Notes under the pieces: model-generated | The model's input: the letters and a program-made list of their open reading frames with translations, nothing else | The model's database searches: none | What the model was told of the DNA's origin: nothing | In this document: piece by piece, positions 1-64,000 of the stretch | How the letters are laid out: each line of letters opens with the position of its first letter | Position numbering within the stretch: the stretch's first letter is position 1 | Program-made: the position numbers and the translations under genes | Assembly (NCBI GenBank): GCA_021814165.1 | Contig: JAKAIX010000001.1 | Span: 77,623 to 141,622 of the forward strand | Length of the DNA stretch: 64,000 nucleotides | Reading direction: 5' to 3' | Source: a bacterium | GTDB lineage: Bacteria; Patescibacteriota; Minisyncoccia; UBA6257; GWB1-50-10

Positions 1-182
1 CGAGAGTGGTCTCGATAACTCGTTTACGTAAGCATCCGCGATATGAGAAAACCTATAAGATTACCACGCGTCTCAAGGCGCACGACGAGAAGGACGAATA
101 TAAAACGGGGGATAAGGTAATTATTCGTGAAACAAGACCGCTGTCGAAGGATAAAAGATGGGTCATAATCAGTAAGGCATAA
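1..182 (+). CDS. rpsQ: 30S ribosomal protein S17 (C-terminal part; gene starts upstream of window)
   Basis: Frame 3 reads ...HPRYEKTYKITTRLKAHDEKDEYKTGDKVIIRETRPLSKDKRWVIISKA*, a typical S17 C-terminus, sitting directly upstream of rplN. Confidence 0.85.
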   Translation, partial: RVVSITRLRKHPRYEKTYKITTRLKAHDEKDEYKTGDKVIIRETRPLSKDKRWVIISKA

Positions 183-186
183 TAAC

Positions 187-558
187 ATGATTCAAGAACG
201 TTCTATTTTAAAAGTTGCTGATAACAGCGGGGCAAAAATCGTCCGCTGCTTCAGAGTTCTTGGAGGAGGAAGGAAACGATATGCCGAGGTAGGGGATATC
301 ATTATCGCATCGGTACAGGTTGCGGAACCGAGGAAACAAATCAAGAAGAAGGACATCGTCCGTGCGCTCGTTGTGCGGCAGAGGAAACCGCTTCGCCGCT
401 CTGACGGTTCGTATGTTCGTTTCGGCGATAACGCCGTGGTTATCATTGATAAAGACAAAAAAGAACCGAAAGCGACCCGCATCTTTGGTCCGATTCCACG
501 GGAAATAAAAGCGTTCGGCTACGACGCGATAACGTCGCTTGCGGAAGAGCTTGTGTAA
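187..558 (+). CDS. rplN: 50S ribosomal protein L14
   Basis: MIQERSILKVADNSGAKIVRCFRVLGGG... is the canonical L14 N-terminus, in operon context. Confidence 0.95.
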   Translation: MIQERSILKVADNSGAKIVRCFRVLGGGRKRYAEVGDIIIASVQVAEPRKQIKKKDIVRALVVRQRKPLRRSDGSYVRFGDNAVVIIDKDKKEPKATRIFGPIPREIKAFGYDAITSLAEELV

Positions 559-562
559 CACT

Positions 563-868
563 ATGAAATTGAAAAAAGGAGACACAGTAAAATTTCTAAT
601 CGGTAAGGATCGCGGGAAGACCGGGAAGGTGCTTCGCGTTGACACGAAGGAAGGAATGGTTCTTGTCGAGGGATTACACATGTTTAAAAAGCACGTGCGA
701 CCGAAGCGGCAGGGAGATAAAGGGGAGGTAGTATCGCTCGCGAGGCCGGTTAACGCTTCCAATGTGATGTTGGTGTGCCCTTCTTGCCACGCTGCAACGA
801 GAATTGGGCGCAAAATTTCGGACGGCGGGAAGAGCAGGATATGCAAAAAGTGCAAAGCAACAATATGA
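563..868 (+). CDS. rplX: 50S ribosomal protein L24 with a C-terminal C4 zinc ribbon
   Basis: MKLKKGDTVKFLIGKDRGKTGKVLRV... is a KOW-type L24. The C-terminus CPSC...CKKC is unusual for bacterial L24. Start taken at the internal ATG at 563, just after the L14 stop. Confidence 0.85.
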   Translation: MKLKKGDTVKFLIGKDRGKTGKVLRVDTKEGMVLVEGLHMFKKHVRPKRQGDKGEVVSLARPVNASNVMLVCPSCHAATRIGRKISDGGKSRICKKCKATI

Positions 869-1356
869 CGGATACAAAAAAACAGACATACGCGATTGAA
901 AAAATCGTGGTCAATACGGGATTAGGGAGAGCGAGCCAACAGGCGCAGTTCGAGGATAAGATACTTCCGGAGATCGAGAAGGAATTAGCGACGATAGTCG
1001 GTCAGAAGCCCTCGCGCCGCCAGGCAAAGAAGTCCATCGCGGGTTTCAAGAGCCGTGCGGGACAGATTATAGGACTCGCGGCGACGCTTCGCGGTTCCCG
1101 TATGAATGATTTTCTTGAACGCCTCGTAAATCTCGTTCTTCCCCGCGTGAAAGATTTCCGCGGCCTGTCGGAGAAAAACGTGGATGCAAACGGTAATCTT
1201 AATATCGGCCTAAAGGAACAGAGCGTATTTCCTGAAATAGATCTTGAAAAGTCCAAGATGACGTTCGGGATTCAGATAACCATCGTTCCCAGGAAGAAAG
1301 AGAGAGACGCCGCAATTGCTTTCTACCGTCGTTATGGAGTACCATTGAAGAAATAA
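865..1356 (+). CDS. rplE: 50S ribosomal protein L5
   Basis: ...[12 protein letters not shown]...[10 protein letters not shown]... are L5 motifs. The ATG overlaps the L24 stop (ATGA). Confidence 0.9.
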
Positions 1357-1357
1357 T

Positions 1358-1543
1358 ATGGCGAAGAAATCGGTCATCGCGAGAGCAAAAAAGAAACCGA
1401 AGTTCAGCACCAGAGTAGTTCTCCGGTGCTTTCGTTGTGGCAGAAAACGCGGTTATATACGCGATTTCAATCTTTGCCGCATTTGTTTTCGTGAATTGGC
1501 GAGTCGCGGGGAAATCCCGGGGGTAAAAAAAGCGAGTTGGTAA
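1358..1543 (+). CDS. rpsN: 30S ribosomal protein S14 type Z (zinc-binding, 61 aa)
   Basis: [61 protein letters not shown] is the short C4 S14. Confidence 0.93.
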
Positions 1544-1544
1544 C

Positions 1545-1919
1545 ATGAACTACACCGATTTTGTCATAAAAGTTAAGAATGCGAAGACCGCCGGAAAATC
1601 AACGGTGAAATCCGATGCCACAAAGATGAATAAGGCAATCGTCGAACTTCTTGTAACGCGCGGTTTTGTTAAGAGCGTGGAAGTAAAAGGGAAGGGGACG
1701 AAAAAATACCTCGAGATCGATCTTGGAGGGAAAAAACGGATTCATGCCATAACGTTTTTGAGTAAACCTTCGCTGCATCGCCATGCCGGATACAAAAATT
1801 TCAAAAAAGTGAAAAATGGATTTGGAATGCTTGTCGTTTCGACTCCGAAAGGAATTATGACCGGAGAAACAGCGAGAAAGGAGAAAGTCGGAGGAGAGTT
1901 GCTCTTTGAGATCTGGTAA
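1545..1919 (+). CDS. rpsH: 30S ribosomal protein S8
   Basis: 124 aa with S8-like end ...GMLVVSTPKGIMTGETARKEKVGGELLFEIW. Operon position fits. Confidence 0.9.
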   Translation: MNYTDFVIKVKNAKTAGKSTVKSDATKMNKAIVELLVTRGFVKSVEVKGKGTKKYLEIDLGGKKRIHAITFLSKPSLHRHAGYKNFKKVKNGFGMLVVSTPKGIMTGETARKEKVGGELLFEIW

Positions 1920-1920
1920 C

Positions 1921-2475
1921 ATGAGTAAAATAGGAAAAATGCCAATAACTGTACCGGAGGGGATTACCGTCACGATTGACGGTGGGCTTATCCAGGTAAA
2001 AGGCGCAAAAGGGGAACTCACAATTCCGCTTCTTCAGGGGATTAAGGCATCGATAAACGACTCGACGCTTCTCTTTGAACCGCAGAGCGCCTCGAAACAG
2101 GCGAGAAGCAATTGGGGAACCCAGCGCGCGCTCGTTCAGAATGCCGTCCAGGGACTCACGAAGGGATTCGAAAAAGGACTCATCCTCGAAGGGGTCGGCT
2201 TTCGCATCACGAAAGAAGGCGAAGGGCTTACTTTGAATTTGGGATTCTCGCACCAAGTGAAATACGAACCGCCCAAAGGCATCACGTTCGAGGTGGAAAA
2301 AAATTCCCGGCTTAAGATAAGAGGGATCGATAAAGCGCTCGTCGGTCAGGTTGCCGCCCAGGTTCGTTCGCTCAAGAAACCGGAACCCTACAAAGGAAAG
2401 GGATTCAGATATGACAACGAAATATTGCGAAGGAAAGTCGGGAAGAAAGCGGGTACGAGCGGCTCCGCGGCATAA
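1921..2475 (+). CDS. rplF: 50S ribosomal protein L6
   Basis: MSKIGKMPITVPEGITVTIDGGLIQVKGAKGEL... is an L6 N-terminus. Confidence 0.92.
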   Translation: MSKIGKMPITVPEGITVTIDGGLIQVKGAKGELTIPLLQGIKASINDSTLLFEPQSASKQARSNWGTQRALVQNAVQGLTKGFEKGLILEGVGFRITKEGEGLTLNLGFSHQVKYEPPKGITFEVEKNSRLKIRGIDKALVGQVAAQVRSLKKPEPYKGKGFRYDNEILRRKVGKKAGTSGSAA

Positions 2476-2484
2476 CGCATCACC

Positions 2485-2847
2485 ATGAATAAGACAAAAC
2501 AACTCAATATAAAAAGAACAGCAAGAAAGAGAAGGGTCCGTTCGAAAATTCGAGGAACGGCGGAAAAGCCGCGCCTTTCGGTATATCGGAGCAATACTCA
2601 TATCTATGCCCAACTTATTGATGACGCGAAGAGGGCTACGATTGCTTCCGCGTCTTCCCTTGAAATCAAGCAGGGAACGAAGAAGATAGCGAAATCGGAA
2701 ATTGCAAAAACAGTGGGTGCGGAACTCGCGAAGAAAGGGAAAGCGGCTGGAATCAAGACTGCGGTGTTCGATCGCGGAAGTTATCGGTATCATGGTCGCG
2801 TAAAAGCGCTCGCGGAAGCGGTGCGCGAGGGAGGTATTAATTTCTAA
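2485..2847 (+). CDS. rplR: 50S ribosomal protein L18
   Basis: ...[34 protein letters not shown]... is an L18 signature. Confidence 0.92.
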
Positions 2848-2851
2848 AACT

Positions 2852-3343
2852 ATGGAAAGACAATCGCGTCCGATGCGGGCGAAAAAAAGCGAATTTCAGG
2901 ACAAAGCGCTCGAGATACGAAGAGTGACCAGGGTTGTCGCGGGCGGAAAACGTTTCAGCTTCCGTGCGACCGTCGTGGTAGGCGACATGAAAGGAAGAGT
3001 GGGAGTCGGAATCGCAAAAGGACTCGATGTTGCGGCAGCAGTCGAAAAAGCAAAGCGTCAGGCCCAAAAAGACATGGTGCGCGTTCCCCTAAAAGAGCAG
3101 CGAACGATTCCTCACGATGTCGAGGCGAAATACAGCGCAGCAAAAATCAGAATTAAACCGGCACAGAAAAACCACGGCCTTATCGCGGGTGGCGCTTCCC
3201 GTATCGTGTTGGAGCTTGCGGGAGTAAAGGATGTTTCCGCAAAAATACTCGGACGAACGACGAATAAGCTCACGAATGCGATGGCAACACTTGAAGCACT
3301 TCGCATGCTGGAAAAAGAACAACACGAAATGCAAAGCGAATAA
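2852..3343 (+). CDS. rpsE: 30S ribosomal protein S5
   Basis: ...RVTRVVAGGKRFSFRATVVVGDMKGRVGVGIAKG... are the S5 dsRBD and C-terminal domains. Confidence 0.93.
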   Translation: MERQSRPMRAKKSEFQDKALEIRRVTRVVAGGKRFSFRATVVVGDMKGRVGVGIAKGLDVAAAVEKAKRQAQKDMVRVPLKEQRTIPHDVEAKYSAAKIRIKPAQKNHGLIAGGASRIVLELAGVKDVSAKILGRTTNKLTNAMATLEALRMLEKEQHEMQSE

Positions 3344-3344
3344 T

Positions 3345-3767
3345 ATGCGTGTACACGAACTTGTAACAACCGAAAAAAGGAGGAGGAAAAAACGTCTTGG
3401 GCGGAGCGGTGCCCATGGAAAGACCTCGGGACGCGGACAGAAAGGACAGCGGGCGCGCGCGGGACATAGTGTAAAGCCCGCAGAACGGGATTTAATCCAG
3501 CGCATTCCGAAACTCCGCGGATCAAAAAATAAGAGAAAAAGCGAATCCGCGATCGTGATTCCCGTCGGAATAATCGAGAAACTCGCCGAAAACGGGAAAC
3601 TTACCCGCGCGATATTGGTCTCGAGACGCGTGATAAAAGAAATCCGGAGAAACGTGAAAATAGTAGGCCAGGGGGCCTGCATGAAGCCCGTTATGGTGGA
3701 GGGCATACCCGCTTCCAAAACCGCAAAAGAAAAGATAGAAAAAGCGGGGGGGAGCGTAAAGGCTTAA
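3345..3767 (+). CDS. rplO: 50S ribosomal protein L15 (directly after S5; no L30 gene)
   Basis: MRVHELVTTEKRRRKKRLGRSGAHGKTSGRGQKGQRARAG... is the L15 G-rich N-terminus. The ATG lies 2 nt after the S5 stop. Confidence 0.9.
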   Translation: MRVHELVTTEKRRRKKRLGRSGAHGKTSGRGQKGQRARAGHSVKPAERDLIQRIPKLRGSKNKRKSESAIVIPVGIIEKLAENGKLTRAILVSRRVIKEIRRNVKIVGQGACMKPVMVEGIPASKTAKEKIEKAGGSVKA

Positions 3768-3803
3768 TCGGGAAACTCAAGCAGCACGCACAGAATCTGA
3801 GAT

Positions 3804-5075
3804 ATGAACAAATTCCTCCAAATTTTCAAAATACCGGACTTGAGAAAGAAGGTCCTTATGGTGCTCTTTCTTCTTTTCGTATTTCGTCTTCTTGCCGCGA
3901 TTCCGATCCCGGGCATCGACGCCGTTCGTCTCCAGCAATTTCTCTCCTCGAACGAATTATTCGGATTTCTAAACATTTTTTCGGGTGGAGGCCTTTCAAA
4001 CCTCTCGATTATGATGCTTGGCGTAGGTCCTTATATCACGGCAACCATCATTATGCAGCTTCTCACAATCGTATTTCCGAAATTAAAAAAGGCGTACTAC
4101 GAAGAAGGAGCCGCGGGACAAGCAAAATTCAACCGCATCTCGCGATATCTCACCGTTCCGCTCGCGATGTTTTCGGGGTACGGTTTTCTGAATCTTCTCG
4201 CATCCCAGCGGGTATTGCCGCATCTCTCATTTCTCGAGCTCGTGAATAACGTCATTATCATCACGGCGGGCAGCATTCTTATCATGTGGATAGGAGAACT
4301 CATTTCCGAGTACAAGATAGGAAACGGCATCTCCCTTATTATCTTTGCGGGTATTGTGAGCCGCCTTCCGCAGGAAGCCGCGGCAGCGTTTTTTAACTAC
4401 AATCCGGATATGCTGCCAACCTACATTGCTTTCATATTGTTGAGTATTATCGTGATCGCGGGAGTCGTGTTCGTGAATGAAGGGGAGCGTAAAATTCCCG
4501 TGTCATACGCAAAACAAGTCCGCGGTATGAAGATGTACGGCGGAGTATCGACGTATTTGCCGCTTCGGGTGAATCAGGCGGGCGTGATTCCAATCATCTT
4601 CGCAATTTCTCTCCTCCTTTTTCCTCAATTCTTCGCACAGATGATTTCGATTGCCTCTCCGTCTCTTTCGCTCAAATTGAATGCATGGGTGACCGGTTTT
4701 TTCAACAACGTCCCGCTTTACAGTTTGATCTACTTCATTCTCGTCGTGCTTTTTACCTACTTCTACACGGCAATTACATTTGATCCGGGAGAAATCTCGA
4801 AGAACCTTCAGCGAAACGGGGGATTCATTCCCGGAATCAGACCGGGACAGGCAACCACCGACACCATCGCGAAAATTACGCGTCGTATTACGCTCTTCGG
4901 CGCTCTCTTTCTCGGTGCCATTGCCATCCTCCCGAACATCACGCAGATTGTGACCGGTATCCAGGCGCTCACGATTGGCGGCACGGCGCTCCTCATCGTA
5001 GTCGCCGTTGCACTCGAAATCATGAAACAAATAGAATCCCAGCTTACGGTAAGGGAATACGAGGGGATTTTCTAA
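3804..5075 (+). CDS. secY: Preprotein translocase subunit SecY
   Basis: 423-aa multi-TM protein starting [29 protein letters not shown]...; SecY follows L15 in the operon. Confidence 0.93.
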
Positions 5076-5076
5076 T

Positions 5077-5769
5077 ATGAAGGGGAGCAAAAAGGCAGTG
5101 ATTCTTTATGGGCCGCCGGGTTCGGGAAAAGGAACTCAGGCGGAGCTTCTCGTGCGACGTTACGGATTTTTCCACTTCGACACCGGTCAATATCTCCGCC
5201 GCCTCCTAAACGACCCGAAGAATAAAAACAACAAAGAGATTCAGAGAGAGAAGAAGTTGAACGAAGAAGGCACACTCAACACCCCTTCGTTCGTCCTCAA
5301 ACGAGTGAGAGAAGAAACGCGCCGGATTTCCCGGATGGGTCTAAGCATCACCTATAGCGGATCGCCGCGGACGCTTTTCGAAGCCTTCGGCGACGTCAAA
5401 CACGAAGGTCTTCTCGCTCTGTTAAAAAAAGAATATGGGACGAAGAACGTGTTTATTATCCAACTTCTCGTGAATTCCGCTTCCGCCGCAAAGCGAAACG
5501 CCGGTCGGCTTATGTGCGCCGTCTGCGGTTTGCCGATCCTTGCCGCCTCGAAAACAACAACATGTTCATTTTGCGGCGCACCGGCAAAACGGAGGGTAGA
5601 CGACGATCCGAAAATTTTTGCACACCGCATCGAAGAATACAAAAAACGTACATTCCCCATTCTTACAAAGGCGATTGCACGAGGCTACGCCATCAAAAAG
5701 ATAAACGGGGAACCGGCACCCTATCGCGTTCATGATGCGATAGCCGCATACCTGGAAAAGGCACACTAA
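5077..5769 (+). CDS. adk: Adenylate kinase (long form with insertion and C4 LID)
   Basis: P-loop [11 protein letters not shown] and zinc LID CAVCG...CSFCG. A ~50-aa Lys/Glu-rich insertion follows the NMP-binding region. Confidence 0.85.
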
Positions 5770-6533
5770 TGATTTCCCTAAAAGGTGAGAAAGATATCGA
5801 ATTGCTTCGCGATTCGGGGAAGATTCTTGTTAAGATTCTTCTCGCGCTTAAAGAAAAATCGATCGCCGGCACGAATCTCCTCGAACTCGAGACGACGGCA
5901 CGCGACATGCTCCGCGAAGCGGGCGCAACCTCGGCGTTTTTGAACTACAAGCCCGAAGGTGCTTCACGTCCGTATCCCGCGGTGCTTTGCACTTCACTGA
6001 ACGAGCAGGTGGTGCACGGCATACCGTTCGATTACTCCCTGAAGGAAGGCGATGTTCTGAAGATCGATTTCGGCGTCGTTTATAAGGAACGGATAACCGA
6101 CGCAGCGATTACCATCCCGATAGGCAAGGTAACGAACGCCGCAAAAGAGCTCGTGAAGACTACCGAAGAATCTCTTCAAAAAGGAATTGCCGCCGCGAAG
6201 GCGAAAGGCGCGCGTTTGGGTGATATCGGGTGGGCGATAGAACACGAGGTTGAAGGACAAGGGTTTTCGGTTGTCGACGGACTCACCGGGCACGGCGTCG
6301 GCTTTAAACTCCACGAAGATCCGAACGTCTATAATTACGGCCAAAAAGGAGAAGGAATGATACTTAAGGAAGGGCTGGTAATTGCGATAGAACCGATGGT
6401 GAGCGCGGGTTCTTCACAGATTATCCAGAGAGAAGACGGGAGTTACCAGACGAAAGACGGGGCCCTAAGCGCTCATTTTGAAAAAACAATCGCCATTACA
6501 AAAAATGGCGTCGAGATACTTACTACCTTTTAG
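5769..6533 (+). CDS. map: Methionine aminopeptidase type I
   Basis: Pita-bread metal-ligand motifs (DFGVVYKERITDAA, GHGVGFKLHEDP, IAIEPM). Operon position after adk. Confidence 0.9.
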   Translation: MISLKGEKDIELLRDSGKILVKILLALKEKSIAGTNLLELETTARDMLREAGATSAFLNYKPEGASRPYPAVLCTSLNEQVVHGIPFDYSLKEGDVLKIDFGVVYKERITDAAITIPIGKVTNAAKELVKTTEESLQKGIAAAKAKGARLGDIGWAIEHEVEGQGFSVVDGLTGHGVGFKLHEDPNVYNYGQKGEGMILKEGLVIAIEPMVSAGSSQIIQREDGSYQTKDGALSAHFEKTIAITKNGVEILTTF

Positions 6534-6548
6534 CTATTCCTTTTTTAT

Positions 6549-6629
6549 CCCGAACTCCATTCTTCTGAACGAGGGTAAGACTTGGCCAAGCGGCCCGGAG
6601 CGCCCGAGTGAAGGAAAATGGAGTTCGGG
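6549..6629. repeat. Conserved-core hairpin element, family B copy 1, + orientation
   Basis: Arms cccgaactccatt / aatggagttcggg flank the core GAACGAGGGTAAGACTTGGCCAAGCGGCCCGGAGCGCCCGAG. The same core recurs at 36290, 40415 and 43938. Confidence 0.8.
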
Positions 6630-6631
6630 GT

Positions 6632-8713
6632 TTATTCTTCCTTGTCTCCGCTCTTATCTTCGTCTGCGTCCCCGTCACCATCACCATCCTCGCCGTCCTT
6701 ATTCTCCGGTTTCGTCCAGCTTGCAAAATCACACTCCGGATAACGGTTGCATCCGTAAAAAAACCTTCCCCGCTTTGTCCTCCTCCGAATTACCCTTCCC
6801 GTCCCGCACTTGGGACATGGCCCCAGATCGTTCGATCCCGTGGGAGCAAGTGATTTGGTGCTCTTGCACTCCGGAAAGCCCGTACAGGCCAAAAATCGCC
6901 CAAAACGGCCCGTTTTTATGGCCATCGGCTTGCCACATCTTTCGCAAACCTCGTCTGTGGACTCTTGGGGCGCCAAGGCCTCTTTTTGGACACTCTCGTA
7001 TTTCTTCTCAAGATGTTTCTTAAAAGGTTCATAGAATTCGCGTATGGTATCCCGCCATCTTCTTTTTCCCTCGGCGACTTCGTCAAGCTCCTCTTCCATG
7101 TGCGCAGTAAACCCGAGATCGACGATCTCGGGAAAGTGTTCCGTAAGCACCTTGTTCACCAGAAGTCCTATTTCCGTCGGTTCGAAACGGCGCTCCGGGT
7201 TCTTTTGGACATAATTTCTGCTCTGAATAACCGAGATGATGGGAGCGTACGTGGAAGGCCGCCCGATCCCGTTCGCTTCGAGTGTTTTAATCAGACTTGC
7301 TTCGTTATAACGCGCAGGGGGTTCGGTAAAATGCTGCTCGGGTTTTACCTCCGAAAATCGCAGCGCTTCTCCTTTTTTGAGTGCGGGAAGAAGCCTTTCT
7401 TCGAACGTTTGATTCCACACTCTCAAAAATCCGTCGAAGCGCATTGTCGCCCCGTTTGCCTTGAGTGTAAACGTGTCATCTCCATTCCTCGCTTCGACGA
7501 GAACGCTTGTAAGCGCGAAAATTGCCGGGGGGAGTTGAGAAGCCATGAATCTGCGCCAGATCAGGTCATATAGTTTCTTTTCCTTTGCGTCCTCGAGCGT
7601 AATGGAAACGGGATCGAGGAGGGGATTCGTCGGACGTATTGCTTCGTGCGCTTCTTGTGCAAGACGCGATTTTGTTTTGAACACCCGGGGAGCTTCCAAA
7701 AGATAATTCTTGCCGAACTTCTCGCCGATGTATTTCTGCGCGATATGAAGCGATTCCGTCGAGAGATTCACCGAATCGGTGCGCATATAGGTGATGAAGC
7801 CGTTCTCATAAAGTCTCTGTGCAAGCATCATCGTCTGTTTTGCACTCATGTGAAGGCGACGGTTCGCCTCTTGTTGAAGCGTACTTGTAATAAACGGCGG
7901 GAGGGGATTGCGTTTCATTTCTTTCTCCTCGATCGCAATCACGGAGTATGTCGCGTTTTTCAGCTTCTCCGCGATCGCCGTCGCATCGGCCTTGTTCCGA
8001 ATCGTGAATTTCTCGAACGGTTCTCCCCCGATTTTAAAAAGTGAGGCTTCAAATACGTTCTCTTTCGTATTCTCGGGAGAGAGTATTACGCGGATCGTCC
8101 AATATTCTTCCGGTTTGAAGCGCTTAATCTCTTCTTCCCGTTCCACAATAAGCCGCAGAGCGACCGATTGCACCCGGCCGGCGGAAAGTCCCCGCACGAT
8201 CTTCTTCCAAAGAAAAGGGGAAAGTTCGTATCCCACAAGGCGGTCCAAGACGCGCCTTGCTTGCTGGGCGTCCACGAGATGCAGGTTGAGCGCTCTCGGA
8301 TGTTTCAACGCGTCCTGAATCGCGGACTCCGTAATTTCATGAAATACGATACGCTCGACCGGAATATCTTTCTTGACTTGGGATTTGGAACTTTTGATTT
8401 GAAAACCCCCAAGCTCAAGAGCTTGGGTAAGATGCCACGCGATGGCTTCTCCCTCCCGGTCTTCGTCGGTTGCGAGAATAACTTCATCCGCTTTCACCGC
8501 AAGTTTTTTTAAAGCGGTGACGTTCTTCTTCGCCTTCATCGGAATGATATAATGCGGTTCGAAGTCGTGCTCGATATCGATGCCGATCTTGCTCTTCGGC
8601 AGGTCCCTGATATGCCCGTAGGAAGATTCTACATGAAACCCCTCTCCCAGGAATTTGCCTATCGTTTTGGCTTTGGTGGGGCTTTCAACGATGACTAATT
8701 TCGTCTGTTTCAT
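6632..8713 (-). CDS. topA: DNA topoisomerase I
   Basis: Toprim N-terminus MKQTKLVIVESPTKAKTIGKFLG, C-terminal CxxC zinc ribbons and an acidic DGEDGDGDGDADEDK tail. Confidence 0.93.
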   Translation of the reverse strand: MKQTKLVIVESPTKAKTIGKFLGEGFHVESSYGHIRDLPKSKIGIDIEHDFEPHYIIPMKAKKNVTALKKLAVKADEVILATDEDREGEAIAWHLTQALELGGFQIKSSKSQVKKDIPVERIVFHEITESAIQDALKHPRALNLHLVDAQQARRVLDRLVGYELSPFLWKKIVRGLSAGRVQSVALRLIVEREEEIKRFKPEEYWTIRVILSPENTKENVFEASLFKIGGEPFEKFTIRNKADATAIAEKLKNATYSVIAIEEKEMKRNPLPPFITSTLQQEANRRLHMSAKQTMMLAQRLYENGFITYMRTDSVNLSTESLHIAQKYIGEKFGKNYLLEAPRVFKTKSRLAQEAHEAIRPTNPLLDPVSITLEDAKEKKLYDLIWRRFMASQLPPAIFALTSVLVEARNGDDTFTLKANGATMRFDGFLRVWNQTFEERLLPALKKGEALRFSEVKPEQHFTEPPARYNEASLIKTLEANGIGRPSTYAPIISVIQSRNYVQKNPERRFEPTEIGLLVNKVLTEHFPEIVDLGFTAHMEEELDEVAEGKRRWRDTIREFYEPFKKHLEKKYESVQKEALAPQESTDEVCERCGKPMAIKTGRFGRFLACTGFPECKSTKSLAPTGSNDLGPCPKCGTGRVIRRRTKRGRFFYGCNRYPECDFASWTKPENKDGEDGDGDGDADEDKSGDKEE

Positions 8714-9606
8714 GATTTCGCTATGGAAAACGTCCCGTGTAATTCCTCAATCTTTCCCTCCAATATAAGAAGAGAAAGCTCCTGATTCACTCGTTGTGTC
8801 TCAAGATGGGTCATTTCCGAGATGTTGTCAACCGTAAGAGGCGAAGAGGCCTCTTTGATGGCCCGGAAAACCGGAGATGTTTCTTTTTCCTCATGGCCCC
8901 TCTCCCGTTCTTTTTCCGGAACGGCAAGCACGCCTTCGTATGCCTTCAAGGCTTCTTCAAGATCGTGCGCGATGTCCTTTGCGCTTGTCACAAGTCGTGC
9001 TCCCTCCCGTATGAGCATGTGCGATCCCTGATAATTCCTGTGACGGACCGGTCCGGGCACCACGAAGACTTCGCGCCCTTGCTCGAGCGCGAAACGCGCC
9101 GTCGCAAGCGATCCCGATCTCATGGGCGCTTCGACGACGATTGTCGCGATGCTCATTCCGCTTATGATCCTGTTTCGTTCGAGGAATTGATGCCGTAGGG
9201 GAGCGATACCTTCCGGGTATTCCGAGCAGATAGCGCCGCTTTGCGCAACAATCGACTCCGCAAGATGTTCATGGAGCAGGGGATACACGGTATCGAGGCC
9301 GTTCGCAAGAACCGCAATCGTATTTCCTCCTCCCTGAAGCGCGCCTTCGTGCGCCGCGCCATCGATGCCGATTGCAAGTCCGCTCACGATGGTAATGCCT
9401 GCTTTCGCGAGATCATAGGCAATCTGTTTTGCGATAAGTTTCCCGTCTTGTGTCGCTTTCCTCGTACCGACGATTGCAACGCATATGCACGGGGAAGGAA
9501 ACGAGCCTTTTACGAAAAGCGTCGCGGGAGGGCTCGGTATTTCACGAAGCAGTTTCGGATACTCCTCCTCCGAATATGAGATGTGATGAATAGGAGAAAT
9601 CGGCAT
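8710..9606 (-). CDS. dprA: DNA processing protein DprA/Smf
   Basis: YPKLLREIPSPPATLFVKG...GTRKAT...GLAIGIDGAAHEGAL... is the DprA Rossmann domain. Start is set at the internal Met at 9606 because the longer ORF would overlap tRNA-Ile. Confidence 0.85.
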   Translation of the reverse strand: MPISPIHHISYSEEEYPKLLREIPSPPATLFVKGSFPSPCICVAIVGTRKATQDGKLIAKQIAYDLAKAGITIVSGLAIGIDGAAHEGALQGGGNTIAVLANGLDTVYPLLHEHLAESIVAQSGAICSEYPEGIAPLRHQFLERNRIISGMSIATIVVEAPMRSGSLATARFALEQGREVFVVPGPVRHRNYQGSHMLIREGARLVTSAKDIAHDLEEALKAYEGVLAVPEKERERGHEEKETSPVFRAIKEASSPLTVDNISEMTHLETQRVNQELSLLILEGKIEELHGTFSIAKS

Positions 9607-9638
9607 AACAATAACGATATCCAAAAACTGCCTTATTT

Positions 9639-9713
9639 TGGTGGGCATGGAAGGAATCGAACCTTCGACCTCTGTCTTATCAGGACAGCGTTCTACCACT
9701 GAACTACATGCCC
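9639..9713 (-). tRNA. tRNA-Ile (anticodon GAT), CCA encoded
   Basis: Reverse complement is GGGCATGTAGTTCAGTGGTAGAACGCTGTCCTGATAAGACAGAGGTCGAAGGTTCGATTCCTTCCATGCCCACCA. All four arms pair and the anticodon loop is CTGATAA. Confidence 0.9.
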
Positions 9714-9975
9714 GTATTCTTTATAAATCCATCTTTTACTATCTTATCAATATAATCCTTTCGCTTTAGTTTTTTCAACCTCAATTCTATTTTCCTGGCA
9801 ATCTACAAGCTTGGAAATTTTTGAACAAAAACTAATTTTTTTTCGTCCATTCTCCTTGTTGTTTGAGTATGACCGTGCTGGTGTTGATACCATCTTCTAT
9901 AAATATCATTAGTACTTCCAATGTACAATCTATTGTTCGTACCATCTTTAATAATATAAACAAAGCCATCCATAG

Positions 9976-10051
9976 GCGTTCTACCATCCCGACGCGCTTC
10001 GCGGTCGGGACTCCGACCCCCGAAGGGGCGTCGGAGTTGAACTACATGCCC
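9976..10051 (-). pseudogene. Partial tRNA-Ile copy (positions 1-26) with a 50-nt double-hairpin insertion in the D-loop
   Basis: Reverse complement is GGGCATGTAGTTCA + [ACTCCGACGCCCCTTCGGGGGTCGGAGT CCCGACCGCGAAGCGCGTCGGG] + ATGGTAGAACGC. It then diverges with no anticodon or T arm. Confidence 0.7.
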
Positions 10052-10079
10052 AAATTACGATTTTGAGTGTAAGTGAATT

Positions 10080-10298
10080 CTACTTCTGAATCAAGTTTAA
10101 TTTTTCAAACTCCTGGATATTAAATTGAAGATGCGTCGGAGCGACGCTCGGCGCCTCAAGTGCGCCTTCCAAACTCGACCCCAAGAATACGATTCCGTAT
10201 ATCACGAATGCGCCCGTGATGAGCACCATCGCCGAGGCAAGCACGATGAAAAACATATTCTTGGAAGCCAGACGAATTGTTCTTATCTTCTCACGCAT
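10080..10298 (-). CDS. Hypothetical small membrane protein (72 aa, 1 TM)
   Basis: ORF with hydrophobic core FFIVLASAMVLITGAFVIYGIVFLG, immediately downstream of the 10304-10828 gene on the same strand. Confidence 0.35.
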   Translation of the reverse strand: MREKIRTIRLASKNMFFIVLASAMVLITGAFVIYGIVFLGSSLEGALEAPSVAPTHLQFNIQEFEKLNLIQK

Positions 10299-10303
10299 GT
10301 TAC

Positions 10304-10828
10304 TTAGCGATAATACACCCGCCCCTTAAGCGTCATCGTGAACCGTCCCTCGTCGTTTCTTAAAGAGACGTTATCGATTGTATTCAGATATTTGAAGGTT
10401 TCCATCGCTTTGAGGAACGCGAGCGATGTCTTGGTGTCGCTTCCTCCAAGCGCGAGCGAAAATCCGATCGATCCCAATCTATCCTTCGTCGGTTGCGTTT
10501 CGCTGGTAAAGGAAAACCCGTAGGTTAACTGATACTGGTTCGCGAGCGTCTGAAGCGACTGATTAAGATCGATAAGATTGTCATACGAAGGAATAATCGC
10601 CTGAAGCACGCTTAAATAGTTCTTTGCCCTTGAGTTATATTGGGCCTCGAGAAGCGCCTTGTCGTACACTTTTGAGGTCTGACTCGCGAGCAATTGTCTC
10701 GCCTGGGTAATTTTCAGAAGGTACTCACTGATGTTGCTTTTAAAGAAAAAAATGCCCCATAACAGCGCGACGATGAGTATAAGTGCGACACCGAGGTCGA
10801 TCCAGAGGCGTTTTTTGAAACTGTCCAT
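10304..10828 (-). CDS. Hypothetical membrane-anchored protein (N-terminal TM, possibly PilO-like)
   Basis: Start chosen at MDSFKKRLWIDLGVALILIVALLWGIFFF. One TM followed by a ~150-aa soluble region with no clear catalytic motif. Confidence 0.5.
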   Translation of the reverse strand: MDSFKKRLWIDLGVALILIVALLWGIFFFKSNISEYLLKITQARQLLASQTSKVYDKALLEAQYNSRAKNYLSVLQAIIPSYDNLIDLNQSLQTLANQYQLTYGFSFTSETQPTKDRLGSIGFSLALGGSDTKTSLAFLKAMETFKYLNTIDNVSLRNDEGRFTMTLKGRVYYR

Positions 10829-10895
10829 GGCTCTCTTCCTATTATAGCGTACTCGGCTTGAACCCGCATCCGTCTCATCGTACACTATACGCACT

Positions 10896-10953
10896 GGGCC
10901 GTTAGCTTAGCTTCCGCCAGAGGCGGACCAGCCTTTGGCTGGGGTAAGAGCGC
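10896..10953 (+). pseudogene. Partial tRNA-Ala copy (positions 1-26) with a 32-nt double-hairpin insertion in the D-loop
   Basis: GGGCCGTTAGCTTAG + [cttccgccagaggcgg accagcctttggctgg] + GGTAAGAGCGC. The first 15 nt match the tRNA-Ala at 11196 exactly. Confidence 0.7.
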
Positions 10954-10959
10954 AACCTT

Positions 10960-11205
10960 ATGTTCTCTGTCTATGTCTTAAAAAGCCTGAAAAACGGGAA
11001 GAGATATATTGGGTATACGAGCAAACCTCCACAAGTAAGGTTAAAAGAACACAATAATGGTTCGAATGCATTCACCAAAAATAACAAACCATTTGTGTTG
11101 ATATATTCCGAACAGTATAGTAATAAAAGAGAAGCCATCCAGAGAGAGCACTTTCTGAAATCAGGGAAGGGGAGAGAATTTCTGGATAACAGTTTGGGCC
11201 GTTAG
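10960..11205 (+). CDS. Small standalone GIY-YIG nuclease-family protein (81 aa)
   Basis: VYVLKSLKNGKRYIGYTSKPPQVRLKEHNNG...NKREAIQREHFLK is a GIY-YIG/URI domain. Its TAG stop codon lies inside the 5' end of tRNA-Ala. Confidence 0.75.
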   Translation: MFSVYVLKSLKNGKRYIGYTSKPPQVRLKEHNNGSNAFTKNNKPFVLIYSEQYSNKREAIQREHFLKSGKGREFLDNSLGR

Positions 11206-11268
11206 CTTAGTTGGTAGAGCGCCTCGTTTGCAACGAGGAGGTCACCGGTTCGAATCCGGTACGGTCCA
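11196..11268 (+). tRNA. tRNA-Ala (anticodon TGC)
   Basis: GGGCCGTTAGCTTAGTTGGTAGAGCGCCTCGTTTGCAACGAGGAGGTCACCGGTTCGAATCCGGTACGGTCCA. G3:U70 pair present, anticodon loop TTTGCAA. Confidence 0.9.
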
Positions 11269-11412
11269 CATACAAAACCCCCGACCCCTGGTCTAGAAAA
11301 CCCTCGGTTTCCCACAGCCTTCCGACACAGGGGTTTTGCTTTTATTTTGCGAGGCAAAAAATGCTGAATCCGAATGGGTTTTTTGAGAGTATTGTAGGTT
11401 GAATCGCAACCA

Positions 11413-11913
11413 TTGATAAAATCCCGTTCTTGTTGGATAATTTTACAAACGATATACATGGGTAATTTCAATCTGTTCAATCTTGAAGTGCATTTTAAGC
11501 CAAGTTTCTCGTTACGCTTTCGAAAAAAGCGCCTTGATAAGGTATCAGCAAATATACTTTTTATTGATGATTCAGATTGCCCTGTGGTTGAAAACTTGAC
11601 CAAGGCTGGTTGGTCGGTAAAAAAGATCGACGATATCGTAAATGTTCAAGACGAAGAAATAAAACGAGCCGACATAGTTTTTGTAGATTACAAAGGTGTT
11701 GGTATCGACCTTTCAGAGGAAGAACAAGGAATTAGTGTGATAAAAGCTATTAAGAAAGCATATGGTGATTCCAAGAGAGTTATCCTATATTCCGCATACG
11801 GACATTTTAAGTTAAGCATGAACATGCGCGTCGCCGATAATCAGATGTCAAAAAACTCAGATACATTTGAATTTATCTCTATGATTGAATCTGAGTTAGA
11901 GAAAATTAAATGA
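11413..11913 (+). CDS. Single-domain response-regulator receiver (CheY-like) protein
   Basis: REC landmarks: NILFIDDSD (acidic pocket), ADIVFVDYKG (phospho-Asp), KRVILYSAY (Ser/Thr), HFK (Lys). AT-rich island. The true start may be an internal Met at 11458. Confidence 0.6.
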   Translation: MIKSRSCWIILQTIYMGNFNLFNLEVHFKPSFSLRFRKKRLDKVSANILFIDDSDCPVVENLTKAGWSVKKIDDIVNVQDEEIKRADIVFVDYKGVGIDLSEEEQGISVIKAIKKAYGDSKRVILYSAYGHFKLSMNMRVADNQMSKNSDTFEFISMIESELEKIK

Positions 11914-12878
11914 CATTTTATCGAAGAAAAAATACGGGAGGTGAGGTTACCGCTACCAACATTCCGGAAAACTTTGATATATCTAGCTACACCACAAAAG
12001 AATTTAATTTAGGAGATGGAAAAATTGAGTTCATCACTAACGACTTAGAACTAGTAAAAAGATCAAAAATTTTAAGGAAAGTTGTTGAAACAAGCGGTCC
12101 AATAGTTATTTCTATTCAAGATAATTTTATCAACCAAATAAAAGAGCACTCTCACACTCTAAAGAGACTCCAGGGGCAATTGAAACAAAAAATAGAGGGG
12201 GTTGTAGATTGCAAAAAATTTCCTAACAAGAACCACTCTGAGCAACGAGAGATTGTGTCTAATGAGATTAAGTCAGATGTTAAAACAATAGCTGATGTAT
12301 TGATTTATTTACGGAAAAGAATACTTGAAATAGATGCACATATTGCTAGTTTCGAAATTATTCATATGGGAGAAGAAATTCAACTTGATATACGACCGCA
12401 TAACATTCGAAATATCATTATTAACATCCTATATGCCTTTGAAGATGAATCCCGGGGCACATGGATTAAACCTAGTTTCCAATTCACGAATGAGCTCGCC
12501 GAAACGAATAAAATCAAACTAGACTATAAAACAGTTAATACAGCTTTCTATAATTTCTTTGATAACGCAATTAAATATATAAAACCGAGCTCTGATATAA
12601 GATTCTTTCTTTCATTTCAGGATGGAGAATTTAAATTATTAATAACGATGATCAGCTTGAGAATTGAACAAGAAGAACTAGCAAAAATATTTGACTTGAG
12701 ATATAGGGGTAAAAATGCTGAAAAAGTTGAAGGATTGGGTATAGGAATGTATGTCGTCAAGAAAGCGCTAGAATTAAATAGATTTTCTATCAAAGTCAAT
12801 CCTGATTACAGTCACATGGAACATTTTCAAGGTAAGCAATATATTCTCAATCAGTTTGAAATTTCTGGGAGGGTTTAA
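11910..12878 (+). CDS. Cytoplasmic histidine kinase (HisKA + HATPase_c) with ~90-aa N-terminal domain of unknown function
   Basis: H box EHSHTLKRL, N box FYNFFDNAIKYIKP, G2 box GLGIGMYVVKKALELN. Start overlaps the receiver stop (ATGA). Confidence 0.65.
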   Translation: MTFYRRKNTGGEVTATNIPENFDISSYTTKEFNLGDGKIEFITNDLELVKRSKILRKVVETSGPIVISIQDNFINQIKEHSHTLKRLQGQLKQKIEGVVDCKKFPNKNHSEQREIVSNEIKSDVKTIADVLIYLRKRILEIDAHIASFEIIHMGEEIQLDIRPHNIRNIIINILYAFEDESRGTWIKPSFQFTNELAETNKIKLDYKTVNTAFYNFFDNAIKYIKPSSDIRFFLSFQDGEFKLLITMISLRIEQEELAKIFDLRYRGKNAEKVEGLGIGMYVVKKALELNRFSIKVNPDYSHMEHFQGKQYILNQFEISGRV

Positions 12879-12889
12879 TAATCGATATT

Positions 12890-13435
12890 ATGCCACCCTC
12901 AGTTGTAAAAACAATTCGTGATCTCGTCTATTGGGAATACGCAAAACTCATCACTGGGCGAGCAGTAGGTGATCGAAAAAATCGGCCATTCTGCATGCAC
13001 ACGTTTTTAAAACTAAGAAATGGGCAAATTCACCCTTCGACAATTCTTCGAGAAAATCATTTACTCGTCGAAGAGGGGACTGAAAAATGTACCTACTGTG
13101 GTCATTATAAGAGTGGACTAGAGTGGGAACATATAATACCAACTTCTCGTGGAGGACCAGACACTATCGATAACCAGGTCTTAGCTTGTAGACGGTGCAA
13201 TGCGGAAAAAGGCGACAAGTGTTTATATGATTGGTATGGAGAAGAAAGAAAATACGAAATCCCTCGTCTAGCTTGGGGTAAATATTTGAAGGTTATCTAT
13301 GATTTACATGAGCAAGTGGGTACTCTCGATTCAACTTGTTCAAGAACAAATGATCTAGATTGTGTTCTTAAAAGGGGCAGAAATAAGGAAAAATCATGGA
13401 AACGGTTCTCATCACGGGAGCGAGCAGGGGAATAG
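12890..13435 (+). CDS. HNH endonuclease
   Basis: CTYCGHYKSGLEWEHIIPTSRGGPDTIDNQVLACRRCNAEKGDK is a canonical HNH/His-Me finger with two CxxC pairs. The C-terminal ~15 codons read through an SDR gene remnant and may not be genuine. Confidence 0.7.
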   Translation: MPPSVVKTIRDLVYWEYAKLITGRAVGDRKNRPFCMHTFLKLRNGQIHPSTILRENHLLVEEGTEKCTYCGHYKSGLEWEHIIPTSRGGPDTIDNQVLACRRCNAEKGDKCLYDWYGEERKYEIPRLAWGKYLKVIYDLHEQVGTLDSTCSRTNDLDCVLKRGRNKEKSWKRFSSRERAGE

Positions 13436-13483
13436 AAAGAGCAATTGCAAAAAGTTCTCAATCTATCAAGGCCGGGCCTCGAT
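13395..13483 (+). pseudogene. Remnant N-terminus of a short-chain dehydrogenase (SDR), truncated
   Basis: METVLITGASRGIERAIAK is an SDR Rossmann TGxxxGxG-like start. It stops after 29 codons, inside a palindromic repeat. Confidence 0.55.
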
Positions 13484-13487
13484 AGAG
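13458..13487. repeat. Palindromic repeat family A (degenerate copy)
   Basis: ctcaatctatcaaggccgggcctcgatagag; compare the perfect copy at 52105. Confidence 0.7.
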
Positions 13488-13499
13488 AAGTAGATAATT

Positions 13500-14363
13500 A
13501 TGTCAGAAAAACAATTTATTAATTCTCTGCCATATATCAGTAACCCTGTGGAAGAGTTCAGGGATTTCGAGTTTGTGAGCTGGGAGAAGGAGATCTACCC
13601 GAAATTCAAGGGTATTTTAAAGAAGCAGGAAATCGACTTCTTCGTGAATATTATTACCGGTAAGAAATTGAAGAGTATTCTCGATTTGGGCGTCGGTGGG
13701 GGATTGGAGCTGGGCGGCATCATCAAAACGTTGAACGGGATGGATTACAAGCTAAAAACAGTTGAAGCGAACGAAGTAAACGATGAGTTCATCATGCAGG
13801 CAAGCACCTACTTCTACAGGAACAACATCCATGTGCTTATGCATAAAGGAAACTGGATCGATCTGCCATACGCGACACCGCCGTACGATCATCAGTTCGA
13901 TTTCGTGTTTTTGACGGGTAATTCTCTTTCATACCTTGGCGGAGGATCCCGCGAATATACGAAAGACGGAATTACAAGTATTATCGCGAAATTCAGTAAA
14001 CTGATTTCGAAAAACGGCTATCTTTTTATAGATACAAGAAACTTCGACTATATTCATTCACTTATGAACCTCCCCATCAAGGAAGTCGTGAAGAATTTCC
14101 ATTTCGACTACACCGTATACTATCACGGGAGTGAAAAGGATATTATCGTCTTCCCGGCATATATCAGCGATACTATTGTTGTGCTTCACTATTATGACGT
14201 GAAGCGCAAGGTATGGGGTAAACTTGATTACTTCCCGCTCTACGAGCATGATATGGTCGAAATTTTGAGCCATCATTTCGAAGTCGAGAAAATCTATCAT
14301 GACTTCTCCGAAGAAGCGAAGAAAAAGAGTATTTTCATCCAATACCTTGCAAGGAAGAAATAG
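13500..14363 (+). CDS. Class I SAM-dependent methyltransferase
   Basis: Motif I ILDLGVGGGLE and motif III-like FDFVFLTGNSL. A TPPY tetrapeptide is present, but overall the protein looks more like a small-molecule methyltransferase than a DNA methyltransferase. Confidence 0.6.
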   Translation: MSEKQFINSLPYISNPVEEFRDFEFVSWEKEIYPKFKGILKKQEIDFFVNIITGKKLKSILDLGVGGGLELGGIIKTLNGMDYKLKTVEANEVNDEFIMQASTYFYRNNIHVLMHKGNWIDLPYATPPYDHQFDFVFLTGNSLSYLGGGSREYTKDGITSIIAKFSKLISKNGYLFIDTRNFDYIHSLMNLPIKEVVKNFHFDYTVYYHGSEKDIIVFPAYISDTIVVLHYYDVKRKVWGKLDYFPLYEHDMVEILSHHFEVEKIYHDFSEEAKKKSIFIQYLARKK

Positions 14364-14499
14364 AAGCGCCTCAAAATACGTGCATATGCATAAATTTTGA
14401 GGATACTCTCTTTTCTGTCCGATTCTTATCATACAAACGTTTTCGTGATACGATTACAGAATTATGAGTTTTGTAGGTGAGATTTCCGTCTGATCCACA

Positions 14500-15066
14500 A
14501 TGAAACGAGAAGAGAAGATATTGCTTGCAGGAGCCAGTTTCTGGTGGCTGGGGGAGGGGTTGTTCGGACCGCTCTTCGCCGTATTTGCGGGAAGAGTGGG
14601 TGGCGATCTTCTCGACATATCCTGGGCCTGGGCAATCTATCTCTTAGTGACCGGGGTCCTGGAAATCTTCGTGGGCAAAATCTCCGACAAGATAGGCCAT
14701 GAGAGAATGATGATTGCGGGTTATGCTCTAAATGCTATCTTCACATTCTGCTATCTCTTCGTCCATACGCCAGCAGCGCTCTTCGCGGTAGAAGCCGGCC
14801 TCGGCGTTGCACTCGCACTTGCAAATCCCACATGGGATGCACTGTATGCAAAATACGAAGATCGACGTCGGGCGGGTCTTATTTGGGGAGTGGAACATGG
14901 TACCGAGGAAATTATCACCGGCATTTCCATATTTCTCGGCGGCCTCATCGTAAATTACTATTCGTTTACGACACTTTTCATTATCATGGGTATCATTCAA
15001 ACTATGGGAACCATTTACCAAAGTAAAATACTTCTTGTTCGTTCCAAGGCAACTTCTGAAGGTTAA
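14500..15066 (+). pseudogene. MFS transporter N-terminal half (TM1-6 only), likely truncated gene
   Basis: MFS motif A GKISDKIGHERMMIAG. Homologous in layout to the N-half of the full MFS at 23193-24449. Ends after ~6 TM. Confidence 0.5.
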
Positions 15067-15159
15067 TAATCACTCATAATCCATAAGGAGCCACGGAAAA
15101 ACGGCAATCTGGTATAATAACGATACAAGGTCGGTTTTTTCGTTTTCCTCAAATACAAA

Positions 15160-15408
15160 ATGGAGAAATGTAAACCAGTTGCCCTTGGCGTCGCAATAGG
15201 CGCGCTCTGGGCGTTATATATCTTCTTCTGCGGTATCACGGCGATATTCGGATGGGGCATTAATCTCGTTGACGTTTTCTCGTCGCTCTACATCGGTTAT
15301 GGCCCCTCCGTTCTCGGCGCCATCATCGGAGCCATTTGGGCTTTCGTGGACGGCTTCGTCGGCGGCGTGATTATCGCGTGGGTATATAACAAAATAGTAA
15401 AGAACTAA
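15160..15408 (+). CDS. Hypothetical small membrane protein (82 aa, 2-3 TM)
   Basis: Gly/Ala/Ile-rich TM segments, GC typical of the core genome. Confidence 0.4.
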   Translation: MEKCKPVALGVAIGALWALYIFFCGITAIFGWGINLVDVFSSLYIGYGPSVLGAIIGAIWAFVDGFVGGVIIAWVYNKIVKN

Positions 15409-15450
15409 CTTCCTCTGGCAACTTCGGCTACGGGCGTCTTTTTCCCGTGC

Positions 15451-16032
15451 ATGGTTTATGCACAGGAGTTTTTATGGTTTAATATTCCTATGACACACAC
15501 AACCCCCTCGGTTCCCGAAACAATCAGTATGCAGCTCGAGCGATACAGCAACATCTTCTCTGATTTTGACGCCCAACCGTATCCGAGTCGTACGCTTTCC
15601 GTGGACTTTATCGACGAACTGAAACGGGCCGCGCGAGACAAGAGGGGAGGAGAAATAGAACTTATCCTCCATATCCCGAAACAAGAATGGAACGAACCTC
15701 ATAATACCGCAATCAAGGAACGGCTCACGACACACTTCAAAAAGTACTACCACCTGTTTTGGGAAGAGAAACGCCGCATTCTAAGGATTGGGATAAGCAT
15801 GGTAGTCATGGGTATTCTTTGCATGGTTGCCGCAACGCTTATCGAATTCAAGGATCCTTCGAGAAATTTATACACCTCATTCCTGATAGTTTTTCTGGAG
15901 CCCGCGGCATGGTTTTTACTTTGGGAAGGAATGGATCAGATAATATTCAACTCAAGACACATGAGCGAGGATTTGGATTTCTACCGCAAGATGTCCAACC
16001 TGAATGGCCGCATCCATTTCAAATCATACTAA
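15451..16032 (+). CDS. Hypothetical protein with two C-terminal TM helices
   Basis: 193-aa ORF, no recognised motif. Confidence 0.4.
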   Translation: MVYAQEFLWFNIPMTHTTPSVPETISMQLERYSNIFSDFDAQPYPSRTLSVDFIDELKRAARDKRGGEIELILHIPKQEWNEPHNTAIKERLTTHFKKYYHLFWEEKRRILRIGISMVVMGILCMVAATLIEFKDPSRNLYTSFLIVFLEPAAWFLLWEGMDQIIFNSRHMSEDLDFYRKMSNLNGRIHFKSY

Positions 16033-16117
16033 TCTATCGGGATCATAATTTTGATAAGGTAAGTCCTACGTCGCCAAGAAAATGAATCAGTTACGGCTTC
16101 GATAATTTTCTTCATAT

Positions 16118-16435
16118 ATGACAATTCGTGAACTACAGAAGAGAGTAGGTGATTTTTCAAGAGAACATCACCTCGACTCAAATCCGGAGTATAAAATACT
16201 GGATACAGTTTCGGAACTCGGGGAGGTCTCAAAGGAAATACTTAAGATGACGGACTACGGCAAAAAGAGTATGGTGTTCAAAGATGAAGTGGGGCTGGAA
16301 CTCGGAGATCTATTATATTCGGTCGTTACCATCGCAAACTCGTTGAATGTCGATTTGGAAGAGGCGGTGGAAAATGCGCTCAAAAAGTACGGGGAACGCT
16401 TAAAGAAAGGCAGCCCGGGATCGGAAAATGATTAA
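16118..16435 (+). CDS. MazG-like nucleotide pyrophosphohydrolase
   Basis: Paired EExxE/ELGDLL helices (ELGEVSKEI...ELGDLLYSVVTIANSL). Confidence 0.7.
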   Translation: MTIRELQKRVGDFSREHHLDSNPEYKILDTVSELGEVSKEILKMTDYGKKSMVFKDEVGLELGDLLYSVVTIANSLNVDLEEAVENALKKYGERLKKGSPGSEND

Positions 16436-17237
16436 ATCAAATATGGAACTATTTCAAGATATCACAAAATTCCTCCTCACACTCTCGGAGGAAGCTGCGA
16501 AAATAATGTTGAAGCACTATTCCGCAAAAGGCATTCAAGTGACCATGAAGGGAGATATGTCTCCGGTTACCGAAGCGGATCTGGAAATAAACAAAATGAC
16601 TATCGAGATGGTAAAAAAATATTATCCCGATTACGAGGTACTCGCCGAAGAGGAATCAACCGAGGTAGAGAATTCTTCGAAGCTTTTCGTGGTAGATCCG
16701 ATAGATGGAACTCATATGTTTGCGATCGGCTCTCCGCTTTTTGTATTTTCCGCCGCAGTGGTAGTGAATGGCGAAAGTATCGCAGGAGTATTGAAAAATC
16801 CTCTTGCAAGAAGGACGCTCCTCGCGGAGAAAGGAAAGGGGACATACCTTATCGAGGAGAATAAGCGCGTATCGGTAAGCCAGAAGCAGAATTTTGAAAA
16901 AGCACTTATCAACTGTGGATGGAAGGAAACAAACCTGCCGAAACTCGTCCATGCACGGGGAGGACGAACTCCCCAAATATATACGGTATGTGAAGTAGCA
17001 TCGCTTATCGCGACAGGGGGATTTGAAGGAGAAGTTTTTACGGGCCCTTCAGCGCATGATATTGCCGCTGCAAAAATCGTTGTCGAAGAAGCGGGAGGGA
17101 AGGTTACCGATCTTTACGGGAAAGAACAACGCTACGATCGAGAAATTAACGGAGCTATCATATCCAACGGATATTTGCATGACGAACTTGTAACTATGAC
17201 ACGAGAAGCGGGATTAGAAATGCAGACCTCAATATAA
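16428..17237 (+). CDS. Inositol monophosphatase family protein (SuhB/CysQ-like)
   Basis: Metal sites EE (VLAEEES) and DPIDGT motif. Confidence 0.8.
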   Translation: MIKSNMELFQDITKFLLTLSEEAAKIMLKHYSAKGIQVTMKGDMSPVTEADLEINKMTIEMVKKYYPDYEVLAEEESTEVENSSKLFVVDPIDGTHMFAIGSPLFVFSAAVVVNGESIAGVLKNPLARRTLLAEKGKGTYLIEENKRVSVSQKQNFEKALINCGWKETNLPKLVHARGGRTPQIYTVCEVASLIATGGFEGEVFTGPSAHDIAAAKIVVEEAGGKVTDLYGKEQRYDREINGAIISNGYLHDELVTMTREAGLEMQTSI

Positions 17238-17243
17238 TCTTCC

Positions 17244-17684
17244 ATGTCTGACAAAGAACGTTTCAGAATCTATATTGCGTCATTTTTAATTCTTACAAAA
17301 GACAAAAAGATATTACTCCAGAGAAGGACAAATACCGGGTACGAAGACGGAAATTATAGTTTGGTGTCGGGCCACATGGAAGGCGGAGAAACCGCCGTAC
17401 AAAGCATAATCAGGGAGGCAAAAGAAGAAATTGGCATAACACTCAAACCGAATGATTTACAGGTTGTCCATGTCTTGCATCGCTTGAGCTCCGATCGTGA
17501 ATATATAAACGTGTTTTTGAAAACCGACAGGTGGGAAGGGGAAATCATAAATGCGGAGCCGGAAAAATGCGACGACCTACGCTGGTTTTTGCCCGATGAA
17601 CTACCCGAGAATATGATACGAGGAGTCCGATTTGCCCTGGAGAACATAGCAAAGGGAACCTTTTATAGCGAGCTTGGATGGTAA
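17244..17684 (+). CDS. NUDIX hydrolase
   Basis: Nudix box GHMEGGETAVQSIIREAKEEIGI. Confidence 0.8.
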   Translation: MSDKERFRIYIASFLILTKDKKILLQRRTNTGYEDGNYSLVSGHMEGGETAVQSIIREAKEEIGITLKPNDLQVVHVLHRLSSDREYINVFLKTDRWEGEIINAEPEKCDDLRWFLPDELPENMIRGVRFALENIAKGTFYSELGW

Positions 17685-17772
17685 TGTGATTAATCATCAC
17701 CAAATCATGGTTTCGATTGGTTGTTTTGATTCCAAAAAATGATATCCTTACAGTATAGAGAATCGCACGGAG

Positions 17773-17982
17773 GTGCAGATGCTTTACATCGAAACGGAGA
17801 AAGGAAAACTTTCTCTTCCTCAAACCAAGGAAAGTATGAGATTACTTTCCGCTGCGGAGAAACGAGAAATAGAAAAACCAGTCAAGCTGATCATTCTAAC
17901 AGAGGAAGAGACAGAATCAGAAATCCCTCTCGTGAGAGCAATTATTAAGGAGCTCGGCGGGAGAGAGATACTATCAGTTTAA
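17773..17982 (+). CDS. Hypothetical small protein (69 aa)
   Basis: ORF followed immediately by a clean intrinsic terminator. Confidence 0.35.
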   Translation: MQMLYIETEKGKLSLPQTKESMRLLSAAEKREIEKPVKLIILTEEETESEIPLVRAIIKELGGREILSV

Positions 17983-17987
17983 GGAAT

Positions 17988-18011
17988 AAACCCGCGATTT
18001 TTGCGGGTTTT
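17988..18011 (+). terminator. Intrinsic terminator
   Basis: aaacccgcgatttttgcgggtttt is a GC stem plus T tract. Confidence 0.7.
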
Positions 18012-18037
18012 CCACTTAGAGTTGGTATAATAGAACC

Positions 18038-19837
18038 ATGAGCGCCCCCTCAAAGAGAACCTGTCAGGCATGCCAAAAGGAGTTTGCTGTCGAATCCGAC
18101 GATATTACGTTCTACGAAAAAATGCGAATTCCCGCGCCTACATGGTGCCCGGAATGCAGAACAGTACGAAGGATGAGCTGGCGTAACGAGCGCTCGTGGT
18201 ATCGGCGCACGTGTGATGCAACCGGAAAGCCGGTCCTGTCCATGTTCCGGCAAGAAAGCGGTTATAAGGTATACGAGCAGAATTATTGGCGATCTGACGC
18301 GTGGGACCCACTCGAATATGGCAAGGATGTCGACGTGACGCGGCCTTTTTTGACGCAGTTTGGAGAGTTATTAAAAGCGGTTCCGGAACCGAATTTAATT
18401 CAGAAAAATCTCGTAAACAGCGAGTATTCGAATATCGCCCTCAACTTGAAAAATTGTTATAACTGCATCGGCATCGACGGAGGAGAAGATTCGGCGTATT
18501 GCTTTAGCGGTATTCTCGACATACAACATAGTTTTGACATCTACCAAGCCACCAGTACCGAATACTCGTACGAACTGATCGATTGCGTAAAATCCAACAG
18601 CGTGCGTTTTGCGCAAAGCTGCGAGGGATGTGTCGACTCGTGGTTCCTTTATGATTGCAGAAATTGCACGAATTGCATCGCATGCGTCGGCCTCCGAAGC
18701 AGGCAGTATTGCATCCTAAACCGCGAGTACCAGAAAGAGGAGTATGAGAAAGAACTCGTAAAACTCGATCTCGGCAGCTATCGAAAGTTGCAGGAACTTA
18801 ATGCAAAATTTGAAGAACTCAAACTCCGCGTGCCGCGCAAATTTGCGACCATTATAAAATCGGAGAATGTTATCGGCGACAATATCCGAAACAGTCGTGA
18901 CGCACGTGGCTTCGATATACGTGATAACGCGGAGCATGTTCGCTATTCTTATCGCGTGCACCATAACTGCTCCGATATCTGGGATGCGATAGTCGCCTGG
19001 AACGGAGCGGAAGAAGAATGCGAAGCGATGAGTTGCTCGGGAAAACGAATCGTATACTCCGCATTGATTTGGGGTGGATTCGATGTCCAATACTCGTATA
19101 ATTGCTTCGACTGCAATAACATATTCGCGTGCGTCGGTCTTCGGAGCAAATCGTATTGCATTCTGAACAGGCAGTACTCGAAAGAAGAATATGAGACGCT
19201 TCTCCCGAAGATTATCGAGCACATGAACATGATGCCTTACGCCGACAAGCAGGGGAGAACATTCGGATACGGTGAATTCTTTCCTCCGGAGCTCTCTCCG
19301 TTTGCTTACAACGAAACGATCGCTCAAGAGTATTTCCCTCTTTCAAAAGAAGAAGTGGAACGCAAAGGATATCAATGGAAAAATCCCGAAATACGAAATT
19401 ATCAAATGCAAATCAAGAATGATCAGTTACCCGATCACATAAGGGATGTTCCGGATGCGATAGCGAGTCAAACCGTCGAATGCGGACATAAAGGGATATG
19501 CATTCACGGATGTACTACCGCTTTCAAAATAATTCCCGAAGAACTCGGGTTCTACAAAAAGACGGGGATTCCCTTACCTCGTCTCTGCCCAAACTGCAGA
19601 CATTGCGAACGCCTCCTAAAAAGCAACCCCTTGAGATTATGGCACAGGAAATGCCAGTGTGGAGGAATGGAATCAGGAATTAGGAATCAGGAATTAGGGA
19701 AAACGCCGAATTATCGGAATACTGCCACCCACTTCCACGGCGATAAACCGTGCCCGAATGAGTTCGAAACAAGCTACGCCCCCGAGCGGGCAGAAATTGT
19801 CTACTGCGAATCATGTTATCAATCGGAAGTGCTATAA
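18038..19837 (+). CDS. Large cysteine-rich multi-zinc-ribbon protein (599 aa), paralog 1
   Basis: Over 40 Cys in many CxxC pairs (CQACQ..CPECR; CRNCTNCIAC; CFDCNNIFAC; CPNCRHC; CESC). No recognised catalytic motif. Paralog at 31120. Confidence 0.7.
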   Translation: MSAPSKRTCQACQKEFAVESDDITFYEKMRIPAPTWCPECRTVRRMSWRNERSWYRRTCDATGKPVLSMFRQESGYKVYEQNYWRSDAWDPLEYGKDVDVTRPFLTQFGELLKAVPEPNLIQKNLVNSEYSNIALNLKNCYNCIGIDGGEDSAYCFSGILDIQHSFDIYQATSTEYSYELIDCVKSNSVRFAQSCEGCVDSWFLYDCRNCTNCIACVGLRSRQYCILNREYQKEEYEKELVKLDLGSYRKLQELNAKFEELKLRVPRKFATIIKSENVIGDNIRNSRDARGFDIRDNAEHVRYSYRVHHNCSDIWDAIVAWNGAEEECEAMSCSGKRIVYSALIWGGFDVQYSYNCFDCNNIFACVGLRSKSYCILNRQYSKEEYETLLPKIIEHMNMMPYADKQGRTFGYGEFFPPELSPFAYNETIAQEYFPLSKEEVERKGYQWKNPEIRNYQMQIKNDQLPDHIRDVPDAIASQTVECGHKGICIHGCTTAFKIIPEELGFYKKTGIPLPRLCPNCRHCERLLKSNPLRLWHRKCQCGGMESGIRNQELGKTPNYRNTATHFHGDKPCPNEFETSYAPERAEIVYCESCYQSEVL

Positions 19838-19844
19838 TAAAAGC

Positions 19845-20114
19845 ATGAACAAAAAACTCCTTATAGCAACCATAGTCGCCCTCTTACTCCTCGCCGGGGG
19901 ATACTGGTATTGGAAGAGTACTACCGCCCTCACGCCGGAGGAGCAGGCGCTCAATAAGGCGAAAGAAGCAGCGGATACGCTCACAAAAAATACCACGCAG
20001 GGAGTGATTCCATCCCTGGATGTCAATACAAATCCAGCGGGCAATCTTCCCGACACCAATCCGGTTAATAAAACCAACCCGTTTTCGGACGTTAAAACAA
20101 ATCCTTTTCGATAA
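19845..20114 (+). CDS. Hypothetical secreted/membrane-anchored small protein
   Basis: MNKKLLIATIVALLLLAGGYWYWKS signal/anchor, then TNP-containing repeats. Confidence 0.45.
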   Translation: MNKKLLIATIVALLLLAGGYWYWKSTTALTPEEQALNKAKEAADTLTKNTTQGVIPSLDVNTNPAGNLPDTNPVNKTNPFSDVKTNPFR

Positions 20115-20143
20115 AGGTCTTCTCATTTTTATTTTCAACAATC

Positions 20144-22174
20144 ATGAAACAACGATATGTAATAAGTGCGTGTCTTTTGGGAGTAAGCGTTCTTATCGGA
20201 GCGGTACTCATCGCTCATAATGTCTCGGCGCAGACGACCGCGACTTCACCGGCCGCAAGCATTCAATATCCGGTAGCGGAGCTCGGCAACTGCGCGAATG
20301 AAACCGCATGCCGCGCTTACTGCGACGACGCGGCGCACACGGATGCGTGCCTCGCGTTTGCCGAAAAACATCAACTGATGTCCCAAGACGAACTTCAAAA
20401 AGCGAAGAAATTCACGGATATAAAAAAAGGCCCCGGAGGATGTACCACAAAAGAATCATGCAAGAATTACTGCGACGACATTTCTCACATCAACGAATGC
20501 GTGGCATTTGCCGAACAGAACGGAATGATGTCGGGAAATGAACTTGCGGAAGCGAAAAAAGTACAGGCGGCGATCGCAAAGGGGGTGAAACCGCCCGCAT
20601 GCAGCGGCAAGGACAAATGCGACGCGTATTGCAGTGATCCTTCCCATATGGAAGAGTGCGTTGCATTCGGAAAAGCGGCGGGACTTATGAGCGATCAGGA
20701 AATTCAGGATTCGGAGAAAGTGCTTGCGGCCATCAAACAAGGAGTGAAGCCGCCCGCATGCCGCGGAAAAGAGGAATGCGATAGCTACTGCAGGGATGCG
20801 GCACACATGGAGGAGTGTATGACGTTTGCGAAGGCCGCGGGATTCATGAGCGCGGAAGAAGCCGCGCAATCGGAAAAGATGCTCCAGGCAATAAAAAAAG
20901 GAGTAAAGCCCCCGGCATGTAACGGCAAGGAAGAGTGCGATAAATACTGCAGCGAGGAGAGTCATATTGAGGAGTGTATTGCATTCTCGGAGGCTGCCGG
21001 CTTTATGACCCCCGAAGAGGCGACTATGGCGCGGAAAACGGGCGGAAAAGGCCCCGGAGGATGTACGAGTAAAGAAGAGTGCGAGGCGTTTTGCAATAAT
21101 CCGGCAAATCAGGAAACGTGCTTCAATTTCGGAAAAGAACACGGGATGATTCCCGCGGAGGATCTTCGGAGAATGGAAGAGGGAAAACAACAGCTTACTC
21201 AGACATTAAACCAAGCGCCTCCCGAAGTGATAACCTGCATCTCAAACGCGGTGGGAAACGATACTCTTGAAAAAATCAAAAGTGGCGCCGTGATGCCGTC
21301 CCAAGATCTGGGAGACAAGATGGGTAAATGCTTTCAACAAATAATGAGTAAGGGCACCGGCGGTCCGGGAGAGGGCGGTTTTGTTCCTCCTCAAGGACAA
21401 GCAGGCCCCGGAGGATGCAAATCCGAGGAAGAATGCAAATCCTACTGTACTTCGCATCCCGATGAGTGTAAAAACTTCGGACCGGCGCGAGAGCGCCAGG
21501 ATCAGGGAGCTCCCGGAAATTCAGAGGGCGTGCCGGGAGGAATGATGATACCGCCGGGCCAAAGCGGTCCCGGAGGTTGTAAGAATGCCGAGGAGTGCCG
21601 ATCATTCTGCGAATCGAATCCGGATGCATGCGCGAACTTTAAACCGGGAAACGGACCGCAAATCAGAACGGAGCAAAGACAGGAGATGATGACGCGAGAC
21701 GGATCCGAAGAAGGTAAAAGCGGACAAAAAGAGGTGAGGAATCGGATTGAGATGATGCCGGGAGTACCGCAAGGCATGATTCCAGGCGACGGAAAGACGA
21801 TACAAGAATTTTTTGGAAACATGCCGATCAACACCTTGAATCCCGTGTGTCCGCCCGGAGCGCCGTGCGGTCCGCAAAACGCACCGGGAGGAAATCTTCA
21901 ACCGGGAACGGAGGTTCAACAAAATAACATGATGCCTCCGGGGGGACAAGGGATGCAACAACCCCTTCAGCAGTTTCAACCGCCGACAGCCCCTCCGTCT
22001 CCGGGAGGCCAAATAATGGGACCTCCTCCGGGCGGCGAAATGATGAATCAACAACCGCCAGGCAGCGGCGGACAAATGGCGCCTCCTCCTACTTCCGGAA
22101 CCCAACCGCCTGCCGGAGGAACGCTTTATCAAGCATTTCAATTTCTTCTGAACGGAATTACAGGAACGAGATAG
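20144..22174 (+). CDS. Secreted tandem-repeat cysteine-rich protein with P/G/Q/M-rich tail (676 aa)
   Basis: Signal peptide MKQRYVISACLLGVSVLIGAVLIAHNVSAQ. Seven or more ~45-aa repeats of the form C..C..YCxD..H..EC.AF...G.MS..E......LAAIK.GVKPPAC. Low-complexity C-terminus. Confidence 0.75.
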   Translation: MKQRYVISACLLGVSVLIGAVLIAHNVSAQTTATSPAASIQYPVAELGNCANETACRAYCDDAAHTDACLAFAEKHQLMSQDELQKAKKFTDIKKGPGGCTTKESCKNYCDDISHINECVAFAEQNGMMSGNELAEAKKVQAAIAKGVKPPACSGKDKCDAYCSDPSHMEECVAFGKAAGLMSDQEIQDSEKVLAAIKQGVKPPACRGKEECDSYCRDAAHMEECMTFAKAAGFMSAEEAAQSEKMLQAIKKGVKPPACNGKEECDKYCSEESHIEECIAFSEAAGFMTPEEATMARKTGGKGPGGCTSKEECEAFCNNPANQETCFNFGKEHGMIPAEDLRRMEEGKQQLTQTLNQAPPEVITCISNAVGNDTLEKIKSGAVMPSQDLGDKMGKCFQQIMSKGTGGPGEGGFVPPQGQAGPGGCKSEEECKSYCTSHPDECKNFGPARERQDQGAPGNSEGVPGGMMIPPGQSGPGGCKNAEECRSFCESNPDACANFKPGNGPQIRTEQRQEMMTRDGSEEGKSGQKEVRNRIEMMPGVPQGMIPGDGKTIQEFFGNMPINTLNPVCPPGAPCGPQNAPGGNLQPGTEVQQNNMMPPGGQGMQQPLQQFQPPTAPPSPGGQIMGPPPGGEMMNQQPPGSGGQMAPPPTSGTQPPAGGTLYQAFQFLLNGITGTR

Positions 22175-22182
22175 AAAAGAAA

Positions 22183-22209
22183 AATTATCGAGGCCGGGCC
22201 TCGATAATT
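22183..22209. repeat. Palindromic repeat family A
   Basis: aattatcgaggccgggcctcgataatt is a perfect 13-bp inverted repeat around a single G. Confidence 0.75.
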
Positions 22210-22234
22210 TTTATGTGGAGTTTATAATGGAGAT

Positions 22235-23140
22235 ATGAAGGATATCAAACCGGAATTCGTTGAAATCAAAACCAAAGATGGTCTTCTTCTGCCGGGGCTT
22301 TTATACGAACCAAAACACGCGAAAGCGGCGGTAATCTATCTCCACGGAAACGGAAGCTCTTCCGTTTTCTACAAAGGAAAAGAAAATTATCCTGTCATTA
22401 CTGCATTACATAAAAAGGGGATTGCTATTCTTTATTTTAATAACCGCGGTGCGCATATCATTAAGGGGTTGAATATAAACCGCAAAGGAAGAGCAAAGAG
22501 GAAATATTTTGGAATGGCATACGAGCAAATCAAAGAATGCGTACCGGATATCGACGGAGCGGTATCATTCCTGAAGCAACGCGGTTATAAGAAGTTCTAT
22601 CTTATGGGCGCTTCGACGGGAGCGAACAAAATCTGCATCTATAGCTTCTACAAACCGAGGAATGAGATAAGTAAATATATCCTGCTCTGCGGCGGGGACG
22701 ACACCGGTATCTACTACCGCGCACTGGGGAAGTCGAGATTCTGGAAACTTCTCGCCGAGGCGAGAAGAAAAAGAAACAAAAAAGAAGGATTGAAATTAAT
22801 AACCGACGCATACCCGACGGATCTTTTCTCATATAAAGGATTTTACGATATCGCGAATCCGGACGGGGATTATAACGTATTTCCGTTTCTTGAAGCGCTG
22901 GGAAAAGTGAAACTTTCGAAAAAACCCCTTTTCCGTCATTTCAAGTCGATAAAAAAACCGGCACTCGTCATGTACGGAGACAAAGATCAATTCTCATGGA
23001 AAAAAGACGTATACAAAGCGGTTGAACTCTTAAGAAGCTATCGGCCGGAACTTACTTACAAGGTTATTAAAGGAGCTGACCACGGATTTAAAGGCCATAC
23101 GAAAGAACTCGCGAATATCATCGCGAACTGGTTGGGATGA
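22235..23140 (+). CDS. Alpha/beta hydrolase
   Basis: Nucleophile elbow LMGASTGANK (GxSxG), ADHGF. Confidence 0.65.
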   Translation: MKDIKPEFVEIKTKDGLLLPGLLYEPKHAKAAVIYLHGNGSSSVFYKGKENYPVITALHKKGIAILYFNNRGAHIIKGLNINRKGRAKRKYFGMAYEQIKECVPDIDGAVSFLKQRGYKKFYLMGASTGANKICIYSFYKPRNEISKYILLCGGDDTGIYYRALGKSRFWKLLAEARRKRNKKEGLKLITDAYPTDLFSYKGFYDIANPDGDYNVFPFLEALGKVKLSKKPLFRHFKSIKKPALVMYGDKDQFSWKKDVYKAVELLRSYRPELTYKVIKGADHGFKGHTKELANIIANWLG

Positions 23141-23192
23141 GTTACCCACAATTCAGCCACGGCCTCGATAGATTGAACTCAGGAGTTACAAC

Positions 23193-24449
23193 TTAAAAAC
23201 GGTGTAGTTTCTTATGAAGTCCGGGAATGGAGGTTTCCTGCTCGAGGAGCCCCATCTTTCCCCGCATGGAGTAGAAAACAAGCGACAATATTCCCATAAG
23301 ACAAGCGAGAAGGAAAAATGACATCCGTGTGCCCTGGGAATCGATGAGTATTCCGATAATGAGCGGTCCTATCAGGCTTCCCATATCGTAAATGCTCCTC
23401 ATGACGCCGCTTACTCTTCCGAAATGCTCCGGCTGGGAGTATACGGTAATGAGTTCGTTATTGCCGACGGAAAGCAGTTCGATCACGATGCCGATGCAGA
23501 ATGCGGCAACCACTTTCCACCAATACGCATCGACGACGGCGAGAGAAGCGAAAAGGAAGGTAAACCCCGCGAGTCCGTAGAAAAACGTTTTCAGTCCCTT
23601 TACGTCAAACCATTTCCCGAGTATCCATCCCAAAAGATAGGGGAGTGCGAACATCACGCCGACCAGAATCGTCTTGCCGTACCCCGCCCCGTCGTTATAC
23701 ACCTCGATGGGAAGAAAGAACGCGACGACCGCGCTCGAAAACGCGATAAAAAAATTGAACATCGCGACTCCTTTGAGTTGCCAATTCCACTTTCCGATCT
23801 CATACCACGCCTCGCGGTATGCTCTCCTGAGTTTTCCCTGCACGCCCGGCTTCTCAATCGACTCCTCGTTTTTACGGAAAGACCAGACGAGCAAGAATGC
23901 GATAACTGACGTAGGGGCAATCATGAGAAGTAAAACGGGAATTGAAAAATACTTAATGAGAATCATTCCCGCAAGCGCCGCGGCAACCCACCAGAAATTC
24001 GAGATGCTGTCGAAGTAGCCGAATATCGTCGCAAGTGTTTTCGGGGAATCGTGGCGCCTGAAGTACGTTTCCCGCCCCACGGCATCGAACGCGTACGTAA
24101 GCCCGTTCAATCCTCTCGCAAACACGATGAAAAGAGCAACTCCGGTTATCCCCGCAAAGAAATAAGAAATGCCTACCAAGGGGTAGAGCGCAAGACCGAT
24201 CAGAATAAGCGAAGTAGCGCGAAAACGATCCGCCGCCATTCCTACGACCGGAAGCGCGAGAATGAATACGATGTCATATACGGATCTCAAGAGTCCGGCC
24301 TCGGCATAAGTGTTCCCGAACGAAAAAATGAAGACGGGAAGAAGGGATTCGGCAAAACCCCATCCTATCCATCGTATCGCGGTCGCATAGGTCAAAATCC
24401 GCACTCCGCGGGGTATCGGCGTATCAAACAACTTTTTGAAAATTCCCAT
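23193..24449 (-). CDS. MFS transporter
   Basis: 12-TM profile with motif A GMAADRFRATSL. Start set at MGIFKKLFD. Confidence 0.7.
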   Translation of the reverse strand: MGIFKKLFDTPIPRGVRILTYATAIRWIGWGFAESLLPVFIFSFGNTYAEAGLLRSVYDIVFILALPVVGMAADRFRATSLILIGLALYPLVGISYFFAGITGVALFIVFARGLNGLTYAFDAVGRETYFRRHDSPKTLATIFGYFDSISNFWWVAAALAGMILIKYFSIPVLLLMIAPTSVIAFLLVWSFRKNEESIEKPGVQGKLRRAYREAWYEIGKWNWQLKGVAMFNFFIAFSSAVVAFFLPIEVYNDGAGYGKTILVGVMFALPYLLGWILGKWFDVKGLKTFFYGLAGFTFLFASLAVVDAYWWKVVAAFCIGIVIELLSVGNNELITVYSQPEHFGRVSGVMRSIYDMGSLIGPLIIGILIDSQGTRMSFFLLACLMGILSLVFYSMRGKMGLLEQETSIPGLHKKLHRF

Positions 24450-24538
24450 AAACTCCAAAAGAAGGATTGACGAACAGTATACAGCAAGAACAGTGGGAAT
24501 TCTACCTACCTTCATTTTGGTATATACTTGAGAAAAAC

Positions 24539-26377
24539 ATGTGCGGCATCGTAGGCTACATCGGTAAAAGGGAAGCGGCACCCGTGCTCCTCGACGGACT
24601 GAAACGCCTTGAATATCGCGGATACGATTCGGCCGGCATCGCGATCTTGAAAGAAGGAAATATCAACGTGGCGAAGGTTGTGGGAAGAGTGAAACAACTC
24701 GCCGAATCGGAACAAATGCCCGCACTTCGGGGCACGACGGGAATAGCGCACACAAGATGGGCAACCCACGGCAAACCGAGTGAACGGAATGCGCACCCGC
24801 ACGGCGATTGCACCAGCACCATCTTCGTCGTTCATAACGGCATCATCGAGAACTACAAAGAACTAAAACACAATCTCGAGGAAGAAGGCCATGTCTTCAA
24901 ATCGGAAACCGACACGGAAGTCGTCGCGCATCTCGTGGAAAAATTTAAAAAGGAGGGAAACGATCTCGAAACCTCGGTAAAAAAATCTCTGAAGCTCGTG
25001 AAAGGCGCATATGCCATTCTCGTGATGGCGGAATCGGAACCCGCGACGCTCGTTGCCGCTCGTCTCTCGAGTCCTCTCCGGATAGGCATGGGGCCGGATG
25101 AATTCATTGTCGCTTCTGATCCCTCCGCGATACTGAACTATACGCAAGAAATTGTCACTCTGCATGACGAGGAGGTAGCGGTACTCAAAAACGGAGAATA
25201 TACCATCACCAGTTTGAACGGAGACAGAATAATCGACCGCGAGGTGGAAAAGATAGAATGGGACCTGGAGCAGGCGGAAAAAGGAGGGTTTCCTCATTTT
25301 ATGCTCAAAGAAATATTTGAGCAGCCCGAGACGATAGAAAACAGCCTGCGCGGACGCGTAATCGTGGACGAAGGACTCGCGAAGCTTGGGGGACTCGATA
25401 CCGTAAAGGACGAATTACGCGACATCGAACGACTGACGATCGTCGCGTGCGGTACGGCGTACTACGCGGGTCTTGTGGGGGAGTATATGATTGAGGAATA
25501 CGCGGGATTACCGGTCGAGACCTGTATCGCCTCGGAATTCAGATACCGAAAACCGATCCTCATACCCAAGAAAGACGCCGTGCTTGTACTAAGCCAGTCG
25601 GGCGAAACGGCGGACACGCTTGCTGCCGTTTCGGAAGCGAAGGAAAAGGGAGTGCTCTCCCTCGGAATCGTGAATGTCACGGGGAGCACGATCGCGCAGA
25701 ATACCGACGCGGGAATCTATAACCACGCGGGACCCGAGATCGGCGTCGCATCGACCAAGGTGTTCGTCTCCCAGCTTACCGTACTCTCGCTTCTCGCGCT
25801 CTTCCTCGGCAGACAACGGCACATGTCGCTCACAATGGGAAAGAGAATTGCCGAAGAGCTTTTGAAAATTCCCGATCACGTGAGGAGTATTCTCACCATG
25901 GACGATTCGATTCTTACAATCGTGAAACGCTACGTTAACTACCCCGACTTTTACTTTCTGGGACGCAAGTACAATTACCCGATAGCGCTCGAAGGGGCGC
26001 TGAAGCTTAAGGAAATTTCTTACATTCATGCCGAAGGAGGATCCTCCGGAGAATTAAAACACGGTCCGATCGCCATGATTGATCCGAACTTCCCTTCCCT
26101 GTTCATCTGTCCCAAGGACAGCGTCTACGAAAAGAATTTGAGTAATATGGAGGAAGTGAAAGCGCGACAAGGGAAAATCATCGCGATCGGAACGGAAGGG
26201 GACGGTGAACTGGGGAAAATTGCCGATGACGTCATTGTTATTCCGAAGACGCTCGAGATGCTGACACCCATTCTGAGCGTCATTCCGCTTCAGCTTTTTG
26301 CATACCATGCAGCCGTCCTCAAAGGAAAGGACGTCGACAAACCGAGAAATCTCGCGAAGAGCGTAACGGTGGAATAA
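24539..26377 (+). CDS. glmS: Glutamine--fructose-6-phosphate aminotransferase
   Basis: MCGIVGYIG N-terminal nucleophile Cys, followed by two SIS domains. Confidence 0.93.
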   Translation: MCGIVGYIGKREAAPVLLDGLKRLEYRGYDSAGIAILKEGNINVAKVVGRVKQLAESEQMPALRGTTGIAHTRWATHGKPSERNAHPHGDCTSTIFVVHNGIIENYKELKHNLEEEGHVFKSETDTEVVAHLVEKFKKEGNDLETSVKKSLKLVKGAYAILVMAESEPATLVAARLSSPLRIGMGPDEFIVASDPSAILNYTQEIVTLHDEEVAVLKNGEYTITSLNGDRIIDREVEKIEWDLEQAEKGGFPHFMLKEIFEQPETIENSLRGRVIVDEGLAKLGGLDTVKDELRDIERLTIVACGTAYYAGLVGEYMIEEYAGLPVETCIASEFRYRKPILIPKKDAVLVLSQSGETADTLAAVSEAKEKGVLSLGIVNVTGSTIAQNTDAGIYNHAGPEIGVASTKVFVSQLTVLSLLALFLGRQRHMSLTMGKRIAEELLKIPDHVRSILTMDDSILTIVKRYVNYPDFYFLGRKYNYPIALEGALKLKEISYIHAEGGSSGELKHGPIAMIDPNFPSLFICPKDSVYEKNLSNMEEVKARQGKIIAIGTEGDGELGKIADDVIVIPKTLEMLTPILSVIPLQLFAYHAAVLKGKDVDKPRNLAKSVTVE

Positions 26378-26388
26378 GCGCTCGAAAA

Positions 26389-27417
26389 TTATTTCGCCTG
26401 CGATTCCAAAAACTGCAGGGTTTTTTCGTTCCTAAGCATCTCCGTGACGTAACGGAAAAGCGTAAGCGGATCCACGTCCCGATAGCGGGAGGAAAGCACC
26501 GCCGCTTCGGCTTTAAGCTCGTCCTCGGTGGGTTCGATATGCTCCTCTTTCGCGATTGCTTCGAGAAGCATTTTCATCTTGAACTGCCGTTCGATCGCTT
26601 CACGTTGCACATTCAAAAACTCCTCCTCGGTCTTCCCGACGCGAGTGAAATAATCTTCTTTCGTGATACCGTTCTTATTGATTTCTTCGTACAATCCGTC
26701 CCGCACCGCCACAAGTTCATTCTCCACGAGGAGAGAGGGGACGGGAAACTTGGCGGCGGCGGTAAGTTCTTTCGCGAGTTCCTCCCGTTTTTTCTTTCTG
26801 AGCTCGAGCTCTTTTTCGAGCACGATGTTCTCCTTCAATTTTTTCTTGAGATCTTCAACATTTTCAAAAGCACCCAGCGATTTTACAAACTCGTCGGTAA
26901 GTTCGGGGGGCGTTCCTCCTTCCTGCCCCCGAAGGCGACGCAACTCTTCAATTACTTCCTGGACCTGTTCATCCTTAACCTCGATCGGCTCTTTCCCTTC
27001 TCCCATAACCTTCTTCGCGATCTTCTTATAGTCGGGAAGTTTGATCTCGGGCTGTACGCCTACCTGAAGCGTAAACTCAAGCGGATTTCCGAACGCGAGC
27101 TTTGTCACCTTCACGTCGGGAGGAGTGATGACCTCCAATTTGAAATCTTCGACAATCAAGGGGTACACGTGACGGAGCGCCGAGTTGGCGGCTTCCTCGA
27201 GAAGAAACGAGGCCTTCGTTCCTTTCTCGACCATCATTTCCGGCACGTGGCCTTTTCTAAACCCCGGCGCTTCGAAGTCCTTTTGAAGTTCTTTGATGAC
27301 GGCTCGTTTATGCTCGTCGAGAACTTCCGCGGTAATCGAGCCCGAGATTTCTATCACGGCGTTTTTCTCCTTGCCGACTTTCACGTCGGTATACGGTTTT
27401 CTTGCTTGTTCTTCCAT
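26389..27417 (-). CDS. tig: Trigger factor (short form, 342 aa)
   Basis: Ribosome-binding signature GFRKGHVP. The length suggests a reduced or absent PPIase domain. Confidence 0.8.
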   Translation of the reverse strand: MEEQARKPYTDVKVGKEKNAVIEISGSITAEVLDEHKRAVIKELQKDFEAPGFRKGHVPEMMVEKGTKASFLLEEAANSALRHVYPLIVEDFKLEVITPPDVKVTKLAFGNPLEFTLQVGVQPEIKLPDYKKIAKKVMGEGKEPIEVKDEQVQEVIEELRRLRGQEGGTPPELTDEFVKSLGAFENVEDLKKKLKENIVLEKELELRKKKREELAKELTAAAKFPVPSLLVENELVAVRDGLYEEINKNGITKEDYFTRVGKTEEEFLNVQREAIERQFKMKMLLEAIAKEEHIEPTEDELKAEAAVLSSRYRDVDPLTLFRYVTEMLRNEKTLQFLESQAK

Positions 27418-27458
27418 AAGTCAGGAGTACTATACTGCATTTGCTACAATAAAGAAAG

Positions 27459-28277
27459 ATGAAACATGAATATATTATCAAGAAAGCATCCGGTGAAGAA
27501 GAGCCGTTTTCAAAAGAAAAACTAAGATATTCCCTTGAAAAGGCGGGAGTCGTTGGTTCCGTTGCCGATCGCATCGTCGCGCACGTAAGCCAGGAGGCAA
27601 AAAGAGGAATGCGCTCTTCGGATATCCACCGGCACGTCATGAATCTCTTAAAGCGTGAGACAAAAGGGCTTGCCGCCCGTTACAACCTGAAGCGGGCAAT
27701 CATGGATTTGGGACCTACCGGGCACCCGTTTGAAAAATTTATCGGAGAAATTCTTGAACTGCAGGGGTACGTCACAAAAACAAACGTTATCGTCCAGGGA
27801 AAATGCGTCACTCACGAAATCGATGTGGCCGCCTCGAAGGAGGAGCGGCGGATTATGGTAGAGTGCAAGTTTCACAACCAGCAGGGAACCAAGTCGGATG
27901 TAAAGATTGCGCTTTACGTCTACGCGCGATTTAAAGACGTCGCCTCCCGGTTCAATGAGGCGTGGCTCGTCACCAACACCAAACTCACTTCGGACGCGAT
28001 ACGTTTCTCAAACTGCAGCGGCATGAAAGCGATCGGATGGAGTTATCCGAGAGACGGGAGTCTGCAACATCTCGTCGAAACGCTCGGTCTTCATCCCATT
28101 ACGTGCCTTACCACTCCCACGAGAGAGGAGTTGCGCGCGCTCGTCGAACACGGCATCGTACTCGCGAGGCAACTTGATCGGACCGAAACAATACGAACCG
28201 CGATCGGAATCTCTGAATCCCGTGCGGCACGAATACGCGATGAAGCGCTTGGGTTGATCGGTTCTCCGAAAAACTAA
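27459..28277 (+). CDS. ATP-cone domain fused to Mrr-cat/restriction-endonuclease-like PD-(D/E)xK domain
   Basis: N-terminal IIKKASGEEEPFSKEKLRYSLEKAG (ATP-cone). Mid-region HEIDVAASKEERRIMVECKF (D...E.K nuclease core). Confidence 0.6.
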   Translation: MKHEYIIKKASGEEEPFSKEKLRYSLEKAGVVGSVADRIVAHVSQEAKRGMRSSDIHRHVMNLLKRETKGLAARYNLKRAIMDLGPTGHPFEKFIGEILELQGYVTKTNVIVQGKCVTHEIDVAASKEERRIMVECKFHNQQGTKSDVKIALYVYARFKDVASRFNEAWLVTNTKLTSDAIRFSNCSGMKAIGWSYPRDGSLQHLVETLGLHPITCLTTPTREELRALVEHGIVLARQLDRTETIRTAIGISESRAARIRDEALGLIGSPKN

Positions 28278-28765
28278 TTACCTGCCTTCGCAATCGTTTT
28301 GGGAACGATAACGATATCGGCTTTGCGGATTCCAAAATTAATGGCGTCTTCCTTCGTCGGCATCCAGATGTCGATGAATCCAACCTTGCGCTTATGCATC
28401 CTGTCGAGCACCGTGAATACCTTATCGCCGAAAACATCGGGAATCATCACAAGCGTCCCGAAGGGAAGGAAGTTCGCGGCAATAACGCCGTCCCGAACCT
28501 TATAGCCGGATGCGGTAATAAGAGGAGTATCGTCGGTTTCCTCGGGAACGCTCGAATAAGCAGTGACCCAAACGCGGTACGTTTCCGACTTACTGGGGGT
28601 TGCCTCCGTTTTTGCTCCTTCCGACTGGATATTCTCCGCCGCTATCACGTTGGTTACCGGGAGGATTCCCCCCGTCGCAAGGCGCTCAAAAGAACCCGAT
28701 ACCCCCGCAAAAGAGGAGGAGAGCAGCAAAACGCCGAAAAGAATTGGTGTTATATATCGTTTCAT
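28274..28765 (-). CDS. Secreted 3D-domain protein (MltA/YuiC-like)
   Basis: Signal peptide. VAANFLPFGTLVMIPD...VLDRMHKRKVGFIDIWM is 3D-domain-like with three Asp. Confidence 0.6.
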   Translation of the reverse strand: MKRYITPILFGVLLLSSSFAGVSGSFERLATGGILPVTNVIAAENIQSEGAKTEATPSKSETYRVWVTAYSSVPEETDDTPLITASGYKVRDGVIAANFLPFGTLVMIPDVFGDKVFTVLDRMHKRKVGFIDIWMPTKEDAINFGIRKADIVIVPKTIAKAGN

Positions 28766-28883
28766 AAAAAAACTCCCCTTCTGGGGAATTCTATACGTTA
28801 CGCCTTTATGCTACACTAACCGGGATATTAGTCAAGTTTTTGGCATAGGAAAAGTGCCGTTTACCCGCATAAATACTACAAAA

Positions 28884-29615
28884 ATGCACATTATCTACGA
28901 GACAGACGACTTCCTTGCCATCAACAAGCCCGCAGGAGTCCTGGTACATCCGGGAAGGCCGGGGGAGACCGAAGAAGGCACGGTAGTAGGATGGCTAAGG
29001 GTTGAATATCCGGAAATAAAAGGCGTTGGGGACGAACCGAAATTCAGGCCAGGGATTGTTCACCGGCTCGATAAGGACACCTCCGGCATCCTCCTTATCG
29101 CCAAAAACCAGAGCTCCTTCGAATATTTGAAACATCTCTTCCAGACGAAAAACATAGAAAAAACCTATCTTGCGTTAGTCCACGGGAAAGTAATAGGGAG
29201 GGGAAAAATCGATAAGCCGATAGGGGTTAAATCGGGATCCGTAAAAAGAAGCGTAAGCGCAAAGAACATGAAAATGATAAAGGAGGCGATTACCGAATAC
29301 CGGGCGGTAAAACTTTTCCAAAAGGGACTTTATTCTCTCCTCAGGGTGAGTCCGAAAACCGGAAAAACACACCAGATCAGGGTACATCTTGCCTCTATCG
29401 GCCATCCGATCGTAGGGGATTCGCTTTATGGCAGAAAGAAAGAGAATGCCCTCGGTCTCAACCGCCAATTCCTCCATGCCGAATCGATCGAATTTACCAC
29501 TCCTGACGGGAGCCGGGTGCATCTTGAAGCGGAGCTCCCGCCGGATCTTGAGGAAGCGCTCCAGAAGGCGGGACGAAAGGAAGAGGACGAAACAGTTGTA
29601 GAATATGGAGACTGA
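28884..29615 (+). CDS. RluA-family pseudouridine synthase
   Basis: HRLDKDTSGILLIAK catalytic-Asp motif. Start at MHIIYETDDFLAINKP avoids overlap with the convergent gene. Confidence 0.85.
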   Translation: MHIIYETDDFLAINKPAGVLVHPGRPGETEEGTVVGWLRVEYPEIKGVGDEPKFRPGIVHRLDKDTSGILLIAKNQSSFEYLKHLFQTKNIEKTYLALVHGKVIGRGKIDKPIGVKSGSVKRSVSAKNMKMIKEAITEYRAVKLFQKGLYSLLRVSPKTGKTHQIRVHLASIGHPIVGDSLYGRKKENALGLNRQFLHAESIEFTTPDGSRVHLEAELPPDLEEALQKAGRKEEDETVVEYGD

Positions 29616-29702
29616 GCCCGGAAGGAAGCCCGGCCTCTTTCAAGGAAACCGGGCTTCCGCATATTTGACCGTGCACGTAGGTCCTGTTACACTATTTCTC
29701 GT

Positions 29703-30023
29703 ATGATCGAACAGAAATTACTCGAAAAGATAAAGCCCGGCGCTAAAGTACGGGTTACCGAAAAAATCAAAGAAGGGGACAAAGAACGCTTGAGTAACTT
29801 CGAGGGGCTTGTTATTGCCCGGAAGCATGGGAAAGAGGCAGGAGCCACTTTCACCGTCCGTGCGGTGCTTCACGAAGTGAGCGTGGAAAAAGTATATCCG
29901 ATCAACACTCCTACTATCACGAAAGTGCAGGTACTTTCCTCTCCGAAGAAAGTACATCGCTCGAAGCTTTATTTCGTACGAAACCTCTCCAGCAAGAAAC
30001 TTAGAGAGAAGCTGAAGCAATAA
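29703..30023 (+). CDS. rplS: 50S ribosomal protein L19
   Basis: 106 aa with ...FEGLVIARKHGKEAGATFTVRAV... Confidence 0.9.
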   Translation: MIEQKLLEKIKPGAKVRVTEKIKEGDKERLSNFEGLVIARKHGKEAGATFTVRAVLHEVSVEKVYPINTPTITKVQVLSSPKKVHRSKLYFVRNLSSKKLREKLKQ

Positions 30024-30037
30024 ATAAGGAATGTCTA

Positions 30038-30070
30038 GAGGCCGGGCCTCCGCAAGGAAGCTCGGCCTTT
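30038..30070 (+). terminator. Intrinsic terminator built on the GAGGCCGGGCCTC core
   Basis: gaggccgggcctccgcaaggaagctcggccttttta. Confidence 0.65.
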
Positions 30071-30133
30071 TTATGTATCTTTAAGTATTTAATTGGTATG
30101 CGCTATCACCTTGAGACATGATACAATCAAAAG

Positions 30134-30361
30134 ATGGGGAAGCGGGGAGCAAAACCACAGGGAAAGGTGAAAATAAAATGGTCGCCAAACTTTGCGTATG
30201 CCGTAGGACTCATAACTACAGATTATTCTCTAAAATATGCGAAGGCCAACTCATTGAAATTACTACCGAAACTGTATTATGATAAGCGTGTTATCTGCCT
30301 ATCGAGAAAACGAAGGGAGATAGAGAAGGCGCTGCAGGTAGAGGGGGTAACATTAAAATAA
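30134..30361 (+). pseudogene. Truncated LAGLIDADG homing-endonuclease fragment (75 aa)
   Basis: KIKWSPNFAYAVGLITTDYSL resembles the LAGLIDADG motif region. AT-rich. Abuts tRNA-Leu. Confidence 0.45.
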
Positions 30362-30362
30362 C

Positions 30363-30443
30363 GCGCGGGTGGTGAAATGGCATACACGCAGCCTTGAGGT
30401 GGCTGTGCCGAAAGGCGTGGAGGTTCGAGTCCTCTCCCGCGCA
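30363..30443 (+). tRNA. tRNA-Leu (anticodon GAG), type II with long variable arm
   Basis: GCGCGGGTGGTGAAATGGCATACACGCAGCCTTGAGGTGGCTGTGCCGAAAGGCGTGGAGGTTCGAGTCCTCTCCCGCGCA. Confidence 0.85.
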
Positions 30444-30448
30444 CTAAT

Positions 30449-30486
30449 GAAAATGCGGATGCCGATTTATCGGTATCTGCATTTTT
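30449..30486 (+). terminator. Hairpin + T-tract (repeat family C, copy 1)
   Basis: aaatgcggatgccgatttatcggtatctgcattttt. Second copy at 33572. Confidence 0.6.
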
Positions 30487-30500
30487 ATTTAATACGTGAT

Positions 30501-30516
30501 GGGAGAGGACTCGAAC
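30501..30516. repeat. Inverted copy of tRNA-Leu T-arm/acceptor 3' segment
   Basis: gggagaggactcgaac is the reverse complement of gttcgagtcctctccc. Confidence 0.6.
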
Positions 30517-30606
30517 AGGAGAGGGGTAGGGAGAACACGCTGGTCTCCCTTGGCGGAAATATTAAAACCGAGGGGTTTTAAAACAGCATCTTACAGAGAT
30601 GCTGTT

Positions 30607-30627
30607 GTTCGATTCCTCTCCCGCGCA
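30607..30627. repeat. Direct copy of tRNA-Leu 3' end (T-loop 3' half + acceptor)
   Basis: gttcgattcctctcccgcgca versus the tRNA's gttcgagtcctctcccgcgca. Confidence 0.7.
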
Positions 30628-30673
30628 CAATCCTTCGCTAAAGCTACGGAATTGCATGCATTATAATAAGAGT

Positions 30674-30991
30674 ATGTATTATGCATACATCTTGTTAAGT
30701 TCAAAATCTCATATCTTTTATTACGGATCCACAAGGAATCTCAAGACGCGATTTCAGCTTCATAACTCTGGGAAGGTTCCTTCCACAAAACCACATCTAC
30801 CATGGAAACTGGTTTGGTATGGCGGATTTGAGACAGAAAAAGAAGCTAGAGATTTCGAACTTTACCTAAAGACGGGGTCTGGAAAATCATTCGCATACAA
30901 ACATCTTGTCTCCGTAGCTTTGGCGGAGGATTTTACAAAAGGAAGAATGGGTAGTCTGAAGTCATCCGCAGTCCGAAGGACGAAGGACTGA
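30674..30991 (+). CDS. Small standalone GIY-YIG nuclease-family protein (~105 aa)
   Basis: MYYAYILLSSKSHIFYYGSTRNLKTRFQLHNSG...ETEKEARDFELYLKTGSG is a GIY-YIG/URI domain. Flanked by tRNA-Leu 3'-end copies. Confidence 0.75.
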   Translation: MYYAYILLSSKSHIFYYGSTRNLKTRFQLHNSGKVPSTKPHLPWKLVWYGGFETEKEARDFELYLKTGSGKSFAYKHLVSVALAEDFTKGRMGSLKSSAVRRTKD

Positions 30992-31000
30992 CGTAGGATA

Positions 31001-31013
31001 CCTCTCCCGCGCA
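31001..31013. repeat. Third direct copy of tRNA-Leu acceptor 3' segment
   Basis: cctctcccgcgca lies 10 nt after the GIY-YIG stop. Confidence 0.55.
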
Positions 31014-31119
31014 GGTTCTATAATTATAATTAGAACGCCCTCTGATGTATTAACAAATGCTCCTTTCTGGGAGTATTTTTGTTTCTCTAACAGAGAACGC
31101 TTTATGATACAATAATCCC

Positions 31120-32907
31120 ATGAAGAGCGAAGAGAAACAATGCCAGAATTGTAAGCAAAAATTTGCTATCGAACCCGAGGACTTCGATTTCTATGAAAAA
31201 ATAAATGTTCCTCCGCCTACGTTTTGCCCGGACTGTCGGCTCCAGCGACGCTTGGTTTTTAGAAATGAACTCTCGCTTTATAAGCGAAAATGCGATCTTT
31301 GTCAGAAAGAAATTATCTCTATGTTCCGTCCCGATGCACCGTTTACGGTGTATTGTCCTCCATGTTGGTATTCGGATAAATGGGATCCTTTGAGCTATGG
31401 AGTAGATTACGACCCTTCAAGGCCTTTTCTACAACAATTTTATGAACTCATGGGCCGCGTGCCATTGAACGCGCTCAACAATTTCTATGACACGCTCGTG
31501 AACAGCGACTATACGAATTTCGTCTCATATCTCAAGAACTGTTATCTGCTTTTCAACTCTGACTATAACGAAAACTGTTTCTACGGCGTAGAAATAGAAA
31601 GCAGCAAGGATTGCTATAACAATCTCGCGATCAACAGTTGCGAACTTTCGGCTAATGACGTTAATTGTCAAAAATGTCAGAGGACCTTTTACTCCATCGA
31701 TTGCGAGGCGAGTCATAATGTCTGGTTTTCCAAAAACCTCTCCGGTTGTTCAAACTGCTTCGGGTGCGTGAACTTACGCAACAAGCAATACTGCATGTTT
31801 AACGAACAACTTACGAAAGAAGAGTATGAACAGAGATTAAGCGAGTTTAAAACCAGTTCTCATGCTGAAGTGGAAAAACTTATCCAACAGGCACGAAAAC
31901 TATGGTCTCAAAACCCGGTTAAATTTATACATGGTCGTTTTAATACTAACGTGAGCGGCGATTACATCTACCATTCGAAAGACGTCCGTGATACTTATAT
32001 CGCTACCGAGGCACAAAACTGCCGTTATTGTTTATGGCTCCTCGTTAAACCCATGAAGGACTGCTGGGATACGACGGAATACGGAGATGGCATGGAACGT
32101 GTTTATGATTCAGTCACTATCGGCAACGGCGCAACCGATGTCCGCTTTTCTTTTCTCTGCGCTCGAAATGTTTTGGATGTAGACTACAGTTTTCTTTGTT
32201 ACGGAGGAAGTCATATGTTCGGAAGCGTAAGCCTTCGAAAGAAAGAATATTGCATACTTAACAAGGAATACTCTCCCGAGGACTATGCTAAATTAAAAGC
32301 ACAAATCATAAATGACACGAAAGAACGACCTTATACGGACAAGAAGGGGAGACAATATACTTACGGCGAGATGTTTCCGATAGAACTTTCTCCTTTCGCA
32401 TACAACGAAACATCTGCGCAACAGTTCTTTCCGTTAAACGAACAAGAAACTAAGGAGCAAGGTTATATATGGCTCGCGCCGTCGACAAAGGACTATAAAA
32501 TCGACATCAAGGCCCCAGAATTGCCCGGCACCACAGAAGAAACACCGGACGACATCACCCAAAAAACTATCGGCTGTCTGCATGAAGGAAAGTGCCAAGA
32601 ACAATGTACGACTGCCTTTAGGATCCTTCCTCAAGAATTGAGGTTCTATAAGCAGTTTAAGTTACCTATGCCGAGACTTTGCCCGAACTGCCGCCATTAT
32701 GAACGACTTGCACAAAGAAACTCTCTCAAACTCCAGCATCGCGTTTGTCAGTGTTCAGGAAAGACATCAGAAAATGGAACCTACAACAACACCGCCACTC
32801 ATTTTCACGGGTCCGAAAAGTGTCCTAACGAATTCGAGACAACATACAGCCTTAATTCTCCCGAGATTGTATACTGCGAGGAATGTTACCAACAAGAGGT
32901 TGTCTAA
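31120..32907 (+). CDS. Large cysteine-rich multi-zinc-ribbon protein (595 aa), paralog 2
   Basis: Collinear with 18038-19837: N-terminal CQNCKQKF..FYEKINVPPPTFCPDCR, C-terminal RLCPNCRHYERL...ATHFHG..CPNEFETTYS..IVYCEECYQQEV. Confidence 0.7.
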   Translation: MKSEEKQCQNCKQKFAIEPEDFDFYEKINVPPPTFCPDCRLQRRLVFRNELSLYKRKCDLCQKEIISMFRPDAPFTVYCPPCWYSDKWDPLSYGVDYDPSRPFLQQFYELMGRVPLNALNNFYDTLVNSDYTNFVSYLKNCYLLFNSDYNENCFYGVEIESSKDCYNNLAINSCELSANDVNCQKCQRTFYSIDCEASHNVWFSKNLSGCSNCFGCVNLRNKQYCMFNEQLTKEEYEQRLSEFKTSSHAEVEKLIQQARKLWSQNPVKFIHGRFNTNVSGDYIYHSKDVRDTYIATEAQNCRYCLWLLVKPMKDCWDTTEYGDGMERVYDSVTIGNGATDVRFSFLCARNVLDVDYSFLCYGGSHMFGSVSLRKKEYCILNKEYSPEDYAKLKAQIINDTKERPYTDKKGRQYTYGEMFPIELSPFAYNETSAQQFFPLNEQETKEQGYIWLAPSTKDYKIDIKAPELPGTTEETPDDITQKTIGCLHEGKCQEQCTTAFRILPQELRFYKQFKLPMPRLCPNCRHYERLAQRNSLKLQHRVCQCSGKTSENGTYNNTATHFHGSEKCPNEFETTYSLNSPEIVYCEECYQQEVV

Positions 32908-33034
32908 TATTTATTACTTTTGGTTTATCCCTGAAATCATTCGAATTTTCTTTACCGCAATACATTTAGACAGATACCGGCAGTATTTTGTCGGTTTTTA
33001 ATATAATCAGAAGGTTGTGTGATATACTCAAACC

Positions 33035-33529
33035 ATGCAGTTACTAAAAACGATAGGAGAAAAAGATAATTCAAGAACGTATCAGACAAGAAAAGCCGCG
33101 AGAGCGATTGTCTCGGATAATGAGGGAAAAATAGCGCTGCTTCATGTTTCAAAACATCATTACTACAAACTCCCCGGCGGGGGGATTGAGGACGGAGAGA
33201 ACAAAGAAGATGGCCTCCGAAGAGAATGTCTCGAAGAAATCGGATGTGAGATTGAGATAACAGGAGAAGTAGGAATCATCCAGGAGTATCGCCATTTTCC
33301 CGATGGTTTTAACGAAGATCAGGAATCGTTTTGTTACACCGCAAACGTGAGAGGGGAAAAAGGATCTTCTCACCTCGAACAAGGAGAGATTGACGATGGA
33401 TTCAAATCCTTGTGGGTGACAAAAGAGAAAGCGGTGGAATTATTCAAGGAAAGTAATCCCGATACTTATGACGGAAAGTTCATTGTTGCAAGAGATCTCA
33501 GATTCGTAGAAGAGGACTTAAGGAACTAA
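33035..33529 (+). CDS. NUDIX hydrolase
   Basis: Nudix box GGGIEDGENKEDGLRRECLEEIGC. Confidence 0.8.
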   Translation: MQLLKTIGEKDNSRTYQTRKAARAIVSDNEGKIALLHVSKHHYYKLPGGGIEDGENKEDGLRRECLEEIGCEIEITGEVGIIQEYRHFPDGFNEDQESFCYTANVRGEKGSSHLEQGEIDDGFKSLWVTKEKAVELFKESNPDTYDGKFIVARDLRFVEEDLRN

Positions 33530-33571
33530 AGTAGGTTCTCGCATCGTCCCGGACGGTGCATCGGAAAAAAT

Positions 33572-33608
33572 ACGGATGCCGATTTATCGGCATCCGCATT
33601 TGTATCCA
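33572..33608 (+). terminator. Hairpin + T tract (repeat family C, copy 2)
   Basis: aaatacggatgccgatttatcggcatccgcattt. Preceded by the family D motif ctcgcatcgtcccggacggtgcatcggaaaaaa, which is also at 34583. Confidence 0.55.
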
Positions 33609-33649
33609 GGGCTATTAAAGCTCATTAAGTGGTATGATAAACTCTAACC

Positions 33650-34555
33650 ATGAGCAGAGTTATCATTGCTGGTAGTATAAATATGGATATTGTCGCCCTT
33701 ACAGGGCATCACCCTAAAGTCGGCGAGACCGTCTTTGGTACAAACCTCAAATATTTCCCCGGCGGCAAGGGCGCAAATCAAGCCGTTGCTTCGGCAAAAC
33801 TTGGAGCAAAAACGCTCATATGCGGGAAGGTGGGAAACGATACTTTCGGCAAAGAACTGGCTGCTTTCTTGAAACAAAAAAATGTTGAAACTCAAATTTC
33901 AACAGAAAAAAACGTACCGACCGGAACGGCAATTATCACCGTAGCTGAGGAAACGTCTGACAATACCATAGTAGTTGTTCCCGGTGCGAATTTCTTCCTC
34001 ACGGGAAAAGATATCGAGAATATGAATCTCGAAAAAGGGGATATCCTTATCTCTCAATTTGAAATCCCCGTAGAAACGATTATTTCCTTCTTCAAAAAAG
34101 GAAGAGAGACGGGCACGGTCAATATTTTTAATCCAGCCCCCGCACAAACCATTCCGGGGAATCTTTTGAGTGTTATTGATATCCTCATTCTCAACGAAAC
34201 AGAACTTAGTGCTGTTTCGGGAATGCCGGTAGATATTTCTCAAGAGCAATCGATCTCCGATGCCGCAGAGAAGATACGAAATGGAAATCTGACAGTTGTC
34301 GTAACGCTCGGAGAAAAGGGGGTCATAGCCCTAACCGATAAAGACGTGATCAAAATTCCAGGAAGAAAGGTCAATGCGGTCGATACAACAGGCGCAGGGG
34401 ATTGTTTTGTGGGAGCTTTTGCTGCGGGTATAGCGGGAGGTAAATCTTTCGCCGAGAGTCTCGTATTCGGTAATATCGCCGCATCTCTTTCCGTCACAAA
34501 AGAAGGTGCGGGATCATCGATGCCGAACCTGGATGAAGTGGCCGCTTTGATTTAA
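33650..34555 (+). CDS. rbsK: Ribokinase / PfkB-family sugar kinase
   Basis: DTTGAGDCFVGAF anion hole and GG motif. Confidence 0.85.
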   Translation: MSRVIIAGSINMDIVALTGHHPKVGETVFGTNLKYFPGGKGANQAVASAKLGAKTLICGKVGNDTFGKELAAFLKQKNVETQISTEKNVPTGTAIITVAEETSDNTIVVVPGANFFLTGKDIENMNLEKGDILISQFEIPVETIISFFKKGRETGTVNIFNPAPAQTIPGNLLSVIDILILNETELSAVSGMPVDISQEQSISDAAEKIRNGNLTVVVTLGEKGVIALTDKDVIKIPGRKVNAVDTTGAGDCFVGAFAAGIAGGKSFAESLVFGNIAASLSVTKEGAGSSMPNLDEVAALI

Positions 34556-34602
34556 CGGGACTCCTATATTAGTTAAATTAAACTCTCGTATCGTCCCGAA
34601 CG

Positions 34603-35151
34603 GTGTATCGAAAAAAAATGAGTGTAAAAAATCTTGGAAAAATAGTTCTTGTAATCCTACTTATTGCCCTGATTGGCGCATTGGGATATGCGGTAATAAC
34701 AAAATATTTCACCCCCGCTCAAGATATCCAAAAGACAACAACCAAAACGGACATCCAACTCGCCCGTGAATCTCTTATCACCTACTTCAACCTTCTCAAC
34801 GAAAAACGATATGCTGAAGCGATCAAGTATCGCGGCAACGGTTATGAAGGCCTCCAAAATTGGAATCCGGCGATGGACGCCAACGATCACGTCTCCTTGG
34901 TTATGACCGGTTGTGAAATGAACGGATGGCGATGCCTCAAGATAAAAGACGTAATAACCCAGAAACAAACCTCTCCTGCGGATTTTGAATTCGTGGTGCA
35001 GTTTGCAAATGATAACGGGACGCTCTTCAAGCGAGGACCCTGTTGCGGAGCAACCGAGGAAGAAATGCCGACGGAGACCGATTTCAAATATTCCGTCAAA
35101 AAAGAAGGCGGCAATTTCCAAGTCATGACCGATCCCGTATATACTCCCTGA
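34603..35151 (+). CDS. Hypothetical membrane-anchored protein
   Basis: N-terminal TM LGKIVLVILLIALIGALGYAVI, soluble Cys-containing domain. Confidence 0.45.
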   Translation: MYRKKMSVKNLGKIVLVILLIALIGALGYAVITKYFTPAQDIQKTTTKTDIQLARESLITYFNLLNEKRYAEAIKYRGNGYEGLQNWNPAMDANDHVSLVMTGCEMNGWRCLKIKDVITQKQTSPADFEFVVQFANDNGTLFKRGPCCGATEEEMPTETDFKYSVKKEGGNFQVMTDPVYTP

Positions 35152-35198
35152 TTTATAAAAATTTATCGGCGATAATGCTTTCGTGTTAAAATACTCTC

Positions 35199-36254
35199 AT
35201 GAAATTCAAACCTGACTCTCCGCAAGAACAGGAGAAGATGCTTGATCTTAGAACAACCCCGATCCCCGAAATGGGAGAAGAAACCCGTGAAAAGTTCGAG
35301 AAAAAAGAGTGGCGGGATATACCGATTACCGAACCGACGACGCACGAACCGAAGTTACTTGAAGTGATCCCGAATCGCTTTAATTCGGGAAAAGCGATGG
35401 CGTGGCCCGCATACTACAAAACCGTAGCGGAGGAAAACGAGAACGACAGAAAACCGAAAGGGTTCGGAGAGCTAGCCCAAGCGATCGAAGGAAAAATCCA
35501 AACTTCTCCTTTCGTGAAGGTAAGAACGGAGATAAAGGAGAAACTAGATCGGGCACAAAACATCCTCGATCAGAATATCGACACTTCTAACTTCCAACTT
35601 GTGGTGGTGGATGGTTACCGCCGCATCGATGTTCAGAGGGAGTTGTTTAACACTTATTATAACTACCTCGACAGGGAACAGCCGGGAACATCGAAAGAAG
35701 AGTTAATAACAATGGCACGTAAGATGGTGTCCGAGGCGCCGAAAGATTCCGAGATTCTTCGAAAATCACCCCCGCCTCATAGCACGGGGGGAGCGGTAGA
35801 TGTTGTTCTGGTCTATAAAAATAAAATCGATACCTCCTCGGATTATTGGCTTCAAGAGGCAATGGTTCCGTTTGGCGCCAAGTTCGATGAAATGATGGAT
35901 CCGACCTACAGAGACAAAAGAAGCGAAACGACCTTTTATGAAAAAGAACTTAGGAAGGGGACACTAAACGAAGAAGAGCGGGAAGCTTTGGAAAATCGAA
36001 GGATTCTTTATAATGTGCTGACCGAGGTAGGGTTTTCCAATTATTTCACGGAATTCTGGCACTACGACTTCGGAAATCAGTTTAATGCTGCCGCAACAGG
36101 CAAACCGTCCGCAAAATTCGGTTTTGCGGGGGGAATCGAGGACAATGGACACATTGCAGAGGATCTTGGCGCAGAGAAAGCCGCCTTTGAAAACTACAAA
36201 GCATCACACGATCCCGAAGAAGCGGAGAGAGTGAAATATCACTTCGGTCTCTAG
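35199..36254 (+). CDS. D-Ala-D-Ala dipeptidase (VanX / peptidase M15D family)
   Basis: PHSTGGAVDV and EFWHYD zinc-ligand motifs. Confidence 0.75.
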   Translation: MKFKPDSPQEQEKMLDLRTTPIPEMGEETREKFEKKEWRDIPITEPTTHEPKLLEVIPNRFNSGKAMAWPAYYKTVAEENENDRKPKGFGELAQAIEGKIQTSPFVKVRTEIKEKLDRAQNILDQNIDTSNFQLVVVDGYRRIDVQRELFNTYYNYLDREQPGTSKEELITMARKMVSEAPKDSEILRKSPPPHSTGGAVDVVLVYKNKIDTSSDYWLQEAMVPFGAKFDEMMDPTYRDKRSETTFYEKELRKGTLNEEEREALENRRILYNVLTEVGFSNYFTEFWHYDFGNQFNAAATGKPSAKFGFAGGIEDNGHIAEDLGAEKAAFENYKASHDPEEAERVKYHFGL

Positions 36255-36289
36255 GAGAACAATTATTCATCCCTATACCAACACAACTA

Positions 36290-36373
36290 CCTCGCGTCGT
36301 GCTCTCCCGAACGAGGGTAAGACTTGGCCAAGCGGCCCGGAGCGCCCGAGTTGAGGGAGAGCACGACGCGAGG
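36290..36373. repeat. Conserved-core hairpin element, family B copy 2, + orientation
   Basis: 19-bp perfect arms cctcgcgtcgtgctctccc / gggagagcacgacgcgagg around the core GAACGAGGGTAAGACTTGGCCAAGCGGCCCGGAGCGCCCGAG. Confidence 0.8.
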
Positions 36374-36549
36374 CCCCACACCCCTAGTTATGCACATATT
36401 GAATTGTGGCGCAGATGATTCACAATAAGAGTACAGCGTCTCGCCGCAATGGCCTGCGGAACTCCGCTGAAAGGTCATTAACGAACAAAACAATGGCAAA
36501 GAAAAAGAAGGGCAAGAAGAAATAGTTTCTTTTGTGTTCTTTTTCGTAG

Positions 36550-36578
36550 AAATCCCCGCCGGCCTTGCGGGGATTTTG
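36550..36578 (+). terminator. Intrinsic terminator
   Basis: aaatccccgccggccttgcggggatttt. Confidence 0.7.
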
Positions 36579-36629
36579 TATTGATGGTATTTTATTTCTA
36601 ACTTAACAACAAAAGAAGGATGTAAAATA

Positions 36630-37004
36630 ATGGTACTACTGGTAGGTTTCAAGAGAGATTTTTTTCAAGAGCTTCCTCTTTCACTCTTCGCAAAAGGTTC
36701 AATTCAGAGAGTACATGCACTGGAGGAGGCAGAACATATCATCTCGGAAGATCTTTCTGAGATAAAAGTCGTAGCGATAGATCAAACTCTTATGTCTGAT
36801 GAGAAAGTGATTCCGACAGGGGAGTTTGTTGAGAGAATAAGATCAATATATAAGGGACCTATTCTCATTGTTACCGACTCCCATAATAAATGGAGGGTGA
36901 TGAAAAAACTCGGCGCTACTCACTGGTGCCCGCAATGGAACACTGCCAATCTAATAACCAAAATAATTGAAGGAAAACCGACGGAGGTCGAATGTTCTAC
37001 CTAA
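36630..37004 (+). CDS. Hypothetical protein, weakly receiver-like, in AT-rich block
   Basis: VLLVG...VVAIDQTL...ILIVTDS pattern; weak support. Confidence 0.3.
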   Translation: MVLLVGFKRDFFQELPLSLFAKGSIQRVHALEEAEHIISEDLSEIKVVAIDQTLMSDEKVIPTGEFVERIRSIYKGPILIVTDSHNKWRVMKKLGATHWCPQWNTANLITKIIEGKPTEVECST

Positions 37005-37643
37005 AGGTAACACTTCTTGGGGAGGGGAAAATTATAGGCCCTTTCCATAACGAAGAAGAAAAAGAAAGAACGATAGAAAACCTAAAGAGAACTGCAAATT
37101 CTGTTGTTTGTAGCAATAACCAAACTCTTGCTACGAACGGGTTACAGATGACAAACATTTCTTCTCAAAGAAAGCTAGATACGGTTTCCAAGACGGACCT
37201 AATGTACTTCTTGACTCACCTTGTCCATCTGGATGTATTCAATCTCGCCGCATAGTGATTATATTGACAACAAAGGCAATCTAAAAGATTGCCTTTCGTC
37301 CTTTTCAGGCCGAATGCTATACTATAGATAACTTAACAAAAGAAAAAGGTGAGAATATGGGAACACAATATGAGGTTTCTTTCAAAATCTCTTTCAAGAA
37401 GAATGGCGCAGATACCACGAGAGAGAATTTCCTGCAAGAAACCCTCTTTTTCGATAAATCCACGACGCTAGAGGACATGAACAGCAGGATAGAAACCCAC
37501 GCGAAGAGCGTGTGTTCGAAAGAAAATTGGAAATTCCAGAAAATAAAAGAGATAACGATATTAACAAACAACGAAGGCGATCACTGATCGTCTTCTGTAT
37601 TATTTTATTGGTAAGAAGATGATAAATAAACTATGATGAGAAC

Positions 37644-38225
37644 ATGGAAAAACGAGTTTTCATTGTTCACGGATGGGACGGATACCCCGAAGAGGGGTGG
37701 TTTCCGTGGCTCAAAAAAGAACTGGAGGGCAGGGGATTTGAGGTACACGTGCCTCAGCTCCCCGATGCAAAATACCCGAAACTTGAGAAGTGGGTTCCCG
37801 CACTCGCCGAAGCGGTAGGAGAAGTTAATGATCACACCTATTTTGTGGGGCACAGCATGGGAACGAAGACGATTATAAAATACTGTGAAGGGCTACCCGA
37901 AGGAACGAAGATTGGGGGAATAGTATTTGTTGCAGGGTTTCTGAAACGACTTACGGGACTTGAGGATGATCCAGAGGTTCATGAATACGCAGAAAACTGG
38001 CTTGGAGCACCAGTCGACCTGGAGAAAGCGAGATCACACTTCGAAAAAAGCATCGCCATCTTCTCGGACAACGATCACTATGTCCCTCTCGATAACGCGG
38101 ACGATTTTCGGGACAAGCTCGGATCGAAGATAGTAATTGAGCATAATATGGGCCATTTCAGCGGTTCCGGAGGGATTACCGAGCTCCCTGTTGCGCTCGA
38201 GTCTTTTCTCGAAATTGCCCAATAA
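37644..38225 (+). CDS. Alpha/beta hydrolase (YdeN/RBBP9-like serine hydrolase)
   Basis: FVGHSMG nucleophile elbow, DNDHYVP and HNMGHF. Confidence 0.65.
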   Translation: MEKRVFIVHGWDGYPEEGWFPWLKKELEGRGFEVHVPQLPDAKYPKLEKWVPALAEAVGEVNDHTYFVGHSMGTKTIIKYCEGLPEGTKIGGIVFVAGFLKRLTGLEDDPEVHEYAENWLGAPVDLEKARSHFEKSIAIFSDNDHYVPLDNADDFRDKLGSKIVIEHNMGHFSGSGGITELPVALESFLEIAQ

Positions 38226-38230
38226 CTCAA

Positions 38231-38297
38231 TATTATCGAGGCCGGGCCTCGATAATTTTGGGGATAACTTTATTGAGGCCGTGCCTCGATAGATTGG
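38231..38297. repeat. Two tandem copies of palindromic repeat family A
   Basis: attatcgaggccgggcctcgataat ... attgaggccgtgcctcgatagattgg. Confidence 0.7.
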
Positions 38298-38435
38298 TAA
38301 AATAACCCTCATTCTACCTAGCTTTTTTGACCTTTTTTGGGGTTTCTTTTTAATAGCGGATCTGCTATAATGAAGACAATAAAAGAGAGCCAAGAGAGCG
38401 GCTTTTTTGTTGATAGGATATAGAAAAACAAACCA

Positions 38436-40391
38436 ATGCCAAAGAAAAAAGAAGCAGAAAAAGAACCGAAAAAAGAGACAAAAAACGAGCAAAAATCCTC
38501 CTACGACGCGAAAGACATCTATGTCTTGGAGGGCCTGGAACCGGTAAGGAGAAGGCCCGGAATGTACATCGGCTCCACGGGGGTTGATGGACTCCATCAT
38601 TTGATCTGGGAAGTCGTCGACAACTCGATCGACGAAGCGATGGCGGGGTATGCGAAACACATCACCGTCGAGATATCGAAAGACAGCCGCATAGCGGTCA
38701 CGGACGATGGCCGCGGCATTCCCGTCGATATTCATCCGCAGACGAAGAAATCGGCGCTCGAAACCGTGTTAACCACGCTTCATGCCGGAGGAAAATTCGG
38801 CGGCGAATCGTATAAAGTTTCCGGAGGTCTTCACGGCGTCGGCGTTTCCGTCGTAAACGCACTCTCAAAATGGCTCAAAGTCGAGGTGCAAAGAAACGGA
38901 ACGGTGTACACGCAGGAATACGTCCGGGGCACCCCGAAAGGAAACGTAAAGAAAAACGGAATCTCAAAGGGAACCGGCACGAAAGTAACGTTCGATGCGG
39001 ATCCGGAAATTTTCCAGAAAATAGAATATGACAGGAAAAAAATCCTGGACCACCTGCGTCAGCAGGCATACCTCACAAAAGGAGTACGAATCAGCTTCGT
39101 GGATGAACGCGGGGAACAACCTTTTTTCTACGGGTTCTATTTCGATGGAGGACTTAAATCATTCATTCGACATCTGCTTGAAGGGGAAACGGCGCTCCAG
39201 AGCGAACCTTTCTATATGCACAAGAATCACGAATCGATCGATATCGAAGTGGCATTCACGTACGTGGAAGATCAGGAATCGAGGGAATTGAGCTTCGCGA
39301 ACAATATTTATACGCCTGACGGCGGTATGCACCTCACCGGACTTCGGTCCGCGCTTACAAGAACGCTCAACGATTACGCACGCACCGAAAACTACCTGAA
39401 AGAAAACGACGACAATCTCACGGGAGATGACATTCGGGAAGGAATCATCGCAATCGTGTCGGTTAAGATTCCCGAGCCGCAATTCGAGGGACAAACAAAG
39501 GCGCGTCTGGGGAATCCCGAGGCGAGAACGGCCGTCGAGGCGGTGGTAAACGAAGCACTCAAGGAATTTCTTGAACGTCATTCGGCCGATGCGAGAAAGA
39601 TAATCGAGAAGAACCTCCTCGCCGCAAAAGCAAGGAAGGCCGCAAAAGCCGCGAAGGATACCGTGCTCCGCAAGGGCGCGCTGGAAGGTCTTACACTGCC
39701 GGGGAAGCTTGCGGACTGTTCATCGAGGAAGGCGGAGGATTCCGAGATCTTCATCGTGGAAGGCGATTCCGCAGGAGGAAGCGCAAAACAGGGAAGAGAC
39801 CGGCGTTTTCAGGCCATTCTCCCGCTCAAAGGAAAAATCTTGAACGTAGAAAAATCCCGCATCGATAAGATGCTTGCAAACAAAGAGGTCCGATCGCTCG
39901 TGATAGCGCTCGGGACGGCGATCTCCGAGAATTTCGACATCGAGAAACTCCGTTATCATAAAATCATCCTCATGACGGATGCCGATGTGGACGGTGCGCA
40001 CATCACGACGCTTCTCCTTACGCTCTTCTACCGCTATTTCCCGAAGATCGTCGAGGACGGTTATCTTTATCTCGCCCAACCGCCGCTCTTTCGCGTTCAG
40101 AAGGGAAAAGAATTCCAGTATGCATATACGGAGAACGAACGCGATCGAATCGCAAAAAAGATGGGGGAGCAGGGAGTTACTATCCAACGCTATAAAGGTT
40201 TGGGAGAAATGAATCCGACACAACTCTGGGAAACAACCATGAACCCCGAAACGCGGCTCTTGAAGCAGATTATGATCGAGGACACCGTCGAGGCCGACAA
40301 ACTCTTCGACGTGCTTATGGGAGAAGTGGTGGAACCACGCAAAAATTTCATTCAGGCGCATGCACTTACCGTGAAGAATTTGGATGTGTAA
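38436..40391 (+). CDS. gyrB: DNA gyrase subunit B
   Basis: LEGLEPVRRRPGMYIGST, GHKL ATPase, Toprim EGDSAGG, C-terminal tail. Confidence 0.93.
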   Translation: MPKKKEAEKEPKKETKNEQKSSYDAKDIYVLEGLEPVRRRPGMYIGSTGVDGLHHLIWEVVDNSIDEAMAGYAKHITVEISKDSRIAVTDDGRGIPVDIHPQTKKSALETVLTTLHAGGKFGGESYKVSGGLHGVGVSVVNALSKWLKVEVQRNGTVYTQEYVRGTPKGNVKKNGISKGTGTKVTFDADPEIFQKIEYDRKKILDHLRQQAYLTKGVRISFVDERGEQPFFYGFYFDGGLKSFIRHLLEGETALQSEPFYMHKNHESIDIEVAFTYVEDQESRELSFANNIYTPDGGMHLTGLRSALTRTLNDYARTENYLKENDDNLTGDDIREGIIAIVSVKIPEPQFEGQTKARLGNPEARTAVEAVVNEALKEFLERHSADARKIIEKNLLAAKARKAAKAAKDTVLRKGALEGLTLPGKLADCSSRKAEDSEIFIVEGDSAGGSAKQGRDRRFQAILPLKGKILNVEKSRIDKMLANKEVRSLVIALGTAISENFDIEKLRYHKIILMTDADVDGAHITTLLLTLFYRYFPKIVEDGYLYLAQPPLFRVQKGKEFQYAYTENERDRIAKKMGEQGVTIQRYKGLGEMNPTQLWETTMNPETRLLKQIMIEDTVEADKLFDVLMGEVVEPRKNFIQAHALTVKNLDV

Positions 40392-40414
40392 TTCTTTTCT
40401 TAACGCGCGATAAC

Positions 40415-40500
40415 GCAGGCTGGTAAACCGAAAAAGTGTGCGCTCCGGGCCGCTTGGCCAAGTCTTACCCACTTTTTCGCCATACCAGCCTGCTTTTTGT
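40415..40500. repeat. Conserved-core hairpin element, family B copy 3, - orientation, followed by T tract
   Basis: Arms gcaggctggtaaaccgaaaaagtg / cactttttcgccataccagcctgc around gcgctccgggccgcttggccaagtcttaccc (reverse complement of the core), then ctttttgttt. Confidence 0.8.
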
Positions 40501-40639
40501 TTATCCGGAGAAAAGAATTGACTTAGGGGGGGAGGTGGGATAGTATTGTAGTAATCCGTAGACAGCGGGCATCCCGAGCGAAAAAGGGAAGAGGTCCCGC
40601 CGAATGGAAGAGAATTAAGGGTCGATTCTTCTTTGGCAA

Positions 40640-40670
40640 TCTGCGGAAATACGCGGATTTTTTATTTATA
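40640..40670 (+). promoter_or_regulatory. Possible L10 leader attenuator hairpin with T tract
   Basis: aatctgcggaaatacgcggatttttt lies just upstream of rplJ. Confidence 0.3.
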
Positions 40671-40679
40671 GCGAACCAC

Positions 40680-41177
40680 ATGAAAACGAAAGAACAGAAG
40701 AAAGAACAGATTGAGTTGGGTATAAAACACCTCGACAAGAACGAGACGGTGCTTTTTACCGACTTCACGGGTCTGAACGCGAACGATTTGAACGCGCTCC
40801 GGAGAGCGGTAAAAGAACTGGGAGGAAAAATGATTGTAATGAAAAAGCGACTTTTGAAGCTCTCGCTCGCATCGAAGGGAATTGAGTTCGATTCGAAACA
40901 GTTCGAGGGCCAGGCGGGAGTTATTTTCTCGCCGAAGGATATCGTGGAAACTTCGGGAGTCGTCTATAAGTTCGGCAAGCCGTTTATCGCAAAGAGTATC
41001 TTTAAGATGCTCGGCGGACTGCATATTGGCGAGAAACGATTCGTAAGCGCGGAAGAAGTTCTGATGCTCGGGCAATTGCCGCCACGTGAGGTGCTTCTGG
41101 GACAACTTGTCGGCATGATCGCCGCACCTATCCGCTCATTCATGTTCGTACTTGATCAAAAAGCGAAACAATCGTAA
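40680..41177 (+). CDS. rplJ: 50S ribosomal protein L10
   Basis: L10 fold sequence [53 protein letters not shown], followed by L7/L12. Confidence 0.9.
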
Positions 41178-41202
41178 AAAGTCGAAAAATACAATTAACA
41201 CC

Positions 41203-41568
41203 ATGGAAAAATTCAAAGACATAATCGAGAAAATCGAGAAACTCTCCGTTGCGGAGCTCGCTGAGCTCGTACACGCACTCGAGGAAAAATTTGGCGTCTC
41301 TGCTGCCGCAATGGCGGTCGCCGGAGGAGCCGGAGCGGGCGCGGCAGCGGAAGAAAAAACGTCTTTTGACGTAGTCCTTAAGGCAGGAGGCGATCAGAAG
41401 ATCAATGTTATCAAGGCGGTCCGTGAAGCGACCGGACTCGGGCTCAAGGAAGCCAAGGATCTGGTTGACGGAGCACCGAAGACCGTAAAAGAAGGTCTTA
41501 AGAAGGAAGAGGCCGACGAACTCAAGAAGAAACTTGAAGAGGTCGGTGCAACTGTCGAAATCAAGTAA
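41203..41568 (+). CDS. rplL: 50S ribosomal protein L7/L12
   Basis: Ala/Gly hinge [19 protein letters not shown] and [31 protein letters not shown]. Confidence 0.93.
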
Positions 41569-41590
41569 TTCTCTCTCGATTTGCGACAAT

Positions 41591-41625
41591 AAAACTCCAC
41601 GGCCACAAGGTCGTGGAGTTTTATT
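41591..41625 (+). terminator. Intrinsic terminator after rplL
   Basis: aaaactccacggccacaaggtcgtggagttttattt. Confidence 0.7.
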
Positions 41626-41677
41626 TGCAAAAACACTCCAGGAGTATCTACAATAGAAAAAGCTCCTAAAAGAAATC

Positions 41678-41711
41678 TCAATCTATCGAGGCCGGGCCTC
41701 GATAATATTGG
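41678..41711. repeat. Palindromic repeat family A
   Basis: ctcaatctatcgaggccgggcctcgataatattg. Confidence 0.75.
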
Positions 41712-41723
41712 GGATAACTTCAA

Positions 41724-41797
41724 GGGCGTTTAGCTCAGTTGGTTAGAGCGTTGCATTCACATTGCAAAGGTCACTGGTTCGAGTCCAGTAACGCCCA
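41724..41797 (+). tRNA. tRNA-Val (anticodon CAC)
   Basis: GGGCGTTTAGCTCAGTTGGTTAGAGCGTTGCATTCACATTGCAAAGGTCACTGGTTCGAGTCCAGTAACGCCCA. Confidence 0.88.
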
Positions 41798-41799
41798 CT

Positions 41800-42378
41800 A
41801 TGGAATCTTTGAGCATCGATAAAACAAAGACCGCGCTTGTGATAATTGATCTTCAGAAGGGAATTGTAGAACGTCCTTCCGAGCCGTATTCGTCAGATTC
41901 CGTCGTCGCAAACGCCGCTAAACTCGCTGACGGATTTAGAAAATGCGGGATGCCGGTTTTTCTCGTGCACGTGACACCGTCTATTGATATGAAAGACGGA
42001 TTGAAACCCGTAAGTGATGAACCGATGCCCGCGAGGCAAATCACAACCGAATGGAGTGAGATCGTTCCGGAGCTGGGTCCGAAGCCGGAGGATTTCGTCA
42101 TTACAAAGCGGCAATGGGGTGCATTTTATGGAACGGAGCTGGATCTTCAACTTCGAAGAAGGGGGATCGACACTATCGTACTCTGCGGCATCTCGACAAA
42201 CATCGGCGTCGAAAGCACCGCGAGATTTGCCTACGAGTACGGCTACAACCAAATATTCGCGGAGGATGCCATGACCGCACACTCAAAGGAGGGACACAAT
42301 GCTACGGTAAAATTGATTTTTCCGAGAATAGGGCGAGTAAGGAAAACAGAAGAAATACTCCAAGAGCTAGAGCTATGA
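41800..42378 (+). CDS. Isochorismatase-family cysteine hydrolase
   Basis: ALVIIDLQ...VLCGISTNIGVEST is the catalytic Cys region. Confidence 0.75.
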   Translation: MESLSIDKTKTALVIIDLQKGIVERPSEPYSSDSVVANAAKLADGFRKCGMPVFLVHVTPSIDMKDGLKPVSDEPMPARQITTEWSEIVPELGPKPEDFVITKRQWGAFYGTELDLQLRRRGIDTIVLCGISTNIGVESTARFAYEYGYNQIFAEDAMTAHSKEGHNATVKLIFPRIGRVRKTEEILQELEL

Positions 42379-43166
42379 AAATCGTCAGCTTCAACATAGG
42401 AATGAAGATCGATAACAGTAAGGAAGTTGCCAGACTATTAAAAGAGCAAGATCCCGACATTATATGTCTGCAAGAGGTGATCCGGCATCTCTCTGACTCC
42501 GCTTACCATAAGTTTCAATCCAAGGCGATTATAGATAAATATCTTGACCGTACCTATCGTTACAGATTCTTTGGTCCACAATGGATCTCCCGCGCTGTCT
42601 ACAAACATGGGAAACTTCATCGTGATTACGGTGGATTAGTGGAACAGGGTAATTACATTCTTTCGAAGTATCCGATCGTGGAAGCGACAAACGAGCACTA
42701 TTTCAAACACTACTCTCTGGAGATAGACCACACAAATTTCGAAAATATCGATCATCCTCGTTCGGTAGCGATAGCCACCCTAAAAATCAAAGGCAAGAAA
42801 CTGACGATATTCAATTTGCACGGAACATATAGCACCCGTAAAGGGGATACTCCACGCTCCATCGCGCAGGCGAAGTACATTGTGAAGCGAGCGAAAGAGT
42901 TCAAAAATCCGCTCATACTCATAGGAGATTTCAACGTGACGCCGGATACAAAAACAATGAAGATTATAAACCGGGAATTCGACAATATAATGAATCATTT
43001 TCCCGTCACACAGACACTCCCTTATTTCAAGGGAAAAAAAGACAACAAGATGATAGTCGACTACGTTCTCACCAACAAAAAGGTTCGGGCCATAAATTTC
43101 CAAGTATATAGGAGTAATATCTCGGATCATCTGCCGCTCATATTCGACTTCGCAATAAAACAATGA
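42375..43166 (+). CDS. Endonuclease/exonuclease/phosphatase (EEP) family protein
   Basis: MKIVSFNIGM...DIICLQEV...GDFNVTPD are EEP motifs. ATGA overlap with the upstream gene. Confidence 0.7.
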   Translation: MKIVSFNIGMKIDNSKEVARLLKEQDPDIICLQEVIRHLSDSAYHKFQSKAIIDKYLDRTYRYRFFGPQWISRAVYKHGKLHRDYGGLVEQGNYILSKYPIVEATNEHYFKHYSLEIDHTNFENIDHPRSVAIATLKIKGKKLTIFNLHGTYSTRKGDTPRSIAQAKYIVKRAKEFKNPLILIGDFNVTPDTKTMKIINREFDNIMNHFPVTQTLPYFKGKKDNKMIVDYVLTNKKVRAINFQVYRSNISDHLPLIFDFAIKQ

Positions 43167-43741
43167 TCACGGAACAATTTCTCAAGAAGGTACGCGATTT
43201 CGCTTACGCTGAAGAAGCGAAGTTTCACACTCCGCCGAAATTTCATGTCGACTTCACTAACGAAAAAGGACTCAAACTCGCCGAGGCACTCCACGCGAAC
43301 AAAGACATCGTATCCGCCGGAACATTTCTCATGGACTCCATGCTGGGCGCCGCAATGACGGAAGGAAGATTGAAAGAACACGTAATGATGGCGGTGAAAA
43401 AAACAAAAGAGCTCTTCGGGGAATTCCCGGAACTCACGGAAGAGGAGAAAGAAAACATCCTGAATTGTGTCCGTGAACATCATGGCGCAGAACGATTTTC
43501 CTCCCTCGAGTCGGAAATATGCTGCAACGCAGACTGTTATAGATTTTTGAGCATGGAGGGAGTCGTCGGTGGAATGAAAAACTTCAGAGAAATGGAGAAG
43601 AAAGAATTGATAGATCTATTCTTAAAGAAAGGAGAAGAGAAATGGAACGTGTTGAGTTTATCGGGATGCAAGAAAGAGTTGGAACCGCAATACCAGGCTG
43701 TAAAGGTACTTCTTCAAAGAATGAAGGGAGAAGAGAAATGA
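43163..43741 (+). CDS. Hypothetical protein (possible HD-like phosphohydrolase)
   Basis: 192-aa ORF with an HxxxH..D-type pattern (VREHHGAERF); weak. Confidence 0.4.
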   Translation: MITEQFLKKVRDFAYAEEAKFHTPPKFHVDFTNEKGLKLAEALHANKDIVSAGTFLMDSMLGAAMTEGRLKEHVMMAVKKTKELFGEFPELTEEEKENILNCVREHHGAERFSSLESEICCNADCYRFLSMEGVVGGMKNFREMEKKELIDLFLKKGEEKWNVLSLSGCKKELEPQYQAVKVLLQRMKGEEK

Positions 43742-43859
43742 ATCGGCAGGGAAATGCAAGTTGTTGATAACTTCGCCCGGAAACCGCTAAAAATCTAAGG
43801 AAACACCATACTTCTTTTCAGAACCGCCCGTGGGGGAGCGGTTTTTTGTTTCCCTAGAA

Positions 43860-43935
43860 AGTGGTACAATAGTGTATGAAAGTGGTGAATAGTGGATAAG
43901 TATGGGGATAACACCCGAATCTGGGGATAAGTAGG
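43860..43935 (+). promoter_or_regulatory. MraZ-box-like direct repeats (AGTGG/TGGGG at ~10-bp spacing) upstream of mraZ
   Basis: aGTGGtacaat aGTGtatgaa aGTGGtgaat aGTGGataag tATGGGGata ... cTGGGGataa gtAGGGtc, with a period of about 10 bp. Confidence 0.5.
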
Positions 43936-43937
43936 GT

Positions 43938-44020
43938 CTCTATACTGCATTCCCCTTCGCTCGGGCGCTCCGGGCCGCTTGGCCAAGTCATACCCTCGCT
44001 CAGAGGAATGCAGCATAGAG
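43938..44020. repeat. Conserved-core hairpin element, family B copy 4, - orientation (core variant GGTATGAC)
   Basis: Arms ctctatactgcattcc / ggaatgcagcatagag around ctcgggcgctccgggccgcttggccaagtcataccctcg. Confidence 0.8.
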
Positions 44021-44054
44021 AAAGGAGGATATAGGAAAAAACGTTGAAATCGAC

Positions 44055-44486
44055 ATGATTCTAGGTGAATACAGACATAATTTAGACACGAAAGGGCGGC
44101 TGGCTATACCGGCGAAGTTCCGCGAAAAAATAGAGGCCGGAGCCATCATCACTCGCGGACTGGACAGATGTTTATTCGTATTCGGACCGCAGGAGTGGGA
44201 AAATCTTGTTCAAAAACTCACCGCGCTTCCGCTCGCACAAGCGAACTCGAGAGCGTTTGTACGGCTTATGCTCGCGGGAGCAAGCGATGCAAAGCCGGAC
44301 ACCCAGGGAAGAATCCTGATTCCCGATTATCTTCGAAAGTATGCAGGACTGAAGAAAGGGACGGTCGTTGCCGGTCTCTACAATCGGTTCGAGATATGGG
44401 ATGAAGAGGAATGGAATGCATACAAACAGAAAACCGAATCGACATCCGATGAGATCGCGGAAAAGCTGGGAGAACTGGGTATTTAA
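44055..44486 (+). CDS. mraZ: Transcriptional regulator MraZ
   Basis: Two SpoVT/AbrB-like halves: GEYRHNLDTKGRLAIPAKFRE and DTQGRILIPDYLRKYAGL. Confidence 0.9.
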   Translation: MILGEYRHNLDTKGRLAIPAKFREKIEAGAIITRGLDRCLFVFGPQEWENLVQKLTALPLAQANSRAFVRLMLAGASDAKPDTQGRILIPDYLRKYAGLKKGTVVAGLYNRFEIWDEEEWNAYKQKTESTSDEIAEKLGELGI

Positions 44487-44589
44487 CGGAATGTCAAAAT
44501 CCAAATGACCAATGTCAAATCAATAACAAAACTTAAAAACATTTTTGCCATTTCGTTTTCTGGTTTATTTGTAATTTGGCATTTGTAAT

Positions 44590-45480
44590 TTGGCTTTTAT
44601 GCATATTCCCGTTCTTTTACAAGAAGTAGTGGAAATACTCGACCCGAAACCGGGAGAATTCGTCATCGACGGAACGATAAACGACGGGGGACACGCGAAG
44701 GTACTCGCACACAAAATAGGATCGAAAGGAACGCTTCTCGGCATCGATTGGGATCCGAAAGCGATCGGACGAGCCAAGGAATCGGGGAAACGGTTTCCAT
44801 CGCGAACCATCTTCGAAGAGGGGAACTATGCCGACATTCCGGGATTTCTGAAACAACGCAATCTCGGGAAAGCCGACGCGTTACTCCTCGATCTCGGGCT
44901 GTCGAGCGAGCAACTCACTCCCACAGGAAGGGGCTTCAGCTTCTCGACGAGCGAAATTCTCGACATGCGATACAGCCCGAAGGAGAAGATAACCGCCGCG
45001 CAGGTAGTGAACGGGATGCCGGAGAAAGAACTTGCGGATATCATCTACCGATTCGGAGAAGAACGTCTTTCCCGAAGAATCGCGAAGGCGATCGTAAAAG
45101 AAAGAAGGCATAAGCGGATTCTCACGACCGGGGAACTTGCGAGAATAATAAGCAGCGTCCTCCCGGCTCACTATGAGAGGGGGAGAATGCATCCCGCAAC
45201 GCGCACCTTTCAGGCGCTTCGCATCTATGTGAATCGCGAATTGGAGAACCTTTCTTCAATCCTGGATCATCTTGACCAATGCATGAAGAAGGGAGGAAGA
45301 GTCGCCGTCATCAGTTTTCATTCGCTCGAAGACAGAATCGTGAAACAAAAATTTCAGGAACTCGCAAAAGAAGGGAAGGGAACCCTCATCACAAAAAAGC
45401 CGCTACTTCCCAGCCGGGGGGAAATTTCCGCAAATCCGCGGAGCCGCTCGGCAAAGTTAAGGGCAATTCAATTTATTTAA
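44590..45480 (+). CDS. rsmH: 16S rRNA (cytosine1402-N4)-methyltransferase RsmH
   Basis: HIPVLLQEVVEIL...DGTINDGGHA is the MraW family. Confidence 0.9.
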   Translation: MAFMHIPVLLQEVVEILDPKPGEFVIDGTINDGGHAKVLAHKIGSKGTLLGIDWDPKAIGRAKESGKRFPSRTIFEEGNYADIPGFLKQRNLGKADALLLDLGLSSEQLTPTGRGFSFSTSEILDMRYSPKEKITAAQVVNGMPEKELADIIYRFGEERLSRRIAKAIVKERRHKRILTTGELARIISSVLPAHYERGRMHPATRTFQALRIYVNRELENLSSILDHLDQCMKKGGRVAVISFHSLEDRIVKQKFQELAKEGKGTLITKKPLLPSRGEISANPRSRSAKLRAIQFI

Positions 45481-45486
45481 AAAACC

Positions 45487-45798
45487 ATGACCATTATTCG
45501 ACCAACGTTCAATAAAAATTACATTCGTTTTTTCATACTGCTTGCCATTGTTGTGTTAGCCGGTGGCATTTTCTACGTATTCGAGTATAATTCTTTCGTA
45601 AACACTCGTTACCAGGTGACGACGCTCAGGGGCAATATCACGGAGGCGGAAACGGCAAACGCGAATCTGAAAAGTACGTATTATAAGATGACCGATCCGG
45701 TGCATCTCGAAACGTTGGTACCCCAATATCACCTCACCTTGGAACGGCGGCCAGATTATCTAGAGCAATCCAAATGGGTGTCCGATTCATCGCATTAA
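45487..45798 (+). CDS. ftsL: Cell division protein FtsL
   Basis: Single TM (FFILLAIVVLAGGIFYVF) plus coiled coil, between rsmH and ftsI. Confidence 0.7.
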   Translation: MTIIRPTFNKNYIRFFILLAIVVLAGGIFYVFEYNSFVNTRYQVTTLRGNITEAETANANLKSTYYKMTDPVHLETLVPQYHLTLERRPDYLEQSKWVSDSSH

Positions 45799-47369
45799 CT
45801 TCCATCTTCGCGCTCCTTTTCGGTGCGCTCGGATTTAATCTCTACACGCTCCAGATACAAAAAGGGGACTATTATTTCAAAACCGCCCAAGCCCGGAACG
45901 AAGCGCTTGCCCAGCTTCAGATGAGGCGCGGGCAGATTTTTTTTACCGACCGTTCGGGGAACGCGATTACCGTCGCATTGAACCAGGATTACCCCGTAGT
46001 ATACGCGGTTCCGAAGGAAATCACCGATCCCAAGGCAACAGCGGCGGCGCTTGCCCAGAAAATAGGATGGGACGAGAAAGAGCTTGAAACGGCGCTTACG
46101 GCTCCCCAAAGCTTATTCAGAATGCTCGTCGAGAAAGCGACCAACGACCAGTTAAACGCGGTACAGGATTTAAATCTCAAAGGAATCTATATCGACAAAA
46201 AACAATACCGTTTCTATCCCTTCGAACGGCTCGGATCCCAAGTACTCGGGTTTGTGGGATTGAATGACACCGCAAAGATCCCGCTCGGCCTCTATGGAGC
46301 GGAAAAGTACCATGACAACCAACTTGCCGACGGAGACGGCGTGCAACTCACCATCGACAGAAATCTCCAGGCGCAGGCGGAACAGAAGCTTGCGGAACTC
46401 GTAACAAAAAACGGAGCGACCGGAGGATCTATTATTATCGAGGACCCAATGACGGGAAAGATACTCACGAATGCAAACTATCCCGACTTCAATCCGAACG
46501 ACTACCGCAATACGCCCGTGAATGCGTTCCTGAATCCGAGCGTGCAGTACGTCTACGAGCCAGGGTCGGTATTCAAGCCGATTACGATGGCTTCCGGAAT
46601 CGATCAGGGAATCATCACGCCGGACACGAAATACGACGACAAGGGGTATGTAATCCTGAACGGAAAGAAGATTACAAACTGGGATCATAAGGCCTACGGA
46701 CCGGGCACCACGATGACGAACGTGATCGAACGATCAATCAACACGGGTGCCGTATTCGCCGAACAGAAGATCGGAAGAACGATCTTTCACGATTATCTCG
46801 TAAAATTCGGCTTCGGAGAAAAAACGGGAATTGACCTCCCTGACGAGGTAAAGGGGAGCTTGGCAAACCTCGAACGGAAAGGCGCACAGGATATCGATTA
46901 TGCGACTGCCGCGTACGGGCAGGGAACATCGGTCACGCCGATTCAGATGATCAACGCATTCTCCGTTTTTGCAAACGGCGGACTGCTCATGAGGCCCTAT
47001 ACGGACGCCACGAAGAGCCCGTATGTCATACGGCGCGTGATAAGCGAGGATACGGCGCAGAAAGTCGTGGGAATGATGGAATCCGCGGTAAACAAGGGGC
47101 AGGTAGCGACTATCCCGCAGTTCAGGATTGCGGGAAAAACGGGAACGGCGAACGTACCCGATCTCGTGCATGGCGGCTATCTTGACGCATACGTCCATAC
47201 CTTTATCGGCATAGTGCCCATTACGAACCCGAAAGCCGTGATTCTGGTAAAACTCGACAGGCCGCAGGGGGCGGAGGTTGCAGCGATAACGGTGGTCCCC
47301 GCATTCAGAGAGCTCGCAAGCTTTGTGTTAAACTACTACAACATTCCTCCCGATAAGCCGACGCAATAA
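45774..47369 (+). CDS. ftsI: Peptidoglycan D,D-transpeptidase FtsI / PBP
   Basis: SVFKP (SxxK), SIN (SxN), KTGT. Confidence 0.88.
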   Translation: MGVRFIALTSIFALLFGALGFNLYTLQIQKGDYYFKTAQARNEALAQLQMRRGQIFFTDRSGNAITVALNQDYPVVYAVPKEITDPKATAAALAQKIGWDEKELETALTAPQSLFRMLVEKATNDQLNAVQDLNLKGIYIDKKQYRFYPFERLGSQVLGFVGLNDTAKIPLGLYGAEKYHDNQLADGDGVQLTIDRNLQAQAEQKLAELVTKNGATGGSIIIEDPMTGKILTNANYPDFNPNDYRNTPVNAFLNPSVQYVYEPGSVFKPITMASGIDQGIITPDTKYDDKGYVILNGKKITNWDHKAYGPGTTMTNVIERSINTGAVFAEQKIGRTIFHDYLVKFGFGEKTGIDLPDEVKGSLANLERKGAQDIDYATAAYGQGTSVTPIQMINAFSVFANGGLLMRPYTDATKSPYVIRRVISEDTAQKVVGMMESAVNKGQVATIPQFRIAGKTGTANVPDLVHGGYLDAYVHTFIGIVPITNPKAVILVKLDRPQGAEVAAITVVPAFRELASFVLNYYNIPPDKPTQ

Positions 47370-47374
47370 TTGTC

Positions 47375-48685
47375 ATGAAACAATTCATTCTCTCGCTTCT
47401 CGCAAAACTGCTGAAGAAACTCGCGATGCTCACCATTGCGCGTTACAAGCCGTCAATCGTAGGCATCACGGGCAACGTGGGAAAAACCTCGACGAGAGAC
47501 GCGGTGGAGACCGTGCTCCGCACGGAACGGAAAATCCGGTCGTCGTCGAAGAATTTCAATAACGAACTCGGGCTCCCGCTCACCATCCTCGGCGACTGGG
47601 AATCCACGGAGGGGGGAATATTCTTCTGGTGCGGCGTCATGTTTGCATCGATAAAAAACCTTCTCACGCGGCAAAAGGATTTCCCGGAAATCATAATTCT
47701 CGAATACGGCGTCGATCGTCCCGGAGACATGAGTTATCTTCTCGAGATCGCGGAACCGCAGATCGGCATCGTAACGGCGGTGGGAGAAATCCCCGTTCAT
47801 GTGGAATTTTTCACCGGACCGGAAGGAGTCGCAAAGGAAAAAGCGAAACTCGTAGAACGGCTTCCCGCGACGGGCTTCGCGATCCTGAACGCCGACGATA
47901 CATACGTCGCCGCGATGAAACAGCAGACGAGAGGGCATGCCATCACCTACGGGCTCGGAGACGACGCCGACATGAAGATTAAAAACTTCTCGAGTTATCT
48001 CGATCCGGAGAGGGGGGACGCGGGCATCTCGTTTAAATTAAGCTACGGGGGGAACACTGTACCGGTGAAGATAAAAGGAATGCTCGGGATGACGGGAGCA
48101 TACGCGTCGGCGGCTGCGGCAATCGTCGGGCTCACTTTTGGCGTTCACTTCTCGAAGATCGCGGAACACCTCGGAAATTATCAGGGTCCCGCAGGACGTT
48201 TGCGGGTCATACCCGGAATAAAGAACACGACGATCATCGACGACACGTATAACGCCGCGATGAAGTCGATGACGCAGGCGCTCGACACGTTGAAAAGCGT
48301 CAAACCGAAACGCGCGATCGCGGTTTTGGGAGATATGCTCGAGATCGGCAAGTATACGCTCGAAGCGCACGAAGCGGTGGGGAAACAAGCCGCGCGATCC
48401 GCAGATCTCCTCGTAACCGTCGGCATGAGAGGGAAAATAATCGCCGAGGGGGCGGCGCGGGGAGGCATGCAGAAACAGAAAATATTCTCGTTCGATACGC
48501 TCGACGAAGCGTCGTTATTCCTTGAAGAGCACATGAGAAAAGGGGATGTAGTGCTCGTGAAAGGATCGCAGGGGGTGCGAATGGAAAAGATAGTAAAAGC
48601 GATCATGATGTCGCCCGGAACGGCGAAGGATTCTCTTGTTCGCCAATCCCGCGTCTGGCTTGCCAAGCCGGGAATGTACGAATAG
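47375..48685 (+). CDS. murF: Mur ligase, most likely UDP-MurNAc-tripeptide--D-Ala-D-Ala ligase MurF
   Basis: GITGNVGKTSTRD P-loop. 436 aa. dcw position. Whether it is MurE or MurF is not certain. Confidence 0.7.
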   Translation: MKQFILSLLAKLLKKLAMLTIARYKPSIVGITGNVGKTSTRDAVETVLRTERKIRSSSKNFNNELGLPLTILGDWESTEGGIFFWCGVMFASIKNLLTRQKDFPEIIILEYGVDRPGDMSYLLEIAEPQIGIVTAVGEIPVHVEFFTGPEGVAKEKAKLVERLPATGFAILNADDTYVAAMKQQTRGHAITYGLGDDADMKIKNFSSYLDPERGDAGISFKLSYGGNTVPVKIKGMLGMTGAYASAAAAIVGLTFGVHFSKIAEHLGNYQGPAGRLRVIPGIKNTTIIDDTYNAAMKSMTQALDTLKSVKPKRAIAVLGDMLEIGKYTLEAHEAVGKQAARSADLLVTVGMRGKIIAEGAARGGMQKQKIFSFDTLDEASLFLEEHMRKGDVVLVKGSQGVRMEKIVKAIMMSPGTAKDSLVRQSRVWLAKPGMYE

Positions 48686-48795
48686 AATAGCTATGAATTT
48701 TCAATTACCAATTTCCAATTAATTTTGCAATTTTAGAATTTTCAAACGGAACATTCATTGAAAATTGATCATTGGAAATTGAAAATTTGCGACAA

Positions 48796-48867
48796 GGCTC
48801 TATCGTCTAACGGTTAGGACAATGCCCTCTCACGGCATAAATAGGGGTTCGATTCCCCTTGGAGCTA
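48796..48867 (+). tRNA. tRNA-Glu (anticodon CTC)
   Basis: GGCTCTATCGTCTAACGGTTAGGACAATGCCCTCTCACGGCATAAATAGGGGTTCGATTCCCCTTGGAGCTA. The acceptor stem has two G-U pairs. Confidence 0.7.
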
Positions 48868-48972
48868 CAAACTGAAATGCTCACCCTTGCGGTGGTATAG
48901 CAGAGAAAAGTCCGTCTCAGACGGACAATATTCGATTCCACTCCATTTTTTCTGTGCTACAATAGAGGCATC

Positions 48973-49323
48973 ATGCATGCAGCGATTCCTTCAATCTTCA
49001 AACAAAAACCGCTCATCATCCTCTCCGGCTTGAGCGGGGTCGCCATTTTCGGAAGCCTGATTCTCGCGTTTTCAAAACTCGGCGGGCTCTCGTACCCTCT
49101 GGTGCTCCACTTCGACAACTTCCAAGGCGTCGATTTTCTCGGGGGTACGACGGATTTCTGGAGCATCTGGCTCGGGGGATTCGCGTGTGTCATTCTTAAT
49201 TTCGTTCTTAGCGAAACGCTGTTTGAGAAAGAAAGGGTGCTTTCTTACGTTTTTCTCGTCGCAAATCTCCTTATCTCTCTTCTCCTTTTCGTCATTACCG
49301 CCGTCACTATCGCCGCAAATTGA
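48973..49323 (+). CDS. Hypothetical membrane protein (3-4 TM)
   Basis: Hydrophobic 116-aa ORF overlapping rmuC start by 4 nt. Confidence 0.45.
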   Translation: MHAAIPSIFKQKPLIILSGLSGVAIFGSLILAFSKLGGLSYPLVLHFDNFQGVDFLGGTTDFWSIWLGGFACVILNFVLSETLFEKERVLSYVFLVANLLISLLLFVITAVTIAAN

Positions 49324-50372
49324 TTATGGAAACATTCTCTCTCATCACGCTTATACTAGGGCTCGTCATGCTGGGGCTGCTGTTTTTCCTTGTCTCACTC
49401 GTAAGAAAATCGAACGAACCGAAAGACAACCAGGGACTTATCATGCTTCAGAATCAAATCAACGAGATTACAAAGACGCTCGACACGAAACTGGGAGAGT
49501 CGACGAGAATGTTTCAAACGCAGTTCGGCACGAGCGCGAAAATCATTCAGGACGTCACCGAGCGCCTCACGAAACTCGACGAGACGAATCGGCAAGTGAT
49601 GGGTTTTGCCGACCAGCTGCAATCGCTCCAAGATATCCTGAAAAACCCGAAACAACGAGGAATCCTGGGAGAATATTTCCTCGAAGAAACCCTGAAAAAC
49701 GTGCTCCCTCCGAACTCGTACGAAATGCAGTACAAGTTTGCGGACGGCGAGATCGTGGATGCCGCGATTTTCGTTAAAGACAAGATTATTCCCGTCGATG
49801 CAAAATTTTCTCTCGAGAACTACGAGCGCATCCTAAACGAAAGCGATCCCGCTGCGCGGGAAACGTTCGAAAAGCAGTTTAAAGCCGATCTCAAAAACAG
49901 GATTGACGAAACATCGAAGTACGTACGCCCCGACGAGAATACCATGGACTTTGCCTTTATGTTTATCCCTTCCGAAGCGATCTATTACGATCTCCTCGTG
50001 AATAAAGTGGGCGCGGTCAAGGTAAATACGAGAGACATGATCGAATACGCCTTCAAGGAACGGAGGGTGATTATCGTATCGCCGACGAACTTTCTCGCAT
50101 ATCTCCAGACGGTGCTCCAGGGGCTTCGTGCGCTGAAGATTGAGGAATCCGCGAAGGAGATAAGAAAGCGGGTTGAAGAGCTCGGCAAACATCTGAAGAG
50201 TTACGAGGAATACCACAATAAGCTCGGCATCTCGCTCGGTACGGTCGTCAATCACTACACGAACGCAAGCAAAGAGTTCAGGAAAGTTGATAAGGACGTG
50301 CTCCGTATCGCCGGAGAGGCGATACACATAGAAACGACCTCGATCGAGGGACCGCACGAAGACAATGAATAG
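49320..50372 (+). CDS. rmuC: DNA recombination protein RmuC
   Basis: N-terminal TM, long coiled coil, C-terminal VIIVSPTNFLAYLQTV (RmuC). Confidence 0.8.
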   Translation: MIMETFSLITLILGLVMLGLLFFLVSLVRKSNEPKDNQGLIMLQNQINEITKTLDTKLGESTRMFQTQFGTSAKIIQDVTERLTKLDETNRQVMGFADQLQSLQDILKNPKQRGILGEYFLEETLKNVLPPNSYEMQYKFADGEIVDAAIFVKDKIIPVDAKFSLENYERILNESDPAARETFEKQFKADLKNRIDETSKYVRPDENTMDFAFMFIPSEAIYYDLLVNKVGAVKVNTRDMIEYAFKERRVIIVSPTNFLAYLQTVLQGLRALKIEESAKEIRKRVEELGKHLKSYEEYHNKLGISLGTVVNHYTNASKEFRKVDKDVLRIAGEAIHIETTSIEGPHEDNE

Positions 50373-51249
50373 GGATGAATCGTTCTTTTCATTCTATAAA
50401 ACGTTGAACCGCCCTTTTTCGATTCTTGAATTGGCATCGTTTCTGGGCGGAACGGAACATTCGGCGCGCGTTCTTGAAGAAAAAACAAAACAAAAAACAC
50501 TCTCCGAAGAAGACGGCTTTTTCATCGCTTCTCCGCACGAAAGGGGATTCGGCATGATGCGCCGAAAGCAGGATTTGTTGCTCGACGAGAAATGGAAACT
50601 TCTTATAAAACAGGCAAAATGGTTCCGGTTCATCCCATTTGTGGAATTCGTGGTCGCGAGCGGATCGATGGCAGTCGGGAATATAAGCCGCCATTCCGAT
50701 TTCGACGTGCTTATCGGAGTACGAAAAGGGAGAGTGTTTACGACGCGTTATTGCATTAATTTCATTTTTTCCATACTCCGGACGAGGCGGCTCGACGATC
50801 ACGAAGGGTCGAGTCCCGACAAGCTTTGTTTTAATCATTTCGTGACGGAGAAAAGTTTTGCAAAAGAACCGTTCAATTTTTATCGCGCGGAACTCTATCG
50901 GCACATGGTTCCGATCTACGGCTCAAGAACAGCGCTCGAGGCGTTCTTTTCCGCAAATTCGTGGAGCGGCGCGGCGCCGGAAAAAAATCTCGAAGATCTC
51001 CGATTCAGGGAGCAGCGGCCGAACGCAATAAGAAGCTTCCTCGCATTCCTTTTCGGCGGAAAACTGGGAGACGTCATCGAAAGAAAAATCATGGAGCCGA
51101 TCGCTCGAAAACGTTTGAGCGCATATCTTACCGGCAAGAAACAAAAGGGGAGAGTGGTAATCTCGGAGGAAGAACTGGAATTTCATTTCAAACTCTCCTA
51201 CGAGGAGCTTTTCATCTCGTTGCCTTTCTCCGGGGCGTCGCGGACGTGA
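50365..51249 (+). CDS. Nucleotidyltransferase-fold protein (Pol-beta superfamily)
   Basis: GSMAVGNISRHSDFDVLIG is the GS...D.D motif. Confidence 0.55.
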   Translation: MNRDESFFSFYKTLNRPFSILELASFLGGTEHSARVLEEKTKQKTLSEEDGFFIASPHERGFGMMRRKQDLLLDEKWKLLIKQAKWFRFIPFVEFVVASGSMAVGNISRHSDFDVLIGVRKGRVFTTRYCINFIFSILRTRRLDDHEGSSPDKLCFNHFVTEKSFAKEPFNFYRAELYRHMVPIYGSRTALEAFFSANSWSGAAPEKNLEDLRFREQRPNAIRSFLAFLFGGKLGDVIERKIMEPIARKRLSAYLTGKKQKGRVVISEEELEFHFKLSYEELFISLPFSGASRT

Positions 51250-51910
51250 TAAGATGCGCGTTCTCGCGGACTCTTCGCAGGTGCTCCCTGAATGCATCTC
51301 CCGCTTCCTCTCGGCAACTCGTTTCGTGCCCCATTCCTTTCAATTCCCTCATTTTCTCCGCTGCTTCATCGGATACGAAAAAATTATCGATTCGATCAGC
51401 ATCGTCTTCGTTGTTCGCAATCTCCTCCATCGAACGCGGCGAATAATAACCCACGAAACCGAACGTCTCGCCCGTCGTCTTGTCAGTCACGCTCACTTCA
51501 TAGGGGATATCCCGCAGGGGGATGGCGTACAATTCATAAAGCCAGCGCGCGATCGATTCTCTCTTCGGGTCGAATGAAATACGGGAAAGTGATTCCAATC
51601 TACGTTGCACTTTTCTTAGATTCTCCGAGTCGCCGTCTTCCTTTTCTCTTAAATCTTCATAAATTTCGGTCAATTCTAGCAGTTCTTCCCCCTGTTTATC
51701 GGCCTCACGCAGACACTCCTCGAGTATTTCTCTAAGACGAACCCCCTCGATCGTCGACAAATCACCGACCCCGTAATCTTTCTCCAAGATGTACCTGGTC
51801 GTTTCGAAATTACGGATGAGTTCCCGCCGATCTTCGGAGAGATCAGCATTATCGGCGGAGTCGATTCCGCTCTCCGCGCTCGGAACAATCTCGTTTTCGA
51901 ACTGTCTCAT
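51212..51910 (-). CDS. Hypothetical acidic protein
   Basis: 232-aa ORF rich in Glu/Asp, no motif recognised. Confidence 0.45.
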   Translation of the reverse strand: MRQFENEIVPSAESGIDSADNADLSEDRRELIRNFETTRYILEKDYGVGDLSTIEGVRLREILEECLREADKQGEELLELTEIYEDLREKEDGDSENLRKVQRRLESLSRISFDPKRESIARWLYELYAIPLRDIPYEVSVTDKTTGETFGFVGYYSPRSMEEIANNEDDADRIDNFFVSDEAAEKMRELKGMGHETSCREEAGDAFREHLRRVRENAHLITSATPRRKATR

Positions 51911-51947
51911 GGTAACACCTTACACCTCTTGCATTTTTTTTCAATGT

Positions 51948-52058
51948 ATGGTACAATACCTTCGTGTGAGTGATGAGTTTTCCTTATCTTCACTGCGACG
52001 GCTTGCCGAAGCGGAGAAATCTAAGGAAAGCCCTTCCGATCCCCCTGGCGCAAGTCAG
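51948..52058 (+). ncRNA. Candidate small RNA: sigma70-like promoter followed ~80 nt later by an intrinsic terminator, no credible ORF
   Basis: TTGCAT-16 nt-TGgTACAAT, then ...ccccctggcgcaagtcagggggtttta. Confidence 0.35.
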
Positions 52059-52104
52059 GGGGTTTTATTTGTTTTTATGATTTTTCTCTTGATTTGGTAA
52101 GGGG

Positions 52105-52135
52105 CAATCTATCGAGGCCGGGCCTCGATAGATTG
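52105..52135. repeat. Palindromic repeat family A (perfect 15-bp arms)
   Basis: caatctatcgaggccgggcctcgatagattg. Confidence 0.8.
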
Positions 52136-52166
52136 AATTTCCGTTAAAATACTCTATTCTAATACT

Positions 52167-52310
52167 GGGCGGACGGATATTAGGGAACTCACCATAAGGG
52201 TGGGAACGTCTAAGCAGCCGTGGGTTTTGAGCACTCACACATTAAAACAAAATTGGAGGTCACCACCACGGCTGCTTAGACGGAGAGGTCCATCCGCCCG
52301 AACGTTTTTA
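52167..52310. repeat. 140-nt near-perfect hairpin (10-bp outer + 17-bp perfect inner inverted repeats) followed by T tract
   Basis: GGGCGGACGG...ACGTCTAAGCAGCCGTGG...CCACGGCTGCTTAGACG...CCATCCGCCC gaacgttttt. Confidence 0.6.
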
Positions 52311-52331
52311 AAACAAGGAGGCCCCACCTCC

Positions 52332-52352
52332 GATTGGAGGCCGGGCCTCCAA
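52332..52352. repeat. Family A-like palindrome variant
   Basis: ttggaggccgggcctccaa. Confidence 0.6.
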
Positions 52353-52383
52353 AGCTCGTACCTCGCTAAGAAAATCGAATCAT

Positions 52384-54918
52384 ATGTCATTTCTATCAAA
52401 AATATTTTCCGGAGATTCGCTCAAGGAATATGAGCGACAAATCGGGCTTATCAGCTCGCTTGAACCGAAATACGAGAAATTAAGCGACGAAGAACTCAAG
52501 AACGCTTCTCTGGAGCTCAAAAAAGAGATACGCGACGGGAAAACGCTCGACGATGCGCTTCCCGATGCATTCGCGATGGTACGCGAAGCGGCAAAACGAA
52601 CCCTGAAACAACGGCATTTCGATGTCCAACTCATAGGCGGCATGGCGCTTCACGAAGGGAAGATCATCGAGATGATGACAGGAGAAGGGAAGACCCTCGC
52701 CGCAACCTCTCCCGCATATCTCAATGCTATCACCGGAAACGGCGTGCATGTCGTGACCGTAAACGACTATCTCGCAAAACGCGACGCAATCTGGATGGGG
52801 CAAATATATGATCTTCTCGGACTCAAAGTCGCATGCATAGTTCATGATGCGGCTTATCTTTACGATCCGACTTACGAAACCGATCCCGAAGAAGACAGGG
52901 AGCGGGACATTTTGGGATCGTTCAGGATTTTTGAGAAGTTTCTTCGTCCCGTCACGCGACGCGACGCGTATTACGCGGACATCACGTACGGTACGAACCA
53001 CGAATTCGGCTTCGATTTTCTGCGCGACAATCTGGCGCTCCGCTTGAGCGACAAGGTGCAGCGCCCGCATGCCTACGCGATCGTGGATGAGATCGACAGC
53101 ATCTTGATCGATGAAGCGCGTACCCCGTTAATCATCGCGGCACCCGATGTCCAGGCGAGCGAACATTATAAGACCTTTGCAAGAGTCGCCTCGCACCTGA
53201 ACGAAGAAGAAGATTACATGGTTGATGAAAAACTAAAGGCGGTTTCCATCACGGAATCCGGGATCGAGAAAGTGGAAAAGATGATCGGCGTCGAGAATAT
53301 CTACGCGCCGGATAATCTTCGTCTCGTGCATTTTCTCCAAGAATCGCTCAAGGCGAAAGCGCTTTTCAAGCTCGATCGGGACTATATCGTGCGAAACGGC
53401 GAAATCATCATCGTCGACGAGTTCACGGGACGGATGCTTATGGGGCGCCGCTACTCGGGCGGACTCCATCAGGCAATCGAGGCGAAGGAGAACGTACAGG
53501 TGAAAGAAGAGAACCGCACTTTCGCGCAAATTACCATTCAAAACTACTTTCGTCTCTATAAAAAGATTTCCGGCATGACGGGTACCGCACAGACCTCCGC
53601 GGAAGAGTTCCACAAGGTATATAACCTCGATGTCGTAAGCATTCCTCCGAACCGGCCGCTCGTCCGCAAAGACTTTCCCGACGCGATCTACAAAACGAAA
53701 GACGCGAAATACAACGCGGTTGTGAGGGCGGTGAAAGAAGCGAGGGAAGCGGGGAGGCCGGTCTTGATCGGTACGACCTCCATTCAAAACAACGAAATTA
53801 TCTCCGGCTACCTCTCGCGCGCGGCGATTCCTCACGAGGTGCTGAATGCAAAAAACCACGAACGCGAGGGTGAAATCATCGCGCAGGCGGGACGCGCGGG
53901 GGCGGTCACCGTCGCGACAAACATGGCGGGCCGCGGCGTGGACATCGTCTTGGGCGGCAACCCGCCGAATCCGGAAGAAACGCAAAAAATGAAAGACGCG
54001 GGGGGGCTCCAGGTTATCGGCACCGAGCGCCATGAAGCGCGGCGCATCGACAACCAACTCCGCGGACGATCGGGAAGGCAGGGAGATCCCGGCGTAAGCC
54101 AGTTCTATCTTTCGCTCGAGGACGATCTGCTCCGCATCTTCGGAGGAGATCGCATCAAAGGACTCATGGAAACGCTGAATTTTCCGGAGGACGTGCCGAT
54201 CGAATCGAAGATGGTCGCAAAATCCGTAAACCAGGCGCAAACAAAAGTGGAGGGAGCGAATTTCGATATTCGCCGCCATCTTTTGGATTTCGACGACGTA
54301 TTGAACAAACAGCGCACGGCGCTTTACGCGCGCCGCGAAAAACTGCTCGAAGCGGGGGACAAAAACGAAATTTTGCCGATTCTCAAAGAAACGCTCGAGC
54401 ACTTCGCGACGCACGCAACGGAAGCGCTAAGAAACGAGATTGAACTGAACGAAATGGATGAAGCGAATCCGGAACGGGAAAAACAGATCGGAGAAATAGA
54501 AGCGAATATAAAAAAGGTTCCCGAGGCACTCGAACCGGAGCGCGCGATGATAATCGCGCAGCATATGGTGCGGATTCTGGACACCCTTTGGATCGACAAT
54601 CTCGAAAATCTCGAGGCGCTCCGGGAATCGGTGAACATTCGCGCCTACGGCCAGCATGATCCGCTCGTCGAGTACCGGCGGGAAGCGCACGGACTCTACG
54701 AACGGCTGAATAACGCGTTTGAATCAATGCTCTTTTCGACCGTGTTCCAGATTCTCGATGTCGATCTCAGAGCATTTGCGGTACAAACGCAAGCGCCGCA
54801 ACAAACGCCTCCGCCCGAGCACAAGAATATCGGAAGAAACGATCCCTGCTGGTGCGGAGCGAAAAAGGCAGATGGGACACCGAAGAAATACAAGCATTGT
54901 CATGGTAAGAACGCTTAA
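52384..54918 (+). CDS. secA: Preprotein translocase ATPase SecA
   Basis: DEAD motor motifs GEGKTL, VDEVDSILIDEARTPLII and C-terminal zinc finger CWCGAKK...HCHG. Confidence 0.95.
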   Translation: MSFLSKIFSGDSLKEYERQIGLISSLEPKYEKLSDEELKNASLELKKEIRDGKTLDDALPDAFAMVREAAKRTLKQRHFDVQLIGGMALHEGKIIEMMTGEGKTLAATSPAYLNAITGNGVHVVTVNDYLAKRDAIWMGQIYDLLGLKVACIVHDAAYLYDPTYETDPEEDRERDILGSFRIFEKFLRPVTRRDAYYADITYGTNHEFGFDFLRDNLALRLSDKVQRPHAYAIVDEIDSILIDEARTPLIIAAPDVQASEHYKTFARVASHLNEEEDYMVDEKLKAVSITESGIEKVEKMIGVENIYAPDNLRLVHFLQESLKAKALFKLDRDYIVRNGEIIIVDEFTGRMLMGRRYSGGLHQAIEAKENVQVKEENRTFAQITIQNYFRLYKKISGMTGTAQTSAEEFHKVYNLDVVSIPPNRPLVRKDFPDAIYKTKDAKYNAVVRAVKEAREAGRPVLIGTTSIQNNEIISGYLSRAAIPHEVLNAKNHEREGEIIAQAGRAGAVTVATNMAGRGVDIVLGGNPPNPEETQKMKDAGGLQVIGTERHEARRIDNQLRGRSGRQGDPGVSQFYLSLEDDLLRIFGGDRIKGLMETLNFPEDVPIESKMVAKSVNQAQTKVEGANFDIRRHLLDFDDVLNKQRTALYARREKLLEAGDKNEILPILKETLEHFATHATEALRNEIELNEMDEANPEREKQIGEIEANIKKVPEALEPERAMIIAQHMVRILDTLWIDNLENLEALRESVNIRAYGQHDPLVEYRREAHGLYERLNNAFESMLFSTVFQILDVDLRAFAVQTQAPQQTPPPEHKNIGRNDPCWCGAKKADGTPKKYKHCHGKNA

Positions 54919-54968
54919 GAAAGAAACGAGCGAAGCGAGGTCCCGCACTAAACCAAAAGTTTTAGTGC

Positions 54969-55388
54969 GTGGATATAAGAAATGTCATGGGAGATGAATC
55001 GGTAACAATTCGAAAGATCTACGCCGTTTGGATTTATGTAAAGAGCATTGAGGAATCGAGGAGGTTTTACGAAAAAGTTGTTGGTCTGAAACTCAAATTC
55101 CAGGAAGGCAACTGGGTGGAATTCGACCTTGGGGAAACTTCCTTCGGGCTCTTGGAACGCAATAAAAGTGAGAAAGTGGAGCCGCAAAAAACGAGAATCA
55201 TGCTTCAAACAAACGACATTGAAGCGATGGAAAAACGATTCAAAGAGAACGGGGTAAAAACAATAGGAGAGGTGAAAAACGAATCCTATGGAAAGCTCCT
55301 GACTTTCGAGGATCCGAACGGACACTGGCTGGAACTTTTTGAACCGATCCTAGAAAGAACAGTCCAAACGGAGGGAAGACACAACTGA
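54969..55388 (+). CDS. VOC/glyoxalase-family protein
   Basis: IYAVWIYVKSIEESRRFYEKVVG...HWLELFE are paired beta-alpha-beta-beta-beta modules. Confidence 0.6.
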   Translation: MDIRNVMGDESVTIRKIYAVWIYVKSIEESRRFYEKVVGLKLKFQEGNWVEFDLGETSFGLLERNKSEKVEPQKTRIMLQTNDIEAMEKRFKENGVKTIGEVKNESYGKLLTFEDPNGHWLELFEPILERTVQTEGRHN

Positions 55389-55391
55389 TCT

Positions 55392-55781
55392 ATGAGAATA
55401 CTCGTCACCGCATCATTCGGCGATTCCGAAGAGGAAACAAAAAGGGTATGTGCCGCGGTGCGAAACGCCGGTTTCGAGGATTTTTGTTTTGTGAGAGACG
55501 TGGAACACTACCAGAAGGTATTCGACGATCCGAAGGAACTGATGAAGAGAGCCAAGGAAGAAATAGAAAAATCGGATGCGCTTCTCATAGACATGACCGA
55601 TAAGCCCACGGGAAGGGCGATCGAGGCGGGGATAGCATACGCGCTAGGGAAAAGAATCATTGTTATTATGAAGCGAGGAACGCAAATAAAAGACACGACG
55701 AGAGGCATTGCCGATATAATAATCGAATACGATATTATCGAAGATATAACCTCGAAGCTTGGAAAAACTCTAGTAGAATAA
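55392..55781 (+). CDS. Nucleoside 2-deoxyribosyltransferase-like protein
   Basis: LLIDMTDKPTGRAIEAGIAYALGKRIIVI is the NDT/DUF4406-type active-site region. Confidence 0.55.
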   Translation: MRILVTASFGDSEEETKRVCAAVRNAGFEDFCFVRDVEHYQKVFDDPKELMKRAKEEIEKSDALLIDMTDKPTGRAIEAGIAYALGKRIIVIMKRGTQIKDTTRGIADIIIEYDIIEDITSKLGKTLVE

Positions 55782-55785
55782 CTAT

Positions 55786-56385
55786 ATGAATATTTGTGTT
55801 TTTGGAGACAGTATAACGTGGGGTGCACACGACTTTGAAAAAGGAGGCTGGGTTGAACGACTAAAATCATACTGCTTGGAGAATCATAATGGCGTCAATG
55901 TTTACAATCTCGGTATTCCGGGTAACACCACCGAGGACCTACTGAAACGTTTCGAAAACGAAGCAAAAACAAGAGAACCAAAGGTGGTTATATTTGCTAT
56001 AGGAATCAATGATTCGTTATACATGCAAACGAAGGGTGATTATAATGTGAGCCTTGATAAATTCAAAGATAACCTCTCAAAACTAATAGAGATTGCAAGG
56101 ACAATTACTAATACAATCGTCTTCATAGGTCTTATTCGTGTTGATGAATCAAAAACAACGCCAAGGCCTCGTGGTATTCCCGGAAGATATTATAAGAATG
56201 AGAGTATAAATAGGTATGACTCGGTTATTAAAGAGTTTTGTGAACGAAACAACTTTGACCACATAGATACGGGGGAAGTGATCAATATTGAAGATCTTGA
56301 GGATGGCCTGCATCCAAACTCAAGGGGACACGAGAAAATGTTTAAGGTAATTAAGAGCGCTATAGAAAAGTTTTTATCAAAATAA
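55786..56385 (+). CDS. SGNH/GDSL hydrolase
   Basis: FGDSIT (block I), GINDS (block III), DGLHPN (block V). Confidence 0.8.
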   Translation: MNICVFGDSITWGAHDFEKGGWVERLKSYCLENHNGVNVYNLGIPGNTTEDLLKRFENEAKTREPKVVIFAIGINDSLYMQTKGDYNVSLDKFKDNLSKLIEIARTITNTIVFIGLIRVDESKTTPRPRGIPGRYYKNESINRYDSVIKEFCERNNFDHIDTGEVINIEDLEDGLHPNSRGHEKMFKVIKSAIEKFLSK

Positions 56386-56393
56386 AAAGGAAG

Positions 56394-56419
56394 CCTGCCA
56401 AGATTTTCATCCTGGCAGG
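56394..56419 (-). terminator. Hairpin with T tract on minus strand
   Basis: cctgccaagattttcatcctggcagg; its reverse complement is followed by cttcctttttatttt. Confidence 0.5.
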
Positions 56420-56434
56420 TGATGCGATGAACTG

Positions 56435-56659
56435 TCATAAATCAGAGATATGAATATGGTTTCCCTGCGAATAAATGCGGTATTCTTTTCCGCATTCACA
56501 CACAAGAACTTTATCCCTTTCATCCTCACGGGTGTTGACTCCATGTTTAAAACTCTTGTCGCCAGATTCTTTATCCAGCAGACCATTCCTCCCACAATTA
56601 CACACAATATCAATCAACAGTTTCCCATTACTGGCAGGTTGGATTCTTACTGATTTCAA
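56435..56659 (-). CDS. Hypothetical small zinc-ribbon protein (74 aa)
   Basis: CNCG...CECG pairs; followed by the minus-strand terminator. Confidence 0.4.
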   Translation of the reverse strand: MKSVRIQPASNGKLLIDIVCNCGRNGLLDKESGDKSFKHGVNTREDERDKVLVCECGKEYRIYSQGNHIHISDL

Positions 56660-56720
56660 GGTACCTCCTCCATTTAGTTGAAGTAATGCTAAAATGAAGA
56701 TGAAATATTGTCAAAACTAA

Positions 56721-56966
56721 TTGAGACACATGGCAGAAACTGGAAAAATAAAACCGGGGAAGTATAAGCATTTCAAAGGGGATGTGATGGAAGTGATCGG
56801 TACGGCACTTCACAGCGAGACACTTGAAGAATTCGCTGTCTACAAACACATTACCGGCGAGAGGGCGGGCGAATCCCATTACTGGATACGGCCCGCTGCG
56901 ATGTTTTTTGAAGAAGTCGAAGTAAATGGCAAGAAAATTCCGCGATTCGAGTACATCGGGGAATAA
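56721..56966 (+). CDS. DUF1653-like small protein
   Basis: YKHFKGDVMEVIGTALHSETLEEFAVYKH...WIRP pattern. Confidence 0.55.
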   Translation: MRHMAETGKIKPGKYKHFKGDVMEVIGTALHSETLEEFAVYKHITGERAGESHYWIRPAAMFFEEVEVNGKKIPRFEYIGE

Positions 56967-56974
56967 TTTTTCAC

Positions 56975-57160
56975 ATGAAAAAGAAGAATATAAAACGCAC
57001 CATCGAATTGCTTCACCATTTCCGATGCGGAACATGCGACAAATGGTGGTCGGTAGGGGATGCCCCGAGATCGAAGCGAAGCTGGTTTTGCCCGTGGTGC
57101 GGGGCGAAAAATCAGTATACAATATCAAAAAATGCGGGAACTCGAGAAAACAACTCATAA
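56975..57160 (+). CDS. Small zinc-ribbon protein (61 aa)
   Basis: CGTCDKWW...CPWCGAK. Overlaps the MazG start by 29 nt, so one of the two starts is probably wrong. Confidence 0.4.
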   Translation: MKKKNIKRTIELLHHFRCGTCDKWWSVGDAPRSKRSWFCPWCGAKNQYTISKNAGTRENNS

Positions 57161-57521
57161 GTACCTGAAGGAACGGGGATGGGATCATCTTCTCCCGGGA
57201 GATATCGCAAAATCGATAATGATCGAGGGAGCGGAGCTCCTTGAATGTTTTCAGTGGGAAAATCCGACGCTTGAAAAAGTCCGCGGGAACAAGGAAAAAA
57301 TCGAAGAAATAAAAAAAGAACTCGCCGACGTCCTGATTTATGCGCTCGAACTCGCGGTGCTTCTCAAGCTGGATACGAAGAAAATAGTCGAAGAGAAACT
57401 CGCGCATTCCGCAAAGAAATATCCGGCGCATCTCATGAAAAAACACGCCAAGAAAAAATCCGGATCGGGGAAGGATTCCCTCTATTGGAAAATAAAGAAG
57501 GAGTACAGGAAAGAACATTAG
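57132..57521 (+). CDS. MazG-like nucleotide pyrophosphohydrolase
   Basis: EGAELLECFQW...ELADVLIYALELA. Confidence 0.7.
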   Translation: MRELEKTTHKYLKERGWDHLLPGDIAKSIMIEGAELLECFQWENPTLEKVRGNKEKIEEIKKELADVLIYALELAVLLKLDTKKIVEEKLAHSAKKYPAHLMKKHAKKKSGSGKDSLYWKIKKEYRKEH

Positions 57522-57529
57522 AAGATCTT

Positions 57530-58537
57530 ATGCCGCAAAAATCCTTTCAAGTCACAAAAGAACAACAGATAGCCGAACTGACATCGAGAATACCTCCGAT
57601 TCTGAACGTAGATCTCGTAATCGTGAAGAAAAATAAATATCTCATCGGCCGCCGCAATAAGGCGAGCGCCGCTCAAAAGCAGGATTGGGAGAAATGGCTC
57701 TTCCCGGGAGGACGTATGCGATACACGGAGACACCGCAGGAAACGGCTCTCCGAATTCTGAAGAACGAGGCTCCGGGAGTGAAGGCGCGCCTTAAAAAAC
57801 TCGTTACCGCCATATCGGACAGAGGAACGGATAAGAGATCATACGGCGTGACTCTTTTTTATCTTTTTGAATATCTTTCGGGTACGCCGAGGAAAAATAT
57901 CCAAATGAGCGGCTTTAAGTGGGTCACAAAAGATAAACTTCTAAGACTCAAAAGAGCGTACTCACTGAACAAAAAGATAGTGGGAGAAATTGACCTCGCG
58001 ATCAGAACGATGAACACCAATACGGACGAAATATTGGTGGAGGTTGATCGAAACAACAAGGTAATCGGCGAGATAATAAAAAGAGACGCACACAACGACA
58101 GGAATCGTTTTCATAGAGCAGCCCATATAGCCATTTTCAACAGCAGGGGAGAAATAATTCTCCAAAAGAGAAGCGAGAATCTCGTTATCGCTCCCGGCCT
58201 TTGGGATATCGCGGGAGGACACCAAGCCGCGGGACAAACCATCAATCAGACGGCACAGGCGGAATTGTCAGAAGAACTCGGTATCTCATGTTCATTGTTA
58301 CTCAAAGGAATTTATCCTTATCGCTCAAAAATACAATCGGAGTTCAATTATCTCTTCTACGGCATTCACGACGGCCCTTACGGATTCGACAGAAACGAGG
58401 TTGCCGAACTAAAAGCGTTTGATTGCAAGAAATTACTGTCGAAAAAATACACGCACATGAAATTCCTCCCGCATGTATTCCAATACGTACGTGATTTGAA
58501 AAGCGTTTGGGAATCTCTCGCAAAACAAAAGAAATGA
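57530..58537 (+). CDS. Tandem-NUDIX protein (two Nudix-fold halves)
   Basis: First half GGRMRYTETPQETALRILKNEAP. Second half GGHQAAGQTINQTAQAELSEELGI. Confidence 0.7.
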   Translation: MPQKSFQVTKEQQIAELTSRIPPILNVDLVIVKKNKYLIGRRNKASAAQKQDWEKWLFPGGRMRYTETPQETALRILKNEAPGVKARLKKLVTAISDRGTDKRSYGVTLFYLFEYLSGTPRKNIQMSGFKWVTKDKLLRLKRAYSLNKKIVGEIDLAIRTMNTNTDEILVEVDRNNKVIGEIIKRDAHNDRNRFHRAAHIAIFNSRGEIILQKRSENLVIAPGLWDIAGGHQAAGQTINQTAQAELSEELGISCSLLLKGIYPYRSKIQSEFNYLFYGIHDGPYGFDRNEVAELKAFDCKKLLSKKYTHMKFLPHVFQYVRDLKSVWESLAKQKK

Positions 58538-59034
58538 AGAAAACAAAAAAGAAAAAGGTGACGGTGGCGGTATCGGGAGGTTTCGACCCGCTTCACGTCG
58601 GCCACGTCCGAATGTTCAAGGAAGCGAAAAAGCTCGGAGACACGCTCGTCGTGATTTTGAATAACGATAACTGGCTCAGGAAGAAAAAGGGATATGTGTT
58701 TATGTCGGACAAGGAACGGAAAGAGCTTATTGAGGCGATCGAATGCGTCGACAAAGTGATTATTTCGAAACATCCGCAGAATCCGAAAGACATGAGCATA
58801 TCGAAAGAGCTTTCATATCTCCGCCCTCACGTATTCGCGAACGGAGGCGACAGAAATAAGAAAGACGCCGCAAACCCGAACTCTTCGCTTTTTAAAGACA
58901 TACGAACATGTGAGAAAGCCGGAATAAGGATCGTGTACAACGTAGGGAAGGGCGGGAAGATACAGTCAAGTTCGTGGCTCCTTGCGAAATACTTCGATGT
59001 TGTAGGAAAAAAGAAAAACCAACATGGAAGATAA
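58534..59034 (+). CDS. Cytidylyl/adenylyltransferase-like nucleotidyltransferase (GlpT/RfaE domain II-like)
   Basis: VAVSGGFDPLHVGHVRMF is the HxGH motif. Confidence 0.7.
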   Translation: MKKTKKKKVTVAVSGGFDPLHVGHVRMFKEAKKLGDTLVVILNNDNWLRKKKGYVFMSDKERKELIEAIECVDKVIISKHPQNPKDMSISKELSYLRPHVFANGGDRNKKDAANPNSSLFKDIRTCEKAGIRIVYNVGKGGKIQSSSWLLAKYFDVVGKKKNQHGR

Positions 59035-59476
59035 AAGGAAAATGGGCATCGGCATCGGCGTGATGCTTCTAAAAGATGGGGAAATATTGCTCGGAAAACG
59101 GCACGACGAACCCGAAAAAGCCGATAGCGCGCTCCACGGCGAAGGCACCTGGACGTTCCCCGGAGGAAAACTCGACTTCGGCGAGAACTTCGAAGACGGA
59201 GCATATCGGGAAACATTCGAAGAAACGGGCATTCGTATCGATAAAAACAAGCTAAGGATCATAAGCGTGTCCAACGACCGGACCGAGACGGCTCATTTCG
59301 TGACGATCGGATTTCTTTGCGAGGCATTCGAAGGTGAACCCGAAACGAAAGAACCGGACGAGATAACCGAATGGAAATGGTTTCCCCTCGCCAATCTCCC
59401 AAATCCGATATTCTTTCCGGTAAAGAAAGCGCTGGATAATTACTCGAATGGAAGAATCTACAATAAAGACCTCTAA
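59024..59476 (+). CDS. NUDIX hydrolase
   Basis: [24 protein letters not shown]. Confidence 0.8.
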
Positions 59477-59945
59477 AGTCACGCCGAGAAGGCCTCTTAC
59501 CCTTTGTATCATCCATGAACACCCGCGGGTGCTCCTCGGGATGAAAAAGCGCGGATTCGGCGCGGGACGATGGAACGGCTTTGGGGGAAAATTAAAGGAA
59601 GGGGAAACAATCGAAGACGCGGCAAAAAGGGAAGTTCTCGAGGAAATCAGCGTCGTTGCGCGTGACCTTGAAAAACGAGGGATTATTGAATTCGAATTTC
59701 AGGGAAATCCGGAAATCCTCGAAGTTCACATATTCAGAGTGAACGGCTTTTCCGGTACCCCAAAAGAGAGCGAAGAAATGAAACCCGAGTGGTTTCACGT
59801 TGATCAAATTCCGTATGAAGCGATGTGGCCGGATGATGTGTTCTGGCTCCCGCTCTTTCTTAAGGGGAAAAAATTCAAAGGAAGATTCCTTTTCGGCGAT
59901 AATGATTCCATACTCGAACAAGAGCTTTCCGAACAAAACGACTGA
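59448..59945 (+). CDS. NUDIX hydrolase (MutT-like)
   Basis: [24 protein letters not shown]. Confidence 0.8.
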
Positions 59946-59950
59946 AGAAA

Positions 59951-60625
59951 ATGGCTACACTCTACATCGTTGCCACGCCGATAGGAAACCTGAAAGACCT
60001 CACGCTTCGCGCAATTGAGGTTTTGCGAGAAGCCGATTTGGTACTCGCCGAGGACACGAGGGTGATACAAAAAATACTGAATCATCTGGACATTCGGAAA
60101 CCCGTGTGGCGCGCCGATGAATACGCGCACGATTCTTTTTATAAAAAAGTTGCCGAGTTTCTTCAAACGGGAAAAAATGTAGCGTTCGTGAGCGATGCGG
60201 GCACGCCGGGAATAGCCGATCCCGGATCGAAACTCGTAAATTACATAAGCGAATATGCTCCGGACACCCGCATCGTACCGGTTCCGGGCGCCTCCGCGGT
60301 CGCCGCACTCCTCTCGGTAGCGGGAATTAATACCAACGAATTCACGTTCGTAGGGTACCCGCCCCACAAAAAAGGGAGGGAGACGTTCTTCAAGAATCTC
60401 GTCGAAATCAAAGTCCGTCCTATTGTTCTTTACGAATCGCCGCATCGGCTTCAGAAGACCCTGGAAGGAATCGAGAAAGCATTTGGAAAAAACCAAAACA
60501 TCGTCGTGGGGAAAGAACTCACGAAATTGCATGAAGAAATTTGGCGCGGTACGCCGGGAGAAGCAAAGGAGTATTTCAAAGGTGAAAAGGGGAGAGGGGA
60601 GTTTACCATAACGATAAATGACTGA
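59951..60625 (+). CDS. rsmI: 16S rRNA (cytidine1402-2'-O)-methyltransferase RsmI
   Basis: MATLYIVATPIGNLKDLTLRAIEVLREADLVLAEDTR is the tetrapyrrole-methylase fold. Confidence 0.88.
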   Translation: MATLYIVATPIGNLKDLTLRAIEVLREADLVLAEDTRVIQKILNHLDIRKPVWRADEYAHDSFYKKVAEFLQTGKNVAFVSDAGTPGIADPGSKLVNYISEYAPDTRIVPVPGASAVAALLSVAGINTNEFTFVGYPPHKKGRETFFKNLVEIKVRPIVLYESPHRLQKTLEGIEKAFGKNQNIVVGKELTKLHEEIWRGTPGEAKEYFKGEKGRGEFTITIND

Positions 60626-61295
60626 CGACCTTCAAACGATGAACCAAAACAAGGAGGCCCGGCCTCCGCGAGGGGGAAACCGGGCCTCCGAATATTCCTA
60701 CCGCACCTCCAAACGCATCTTCGATCTCGTGATTGGTTCCATCGCTTTTGCGTTCACTCTCCCGTTTTACCCCTTCGCGATGCTCGCGATTTTTCTCGAA
60801 AGCGGACTCCCCGTCTTTGTCGAGCTCGATCGGGTAAGCGAGGGAGGAATCGTGAAGGTATACAAGTTCAGAAGTATGGTGAAAAACGCCCCCGAGATGA
60901 AACGGGAGCTTCTGCAATTCAACGAACGCAAGGACGGACCGCTCTTCAAGATGACGCGCGACCCCCGGGTCACGAAGGCGGGAAAATGGCTCAGGAAGCT
61001 CAGAATTGACGAGTTTCCGCAGGTAATAAACGTTCTCCAGGGGCGTCTCGCGCTCGTGGGTCCGCGTCCGCACGAACCGGAGGAAGTGGCGCAGTATCCC
61101 GAGAAGTACAGGGTAATTACCCAAGCACGCGGGGGACTTACCGGGCTTTCGCAGGTGCGGGGAGCGTCGCTTCTTCCCTTCATTAGGGAACTTGAGTTTG
61201 ACAAGGAGTATCTCGAACACCAGTCCGTATGGCTGGATATCGTCATTCTCTGGAAAACATTCGTCATTTTTTTCTCCAATCCCACCGGAGTATAA
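60618..61295 (+). CDS. Bacterial sugar transferase (undecaprenyl-phosphate hexose-1-phosphate transferase, WbaP C-domain-like)
   Basis: KRIFDLVIGSIAFAFTLP...KFRSM...DELPQ-like (DEFPQVINVLQG) motifs. A family-A-like palindrome lies in the N-terminal codons. Confidence 0.75.
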   Translation: MTDDLQTMNQNKEARPPRGGNRASEYSYRTSKRIFDLVIGSIAFAFTLPFYPFAMLAIFLESGLPVFVELDRVSEGGIVKVYKFRSMVKNAPEMKRELLQFNERKDGPLFKMTRDPRVTKAGKWLRKLRIDEFPQVINVLQGRLALVGPRPHEPEEVAQYPEKYRVITQARGGLTGLSQVRGASLLPFIRELEFDKEYLEHQSVWLDIVILWKTFVIFFSNPTGV

Positions 61296-61334
61296 CCCGA
61301 AAAGCCGTGGCTTGATGAAAAAGTCGTGGTATAA

Positions 61335-62393
61335 TTGGAATACTCTATGATTGTGTTTGCCGCAACGCGAGTGCTCATTATGTTCGCGCTTTCCTTCACG
61401 GTTGCGCTGATACTTACGCCGTTCGTATTCCGCCTTCTTGAACGCTTCAACCTGAGAAAAAACAACATCCGCGACAAGGAGAGCGCGCCTATTTTCCATC
61501 AGTTTCACAAAGACAAGGCGAGTACGCCCACGATGGGCGGCATTATCGTCTGGGCTACGGTGCTCGGTCTCGCTTTTCTTTTTTTCGCGTTCGGGAACCT
61601 GTTCGACGGCTTTGCGGACTATTTCAATTTCGTGAACCGCTCCGAGACATATCTTCCGCTTGCGGCGCTATTTCTCGCGGCGATTGTTGGGCTCATCGAC
61701 GATCTTATGGGAATTAGAGGAAAGGGACCGCACGGCGGCGGGCTAAGGATGAAACATAAGCTTCTTCTCTATACCGGGGTCGCGGTGCTCGCGGCATGGT
61801 GGTTCTATTTTCGTCTCGGATGGGATACCTTGTACGTCCCGTTCATAGGAACATTCGATATCGGTTGGTGGTACATTCCGTTTTTCATTTTCGTGCTTGT
61901 TGCAAGCGCATTCTCCGCAAATGAAGCGGACGGACTCGATGGTCTTGCGGGCGGCGTGCTTCTTCTCTCGTTTGTCGCGCTTACTGTCGTCTCGTTCGTC
62001 TTGCATCGGTACGATCTCGCCGTTATGCAGGCGGCAATCATAGGATCGCTCCTCGCATTTTTATGGTTCAACATTCATCCCGCGAAATTTTTCATGGGAG
62101 ATACGGGATCAATGTCTCTGGGAATTACGCTGGGCGTAATCGCGATGCTTACGAATACCGCACTCTTTCTTCCGTTCTTCGCTTCCGTCTTGATCCTTGA
62201 ATCTTGCTCCGTGATTCTTCAAGTAGCGAGCAAGAAGCTGCGGAAGAAAAAATTATTTCATTCGACGCCGATTCATCACCATTTCCAGGCGCTCGGATGG
62301 CCCGAAAGCCAGATCACGATGCGGTTTTGGATTATCGGCGCTCTTACGACGGTTTTGGGACTCGTGCTGTTCTTCCTTGCCCAGTTCGCGTAA
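61335..62393 (+). CDS. mraY: Phospho-N-acetylmuramoyl-pentapeptide transferase MraY
   Basis: NEADGLDGLAGG, PAKFFMGDTGS, HHHF. Confidence 0.92.
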   Translation: MEYSMIVFAATRVLIMFALSFTVALILTPFVFRLLERFNLRKNNIRDKESAPIFHQFHKDKASTPTMGGIIVWATVLGLAFLFFAFGNLFDGFADYFNFVNRSETYLPLAALFLAAIVGLIDDLMGIRGKGPHGGGLRMKHKLLLYTGVAVLAAWWFYFRLGWDTLYVPFIGTFDIGWWYIPFFIFVLVASAFSANEADGLDGLAGGVLLLSFVALTVVSFVLHRYDLAVMQAAIIGSLLAFLWFNIHPAKFFMGDTGSMSLGITLGVIAMLTNTALFLPFFASVLILESCSVILQVASKKLRKKKLFHSTPIHHHFQALGWPESQITMRFWIIGALTTVLGLVLFFLAQFA

Positions 62394-62441
62394 TAAAACG
62401 AAAACTTTTCACTTTGATTTTTAAATTTTAAATTTCGCATT

Positions 62442-63920
62442 ATGAGTATTCTTATAAAAAACGGAACAGTATATGACGGGACAGGCGCGCCGCCTCAAAG
62501 AACGGACGTACTCATACAGGAAACGAAAATCGCGCGGCTCGGAAGTTTTCGGAAAGACAGCGTAAGTACGACAATCGACGCGACCGGTGCGATAGTGACT
62601 CCCGGTTTCATCGAGGTCGGCTTCAACGGGGAAGGACCGAACGGCATCCTGAACCCCGCTTCGGCGTCACCGCTCCTCGGAAAAGGCGTTACGACGGTCA
62701 TTGGGGGAAACGACGGCGTTTCCTTCGCGCCTTTCTCTTCGAAAACAGGCGCCGCAATGCGGGAGTGGGGGAGCGCCCTCCCGAACGCCCATTGGAGCTC
62801 GGTGAAAGAATTCCTCGCAATACTCGAAAAAAGGGAGCTTGGCGTGAATTGGGGAACCCTCGTCGGAGGATATACGCTCCGGAGCGCATGCGGAGCCGAT
62901 CCGGGAAGAGACATGACGGTCCATCAGATCGAAGCGGCGAAGCGTTTGCTTTCACAATCGCTCCTCGAAGGGGCGTTGGGCTGCTCGATCGATATGAGTC
63001 TTCCGCATTCGGAAACTATGCCGCTCAGCGAATGTATCACGCTTTTTAAGGTTATCGCCGAGAAGAAGGCAACGGGAGTGTTTCGTCCCCGCGTCACGGA
63101 CGATAATCCGATAGCGCCGATAGAAGAGGCATTCGTCATCGCAAGAGAATCGAATGCGAATATCGAACTCCGGCATCCACAATCCCTTTTCGTCACCGAA
63201 GAGTACGAGGACGCGTTACGGCTTCTCGACCAGGAGGTGGAAAGCACCAATACTCACTTCGATGTCTGTCCGTTTCCCGTAGCGACACTCCCTCTCACCG
63301 CATTCCTGCCGCACTGGTTCCGAGAAGGAAGTTTAAACGCGATGACAAGCGCACTCGGGGAAAAACACGCAAAAGATCGCCTCATCGCGCATTTCAGAAA
63401 AATAACCAAACAGAAAGGGGAGAGGATGGTCATCGCGGACGTTCCTCCGTCGTTAAACTTCCTTCGCGGAACAACGCTCTCGTCTTTTGCCGCGGACCGA
63501 GGCATCCAGCTTCCTCGGGCGATTCTCGCGTTCATGCATCTCACGAAACTCCGCGCGCGTATCTCGTACGAAGGCGTACGAAAATCCGCGTTCGAACATC
63601 TTTTGAGTCACCCGCGCTCGCTCGTCTCTCTGCACGGCCACATGACAAGGAAAGAAGAACATCCGATCCGCACGCTTCTCGAATGGGCGGAGAAAAAGAA
63701 GATGCCGCTCGAAAAAATGATTTATAAGCTTTCCGGTCTTCCTTCGGAAAAATACGGTATTGAGAAACGAGGGGCGCTTAAAGAAGGTTACTATGCCGAC
63801 CTCGTTATCCTCCGCGATTACAGGCCGGAAACGGTATTTGTAAACGGGACACAGGCAATGGAGGGAGGAATCCTGAAGAACGCCTCCAGAGGTCGGGTGA
63901 TTCGCGCTCCTCATCCGTAA
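62442..63920 (+). CDS. Amidohydrolase-superfamily protein (D-aminoacylase-like) lacking the HxH metal motif
   Basis: N-terminus IKNGTVYDGTGA...TPGFIEVGFNG. The usual PGFIDxHTH is replaced by GFN. Confidence 0.55.
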   Translation: MSILIKNGTVYDGTGAPPQRTDVLIQETKIARLGSFRKDSVSTTIDATGAIVTPGFIEVGFNGEGPNGILNPASASPLLGKGVTTVIGGNDGVSFAPFSSKTGAAMREWGSALPNAHWSSVKEFLAILEKRELGVNWGTLVGGYTLRSACGADPGRDMTVHQIEAAKRLLSQSLLEGALGCSIDMSLPHSETMPLSECITLFKVIAEKKATGVFRPRVTDDNPIAPIEEAFVIARESNANIELRHPQSLFVTEEYEDALRLLDQEVESTNTHFDVCPFPVATLPLTAFLPHWFREGSLNAMTSALGEKHAKDRLIAHFRKITKQKGERMVIADVPPSLNFLRGTTLSSFAADRGIQLPRAILAFMHLTKLRARISYEGVRKSAFEHLLSHPRSLVSLHGHMTRKEEHPIRTLLEWAEKKKMPLEKMIYKLSGLPSEKYGIEKRGALKEGYYADLVILRDYRPETVFVNGTQAMEGGILKNASRGRVIRAPHP

Positions 63921-64000
63921 CGCGCCGCCCACCATGAAGTTTATTCCACGACTTACAAAGGGAGGCACTCCCGATTACGTATTCATCGTATTTCTCATTA

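Follow-up and report, generated by a model that had tools for sequence, protein, structure and literature searches.

Rickettsia palindromic elements (RPEs) are repeated palindromes of about 100 nt in the small genomes of host-dependent bacteria; they lie between genes and also, in frame, inside housekeeping genes, whose products gain a peptide segment, have no transposase of their own and are conserved along their entire length. The attC sites of integrons are hairpins recognised by their structure; they are located 3' of genes, at the ends of cassettes next to intI; their R and L boxes, in the stem base, are conserved, and their centre is variable. In mitochondrial GC clusters, double-hairpin elements and the organelle palindromes of Volvox, the whole element is conserved. 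These organellar repeats are short, selfish hairpins that enter intergenic DNA and at times coding sequence, and may be nested (PMC2670323); RPEs are named in PMC1779305. REP/BIME and REPIN sequences are extragenic hairpin repeats at gene 3' ends, present in either orientation and in many copies per genome (PMC3733652, PMC3184786). Roles in termination and mRNA stability have been proposed for REPs, and their folded single strand is recognised by a trans-acting HUH enzyme, the Y1 transposase RAYT, the gene of which often lies between REPs (PMC3733652, PMC3184786). TIGR units consist of an edge repeat, a 9-nt spacer A, a loop repeat and a 9-nt spacer B, and are found near a Nop-domain Tas gene (PMC12045711). 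Intervening sequences (IVSs) of 23S rRNA and short insertions in CPR rRNA are stem-loops at helix tips, sporadic and frequent in reduced genomes (PMC11270868).

Patescibacteria (CPR) genomes are among the smallest and densest in bacteria, yet the window (the whole stretch of 64 kb analysed here) contains four hairpins of roughly 80 bp built around one core, here called family B. An initial annotation had proposed them, and exact searches and folding confirm that the four copies and their conserved core exist. Comparison with the systems above suggests, as the best fit, that family B behaves like RPEs and, for the intergenic copies, like REPs, with the architecture reversed and the tip as the conserved part. 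We classify it as a bacterial palindromic repeat element, although there is a real possibility that something more distinct lies behind it.

Copy 1 (hairpin 6549-6629, + strand; centre 6576-6602) lies in the spacer between map (5769-6533, +) and the convergent topA (6632-8713, -). Its inner arms are GAACGAGGG and CCCGAGUGAAGG, its outer arms CCCGAACUCCAUU and AAUGGAGUUCGGG; it folds with -47 kcal/mol (z -6.6) and scores 66.7 bits with the covariance model described below. Copy 2 (36290-36373, + strand; centre 36318-36344) is found 3' of a Peptidase_M15 (VanX-like) gene (35199-36254), folds with -61.8 kcal/mol (z -8.4) and scores 67.2 bits. Copy 3 (40415-40493, core on the - strand; centre 40441-40467) occupies the spacer between gyrB (38436-40391, +) and rplJ (40680-41177, +), with its core antisense to both; the fold has -46.7 kcal/mol (z -6.8) and the score is 73.6 bits. 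It belongs to a GAAAAAGUG subfamily. Read on the + strand, its hairpin is followed by the T tract TTTTTGTTT, so copy 3 may double as the gyrB terminator; none of the other copies has such a tract, as the initial annotation had noted. Copy 4 (43937-44021, core on the - strand; centre 43966-43992) lies between an ORF (43163-43741, +) and mraZ (44055-44486, +), has UAUGA in place of UAAGA and scores 62.5 bits. The gene context is as first annotated (map, the VanX-like gene, gyrB, and upstream of mraZ), and two copies are sense and two antisense. The core-strand fold of all four has z values from -6.2 to -8.4 relative to shuffles, and the complementary strand folds worse.

The 42-nt core annotated in all four copies is present in three: exact at 6567-6608 (+) and 36309-36350 (+), and with 2 mismatches at 43960-44001 (-), with 0 expected from shuffles. 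At 40441 its outer GAACGAG/CCCGAG parts are missing; the match at 43960-44001 had been annotated at 43955. Common to all four is a sequence of only 31 nt, GGGTAAGA...GGAGCGC, and the central 22-mer CTTGGCCAAGCGGCCCGGAGCG occurs at 6581 (+), 36323 (+), 40441-40462 (-) and 43966 (-). The arms had been described as perfectly self-complementary and entirely different from copy to copy. They are perfect only in copy 2, over 19 bp of outer arm; copy 1 has internal loops, copy 3 a small internal loop and copy 4 one G.U/A.C position. They do diverge outwards, but copies 1, 2 and 4 share the inner-arm pattern YUCYYCYGARCGAGGG...CCCGAGNNRAGG.

An alignment of 105 copies, in which the 22-mer is constant because it served to collect them, contains the invariant string A-CUUGGCCAAGCGGCCCGGAGCG, preceded by U (99 of 104 copies), A (92), A (89) and G (101). 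The constant part is an almost invariant, asymmetric module of 27 nt, U-AAGA-CUUGGCC-NAGC-GGCCCGG-AGC-G, folding into a U.G closing pair, an AAGA/AGC internal loop, a 7-bp apical helix with one irregular U.C position and an NAGC tetraloop. In 99 of 104 copies the U before AAGA forms a U.G pair with the final G of AGCG. On either side of this centre the arms pair in register, with 86% of cells paired, and 12 of 13 arm pairs vary on both sides; not one of 500 shuffles reaches the score, and no slid register comes close. The proposed design, a conserved structured centre between covarying arms and thus the reverse of a MITE, is borne out. The arms have a median length of 27 bp and reach about 50 bp; the whole hairpin has a median of 86 nt and reaches about 136 nt.

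The covariance model was built from the alignment of copies and searched in the window, where it finds only the four copies, and in other loci, where it finds 9 copies with a diverged centre, for example CUUGGGC-UAGC-GCCCCGG and CUCGGGC-UAGC-GCCCCGG. In the apical helix, 6 copies have replaced C-G by G-C at one pair, and every pair remains intact; this covariation is clean but thin, with one covarying position only. Tetraloop variants are AAGC, UAGC, GAGC, AAGU and GCGC, GAGC coming from copies in PrmC genes. The diverged CUUGGGC-UAGC-GCCCCGG copies keep the hairpin but lose the palindrome CTTGGCCAAG, which had been pointed out in the core and is therefore incidental; for the same reason a double-stranded protein or restriction site at CTTGGCCAAG was rejected. 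GGCC-type and GGGC-type centres coexist within the same MAGs, so within-genome homogenisation is insufficient as an explanation. In the GAAAAAGUG subfamily conservation drops from 2 bits to background just beyond a 16-nt inner arm, a sharp edge that is partly due to the pattern by which the subfamily was selected, whereas in the GAACGAGGG subfamily similarity fades gradually outward. G.U pairs number 266 in the core-strand hairpin (about 81 of them the closing pair) versus 116 in the complement; the core-strand fold thus seems to matter more.

Like the RPEs, family B is a multi-copy palindrome found both between genes and in frame within them. It differs in conserving a 27-nt centre and short, subfamily-specific inner arms, while its outer arms covary and fall to background, and in belonging to a different phylum, all named hosts being CPR; by description it is set apart from RPEs. 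REPs measure 20-40 nt and have a conserved stem with a GTAG or CGTC tag, whereas family B has variable stems, a conserved loop and the longer median length given above; REPs are also conserved within species and do not occur in frame in genes, whereas family B does so and extends across a superphylum. The organellar palindromes are likewise hairpin repeats, but have no invariant asymmetric loop module. IVSs sit in rRNA and are removed by RNase III, whereas family B copies in coding sequence leave the frame intact. TIGR arrays resemble family B in being present in CPR and in flanking a conserved loop repeat with variable segments, but they are tandem, with non-pairing spacers and box C/D motifs; family B consists of dispersed singletons with self-complementary arms of 25-50 bp (median 27 pairs), and TIGR arrays were rejected as differing in every defining feature (PMC12045711). 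Compared with attC, the conservation pattern is the opposite, and the neighbours are housekeeping genes. A MITE was rejected because the ends are the variable part and because direct repeats are absent at three recent duplicates (L008, L094 and L102). A full-text search, by sequence and for palindromic or repeat elements of CPR, found no published description, which is no proof, as most subscription journals lie outside its coverage.

A scan of species-representative genomes found the 22-mer CTTGGCCAAGCGGCCCGGAGCG in at least 108 stretches from at least 39 assemblies. Among the matches listed, all records with taxon-naming titles are Patescibacteria/CPR (Saccharibacteria, Paceibacteria/Paceibacterota, Minisyncoccia, Kaiserbacteria, Nomurabacteria, Parcubacteria, Peregrinibacteria and Gracilibacteria), and the centre occurs in as many as 17 or more stretches of a single MAG. 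The core, which the initial annotation was prepared to give up if it occurred nowhere else, is thus abundant in related genomes, and the centre is identical in Saccharibacteria, Paceibacteria, Gracilibacteria and Peregrinibacteria. The window is syntenic with two carrier MAGs. Viral contigs gave 0 matches for the core, a degenerate core and one arm, on which grounds a phage or plasmid origin, or guide-like arms, were rejected. Contigs encoding an identical Map protein have an identical hairpin, without strain-level variation there. Two Logan contigs with the map gene of the window (L191 and L192) both stop within the core, at ...CTTGGCCAAGCGG, and the repeat therefore breaks short-read assemblies. 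In one Saccharibacteria MAG (L001, L019, L035, L046, L098) the hairpin is inside a larger repeat of 120-160 nt and is accompanied by a second, distinct repeat of about 40 nt (...CCUACUCCUGCAAACAGCGG), of which L019 and L098 contain numerous copies.

Three copies in one Paceibacterota MAG (L008, L094, L102) have near-identical arms and share a unit of about 110 nt between unrelated flanks; no direct repeats or target-site duplications were found at these recent duplicates. Related copies are present on several contigs of FK3.bin18 (L027, L033, L073). Copies at L045:4761 and L079:4204 have empty counterparts in the window, at 9716-10055 and about 61300, respectively, these filled and empty pairs being too diverged for alignment at the nucleotide level. 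No RAYT-like gene was seen near the copies, and no transposase or other partner gene is enriched, the 791 ORFs in 108 loci clustering into housekeeping families. Now and then a small GIY-YIG ORF is found close to a copy, but such ORFs are mostly located beside tRNAs; as the ORF clusters at the loci are all housekeeping, a neighbouring mobilising gene was rejected.

Orthologues of copies 1 and 2 occupy the same sites in two other MAGs, whose genes have a nucleotide identity of about 78%. The centre is identical at 27 of 27 positions in both (copy 1 in L045, copy 2 in L029); the 5' arm of copy 1 is identical at 11 of 18 positions, and the arms of the two orthologues differ at about 40% of positions and still pair. 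Six copies in PrmC genes, taken from a search not selecting on the centre, have a mean pairwise identity of 94% in the centre, 53% in the 5' arm, 47% in the 3' arm and 40% at third codon positions of the flanking conserved codons. A seventh (L109) has several centre changes and an eighth (L111) is flipped: in L111, P0138 and P0146 the centre and the adjacent mismatch at the PrmC site are reverse-complemented between the same arms. The flipped core could result from inversion between the arms or from re-insertion in the opposite orientation, and either route would explain the arbitrary orientation described below.

In Saccharibacteria and Paceibacteria the centre is also found inside long ORFs, in both orientations. 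The coding copies use three of five open frames, reading KTWPSGPER, RLGQAARS or, antisense, RSGPLGQVL. Pfam domains of the host protein flank the insert in a LysS-type class II aminoacyl-tRNA synthetase, ValS, CysS, YchF and QueA, and also in a PMT glycosyltransferase and a tRNA methyltransferase. One ArgS gene has two copies, and in ArgS the core is antisense; ArgS orthologues of 530-637 amino acids have inserts at the same few loop positions; these include copies of family B that have diverged and inserts of one or more other families. A third in-frame insert family (...SSADALL..RTSSTARSATPASS...) is present in Saccharibacteria ArgS (P0012, P0014, P0046, P0057, P0068, P0082), occupying the same loop positions as family B in P0001.

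The linker of PrmC from PRPETE to LDLCxGSG has 15-22 residues in most CPR orthologues and about 45 in more than 40 Paceibacteria proteins reading ...ESFSVVRLG[LQR]AARSATENDSA.... The gain of about 27 residues (81 nt) corresponds to the whole hairpin including the arms, which thus belong to the inserted DNA and not to native sequence; empty orthologues have no palindrome at the linker site. As the gain is not the centre plus one arm, arms made as an inverted copy of the local target were rejected. All inspected PrmC loci and coding copies keep the reading frame and contain no stops, so the coding copies are presumably translated, and intron-like removal was rejected. At the same PrmC linker site in other Paceibacteria, metagenome contigs (L110, L112, L120, L128, L133) have hairpins of another kind, 'type C', with a centre different from that of family B (...GCGACGGCGCGAGCAGGAGG-AAnUUUUUC-AGCA-GAAAAAU...). 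L112 contains an L110-type element with an additional hairpin inside its AGCA loop. Type C was not found in the window.

Of the 53 intergenic copies whose flanking ORFs are clear, 34 lie between tandem genes (core antisense in 22, sense in 12), 16 between convergent genes and 3 between divergent genes. At least one gene 3' end adjoins 50 of the 53, and the direction of the core relative to the flanking genes is arbitrary. An orientation set by replication was rejected, as the window is without a GC-skew switch and has copies on both strands. Across 111 copies, a U-rich stretch seldom occupies the eight nucleotides that follow the hairpin, whichever strand is read. The GC-rich hairpin followed by a U tract that makes an intrinsic terminator is, as a rule, not what these copies present, and a simple terminator scan flags none of these hairpins.

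The reading we prefer, with a probability of about 0.5, is that family B is a non-autonomous, RPE-like palindromic insertion element of many CPR lineages, the centre of which would be read, folded and single-stranded, by a putative protein. The inserted unit is the whole hairpin with its arms, as the PrmC linkers show, and the element has multiplied within genomes, as the recent duplicates show. Copies persist where they do little harm, in spacers at gene 3' ends and in in-frame linkers of housekeeping proteins. Their arms would drift almost as fast as silent sites, complementarity being held by hairpin-templated (quasi-palindrome) correction, by selection or by both, and the centre would be kept as the recognition part for a putative trans-acting CPR protein that spreads or maintains the element. 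Arbitrary orientation and exact antisense copies inside genes make a DNA hairpin or cruciform likelier than mRNA as the recognised form. Individual copies, copy 3 for example, may have a second use as terminators. Of the two natures first suggested for family B, a plain RNA of 3' UTRs is undermined by the arbitrary orientation, the in-frame copies and the multiplication, whereas a nucleic-acid site for a putative protein is viable.

The weak point of a selfish element is that the tip is strongly conserved at old, fixed sites, where an immobile selfish copy should decay. Because of this constraint in situ, a host-level function or an addiction- or homing-like mechanism remains a serious alternative, and plain selfishness accounts for the constraint no better than a host function or an addiction-like mechanism does. 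It is possible, and we put it forward tentatively, that the tip is the site of a dedicated, putative CPR-wide protein and is selected locus by locus, for host function or in an addiction- or homing-like way, the element perhaps moving from hairpin to hairpin; if true, a major bacterial branch would possess its own, new class of structure-specific genetic elements. Less probable than the preferred reading is a module that serves the host, in which the tip, as RNA or as DNA in a cruciform, would bind a putative conserved CPR protein under purifying selection at each locus and might act in protection or processing of mRNA 3' ends, in termination, in the nucleoid, in supercoiling or in relation to replication. 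Such a module would account for a centre that stays the same at orthologous sites while arms and silent sites diverge, for one centre shared by Saccharibacteria, Paceibacteria, Gracilibacteria and Peregrinibacteria, and for the abutment of 50 of 53 intergenic copies on a gene 3' end, the other 3 lying between divergent genes; the resemblance of copy 3 to a working terminator and the G.U excess in favour of the core-strand hairpin point the same way. The antisense core in 22 of 34 tandem contexts and in ArgS speaks against a role in mRNA, and U tracts are found in only some copies; at the DNA level, such a module would tolerate either orientation. Insertions in essential genes, recent duplicates and differences in presence and absence are typical of repeats and not of placed regulatory sites.

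A mobile unit made of the centre and the subfamily-specific inner arms might land in the loop of an existing hairpin or palindrome, the outer arms then being those of the target, and repeated landings would yield nested hairpins. We consider this unlikely, at least as the sole mode of insertion, because the net gain in PrmC is the whole hairpin and the empty orthologues are without a palindrome; besides, no hairpin was found that exists both with its centre and in a form lacking it. The sharp edge of conservation outside the 16-nt inner arm of the GAAAAAGUG subfamily would fit such landings, but is partly an effect of the selecting pattern, and the GAACGAGGG subfamily decays gradually. Also in their favour are the outer arms and T tract of copy 3, which resemble a native gyrB terminator, an extra 8-bp inverted repeat (GAAACGUC/GACGUUUC) flanking the L094 unit, the lineage-specific centres at the PrmC site together with the nested hairpin of L112, and a GAACGAGG/CGAGUGAAG motif that is beside the centre in the window but outside the 23-bp arms in L008. 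A small self-cleaving ribozyme with a variable closing stem, twister-like or of a new class, is highly improbable. The likeness, raised in the initial annotation, is one of general look: a conserved core, a covarying closing helix and UAA beside a helix. Twister also has a variable closing helix around a conserved core, but its covariance model, with a double-pseudoknot architecture, is unmatched. Rfam at gathering thresholds returned 5 tRNAs only over the whole window, and permissive scans (E up to 10) of 36270-36390 and of the bare module 40432-40476 gave no credible match and no twister, twister-sister, pistol, hatchet, hammerhead or other ribozyme. Their best matches were microRNA precursors, which match any long hairpin, and the DUF1874 RNA (RF02953), at 18.2 bits against a cut-off of 42; the latter has GGUAAGA and a hairpin string in common with family B, and the bare module does not match it. 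Membership of any Rfam family was therefore rejected. The constant part is, moreover, just one simple hairpin of 27 nt, half of the copies are antisense to transcription, and cleavage by the sense copies in PrmC, ValS and CysS mRNAs would destroy essential messages.

Should family B be selfish, it would be an unusually built, RPE-like invader of essential genes, pointing to a putative mobilising enzyme; should it be maintained for the host, it would mark a CPR-specific putative system of nucleic acid and protein. Either way there are practical effects: the element adds length to aminoacyl-tRNA synthetases in CPR, interrupts assemblies and might be used as a lineage marker.

Other features of the window are separate from family B. 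The 21-nt palindrome TATCGAGGCCGGGCCTCGATA occurs six times (13464, 22186, 38234, 38271, 41684 and 52110) versus 0 expected; its copies are short GC-rich hairpins in ORF spacers that resemble the ordinary terminators of the genome, and are probably the 'family A' of the initial annotation. The sequence TGAACTACATGCCC overlaps the end of a tRNA gene (9642-9713, -) and is repeated about 340 nt away, at about 10043-10056, with a GIY-YIG-like ORF (9710-9964, -) between the two copies; the stretch bounded by them (9642-10056) may be a small element integrated at the tRNA. More GIY-YIG-like ORFs are found beside tRNA genes at 10954-11211 and 30674-30907. At 52160-52310, upstream of an ORF of 844 amino acids (52384-54918), GGGCGGACGGA pairs over a long range with UCCAUCCGCCC, enclosing a hairpin (52207-52282) with perfect 17-bp arms and a 42-nt loop. 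This structure, for which Rfam gave no match, could be a structured leader or a small RNA.

Follow-up and report, generated by a model that had tools for sequence, protein, structure and literature searches.

Why should the 5' part of a tRNA-Ile gene, interrupted by hairpins, lie upstream of the intact gene, and why should a tRNA-Ala gene nearby show the same arrangement? We analysed the stretch of DNA that holds both genes (64,000 nucleotides; the window) together with related loci from other assemblies.

Two tRNA remnants with double hairpins, each followed by a GIY-YIG ORF

The initial annotation had described a partial copy of tRNA-Ile with positions 1-14 exact, a 50-nt insert and a near-exact continuation over positions 15-26. 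This description proved accurate. The sequence GGGCATGTAGTTCA, which corresponds to tRNA-Ile positions 1-14, had only two matches in the window, one at 10038-10051 and the other, within the intact gene, at 9700-9713 (minus strand in each case; 0.00 matches expected from shuffles), and the continuation agreed at 11 of its 12 positions. The two hairpins of the insert had been called nested; they lie side by side, the first (ACTCCGAC..GTCGGAGT) at 10010-10037(-) and the second (CCCGAC..GTCGGG) at 9988-10009(-), both inside the retained D-stem (DNA fold -23.6 kcal/mol, z -4.0). The features of the Ile locus are the following.

9639-9713 (-): intact tRNA-Ile(GAT), allele GGGCATG (ARAGORN; Rfam tRNA, 78.6 bits)
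9704-9973 (-): GIY-YIG nuclease ORF of the A2 subfamily, here a pseudogene (PF01541, E 9.4e-16)
9976-9987 (-): continuation of the tRNA-Ile remnant, ATGGTAGAACGC, 11/12 against positions 15-26
9988-10037 (-): double hairpin of the 'CCGAC' type, 50 nt, in the D-loop of the tRNA-Ile remnant
10038-10051 (-): 5' remnant of tRNA-Ile, positions 1-14, identical (exact-match search)

The parallel that had been drawn with tRNA-Ala was also borne out, at 10896-10954(+): a 15-mer, found in the window only at 10896-10910 and 11196-11210 (0.00 matches expected), precedes a 30-nt double hairpin, and GGTAAGAGCGC comes directly after it, where the tRNA sequence continues. The features are listed below.

10858-10886 (+): putative host tRNA-Ala promoter, TTGAAC, 17 nt, TACACT (read by eye; below the scan threshold)
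10896-10912 (+): 5' remnant of tRNA-Ala, positions 1-17 (15 exact, then CT for TT)
10913-10942 (+): canonical double hairpin TCCGCCAGAGGCGGA-CCAGCCTTTGGCTGG, A1 type, 30 nt, sole copy in the window
10943-10953 (+): continuation of the tRNA-Ala remnant, positions 18-26 plus one extra A
10960-11205 (+): GIY-YIG nuclease ORF of the A1 subfamily, intact, 81 aa, single-domain (PF01541, E 7.5e-16)
11196-11269 (+): intact tRNA-Ala(TGC) (ARAGORN; Rfam)

At both loci, the approximately 260 nt between the fragment and the intact tRNA consist of one single-domain GIY-YIG ORF. The first reading, that the copy diverges after position 26, overlooked that the sequence at this point starts the ORF (ATGs at 9973(-) and 10960(+)). 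Only 2 nt separate the end of the remnant from the ATG at the Ile locus, and a 6-nt leader, AACCTT, does so at the Ala locus. At their other ends the ORFs run into the intact tRNA genes: the last three codons and the stop of the Ala-locus ORF lie within tRNA-Ala, and the final TAG is made up of tRNA positions 8-10 (U8-A9-G10) there as well as in tRNA-Ile, where it occupies 9704-9706(-).

The Ile-locus ORF (88 codons) contains an in-frame TAG at 9803-9805(-). Homologs have a conserved Glu in this column, so that a GAG-to-TAG mutation is the likely cause; the TAG precedes E63, and the predicted product is truncated before the catalytic Glu. Stop-codon recoding was rejected, as homologs have Glu at this place and TAG is the terminal stop of both ORFs. 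The Ile cassette looks like a decaying copy with a nonsense mutation, and the Ala cassette, judged by its sequence, looks functional.

The putative tRNA-Ala promoter ends 9 nt ahead of remnant position +1, and in two relatives, L161 and L163, this stretch is conserved as far as the start of the remnant or of the hairpins. A scan with the sigma-70 consensus called no promoter upstream of the Ile or the Ala remnant.

The ORFs encode bare GIY-YIG catalytic domains

Both window ORFs matched PF01541 only, with scores of 58.6 and 58.3 bits (curated cut-off 22.6 bits), and the protein ends right after the catalytic domain. Residues Y5, Y16, R27, H31 and E63 are invariant across the alignment of the A1 subfamily. 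The AF2 model of the 81-aa Ala-locus protein reached a pLDDT of 94, and its nearest folds in Foldseek were UPF0213 (1ZG2), Slx1 and I-TevI; taken together, alignment, model and fold search showed conserved catalytic residues and the beta-beta-alpha-beta-alpha fold. UPF0213 and group I intron endonuclease were the nearest PDB and NCBIfam matches, the NCBIfam hits being weak. DprA is encoded beside the cassettes in the window.

The layout recurs at many tRNA genes

We compared 160 related loci chosen by protein similarity (A1, L001-L080; A2, L081-L160), many of them on short MAG contigs and often at contig ends. The ORF was intact in 157 of the 160, a figure that the choice by protein similarity biases towards intact ORFs. 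The cassette layout recurred at tRNAs of at least 15 isotypes. It was seen in over 100 independent contigs that came from different studies, some of them long and one a complete chromosome (L074, CP181398). A tRNA on the same strand started at most 120 nt after the ORF stop for 55 of 79 intact A1 ORFs and for 75 of 78 intact A2 ORFs; in 21 of these 55 loci and 25 of these 75, the stop of the ORF was the TAG at tRNA positions 8-10.

A 5' remnant with an insertion was present in 36/51 A1 loci and 46/71 A2 loci, i.e. in 82 of the 122 with an adjacent tRNA, which supports the original suggestion that a shared mechanism, not chance, created the common geometry. The insertion-bearing remnant began at tRNA position 1 in 28 of 36 cases (A1) and 36 of 46 (A2). 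Truncation after position 26, which had been taken as the rule, is not fixed in these loci. The rule that holds is a short tail past the last hairpin pair, with a median of 8 nt in A1 and 9 nt in A2, wherever this pair is located (D-stem, D-loop, anticodon stem or T-loop). In about 20% of the loci a 3' remnant, the mirror image of the 5' one, also lay on the downstream side of the intact tRNA, and by our reading of the loci such remnants begin approximately 5-15 nt ahead of the hairpins. At the level of sequence, remnants on either side stop a short, roughly fixed distance outside the hairpins. Most related loci had a 5' remnant only, and neither window cassette has a 3' remnant, which was either lost or never there.

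The hairpins are discrete units that match the nuclease subfamily

The Ile and Ala hairpin types occur in one copy each in the 64 kb, both within tRNA remnants. A genome-wide REP-like repeat was rejected as their identity on this count of one copy per type. The window does hold a dispersed repeat, which is another palindrome, distinct from the cassette hairpins.

Hairpins of the CCGAC-type family were found upstream of A2-family ORFs in L081-L160, and their outer stem pairs covary. For A1, the 68 distinct 30-mers, picked by the invariant core alone, were 99.4% paired and gave 112 double-change cells, compared with 40 in shuffles; none of 500 shuffles reached 112. Both strands of the A1 hairpin fold alike and its loop nucleotides A9 and T22 are invariant, the same pattern being thus shown by both strands. 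Selection evidently acts on hairpin pairing, and the comparison points firmly to two nuclease subfamilies, each with its own hairpin type.

Hairpins were clustered on the upstream side of the ORF: 58 of the 100 A1 hairpin pairs lay 0-100 nt away from it, and for A2 the bin -100..0 held 162 hairpin hits. The hairpins kept a fairly constant spacing from the ATG of approximately 18-20 nt (median tail plus median leader). In the related loci they were also found without any ORF, without a 5' remnant and downstream of tRNAs. They had been regarded as a discrete inserted element, and this was confirmed by a precise 30-nt insertion in 29 cases and by an extra hairpin unit in L005 compared with the related L010. 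Left and right hairpin copies within one locus were near-identical, including their idiosyncratic loops, in L074, L081, L122, L125 and L131, and were different variants in L032. Tandem arrays were seen in L044 and L055.

Resident tRNA genes are split around a different allele

In L098 and L104, the 5' remnant GCCCTCG is complementary to the 3' remnant CGAGGGC, and the central tRNA-Arg differs (GGTCCCG/CGGGATC). Complementary remnants likewise surround a differing tRNA in L032. Comparative genomics of the tRNA-Ile locus, advised in the initial annotation, was informative: among syntenic relatives, located via TopA, L161 carries the tRNA-Ile allele GGGCGCG intact and without a cassette, and in L163 this allele is split around an intact GGGCATG, the allele of the window. 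Orthologous sites are both occupied and unoccupied (window versus L161), and at the orthologous tRNA-Ala site the window, L161, L163 and L165 differ in the cassette or hairpins that they carry. In some loci, an intact tRNA of a different allele, together with the ORF, evidently lies between the two halves of a split resident copy of that tRNA. Both window remnants share the allele of the adjacent intact tRNA; as they also have no 3' counterpart, import of a tRNA is seen in the related loci only.

A proposed selfish cassette that would split and replace tRNA genes

We consider it probable (roughly 60%) that the fragments are displaced 5' parts of tRNA genes colonised by a compact selfish cassette, in which a hairpin-guided nuclease splits and replaces tRNAs. 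The architecture of this cassette is directly visible in the loci; cleavage, strand preference and cut positions are proposed by analogy, and the mobility mechanism is a proposal too. The unit starts with the putative host tRNA promoter and positions 1 to approximately 14-17 of the old tRNA, continues with the cognate double hairpin (30 nt for Ala, 50 nt for Ile), some 8-12 further tRNA nucleotides and a 2-6-nt leader, and ends with the stand-alone GIY-YIG ORF and the intact tRNA, which overlaps the end of the ORF and supplies its stop codon. The tRNA promoter would drive the whole unit, and RNase P cleavage at tRNA +1 would part the mRNA from the tRNA.

Involvement of a site-specific nuclease in the formation of the remnants, one of the mechanisms first put forward, is plausible, the nuclease gene adjoining the remnants; the cut itself belongs to the conjectural part of the scheme. 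The enzyme may recognise its own hairpins as extruded or single-stranded DNA, like the Ssn GIY-YIG nucleases, and cut a few nucleotides outside them on each strand, symmetric action being suggested by the two-fold pattern of the hairpins. Since a hydrolytic nuclease cannot join DNA, host recombination or repair would be needed for the remainder: recombination among tRNA-homologous segments would repair the breaks, copy the hairpin-ORF-tRNA unit into resident tRNA genes and leave behind hairpin-tagged remnants; sometimes it would build tandem arrays. With the resident copy broken and a working tRNA supplied by the cassette, the host could not easily lose the cassette.

A more specific version, which we put forward tentatively and with more doubt than confidence, is that of a self-propagating 'tRNA gene replacement' element. 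Here the gene of a hairpin-guided mini-nuclease, joined to that of a working tRNA, would land in the resident copy of the same tRNA, splitting it at the double hairpin by cuts approximately 8 nt outside the hairpin on each strand, and the host would then depend on the tRNA of the cassette. We also considered that the tRNA remnant might serve the nuclease as an RNA guide, the hairpins forming its scaffold. This was set aside on three grounds: the intact tRNA next door would itself become a target, the protein has nothing beyond its catalytic domain, and some hairpin units lack a 5' remnant.

If the fragments are indeed traces of such a cassette, the very abundant, functionally anonymous GIY-YIG proteins of about 80 aa in uncultivated bacteria would acquire a life style and a DNA partner. 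The Ssn nuclease/hairpin concept, only a year old, would extend to new protein-hairpin pairs, which is of interest given the proposed use of Ssn enzymes as ssDNA tools. Partial tRNA genes at the 5' side of tRNA genes, assembly breaks at cassette loci and odd N-terminal extensions in public gene calls would be explained, and essential tRNA genes would have a route of exchange between lineages. The replacement version, if true, would be a form of addiction with an essential RNA gene as its basis, and would drive horizontal tRNA turnover in streamlined genomes with single-copy tRNAs, such as those of CPR bacteria.

Alternative explanations

The same cassette might move without a tRNA cargo. It would then comprise tRNA positions 1 to k, hairpins, short tail, leader and ORF, and would enter immediately ahead of a tRNA gene, the shared 5' tRNA segment mediating a single crossover or gene conversion. 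Nothing but this segment would be duplicated in situ, and separate events would account for the 3' remnants and foreign alleles found elsewhere. This is unlikely in our judgement, though it deserves serious attention. It fits the window, where the remnants match the allele of the adjacent tRNA and no 3' remnant is present, and the majority of the related loci, which have a 5' remnant alone. The unit before the ORF of L032 begins just 8 nt ahead of the hairpins, like a free unit, and the acceptor strand of the remnant differs from that of the tRNA in L001, L019 and L037, as would be expected if the remnant travelled with the ORF. Yet the homology available for a crossover would be just 8-29 nt, and neither the complementary 5' and 3' halves around a different allele (L098/L104, L163) nor the near-identical left and right hairpin copies within one locus would be explained.

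A domesticated, host-serving system appears improbable. In such a system the nuclease and hairpins would control DNA uptake or recombination, as proposed for SsnA and its NTS in Neisseria, or the hairpin-bearing leader would act mainly at the RNA level, stabilising or regulating the mRNA and tRNA that are transcribed together, the remnants being incidental. Intact ORFs in 157 of 160 loci, a count biased by the choice of loci, would agree with this; so would the fairly constant 18-20 nt or so between hairpins and ATG, the position of the unit behind a putative host tRNA promoter, the DprA gene next door in the window and the modulation of transformation by SsnA (PMC11893778). Against it stand the patchy occupancy in close relatives, with different cassettes at one site, the nonsense copy in the window, the hairpins without ORF and downstream of tRNAs, and the arrays and split genes, which are signatures of selfish turnover.

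An intron remnant had also been suggested. We regard as very improbable both a tRNA intron, group I or archaeal, and the entry of a larger element by way of an integrase, although a structured element inserted precisely in a tRNA sequence resembles an intron and integrating elements are known to leave partial tRNA genes (PMC9897764). At E<=1 over 9000-12000, Rfam returned the two tRNAs and noise, with no ribozyme or other family, and ribozyme and intron readings were therefore dropped. Moreover, the hairpin insert is just 30-50 nt and the whole insert about 0.3 kb, the copies are truncated and followed by an intact tRNA, the only ORF encodes a GIY-YIG protein and no recombinase gene is present, and it is the 5' end (positions 1-26), not the 3' end, that is duplicated. 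Chance similarity or an assembly artefact has next to no probability: tRNA 5' regions are conserved among isoacceptors and contig ends are frequent among the related loci, but the acceptor strand, which is specific to the isoacceptor, is part of the 14- and 15-mers, these have 0.00 matches expected in shuffles, and the layout recurs in relatives, in more than 100 independent contigs of different studies and in the complete chromosome CP181398.

Relation to known systems

The closest precedent is that of the Ssn nucleases. SsnA acts on ssDNA, where it binds its hairpin and places the cut a few nucleotides upstream (5'); it is directional, the reverse strand of its site remaining uncut (PMC11893778). 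Like Ssn enzymes, the cassette proteins are single-domain GIY-YIG proteins of about 80-95 aa (81 aa and 88 codons for the window ORFs) without a DNA-binding domain, and the catalytic Tyr/Tyr/Glu occupy nearly the same positions (Y5/Y16/E63 here; Y6/Y17/E64 in SsnA, the residues mutated by Chenal et al. 2025, PMC11893778). In both cases a GC-rich hairpin repeat of 20-50 nt lies next to its own nuclease gene and hairpins differ from one protein lineage to another, and the distance of the SsnA cut from its hairpin is similar to that of the tRNA remnant end points (median 8-9 nt). The differences are also clear. Cassette hairpins form a tandem pair with two-fold pattern symmetry and fall outside the SRM consensus: HGTCWYN(0-2)YYVSBRHN(0-5)WNVSBRGN(0-2)RNCYNB had 0 matches in the window and the 160 loci, and matched the NTS control. 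Those of the window are not dispersed repeats, each type being present once in 64 kb, inside a tRNA remnant; tRNA is unmentioned in the Ssn paper (PMC11893778), and the nearest solved relatives of the cassette nucleases are UPF0213 proteins. The cassette would follow Ssn-like logic. In the literature searched, no account of an association between GIY-YIG genes and tRNA remnants came to light.

SegB, a free-standing GIY-YIG homing endonuclease of phage T4, is similar in that its gene is lodged among tRNA genes, its recognition site has a conserved tRNA motif and it spreads itself with neighbouring tRNA genes (PMC2330249). Its target, however, is the duplex DNA of a competing phage, it is not accompanied by a hairpin element, and no split or duplicated tRNA remnants were described for it (PMC2330249); homing endonucleases of its class combine the nuclease domain with a separate DNA-binding domain (PMC3664794). 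In the classical GIY-YIG homing endonucleases (I-TevI, I-BmoI, SegB) this domain is C-terminal, and it is absent from the cassette protein.

Double-hairpin elements (DHEs) were reportedly described in Allomyces mitochondria by Paquin et al. in 2000, and GC-rich palindromes are said to flank mitochondrial tRNA genes of Neurospora, according to Yin et al. in 1981. We know of no dedicated nuclease tied to mitochondrial DHEs. Both kinds of element are cited in PMC2800124. Compared by description, DHEs consist of two adjacent GC-rich stem-loops (26-79 bp; the cassette units have 30 and 50 nt) and insert precisely without target duplication, their mobility having been inferred from presence or absence between relatives; mitochondrial hairpin elements are associated with tRNA genes in some genomes. 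The DHEs are organellar and dispersed in many copies over intergenic regions, introns and rRNA, whereas the window holds one copy per type.

Transfer RNA introns (group I, archaeal bulge-helix-bulge) differ from the present remnants, which are truncated instead of complete tRNAs and gave no ribozyme match in Rfam. Integrative elements that target tRNA genes through phage or ICE integrases also insert within the gene and leave an intact tRNA at one junction and a partial copy at the other, but they are kilobases long, encode a recombinase of the tyrosine or serine type, and it is usually the 3' part that they duplicate (PMC9897764). In the cassettes, about 0.3 kb long and devoid of a recombinase, the 5' part is duplicated and a hairpin interrupts the remnant.

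A hairpin-bearing 5' tRNA remnant and a small GIY-YIG ORF precede two tRNA genes

ARAGORN located intact tRNA-Ile(GAT) and tRNA-Ala(TGC) genes, and three more tRNA genes (tRNA-Leu, tRNA-Val and tRNA-Glu) elsewhere in the window. The partial copies of tRNA-Ile and tRNA-Ala with a hairpin insertion, described in the initial annotation, proved to be real: the first 14 nt of tRNA-Ile and the first 15 nt of tRNA-Ala each recur only once in the window, with 0.00 recurrences expected from dinucleotide-preserving shuffles. No upstream partial copies of the window's tRNA-Leu, tRNA-Val or tRNA-Glu were found.

Features of the two loci
9639-9713, minus strand: intact tRNA-Ile(GAT)
9704-9973, minus strand: Ile-linked GIY-YIG ORF (PF01541), in-frame TAG at codon 57
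9988-10037, minus strand: 50-nt insert of the tRNA-Ile 5' remnant, two adjacent hairpins by folding
10038-10051, minus strand: tRNA-Ile 5' remnant, first 14 nt
10896-10910, plus strand: tRNA-Ala 5' remnant, first 15 nt
10913-10942, plus strand: 30-nt double hairpin of the tRNA-Ala remnant
10960-11205, plus strand: Ala-linked GIY-YIG ORF (PF01541), 81 aa, intact
11196-11269, plus strand: intact tRNA-Ala(TGC)

The Ile insert lies inside the retained D-stem and is followed by ATGGTAGAACGC, which is identical to tRNA-Ile positions 15-26 at 11 of 12 nucleotides; its hairpins stand side by side and are not nested, the sole amendment to the layout first described. In the Ala remnant, CT separates the 15-nt copy from the double hairpin, and GGTAAGAGCGC comes directly after it.

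The Ile and Ala remnants end 2 nt and 6 nt, respectively, before the ATG of a short ORF reaching the intact tRNA. Both ORFs, overlooked in the initial annotation, match the GIY-YIG catalytic domain PF01541 (E 9.4e-16, Ile-linked; 7.5e-16, Ala-linked). Their terminal stop is the TAG made by tRNA positions 8-10, and ORF and tRNA therefore overlap by 10 nt at both loci. The Ala-linked protein gave a confident AlphaFold model (pLDDT 94), which resembles UPF0213 protein BH0048, the Slx1 nuclease domain and the I-TevI catalytic domain; no second domain was found in it, and Y5, Y16, R27, H31 and E63 are invariant across its family. The Ile-linked ORF is a nonsense pseudogene, because its homologs have a conserved Glu at codon 57.

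The best sigma-70-like match of the region (TTGAAA, 18 nt, TATATT; 10/12; 9749-9778, minus strand) is located about 35 nt upstream of tRNA-Ile, in the 3' portion of the nonsense ORF. This may be a promoter of that tRNA's own or a chance match in AT-rich sequence; the consensus scan of the region found 5 matches, with 3.1 expected.

The layout recurs in many genomes

The succession of remnant, hairpins, ORF and tRNA is general beyond the window, and the architecture is solid. The Ala-type protein (subfamily A1) has numerous relatives of about 80 aa; a scan of species-representative genomes gave at least 600 candidate stretches, and at least 556 of these encode relatives. The Ile-type protein founds a second subfamily (A2), homologous to A1 over its full length (hhalign probability 98.9%) at only 21% identity. 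Among 80 loci with relatives of each protein (L001-L080 for A1, L081-L160 for A2), a same-strand tRNA starts at most 120 nt past the stop of intact ORFs in 55/79 A1 and 75/78 A2 cases, and the stop is the tRNA's own TAG (positions 8-10) in 21/55 and 25/75. Where a tRNA adjoins, a 5' copy of it with an insertion was present in 36/51 (A1) and 46/71 (A2) loci, beginning at tRNA position 1 in 28 and 36. The tRNA involved differs greatly from locus to locus: Asn, Arg, Val, Thr, Ala, Ile, Lys, Phe, Met, Pro, His, Gln, Ser, Asp and Leu-adjacent cases.

Public gene calls in both subfamilies (database proteins P0010, P0075, P0099 and P0175) carry N-terminal extensions (e.g. ...VAQLAER..., ...GGSASGGK...) that look like translated upstream tRNA remnant and hairpins, so their start codons were probably set too far upstream. 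A large share of the 160 loci has a contig end within a few hundred nucleotides of the cassette, which suggests that the repeats break metagenome assemblies. Several taxonomic labels of MAGs among these loci (Gammaproteobacteria, Planctomycetia) look doubtful, the contigs being otherwise CPR-like.

Each nuclease subfamily has its own selected hairpins

The hairpins are a conserved, selected element specific to each nuclease subfamily. The A1 insertion is exactly 30 nt long in 29 cases, with the consensus TCCGCC-NNA-GGCGGA then YCMGCC-TNN-GGCKGR. In 68 distinct copies, selected solely on the invariant core, standard pairs filled 99.4% of pair cells, and two-sided changes occupied 112 cells vs 40 in shuffles (0/500 shuffles reached 112); this signal collapsed in slid controls. 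In the loops, A9 and T22 never vary, so that the reverse complement has the same pattern and folds alike on both strands. The A2 hairpins have stems NNCCGAC/GTCGGNN with covariation at the two outer pairs, variable loops and, now and then, nested hairpins. The window follows this pairing, with A2-type hairpins at the Ile element and a canonical A1 pair at the Ala element; no further copies of either type were found in the rest of the 64 kb.

The window contains another palindrome, GAGGCC(G/C)GGCCTC, at about 10 sites (13468, 22190, 29625, 30038, 38238, 38275, 41688, 52114, 52337 and 60654; 17 strand-matches with at most 1 mismatch vs 0.09 expected), among them sites that precede tRNA-Leu (by about 310 nt) and tRNA-Val (by 24 nt). 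It has the appearance of a dispersed REP-like repeat of this genome, unrelated to the cassette hairpins.

Remnants end shortly past the hairpins on both sides

The hairpin unit sits at various places in the tRNA (among others after positions 8, 12-13, 15-17 and 28-29, and in the T-loop in one Ser locus), and some remnants contain two units. L005 has one unit more than the related L010. Wherever the last unit sits, only a short stretch of tRNA sequence (median 8 nt in A1, 9 nt in A2) follows it before the remnant breaks off; the leader from there to the ATG has a median of 10-11 nt. The truncation after position 26 noted initially is thus one case of a more general rule, by which the remnant breaks off shortly past the hairpins.

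A mirror-image 3' remnant, made of 5-15 nt of tRNA, a hairpin unit and the remaining tRNA through its 3' end, lies 4-60 nt downstream of the intact tRNA in at least 10 A1 and at least 16 A2 loci. Left and right hairpin copies are near-identical within a locus, idiosyncratic loops included (L074, L081, L122, L125, L131), L032 being an exception. Units of a short tRNA piece, a double hairpin and the rest of tRNA-Asn also form tandem arrays, with seven copies and a 103-nt period in L055 (1828-2502), and with an 86-nt period in L044 (1700-1953), running into the contig end.

At some loci the intact tRNA differs from the split resident gene

We considered the simpler possibility that the unit carries no tRNA cargo and merely duplicates a 5' tRNA segment in situ. 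This agrees with the window itself, yet it disagrees with loci at which the split and intact alleles differ. In L098 and L104, the remnants on the 5' side (GCCCTCG...) and on the 3' side (...CGAGGGC) are mutually complementary, and the intact tRNA-Arg(GCG) between them (GGTCCCG.../...CGGGATC) is unlike both; L032 has the same pattern for tRNA-Asn. Syntenic relatives of the window, located through topoisomerase I (TopA, 76-85% identity), also carry different alleles.

tRNA-Ile and tRNA-Ala sites in the window and its syntenic relatives (TopA identity)
Window, tRNA-Ile: GGGCATG allele intact; 5' remnant with A2 hairpins; nonsense GIY-YIG ORF
Window, tRNA-Ala: 5' remnant with A1 hairpin; intact A1 ORF
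L161 (83%), tRNA-Ile: GGGCGCG allele intact; neither remnant nor nuclease gene
L161, tRNA-Ala: 5' remnant with different hairpins; third kind of GIY-YIG ORF, 81 aa, extending 15 nt into the tRNA
L163 (85%), tRNA-Ile: GGGCGCG in 5' and 3' pieces around intact GGGCATG, flanked by 20-nt inverted repeats
L163, tRNA-Ala: CCGAC-type hairpins only, before a different tRNA-Ala allele
L165 (76%), tRNA-Ile: 5' remnant GGGTGCG and, between inverted repeats, intact GGGCATG; possible decayed 3' remnant
L165, tRNA-Ala: remnant of positions 1-21, 36-nt hairpin and positions 22-35, before yet another allele

Host upstream sequence, including a promoter-like TTGAAC-17-TACACT, is conserved as far as remnant position +1, which marks this remnant as what was once the resident gene's own 5' end. 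Split genes with a different intact allele beside them thus point to the arrival of a second tRNA copy.

Proposed mechanism and relation to known systems

The closest characterised system is Ssn. Ssn proteins are single-domain GIY-YIG nucleases, each encoded by a gene that a hairpin repeat of its own (SRM) flanks; they bind this repeat solely as ssDNA, cutting a few nucleotides 5' of the hairpin (PMC11893778). From the oligonucleotide lengths, we estimate a distance of about 7 nt from the palindrome. The present hairpins do not fit the published SRM consensus, which had 0 matches in the window or at any of the 160 loci, and the Ssn paper makes no mention of tRNA.

The loci themselves show the layout, the match between nuclease and hairpin type, selection on the hairpins, fixed remnant ends on either side, and split tRNA genes paired with an incoming copy. 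The mechanism that we propose by analogy is moderately supported. The nuclease would bind its cognate double hairpin where the DNA is single-stranded or extruded, and would nick each strand immediately outside it. The breaks would be mended through recombination between tRNA-homologous segments, and this repair would copy the unit, duplicate the hairpin together with about 8 nt of either flank, and leave the resident tRNA gene in pieces beside a working copy. The 5'-only form of the window would then result from loss of the 3' remnant through recombination between long direct repeats. From the layout and general knowledge of tRNA processing, the cassette would be co-transcribed from the tRNA promoter and the tRNA freed by RNase P. 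A role serving the host, in transformation control or as an RNA leader, may exist in addition, but leaves the turnover unexplained. Intron and integrase readings are contradicted by the ORF content of the window, the Rfam results and the PF01541 matches, and chance or artefact by the shuffles for both tRNA copies.

Every ingredient has a precedent. Selfish GIY-YIG nucleases and Ssn-hairpin pairs are known, as are double-hairpin elements in mitochondria (cited in PMC2800124); T4 SegB spreads tRNA genes and recognises a motif of tRNA (PMC2330249), and integrating elements leave partial tRNA genes behind (PMC9897764). Within the full-text literature searched, we found no description of a small GIY-YIG gene that has a tRNA remnant interrupted by hairpins on one side and an intact tRNA on the other.

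Other observations at the syntenic sites

The intact tRNA-Ile of L163 (4470-4610) and L165 (4020-4145, minus strand) lies between 17-20-nt inverted repeats (e.g. CCCCGCACTAAAACAACGATA / TATCGTTGTTTAGTGCGGGG), nested in the split tRNA-Ile and accompanied by neither ORF nor double hairpin; it may represent a second kind of tRNA-in-tRNA insertion. In L163, a gene for a large serine recombinase (Resolvase/Recombinase/Zn_ribbon), together with HTH and AAA genes (330-3197), adjoins tRNA-Ala at its 3' end, which suggests that a separate integrative element sits at this tRNA; the tRNA-Ala allele, too, is not that of the window. In L161, where the tRNA-Ile site is unoccupied, about 150 nt (4862-5016) separate a 72-aa gene from the tRNA and include an ORF-like tail (...AELMAAIQALIDKYMNT*) missing from the window.

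Follow-up and report, generated by a model that had tools for sequence, protein, structure and literature searches.

The closest characterized system to the tRNA-associated cassette described here is that of the Ssn proteins (CDD cd10448), which are GIY-YIG nucleases of 94 aa with a single domain (Chenal et al. 2025, PMC11893778). These enzymes bind hairpin repeats (NTS/SRM) flanking their own gene, as single-stranded DNA and on one strand only, and cut upstream; the authors remark on the transposon-like layout of repeat, gene and repeat, and tRNA is nowhere mentioned in their paper (PMC11893778). Like Ssn, the cassette protein is a single-domain GIY-YIG protein of about 80-95 aa (81 aa here, with homologs mostly of 79-120 aa), and its gene is flanked by directional short hairpin repeats which are also dispersed in genomes. 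Unlike Ssn, the cassette has hairpins made of a pair of 15-nt units, and its gene lies in tRNA genes, with the tRNA 5' end duplicated and the stop codon inside the tRNA. An identification of the cassette hairpins with the Ssn SRM was considered and rejected, as neither the published motif nor a relaxed version of it fits. Indeed, the SRM consensus HGTCWY..YYVSBRH..WNVSBRG..RNCYNB has no match in the window, that is, the whole stretch of 64,000 nucleotides analyzed here, and one match in 354 kb of related loci, none being near the ORFs.

SegB, a free-standing homing endonuclease found in the tRNA clusters of T4/T6, resembles the cassette in that its GIY-YIG gene adjoins tRNA genes and in the tandem amplification of tRNA and nuclease gene (PMC2330249; PMC13096335). 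However, SegB is encoded by phages, has two domains and cuts double-stranded DNA, and it comes without a hairpin pair, a tRNA stump or an ORF-tRNA overlap. Measured against the SegB or I-TevI type of element, the cassette does show the presence/absence polymorphism at a conserved site, with an empty site in L085, occupied sites in the window and L088 and remnants in L083 and L090, but it has no C-terminal DNA-binding domain and, if the hairpin insertion site is the target, does not lose this target on occupation. Integrative elements that target tRNA genes supply the displaced part of the tRNA, which stays functional, and leave a partial copy as a scar; they span kilobases, rely on tyrosine or serine recombinases and are directed at the 3' end. 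The tRNA-Ala cassette similarly keeps tRNA function and leaves a partial tRNA copy, but it spans 300 bp, contains no recombinase and duplicates the 5' end; cassettes of the tRNA-Leu type described below do duplicate the 3' end, as integrative elements do.

A free-standing GIY-YIG ORF at the mitochondrial atp6 gene of Allomyces reportedly inserts at the end of the gene together with a replacement gene end, the old end becoming a pseudo-fragment, and small mobile double-hairpin elements are reported from the same mitochondrial genome (Paquin, Laforest and Lang 1994, 2000). To our knowledge, no link between these hairpins and the nuclease has been demonstrated, and the system differs from the cassette in its organelle genome, its protein-coding target and its larger endonuclease. 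The IS200/IS605 and REP/RAYT elements, which move by hairpin-directed single-strand transposition (cited in PMC11893778), share with the cassette their strand-specific orientation and abundant miniature derivatives, and may resemble it in having end hairpins and, as far as the tRNA sites are concerned, in inserting by a short motif without duplication. However, their enzyme is an HUH tyrosine transposase working through covalent intermediates, which a GIY-YIG hydrolase cannot form. Unlike IS200/IS605, the cassette has a GIY-YIG gene as its only ORF and no HUH (Y1) transposase, and its solitary hairpin pairs differ from both groups in the 7-nt direct-repeat signal of their flanks.

The cassette at the tRNA-Ala gene (Table 1) occupies positions 10896-11269 of the window and comprises, in order, tRNA-Ala positions 1-17, a 30-nt hairpin pair, nine D-arm bases, a 6-nt spacer, the ORF and the intact tRNA-Ala. 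The sequence GGGCCGTTAGCTTAG at 10896-10910 is the same as tRNA-Ala 11196-11210, at a spacing of exactly 300 nt, and is the sole match of at least 14 nt to the tRNA-Ala 5' end in the window (chance expectation about 1e-4). Because the CT preceding the hairpins fits tRNA positions 16-17 of the allele of an unoccupied relative, the displaced fragment is taken to position 17; position 16 is a C in this stump and in the unoccupied L085, and a T in the regenerated tRNA. The hairpin pair sits in the D-loop at 17/18, the flanking bases are not duplicated, and both units have 6-bp stems and 3-nt loops. The pattern YCMGCC-N3-GGCKGR is matched twice in the 64 kb, both times within this insert (0.07 expected), and the DNA fold of the pair has a z of -4.5. 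An Rfam scan of 9000-12000 (E <= 1) returned two tRNAs only, the hairpins matching no family. The stop codon of the ORF is formed by U8, A9 and G10 of the tRNA.

Table 1. Features of the GIY-YIG cassettes and adjoining tRNA genes, in positions of the window.
Feature	Position	Strand	Details
Promoter-like leader of the native tRNA-Ala	10858..10895	+	TTGAAC, 17 nt, TACACT, then 9 nt
Displaced tRNA-Ala 5' fragment	10896..10912	+	tRNA positions 1-17
30-nt hairpin pair	10913..10942	+	TCCGCC-AGA-GGCGGA, then CCAGCC-TTT-GGCTGG
Displaced tRNA-Ala fragment, continued	10943..10953	+	GGTAAGAGCGC, positions 18-26 plus one extra A
81-aa single-domain GIY-YIG ORF	10960..11205	+	TAG stop at 11203-11205
Intact (regenerated) tRNA-Ala(UGC)	11196..11269	+	ARAGORN; Rfam tRNA model, 72.9 bits
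tRNA-Ile cassette, left part	9987..10051	-	Displaced positions 1-14 (10051-10038), one changed base; two hairpins (10036-9987)
tRNA-Ile cassette, right part	9704..9986	-	tRNA positions 16-26 (9986-9976); GIY-YIG ORF (9973-9704)
Intact tRNA-Ile(GAU)	9639..9713	-	ARAGORN; Rfam tRNA model
Mirror-image (3'-type) cassette beside tRNA-Leu	30607..31013	+	

The leader lies directly 5' of the displaced fragment and is near-identical in the relatives L083, L085 and L088. It scores 8/12 consensus positions, which is under the threshold of the promoter scan, and it is thus absent from the scan's list; its action as the tRNA-Ala promoter is an inference. The 3' flank of the tRNA is the same as in the unoccupied relative. 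Compared with the unoccupied allele, the cassette adds the hairpin pair, a few tRNA bases, the spacer, the nuclease gene and a fresh tRNA 1-17, so that the old 5' end is left as a stump behind the native promoter and the whole tRNA is restored downstream. A preliminary description made from sequence alone is upheld here with some corrections, every element lying at the position given for it. The repetition of the first 15 nt of tRNA-Ala 300 nt upstream held, the fragment now extending to positions 1-17, as did the 81-aa GIY-YIG ORF taking its TAG from tRNA positions 8-10 (10960-11205, confirmed with Pfam). The 32-nt double hairpin held in part, since the insert is exactly 30 nt and the preceding CT belongs to the tRNA, and the match following the hairpins, given as D-stem positions 16-26, is corrected to 18-26 plus one extra A.

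The 81-aa protein matches Pfam PF01541 (GIY-YIG) with E = 7.5e-16 and 58.6 bits, for a cut-off of 22.6, and consists of the catalytic domain alone, with no DNA-binding or other domain. Its AlphaFold model (pLDDT 94) predicts the GIY-YIG beta-beta-alpha-alpha-beta-alpha fold, the nearest solved folds being UPF0213 BH0048, Slx1, the I-TevI catalytic domain and the UvrC N-terminal domain. We found 95 homologs, with Y5, Y16, R27, H31 and E63 invariant; in a comparison of 26 homologs, these residues and E51 do not vary. At E <= 1e-10 the family counts 4,611 cluster representatives, almost all of which have 80-120 aa, and its nearest solved or annotated relatives found are the UPF0213 (CDD cd10456) and YazA proteins, which were also the only matches in a search of a plasmid collection. 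Viral contigs gave a single weak relative, and for this reason we do not regard the element as phage-borne. A look-up of the exact protein sequence found it not to be on record, and the gene table of contig DAIBYO010000003.1 (L081, GCA_027423885.1) lists no gene over the 81-aa ORF.

Comparison with relatives shows that the arrangement varies. In L085, the promoter stretch and the 3' flank are as in the window and both tRNA-Ala and tRNA-Ile are uninterrupted, which makes two clean empty sites; at tRNA-Ile, the upstream ttacactcaaaatcgtaattt runs straight into the intact tRNA. At the same tRNA-Ala, L088 carries a GIY-YIG gene only 39% identical to ours, with different hairpins and a stop that is again the TAG of positions 8-10, and L083 and L090 hold remnants without an ORF. 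The replaced tRNA-Ala of L083 is adjoined by a large serine recombinase.

The window contains two more cassettes. The hairpins of the tRNA-Ile cassette are longer than the tRNA-Ala pair (fold z = -4.0 as DNA and -3.7 as RNA), and its ORF likewise terminates in the TAG of tRNA positions 8-10, the two ORFs being only 26% identical. When read through, its translation matches the Pfam GIY-YIG domain with E = 9.4e-16, but the frame is broken by an in-frame TAG (9805-9803) and the gene is therefore a pseudogene. The tRNA-Leu cassette belongs to a different, mirror-image family. It starts with a copy of the tRNA-Leu 3' end (30607-30628) followed by the conserved left end AATCCTTCGCTAAAGCTACGG, continues with a 105-aa ORF (30674-30991) which lies 3' of the tRNA and matches the Pfam GIY-YIG domain, and ends with GTAGGATAC and a second copy of the tRNA 3' end (31001-31013). 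The canonical form of this type, deduced from 544 homologs, consists of an intact tRNA (Ser, Gln or Leu), the shared left end and the ORF, and then GCGAAGGATT..GTAG and the tRNA 3' end once more. A small ORF upstream of tRNA-Leu was considered as a LAGLIDADG remnant, for which Pfam gives no support.

The association with tRNA genes extends well beyond these genomes. At 66 of 80 loci from other genomes, a same-strand tRNA begins at or just past the ORF stop; at least ten isotypes serve as hosts, and the stop falls at tRNA positions 8-10 in 28 of the loci. Of the 14 loci without such a tRNA, seven are truncated at the end of a contig, and the remaining seven mostly represent tandem or nested arrangements or have a tRNA missed by ARAGORN. 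With default settings, this program missed intron-containing tRNA-Asn, which made 29 loci seem tRNA-free, and an intron-aware run mended the count. Hairpins are present within 160 nt upstream of the ORF at 75/80 loci, and also downstream in about ten; the upstream hairpins mostly interrupt, at CAGTT^GG, a copy of the 5' end of the tRNA itself, and both hairpins and a recognizable tRNA 5' copy are found at 51/80. No recombinase was found within or adjoining the cassettes, either in the window or at the 80 loci. The motif AGTTG[GA] occurs in 35/74 of the adjacent tRNAs and in 5/29 of the other tRNAs of the same loci (Fisher p = 0.006), so that the regenerated tRNAs retain the preferred insertion motif and are even enriched in it.

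Several loci carry more than one copy. L021 is an exact tandem of the unit formed by tRNA positions 1-17, hairpin pair and ORF, L070 contains seven tandem 103-nt units, L080 has two different GIY-YIG clades nested at a single tRNA-Asn, and at L009 hairpin pairs flank the ORF plus tRNA on both sides. The tRNA alleles of the L001 and L009 stumps were found intact in another Nomurabacteria genome. These tandem and nested copies and stump alleles point to ongoing recombination, which is inferred here from sequence. At some loci (L015, L022, L047 and L070), the ORF and tRNA are present without a 5' stump and hairpin-bearing 3' fragments lie downstream instead; no single scheme yet accounts for these stump-less loci.

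We compared 99 hairpin pairs from other genomes with that of the window and found the same consensus, the same orientation and stem covariation, the stem positions covarying perfectly. Loop 1 is purine-rich, with A as third base in 97/99, and loop 2 begins with T in 98/99; the pairs keep one orientation with respect to the ORF, their 5' flank has the consensus CAGTT, and the hairpin type differs between GIY-YIG clades. A single long hairpin, or a loop-loop pairing, was rejected, as the loops are less complementary than shuffled ones (139 complementary positions vs 158 +/- 5.5). Loops and stems are chosen to avoid this alternative structure. With only 11 stem mismatches (C/A 6, T/G plus G/T 3, G/A 2), a structure of the sense strand cannot be separated from a duplex palindrome.

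An unbiased pattern scan returned 86 hairpin pairs, only three of which have a GIY-YIG ORF start within 200 nt downstream, and 52 of the 86 lie in frame inside long ORFs. This overturned the idea, suggested by the window and the 80 loci, that the hairpins are exclusive to the cassette. The flanks of the solitary pairs carry a 7-nt direct-repeat signal (253 matches vs 192 +/- 9 in shuffles); at the tRNA sites the pair follows CAGTT without target duplication. We conclude that the pair is functional and not a passive footprint: it is directional, it covaries, and this 30-nt element also occurs dispersed by itself. It is likely what the nuclease recognizes, and its constant orientation and asymmetric loops are compatible with a putative strand-specific cleavage of single-stranded DNA a few bases upstream of the hairpin, as in Ssn.

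These results bear on the remaining claims of the preliminary description. That the same architecture recurs at tRNA-Ile held for the layout, on the minus strand, with a broken ORF; the related architecture claimed at tRNA-Leu held in part, since this is a different, mirror-image family with its ORF 3' of the tRNA. The proposal of a small, mobile GIY-YIG cassette entering tRNA genes, with an intact tRNA regenerated in the process, is supported. Homing in the classical sense, by which we mean cutting of the empty double-stranded allele and destruction of the site on insertion, was not shown and is partly contradicted, as the regenerated tRNAs keep the preferred insertion motif, and the view of the hairpins as a footprint is amended as above. 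An ancestral, invariant synteny would have refuted mobility, and this is not what is seen: both sites are empty in one relative, one relative has a different GIY-YIG gene and two have remnants. An ORF never found at tRNA ends elsewhere would also have refuted it, and 66/80 loci have it at tRNA 5' ends.

Our interpretation, which we hold with moderate confidence, is that the locus represents a single copy of a selfish cassette, widespread and about 300 bp long, that resides in the 5' part of tRNA genes. The cassette is real, widespread and mobile; the mechanism is inferred and not shown. The cassette has no obvious promoter of its own. It would probably be transcribed from the tRNA promoter, as the leader of an essential tRNA, and RNase P, by cutting at tRNA position +1, would separate the nuclease message from its stop codon. 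By analogy with Ssn, the nuclease would probably bind to just one strand of its cognate hairpins, as single-stranded DNA, and may nick a few bases upstream of them, here in tRNA-derived sequence. Recombination set off by such breaks, both among the tRNA repeats and with further tRNA genes that have the near-universal D-arm sequence in common, would carry copies of the cassette to new tRNA genes and build the tandem and nested arrays. Mobilized in trans, the hairpin pair would itself spread, as a non-autonomous insert of 30 nt that in many cases lies in frame within protein genes. An insertion into a tRNA would survive only if an intact copy is regenerated, and it is for this reason, we propose, that every surviving cassette consists of a stump and a whole tRNA.

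Several points limit this scheme. There is no biochemistry, and both the nicking next to the hairpins and the single-stranded substrate are assumed by analogy with a related family, whose published hairpin motif the present hairpins do not fit. Since a hydrolytic nuclease alone cannot join DNA, integration must use host recombination, and no circle or excised-site intermediate was seen. With only the single-base C16/T16 difference to go by, tRNA 1-17 may either have come with the cassette or be a duplicate of the target. A bolder reading, which we regard as no more than possible, is that GIY-YIG gene and double hairpin form a new class of hairpin-directed mobile element with a hydrolytic nuclease as its driver, in place of a transposase or recombinase. 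In such a system, essential tRNA genes would be a self-repairing safe harbor lending a promoter and the U8-A9-G10 stop to the autonomous copy, the miniature derivative would spread in candidate-phyla genomes and add ten residues in frame to proteins, and the near-universal tRNA D-arm would define the target, allowing spread over isotypes and phyla.

Other explanations must be weighed against the selfish hairpin-directed cassette. A classical free-standing homing endonuclease could cut the duplex D-loop of cassette-free tRNA genes, with break repair copying the cassette; the hairpin would then be unrelated, a small repeat that landed in a dispensable stump or that merely breaks the target site. 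In favor of it are the empty/occupied polymorphism at a highly conserved target and the precedent of SegB, a GIY-YIG enzyme that cuts inside tRNA genes and drives the tandem amplification of tRNA and its own gene by homologous recombination (PMC13096335; PMC2330249). Tandem arrays occur among the present cassettes as well, and the solitary pairs show that the hairpin can move independently. However, the protein is an 80-aa catalytic domain without a DNA-binding domain, and the regenerated tRNA keeps the presumed target (35/74 against 5/29), so that there is no site immunity if the target is indeed the hairpin insertion site. Moreover, hairpins that stand upstream of 75/80 ORFs, in constant orientation and with a type that tracks the ORF clade, are unlike a chance passenger. 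We therefore consider classical homing unlikely.

Still less likely is a domesticated host gene, a normal cellular factor (in repair or the control of incoming DNA) co-transcribed with the tRNA and having the stump and hairpins as a regulatory leader. The large conserved family with its invariant catalytic residues, the position of the ORF behind a conserved tRNA promoter and the domestication argued by the Ssn authors for Neisseria (PMC11893778) speak for it. Against it, presence varies between close relatives, one and the same site is occupied by unrelated clades, the copy at tRNA-Ile has become a pseudogene, remnants without an ORF exist as do tandem and nested copies, at least ten tRNA isotypes serve as hosts, and repeated independent insertion has already been seen. 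That the locus is the remnant of an integrase-type integrative element or prophage using the tRNA as attachment site, with the GIY-YIG gene as leftover cargo, can be all but excluded. Partial tRNA duplication is a hallmark of such integration, and the serine recombinase beside the replaced tRNA-Ala of L083 could be taken in its favor, but the unit is only 300 bp long, the duplicated end is the 5' and not the 3' one, the cassettes of the window and of the 80 loci have no recombinase in or next to them, cassettes from different phyla share an identical architecture, and the same cassette boundaries have already been found without a nearby integrase.

We found no description of tRNA-embedded mini GIY-YIG cassettes in the literature searched. 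If our interpretation is true, thousands of 80-aa GIY-YIG genes that are unannotated or listed as 'hypothetical' in candidate-phyla bacteria, Omnitrophota and others would be parts of one mobile system, which remodels tRNA genes by allele replacement, pseudo-fragments and arrays, and whose hairpin derivative puts ten-residue loops into proteins. It would account for tRNA fragments and assembly breaks at tRNA genes in such genomes, and would offer diverse natural nuclease/hairpin pairs for single-stranded-DNA tools. An ORF ending in the invariant tRNA U8-A9-G10, with a stop stripped by RNase P, would be a new and testable coupling between tRNA maturation and the expression of a selfish gene. 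Finally, for the single-strand-specific nucleases of the Ssn type, which were discovered only recently, the cassette would provide a concrete selfish life cycle.

At tRNA-Ala, a copy of the tRNA 5′ end, which is the sole match of ≥14 nt to that end in the window (about 1e-4 expected by chance), is followed directly by CT and then by two hairpin units, themselves the sole matches to YCMGCC-N3-GGCKGR in 64 kb (0.07 expected), with a fold z of −4.5 as single-stranded DNA. Next come GGTAAGAGCGC, corresponding to D-arm positions 18–26 with one extra A, then AACCTT and the ATG of a GIY-YIG ORF whose TAG stop is tRNA positions 8–10. The tRNA-Ile locus has its parts in the same order but two longer hairpins; its ORF, 26% identical to that at tRNA-Ala, contains an in-frame TAG and has its terminal TAG at tRNA positions 8–10 as well. 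We consider this anatomy established.

Coordinates of the cassette components and related features (window positions unless a locus from another contig is named)
Feature	Position	Strand	Remarks
tRNA-Ala(UGC), intact	11196-11269		ARAGORN + Rfam
tRNA-Ile(GAU)	9639-9713	minus	ARAGORN + Rfam
Copy of tRNA-Ala bases 1-15	10896-10910		exactly 300 nt upstream of tRNA-Ala
Hairpin units TCCGCC-AGA-GGCGGA, CCAGCC-TTT-GGCTGG	10913-10942		15 nt each
GIY-YIG ORF, 81 codons, ATG start	10960-11205		Pfam GIY-YIG E = 7.5e-16
Corresponding region of source contig	L081 3371-4001		
3′-type cassette ends with short terminal inverted repeats	30629-30650 (left), 30965-31000 (right)		also in loci L214-L233
Decayed tRNA copy joined to 3′-type cassette	30607-30628		
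Inverted tRNA-Leu T-arm + acceptor 3′ end	30498-30517	minus	GTTCGAGTCCTCTCCC
75-aa ORF	30135-30362		ends at tRNA-Leu start
Hairpin and T-arm/3′-end-like sequence	48905-48955		downstream of tRNA-Glu
Isolated 13-nt T-arm matches	25067-25079, 60462-60474	minus	
Solitary hairpin pairs, examples from metagenome contigs L094-L173	L124 962-991; L126 3496-3525; L148 828-857		
Differently occupied tRNA-Ala	L083 1674-3242		
Nested GIY-YIG-like ORFs at tRNA-Ala	L033 2716-3012		

The gene table of the source contig shows no gene over the 81-aa ORF. Its overlap with the tRNA is our guess at the cause, and no more than that; such cassettes are therefore likely under-counted in annotations.

Comparison with relatives shows that the cassettes were inserted. 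Syntenic loci were retrieved through homologs of the neighbouring 174-aa protein. In the contigs L085/L086, where this neighbour is 72% identical to that of the window, 'cttgaacccgc..tacactatacgcact' runs straight into an unbroken tRNA-Ala with the same 3′ flank as in the window, and tRNA-Ile stands directly after 'ttacactcaaaatcgtaattt': both sites are empty. In the window the same pre-tRNA stretches stand ahead of the 5′ stumps, the displaced tRNA fragments, and the shared 3′ flank comes after the intact tRNA. Position 16 is C in the stump, as in the empty allele, and T in the regenerated tRNA-Ala, which may hint, on the strength of a single base, that downstream bases 1–17 arrived with the cassette. 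In another relative, L088 (neighbour protein 71%), an 81-aa GIY-YIG protein with only 39% identity to ours comes with a different hairpin-rich insert of ~60 nt and a stump made of tRNA bases 1–13 then 23–32, its stop being again a TAG within positions 8–10. Two further loci, L083 and L090, retain tRNA stumps without the ORF, with a hairpin after the stump in L083. The preliminary description had read the locus as a small mobile cassette homing into tRNA genes and regenerating an intact tRNA, a reading that an ancestral, syntenic and invariant arrangement would have refuted; since L083, L085/L086, L088 and L090 all differ, the arrangement is variable and this refutation failed.

In L083, tRNA-Ala is a different allele with a hairpin-rich leader of ~107 nt ahead of it; its neighbours are a large serine recombinase, an HTH protein and an AAA_33 protein. 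Here an integrated element probably uses the same tRNA.

The association is general. The 81-aa protein has 95 close homologs of ~80 aa, and a full profile search returned 4,611 cluster representatives at E ≤ 1e-10. We analysed 80 loci from different species, labelled as Patescibacteria lineages, Omnitrophota, WOR-3 and some probably mis-binned taxa. In 66 of them a tRNA on the same strand begins between 25 nt before and 160 nt after the ORF stop, so that the other possible refutation of the preliminary reading, an ORF never found at tRNA ends elsewhere, failed too. In seven loci the contig ends ≤100 nt after the ORF, and the other seven are mostly tandem, nested, or have a tRNA overlooked by ARAGORN. 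The stop codon lies at tRNA positions 8–10 in 28/80 loci. At least one hairpin unit is found within 160 nt upstream in 75, an adjacent hairpin pair upstream in 63, and a recognisable copy of the first 8 bases of the downstream tRNA in 52. The hosts are tRNAs for Asn, Ala, Val, Ile, Phe, Met, Thr, Pro, Arg and Lys, and the hairpins break the tRNA copy after position 8, 12–13, 17 or 27–28 without duplication of the flanking bases. The nearest ORF neighbour sits at the same tRNA isotype in 28 cases and at a different one in 24; ORF relatedness thus tracks tRNA identity only partly, and cassettes must switch isotype over time.

At ten loci (L011, L016, L042, L046, L049, L050, L062, L067, L074, L075), the tRNA-Asn(GUU) by the cassette, just after the GIY-YIG ORF, often bears an anticodon-loop insert of ~200 nt resembling a group I intron; default ARAGORN overlooks such genes. 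Introns at this very site, 35/36, have already been described for Patescibacteria (bioRxiv 10.1101/2025.07.03.662931), most of them without homing genes; adjacent GIY-YIG genes are not mentioned there.

For the hairpins, 99 pairs were compared in the orientation of the ORF. Varying stem positions co-change perfectly (positions 3/13 of unit 1, for instance, are C:G in 62 and A:T in 37). Loop 1 is purine-rich with A as third base in 97/99, and loop 2 begins with T in 98/99; covariation and polarity are both shown. Complementarity between the two loops is below that of shuffles, and within a pair the stems usually differ in type, so selection favours two separate hairpins. The pairs are flanked by CAGTT on the 5′ side and GG or GA on the 3′ side. 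The D-loop of many tRNAs reads CAGTT^GG, and tRNA-Asn(GUU) also has this sequence natively at position 28, hence the second insertion position. This flank motif is enriched, not depleted, in the adjacent tRNAs (35/74 vs 5/29, p = 0.006). Divergent ORF clades have different hairpins, as in the tRNA-Ile cassette of the window, the upstream ORF of L080 and L088.

Dispersed miniature copies also exist. An exact-pattern scan of metagenome contigs gave 86 hairpin pairs, all with the loop polarity of cassette-linked pairs. A GIY-YIG ORF starts ≤200 nt downstream of only three, and one more pair lies just after an intact tRNA; a further 12 could not be judged, the contig end being too near the hairpin. 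The flanks of solitary pairs read ..TTT, pair, GA.., with a 7-nt direct-repeat signal (253 matches vs 192 ± 9 in shuffles). Fifty-two of the 86 lie in frame within open frames of ≥150 codons, adding ~10 residues, SA[QK]GGPASGW, and resemble the in-frame palindromic elements of Rickettsia. As nearly every gene of the clade has hairpins and most hairpins have no gene, the pattern is that of an autonomous element with miniature derivatives. The sequence around the copies in L124 and L126 looks Gly/Phe-rich.

Tandem and nested copies and allele replacement are directly visible. L021 holds an exact tandem of tRNA bases 1–17, hairpin pair and ORF; L057 repeats stump and hairpins twice; L070 carries seven 103-nt units, each made of 6 nt, a hairpin pair, tRNA bases 29–76 and a trailer. 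In L080 two different clades are nested at one tRNA-Asn, each with its own hairpins and an ORF ending in TAG at tRNA positions 8–10. In about ten loci the intact tRNA is also closely followed, on its 3′ side, by 5–10 tRNA bases, then a hairpin pair and the remainder of a tRNA; L009 has such pieces on both sides of ORF and tRNA, and its two hairpin pairs differ by one base. Three Nomurabacteria genomes (L001, L009, L010) have the cassette at tRNA-Ile(UAU). Stump bases 1–17 of L009 are identical to the intact tRNA of L001, whose own stump matches the intact L010 tRNA at 16/17 bases; the bases just 3′ of the L001 hairpin pair also agree with the L010 allele. Serial replacement has therefore taken in the entire tRNA, with both of its acceptor strands.

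L033 shows a nested layout without hairpins: a first ORF, then tRNA-Ala bases 1–35, which stop in the anticodon loop, and after them a truncated second GIY-YIG-like ORF ahead of an intact tRNA-Ala. This implies that another clade has an insertion point in the anticodon loop.

What could drive these events? The AlphaFold model of the 81-aa protein (pLDDT 94) is a GIY-YIG fold with no second domain, the nearest solved structures being UPF0213 BH0048, Slx1 and the I-TevI catalytic domain. Among characterised systems, the Ssn family (PMC11893778) is closest: 94-aa single-domain GIY-YIG enzymes that bind hairpin repeats flanking their own genes, only in single-stranded DNA and on one strand, and cut a few bases upstream, with no action on double-stranded DNA or RNA. 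The Ssn paper never mentions tRNA and its degenerate motif does not fit our hairpins; by analogy the cassette may work like Ssn, and we do not claim membership. SegB of T4/T6, a two-domain GIY-YIG enzyme, cuts inside tRNA genes and causes tandem amplification via recombination, and is a useful analogue for the arrays.

We infer that the cassette would be transcribed from the tRNA promoter, its message losing the stop codon through RNase P cleavage, and that the nuclease would nick single-stranded DNA 5′ of its own hairpins, inside tRNA-derived sequence. The break would make tRNA repeats recombine with one another and, via the conserved D-arm, with other tRNA genes. Incoming DNA made of hairpin, ORF and tRNA would find its homology anchor in a D-loop hairpin pair with its D-arm flanks, giving the form seen in L009; the right-hand scar would then be lost as the two tRNA 3′ parts recombine, leaving the common form with its native 3′ flank. 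This scheme, a possible one, fits most forms but not the loci with 3′ fragments only (L015, L022, L047, L070).

The 105-aa GIY-YIG protein at tRNA-Leu is a member of a distinct family, represented by 544 homologs at 70–80% identity in many candidate-phyla lineages. In the canonical layout an intact tRNA-Ser, tRNA-Gln or tRNA-Leu is followed by the conserved left end AATCCTTCGCTAAAGCTACGG, the ORF, GCGAAGGATT..GTAG and a copy of the last ~15–19 bases of the tRNA. The ends are inverted repeats of ~10 nt, the first 10 bases of AATCCTTCGCTAAAGCTACGG being the reverse complement of GCGAAGGATT. Of the tRNA copy joined to the cassette in the window, decay has left only the 3′ end; 160 nt upstream stands the intact tRNA-Leu. 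This cassette is a mirror-image answer to the problem faced by the tRNA-Ala cassette.

Other tRNA-like fragments were noticed in the window. The inverted tRNA-Leu piece between the intact tRNA-Leu and the cassette could reflect an extra rearrangement or a second, decayed insertion. Downstream of tRNA-Glu, a hairpin (GTCCGTCTCAGACGGAC) followed by TTCGATTCCACTCCA might be the scar of a 3′-type insertion. The 13-nt exact matches to T-arm regions of tRNA-Leu and tRNA-Ile, with no tRNA gene near, may be chance or old fragments. The 75-aa ORF contains 'WSPNFAYAVGLITTD'; a LAGLIDADG remnant is unsupported, with no Pfam match at E ≤ 0.1.

In the literature searched, we found no description of mini GIY-YIG cassettes embedded in tRNA genes. 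Nuclease-hairpin pairs of the Ssn type, homing genes with a replacement gene end and tRNA-regenerating integration are all known already; what that literature leaves undescribed is their combination, in which the 5′ end is duplicated, the hairpin pair sits at CAGTT^GG and the tRNA supplies the stop codon, as well as its scale. A bolder reading, which we think less likely than not, is that these cassettes form a distinct class of nuclease-driven hairpin element.
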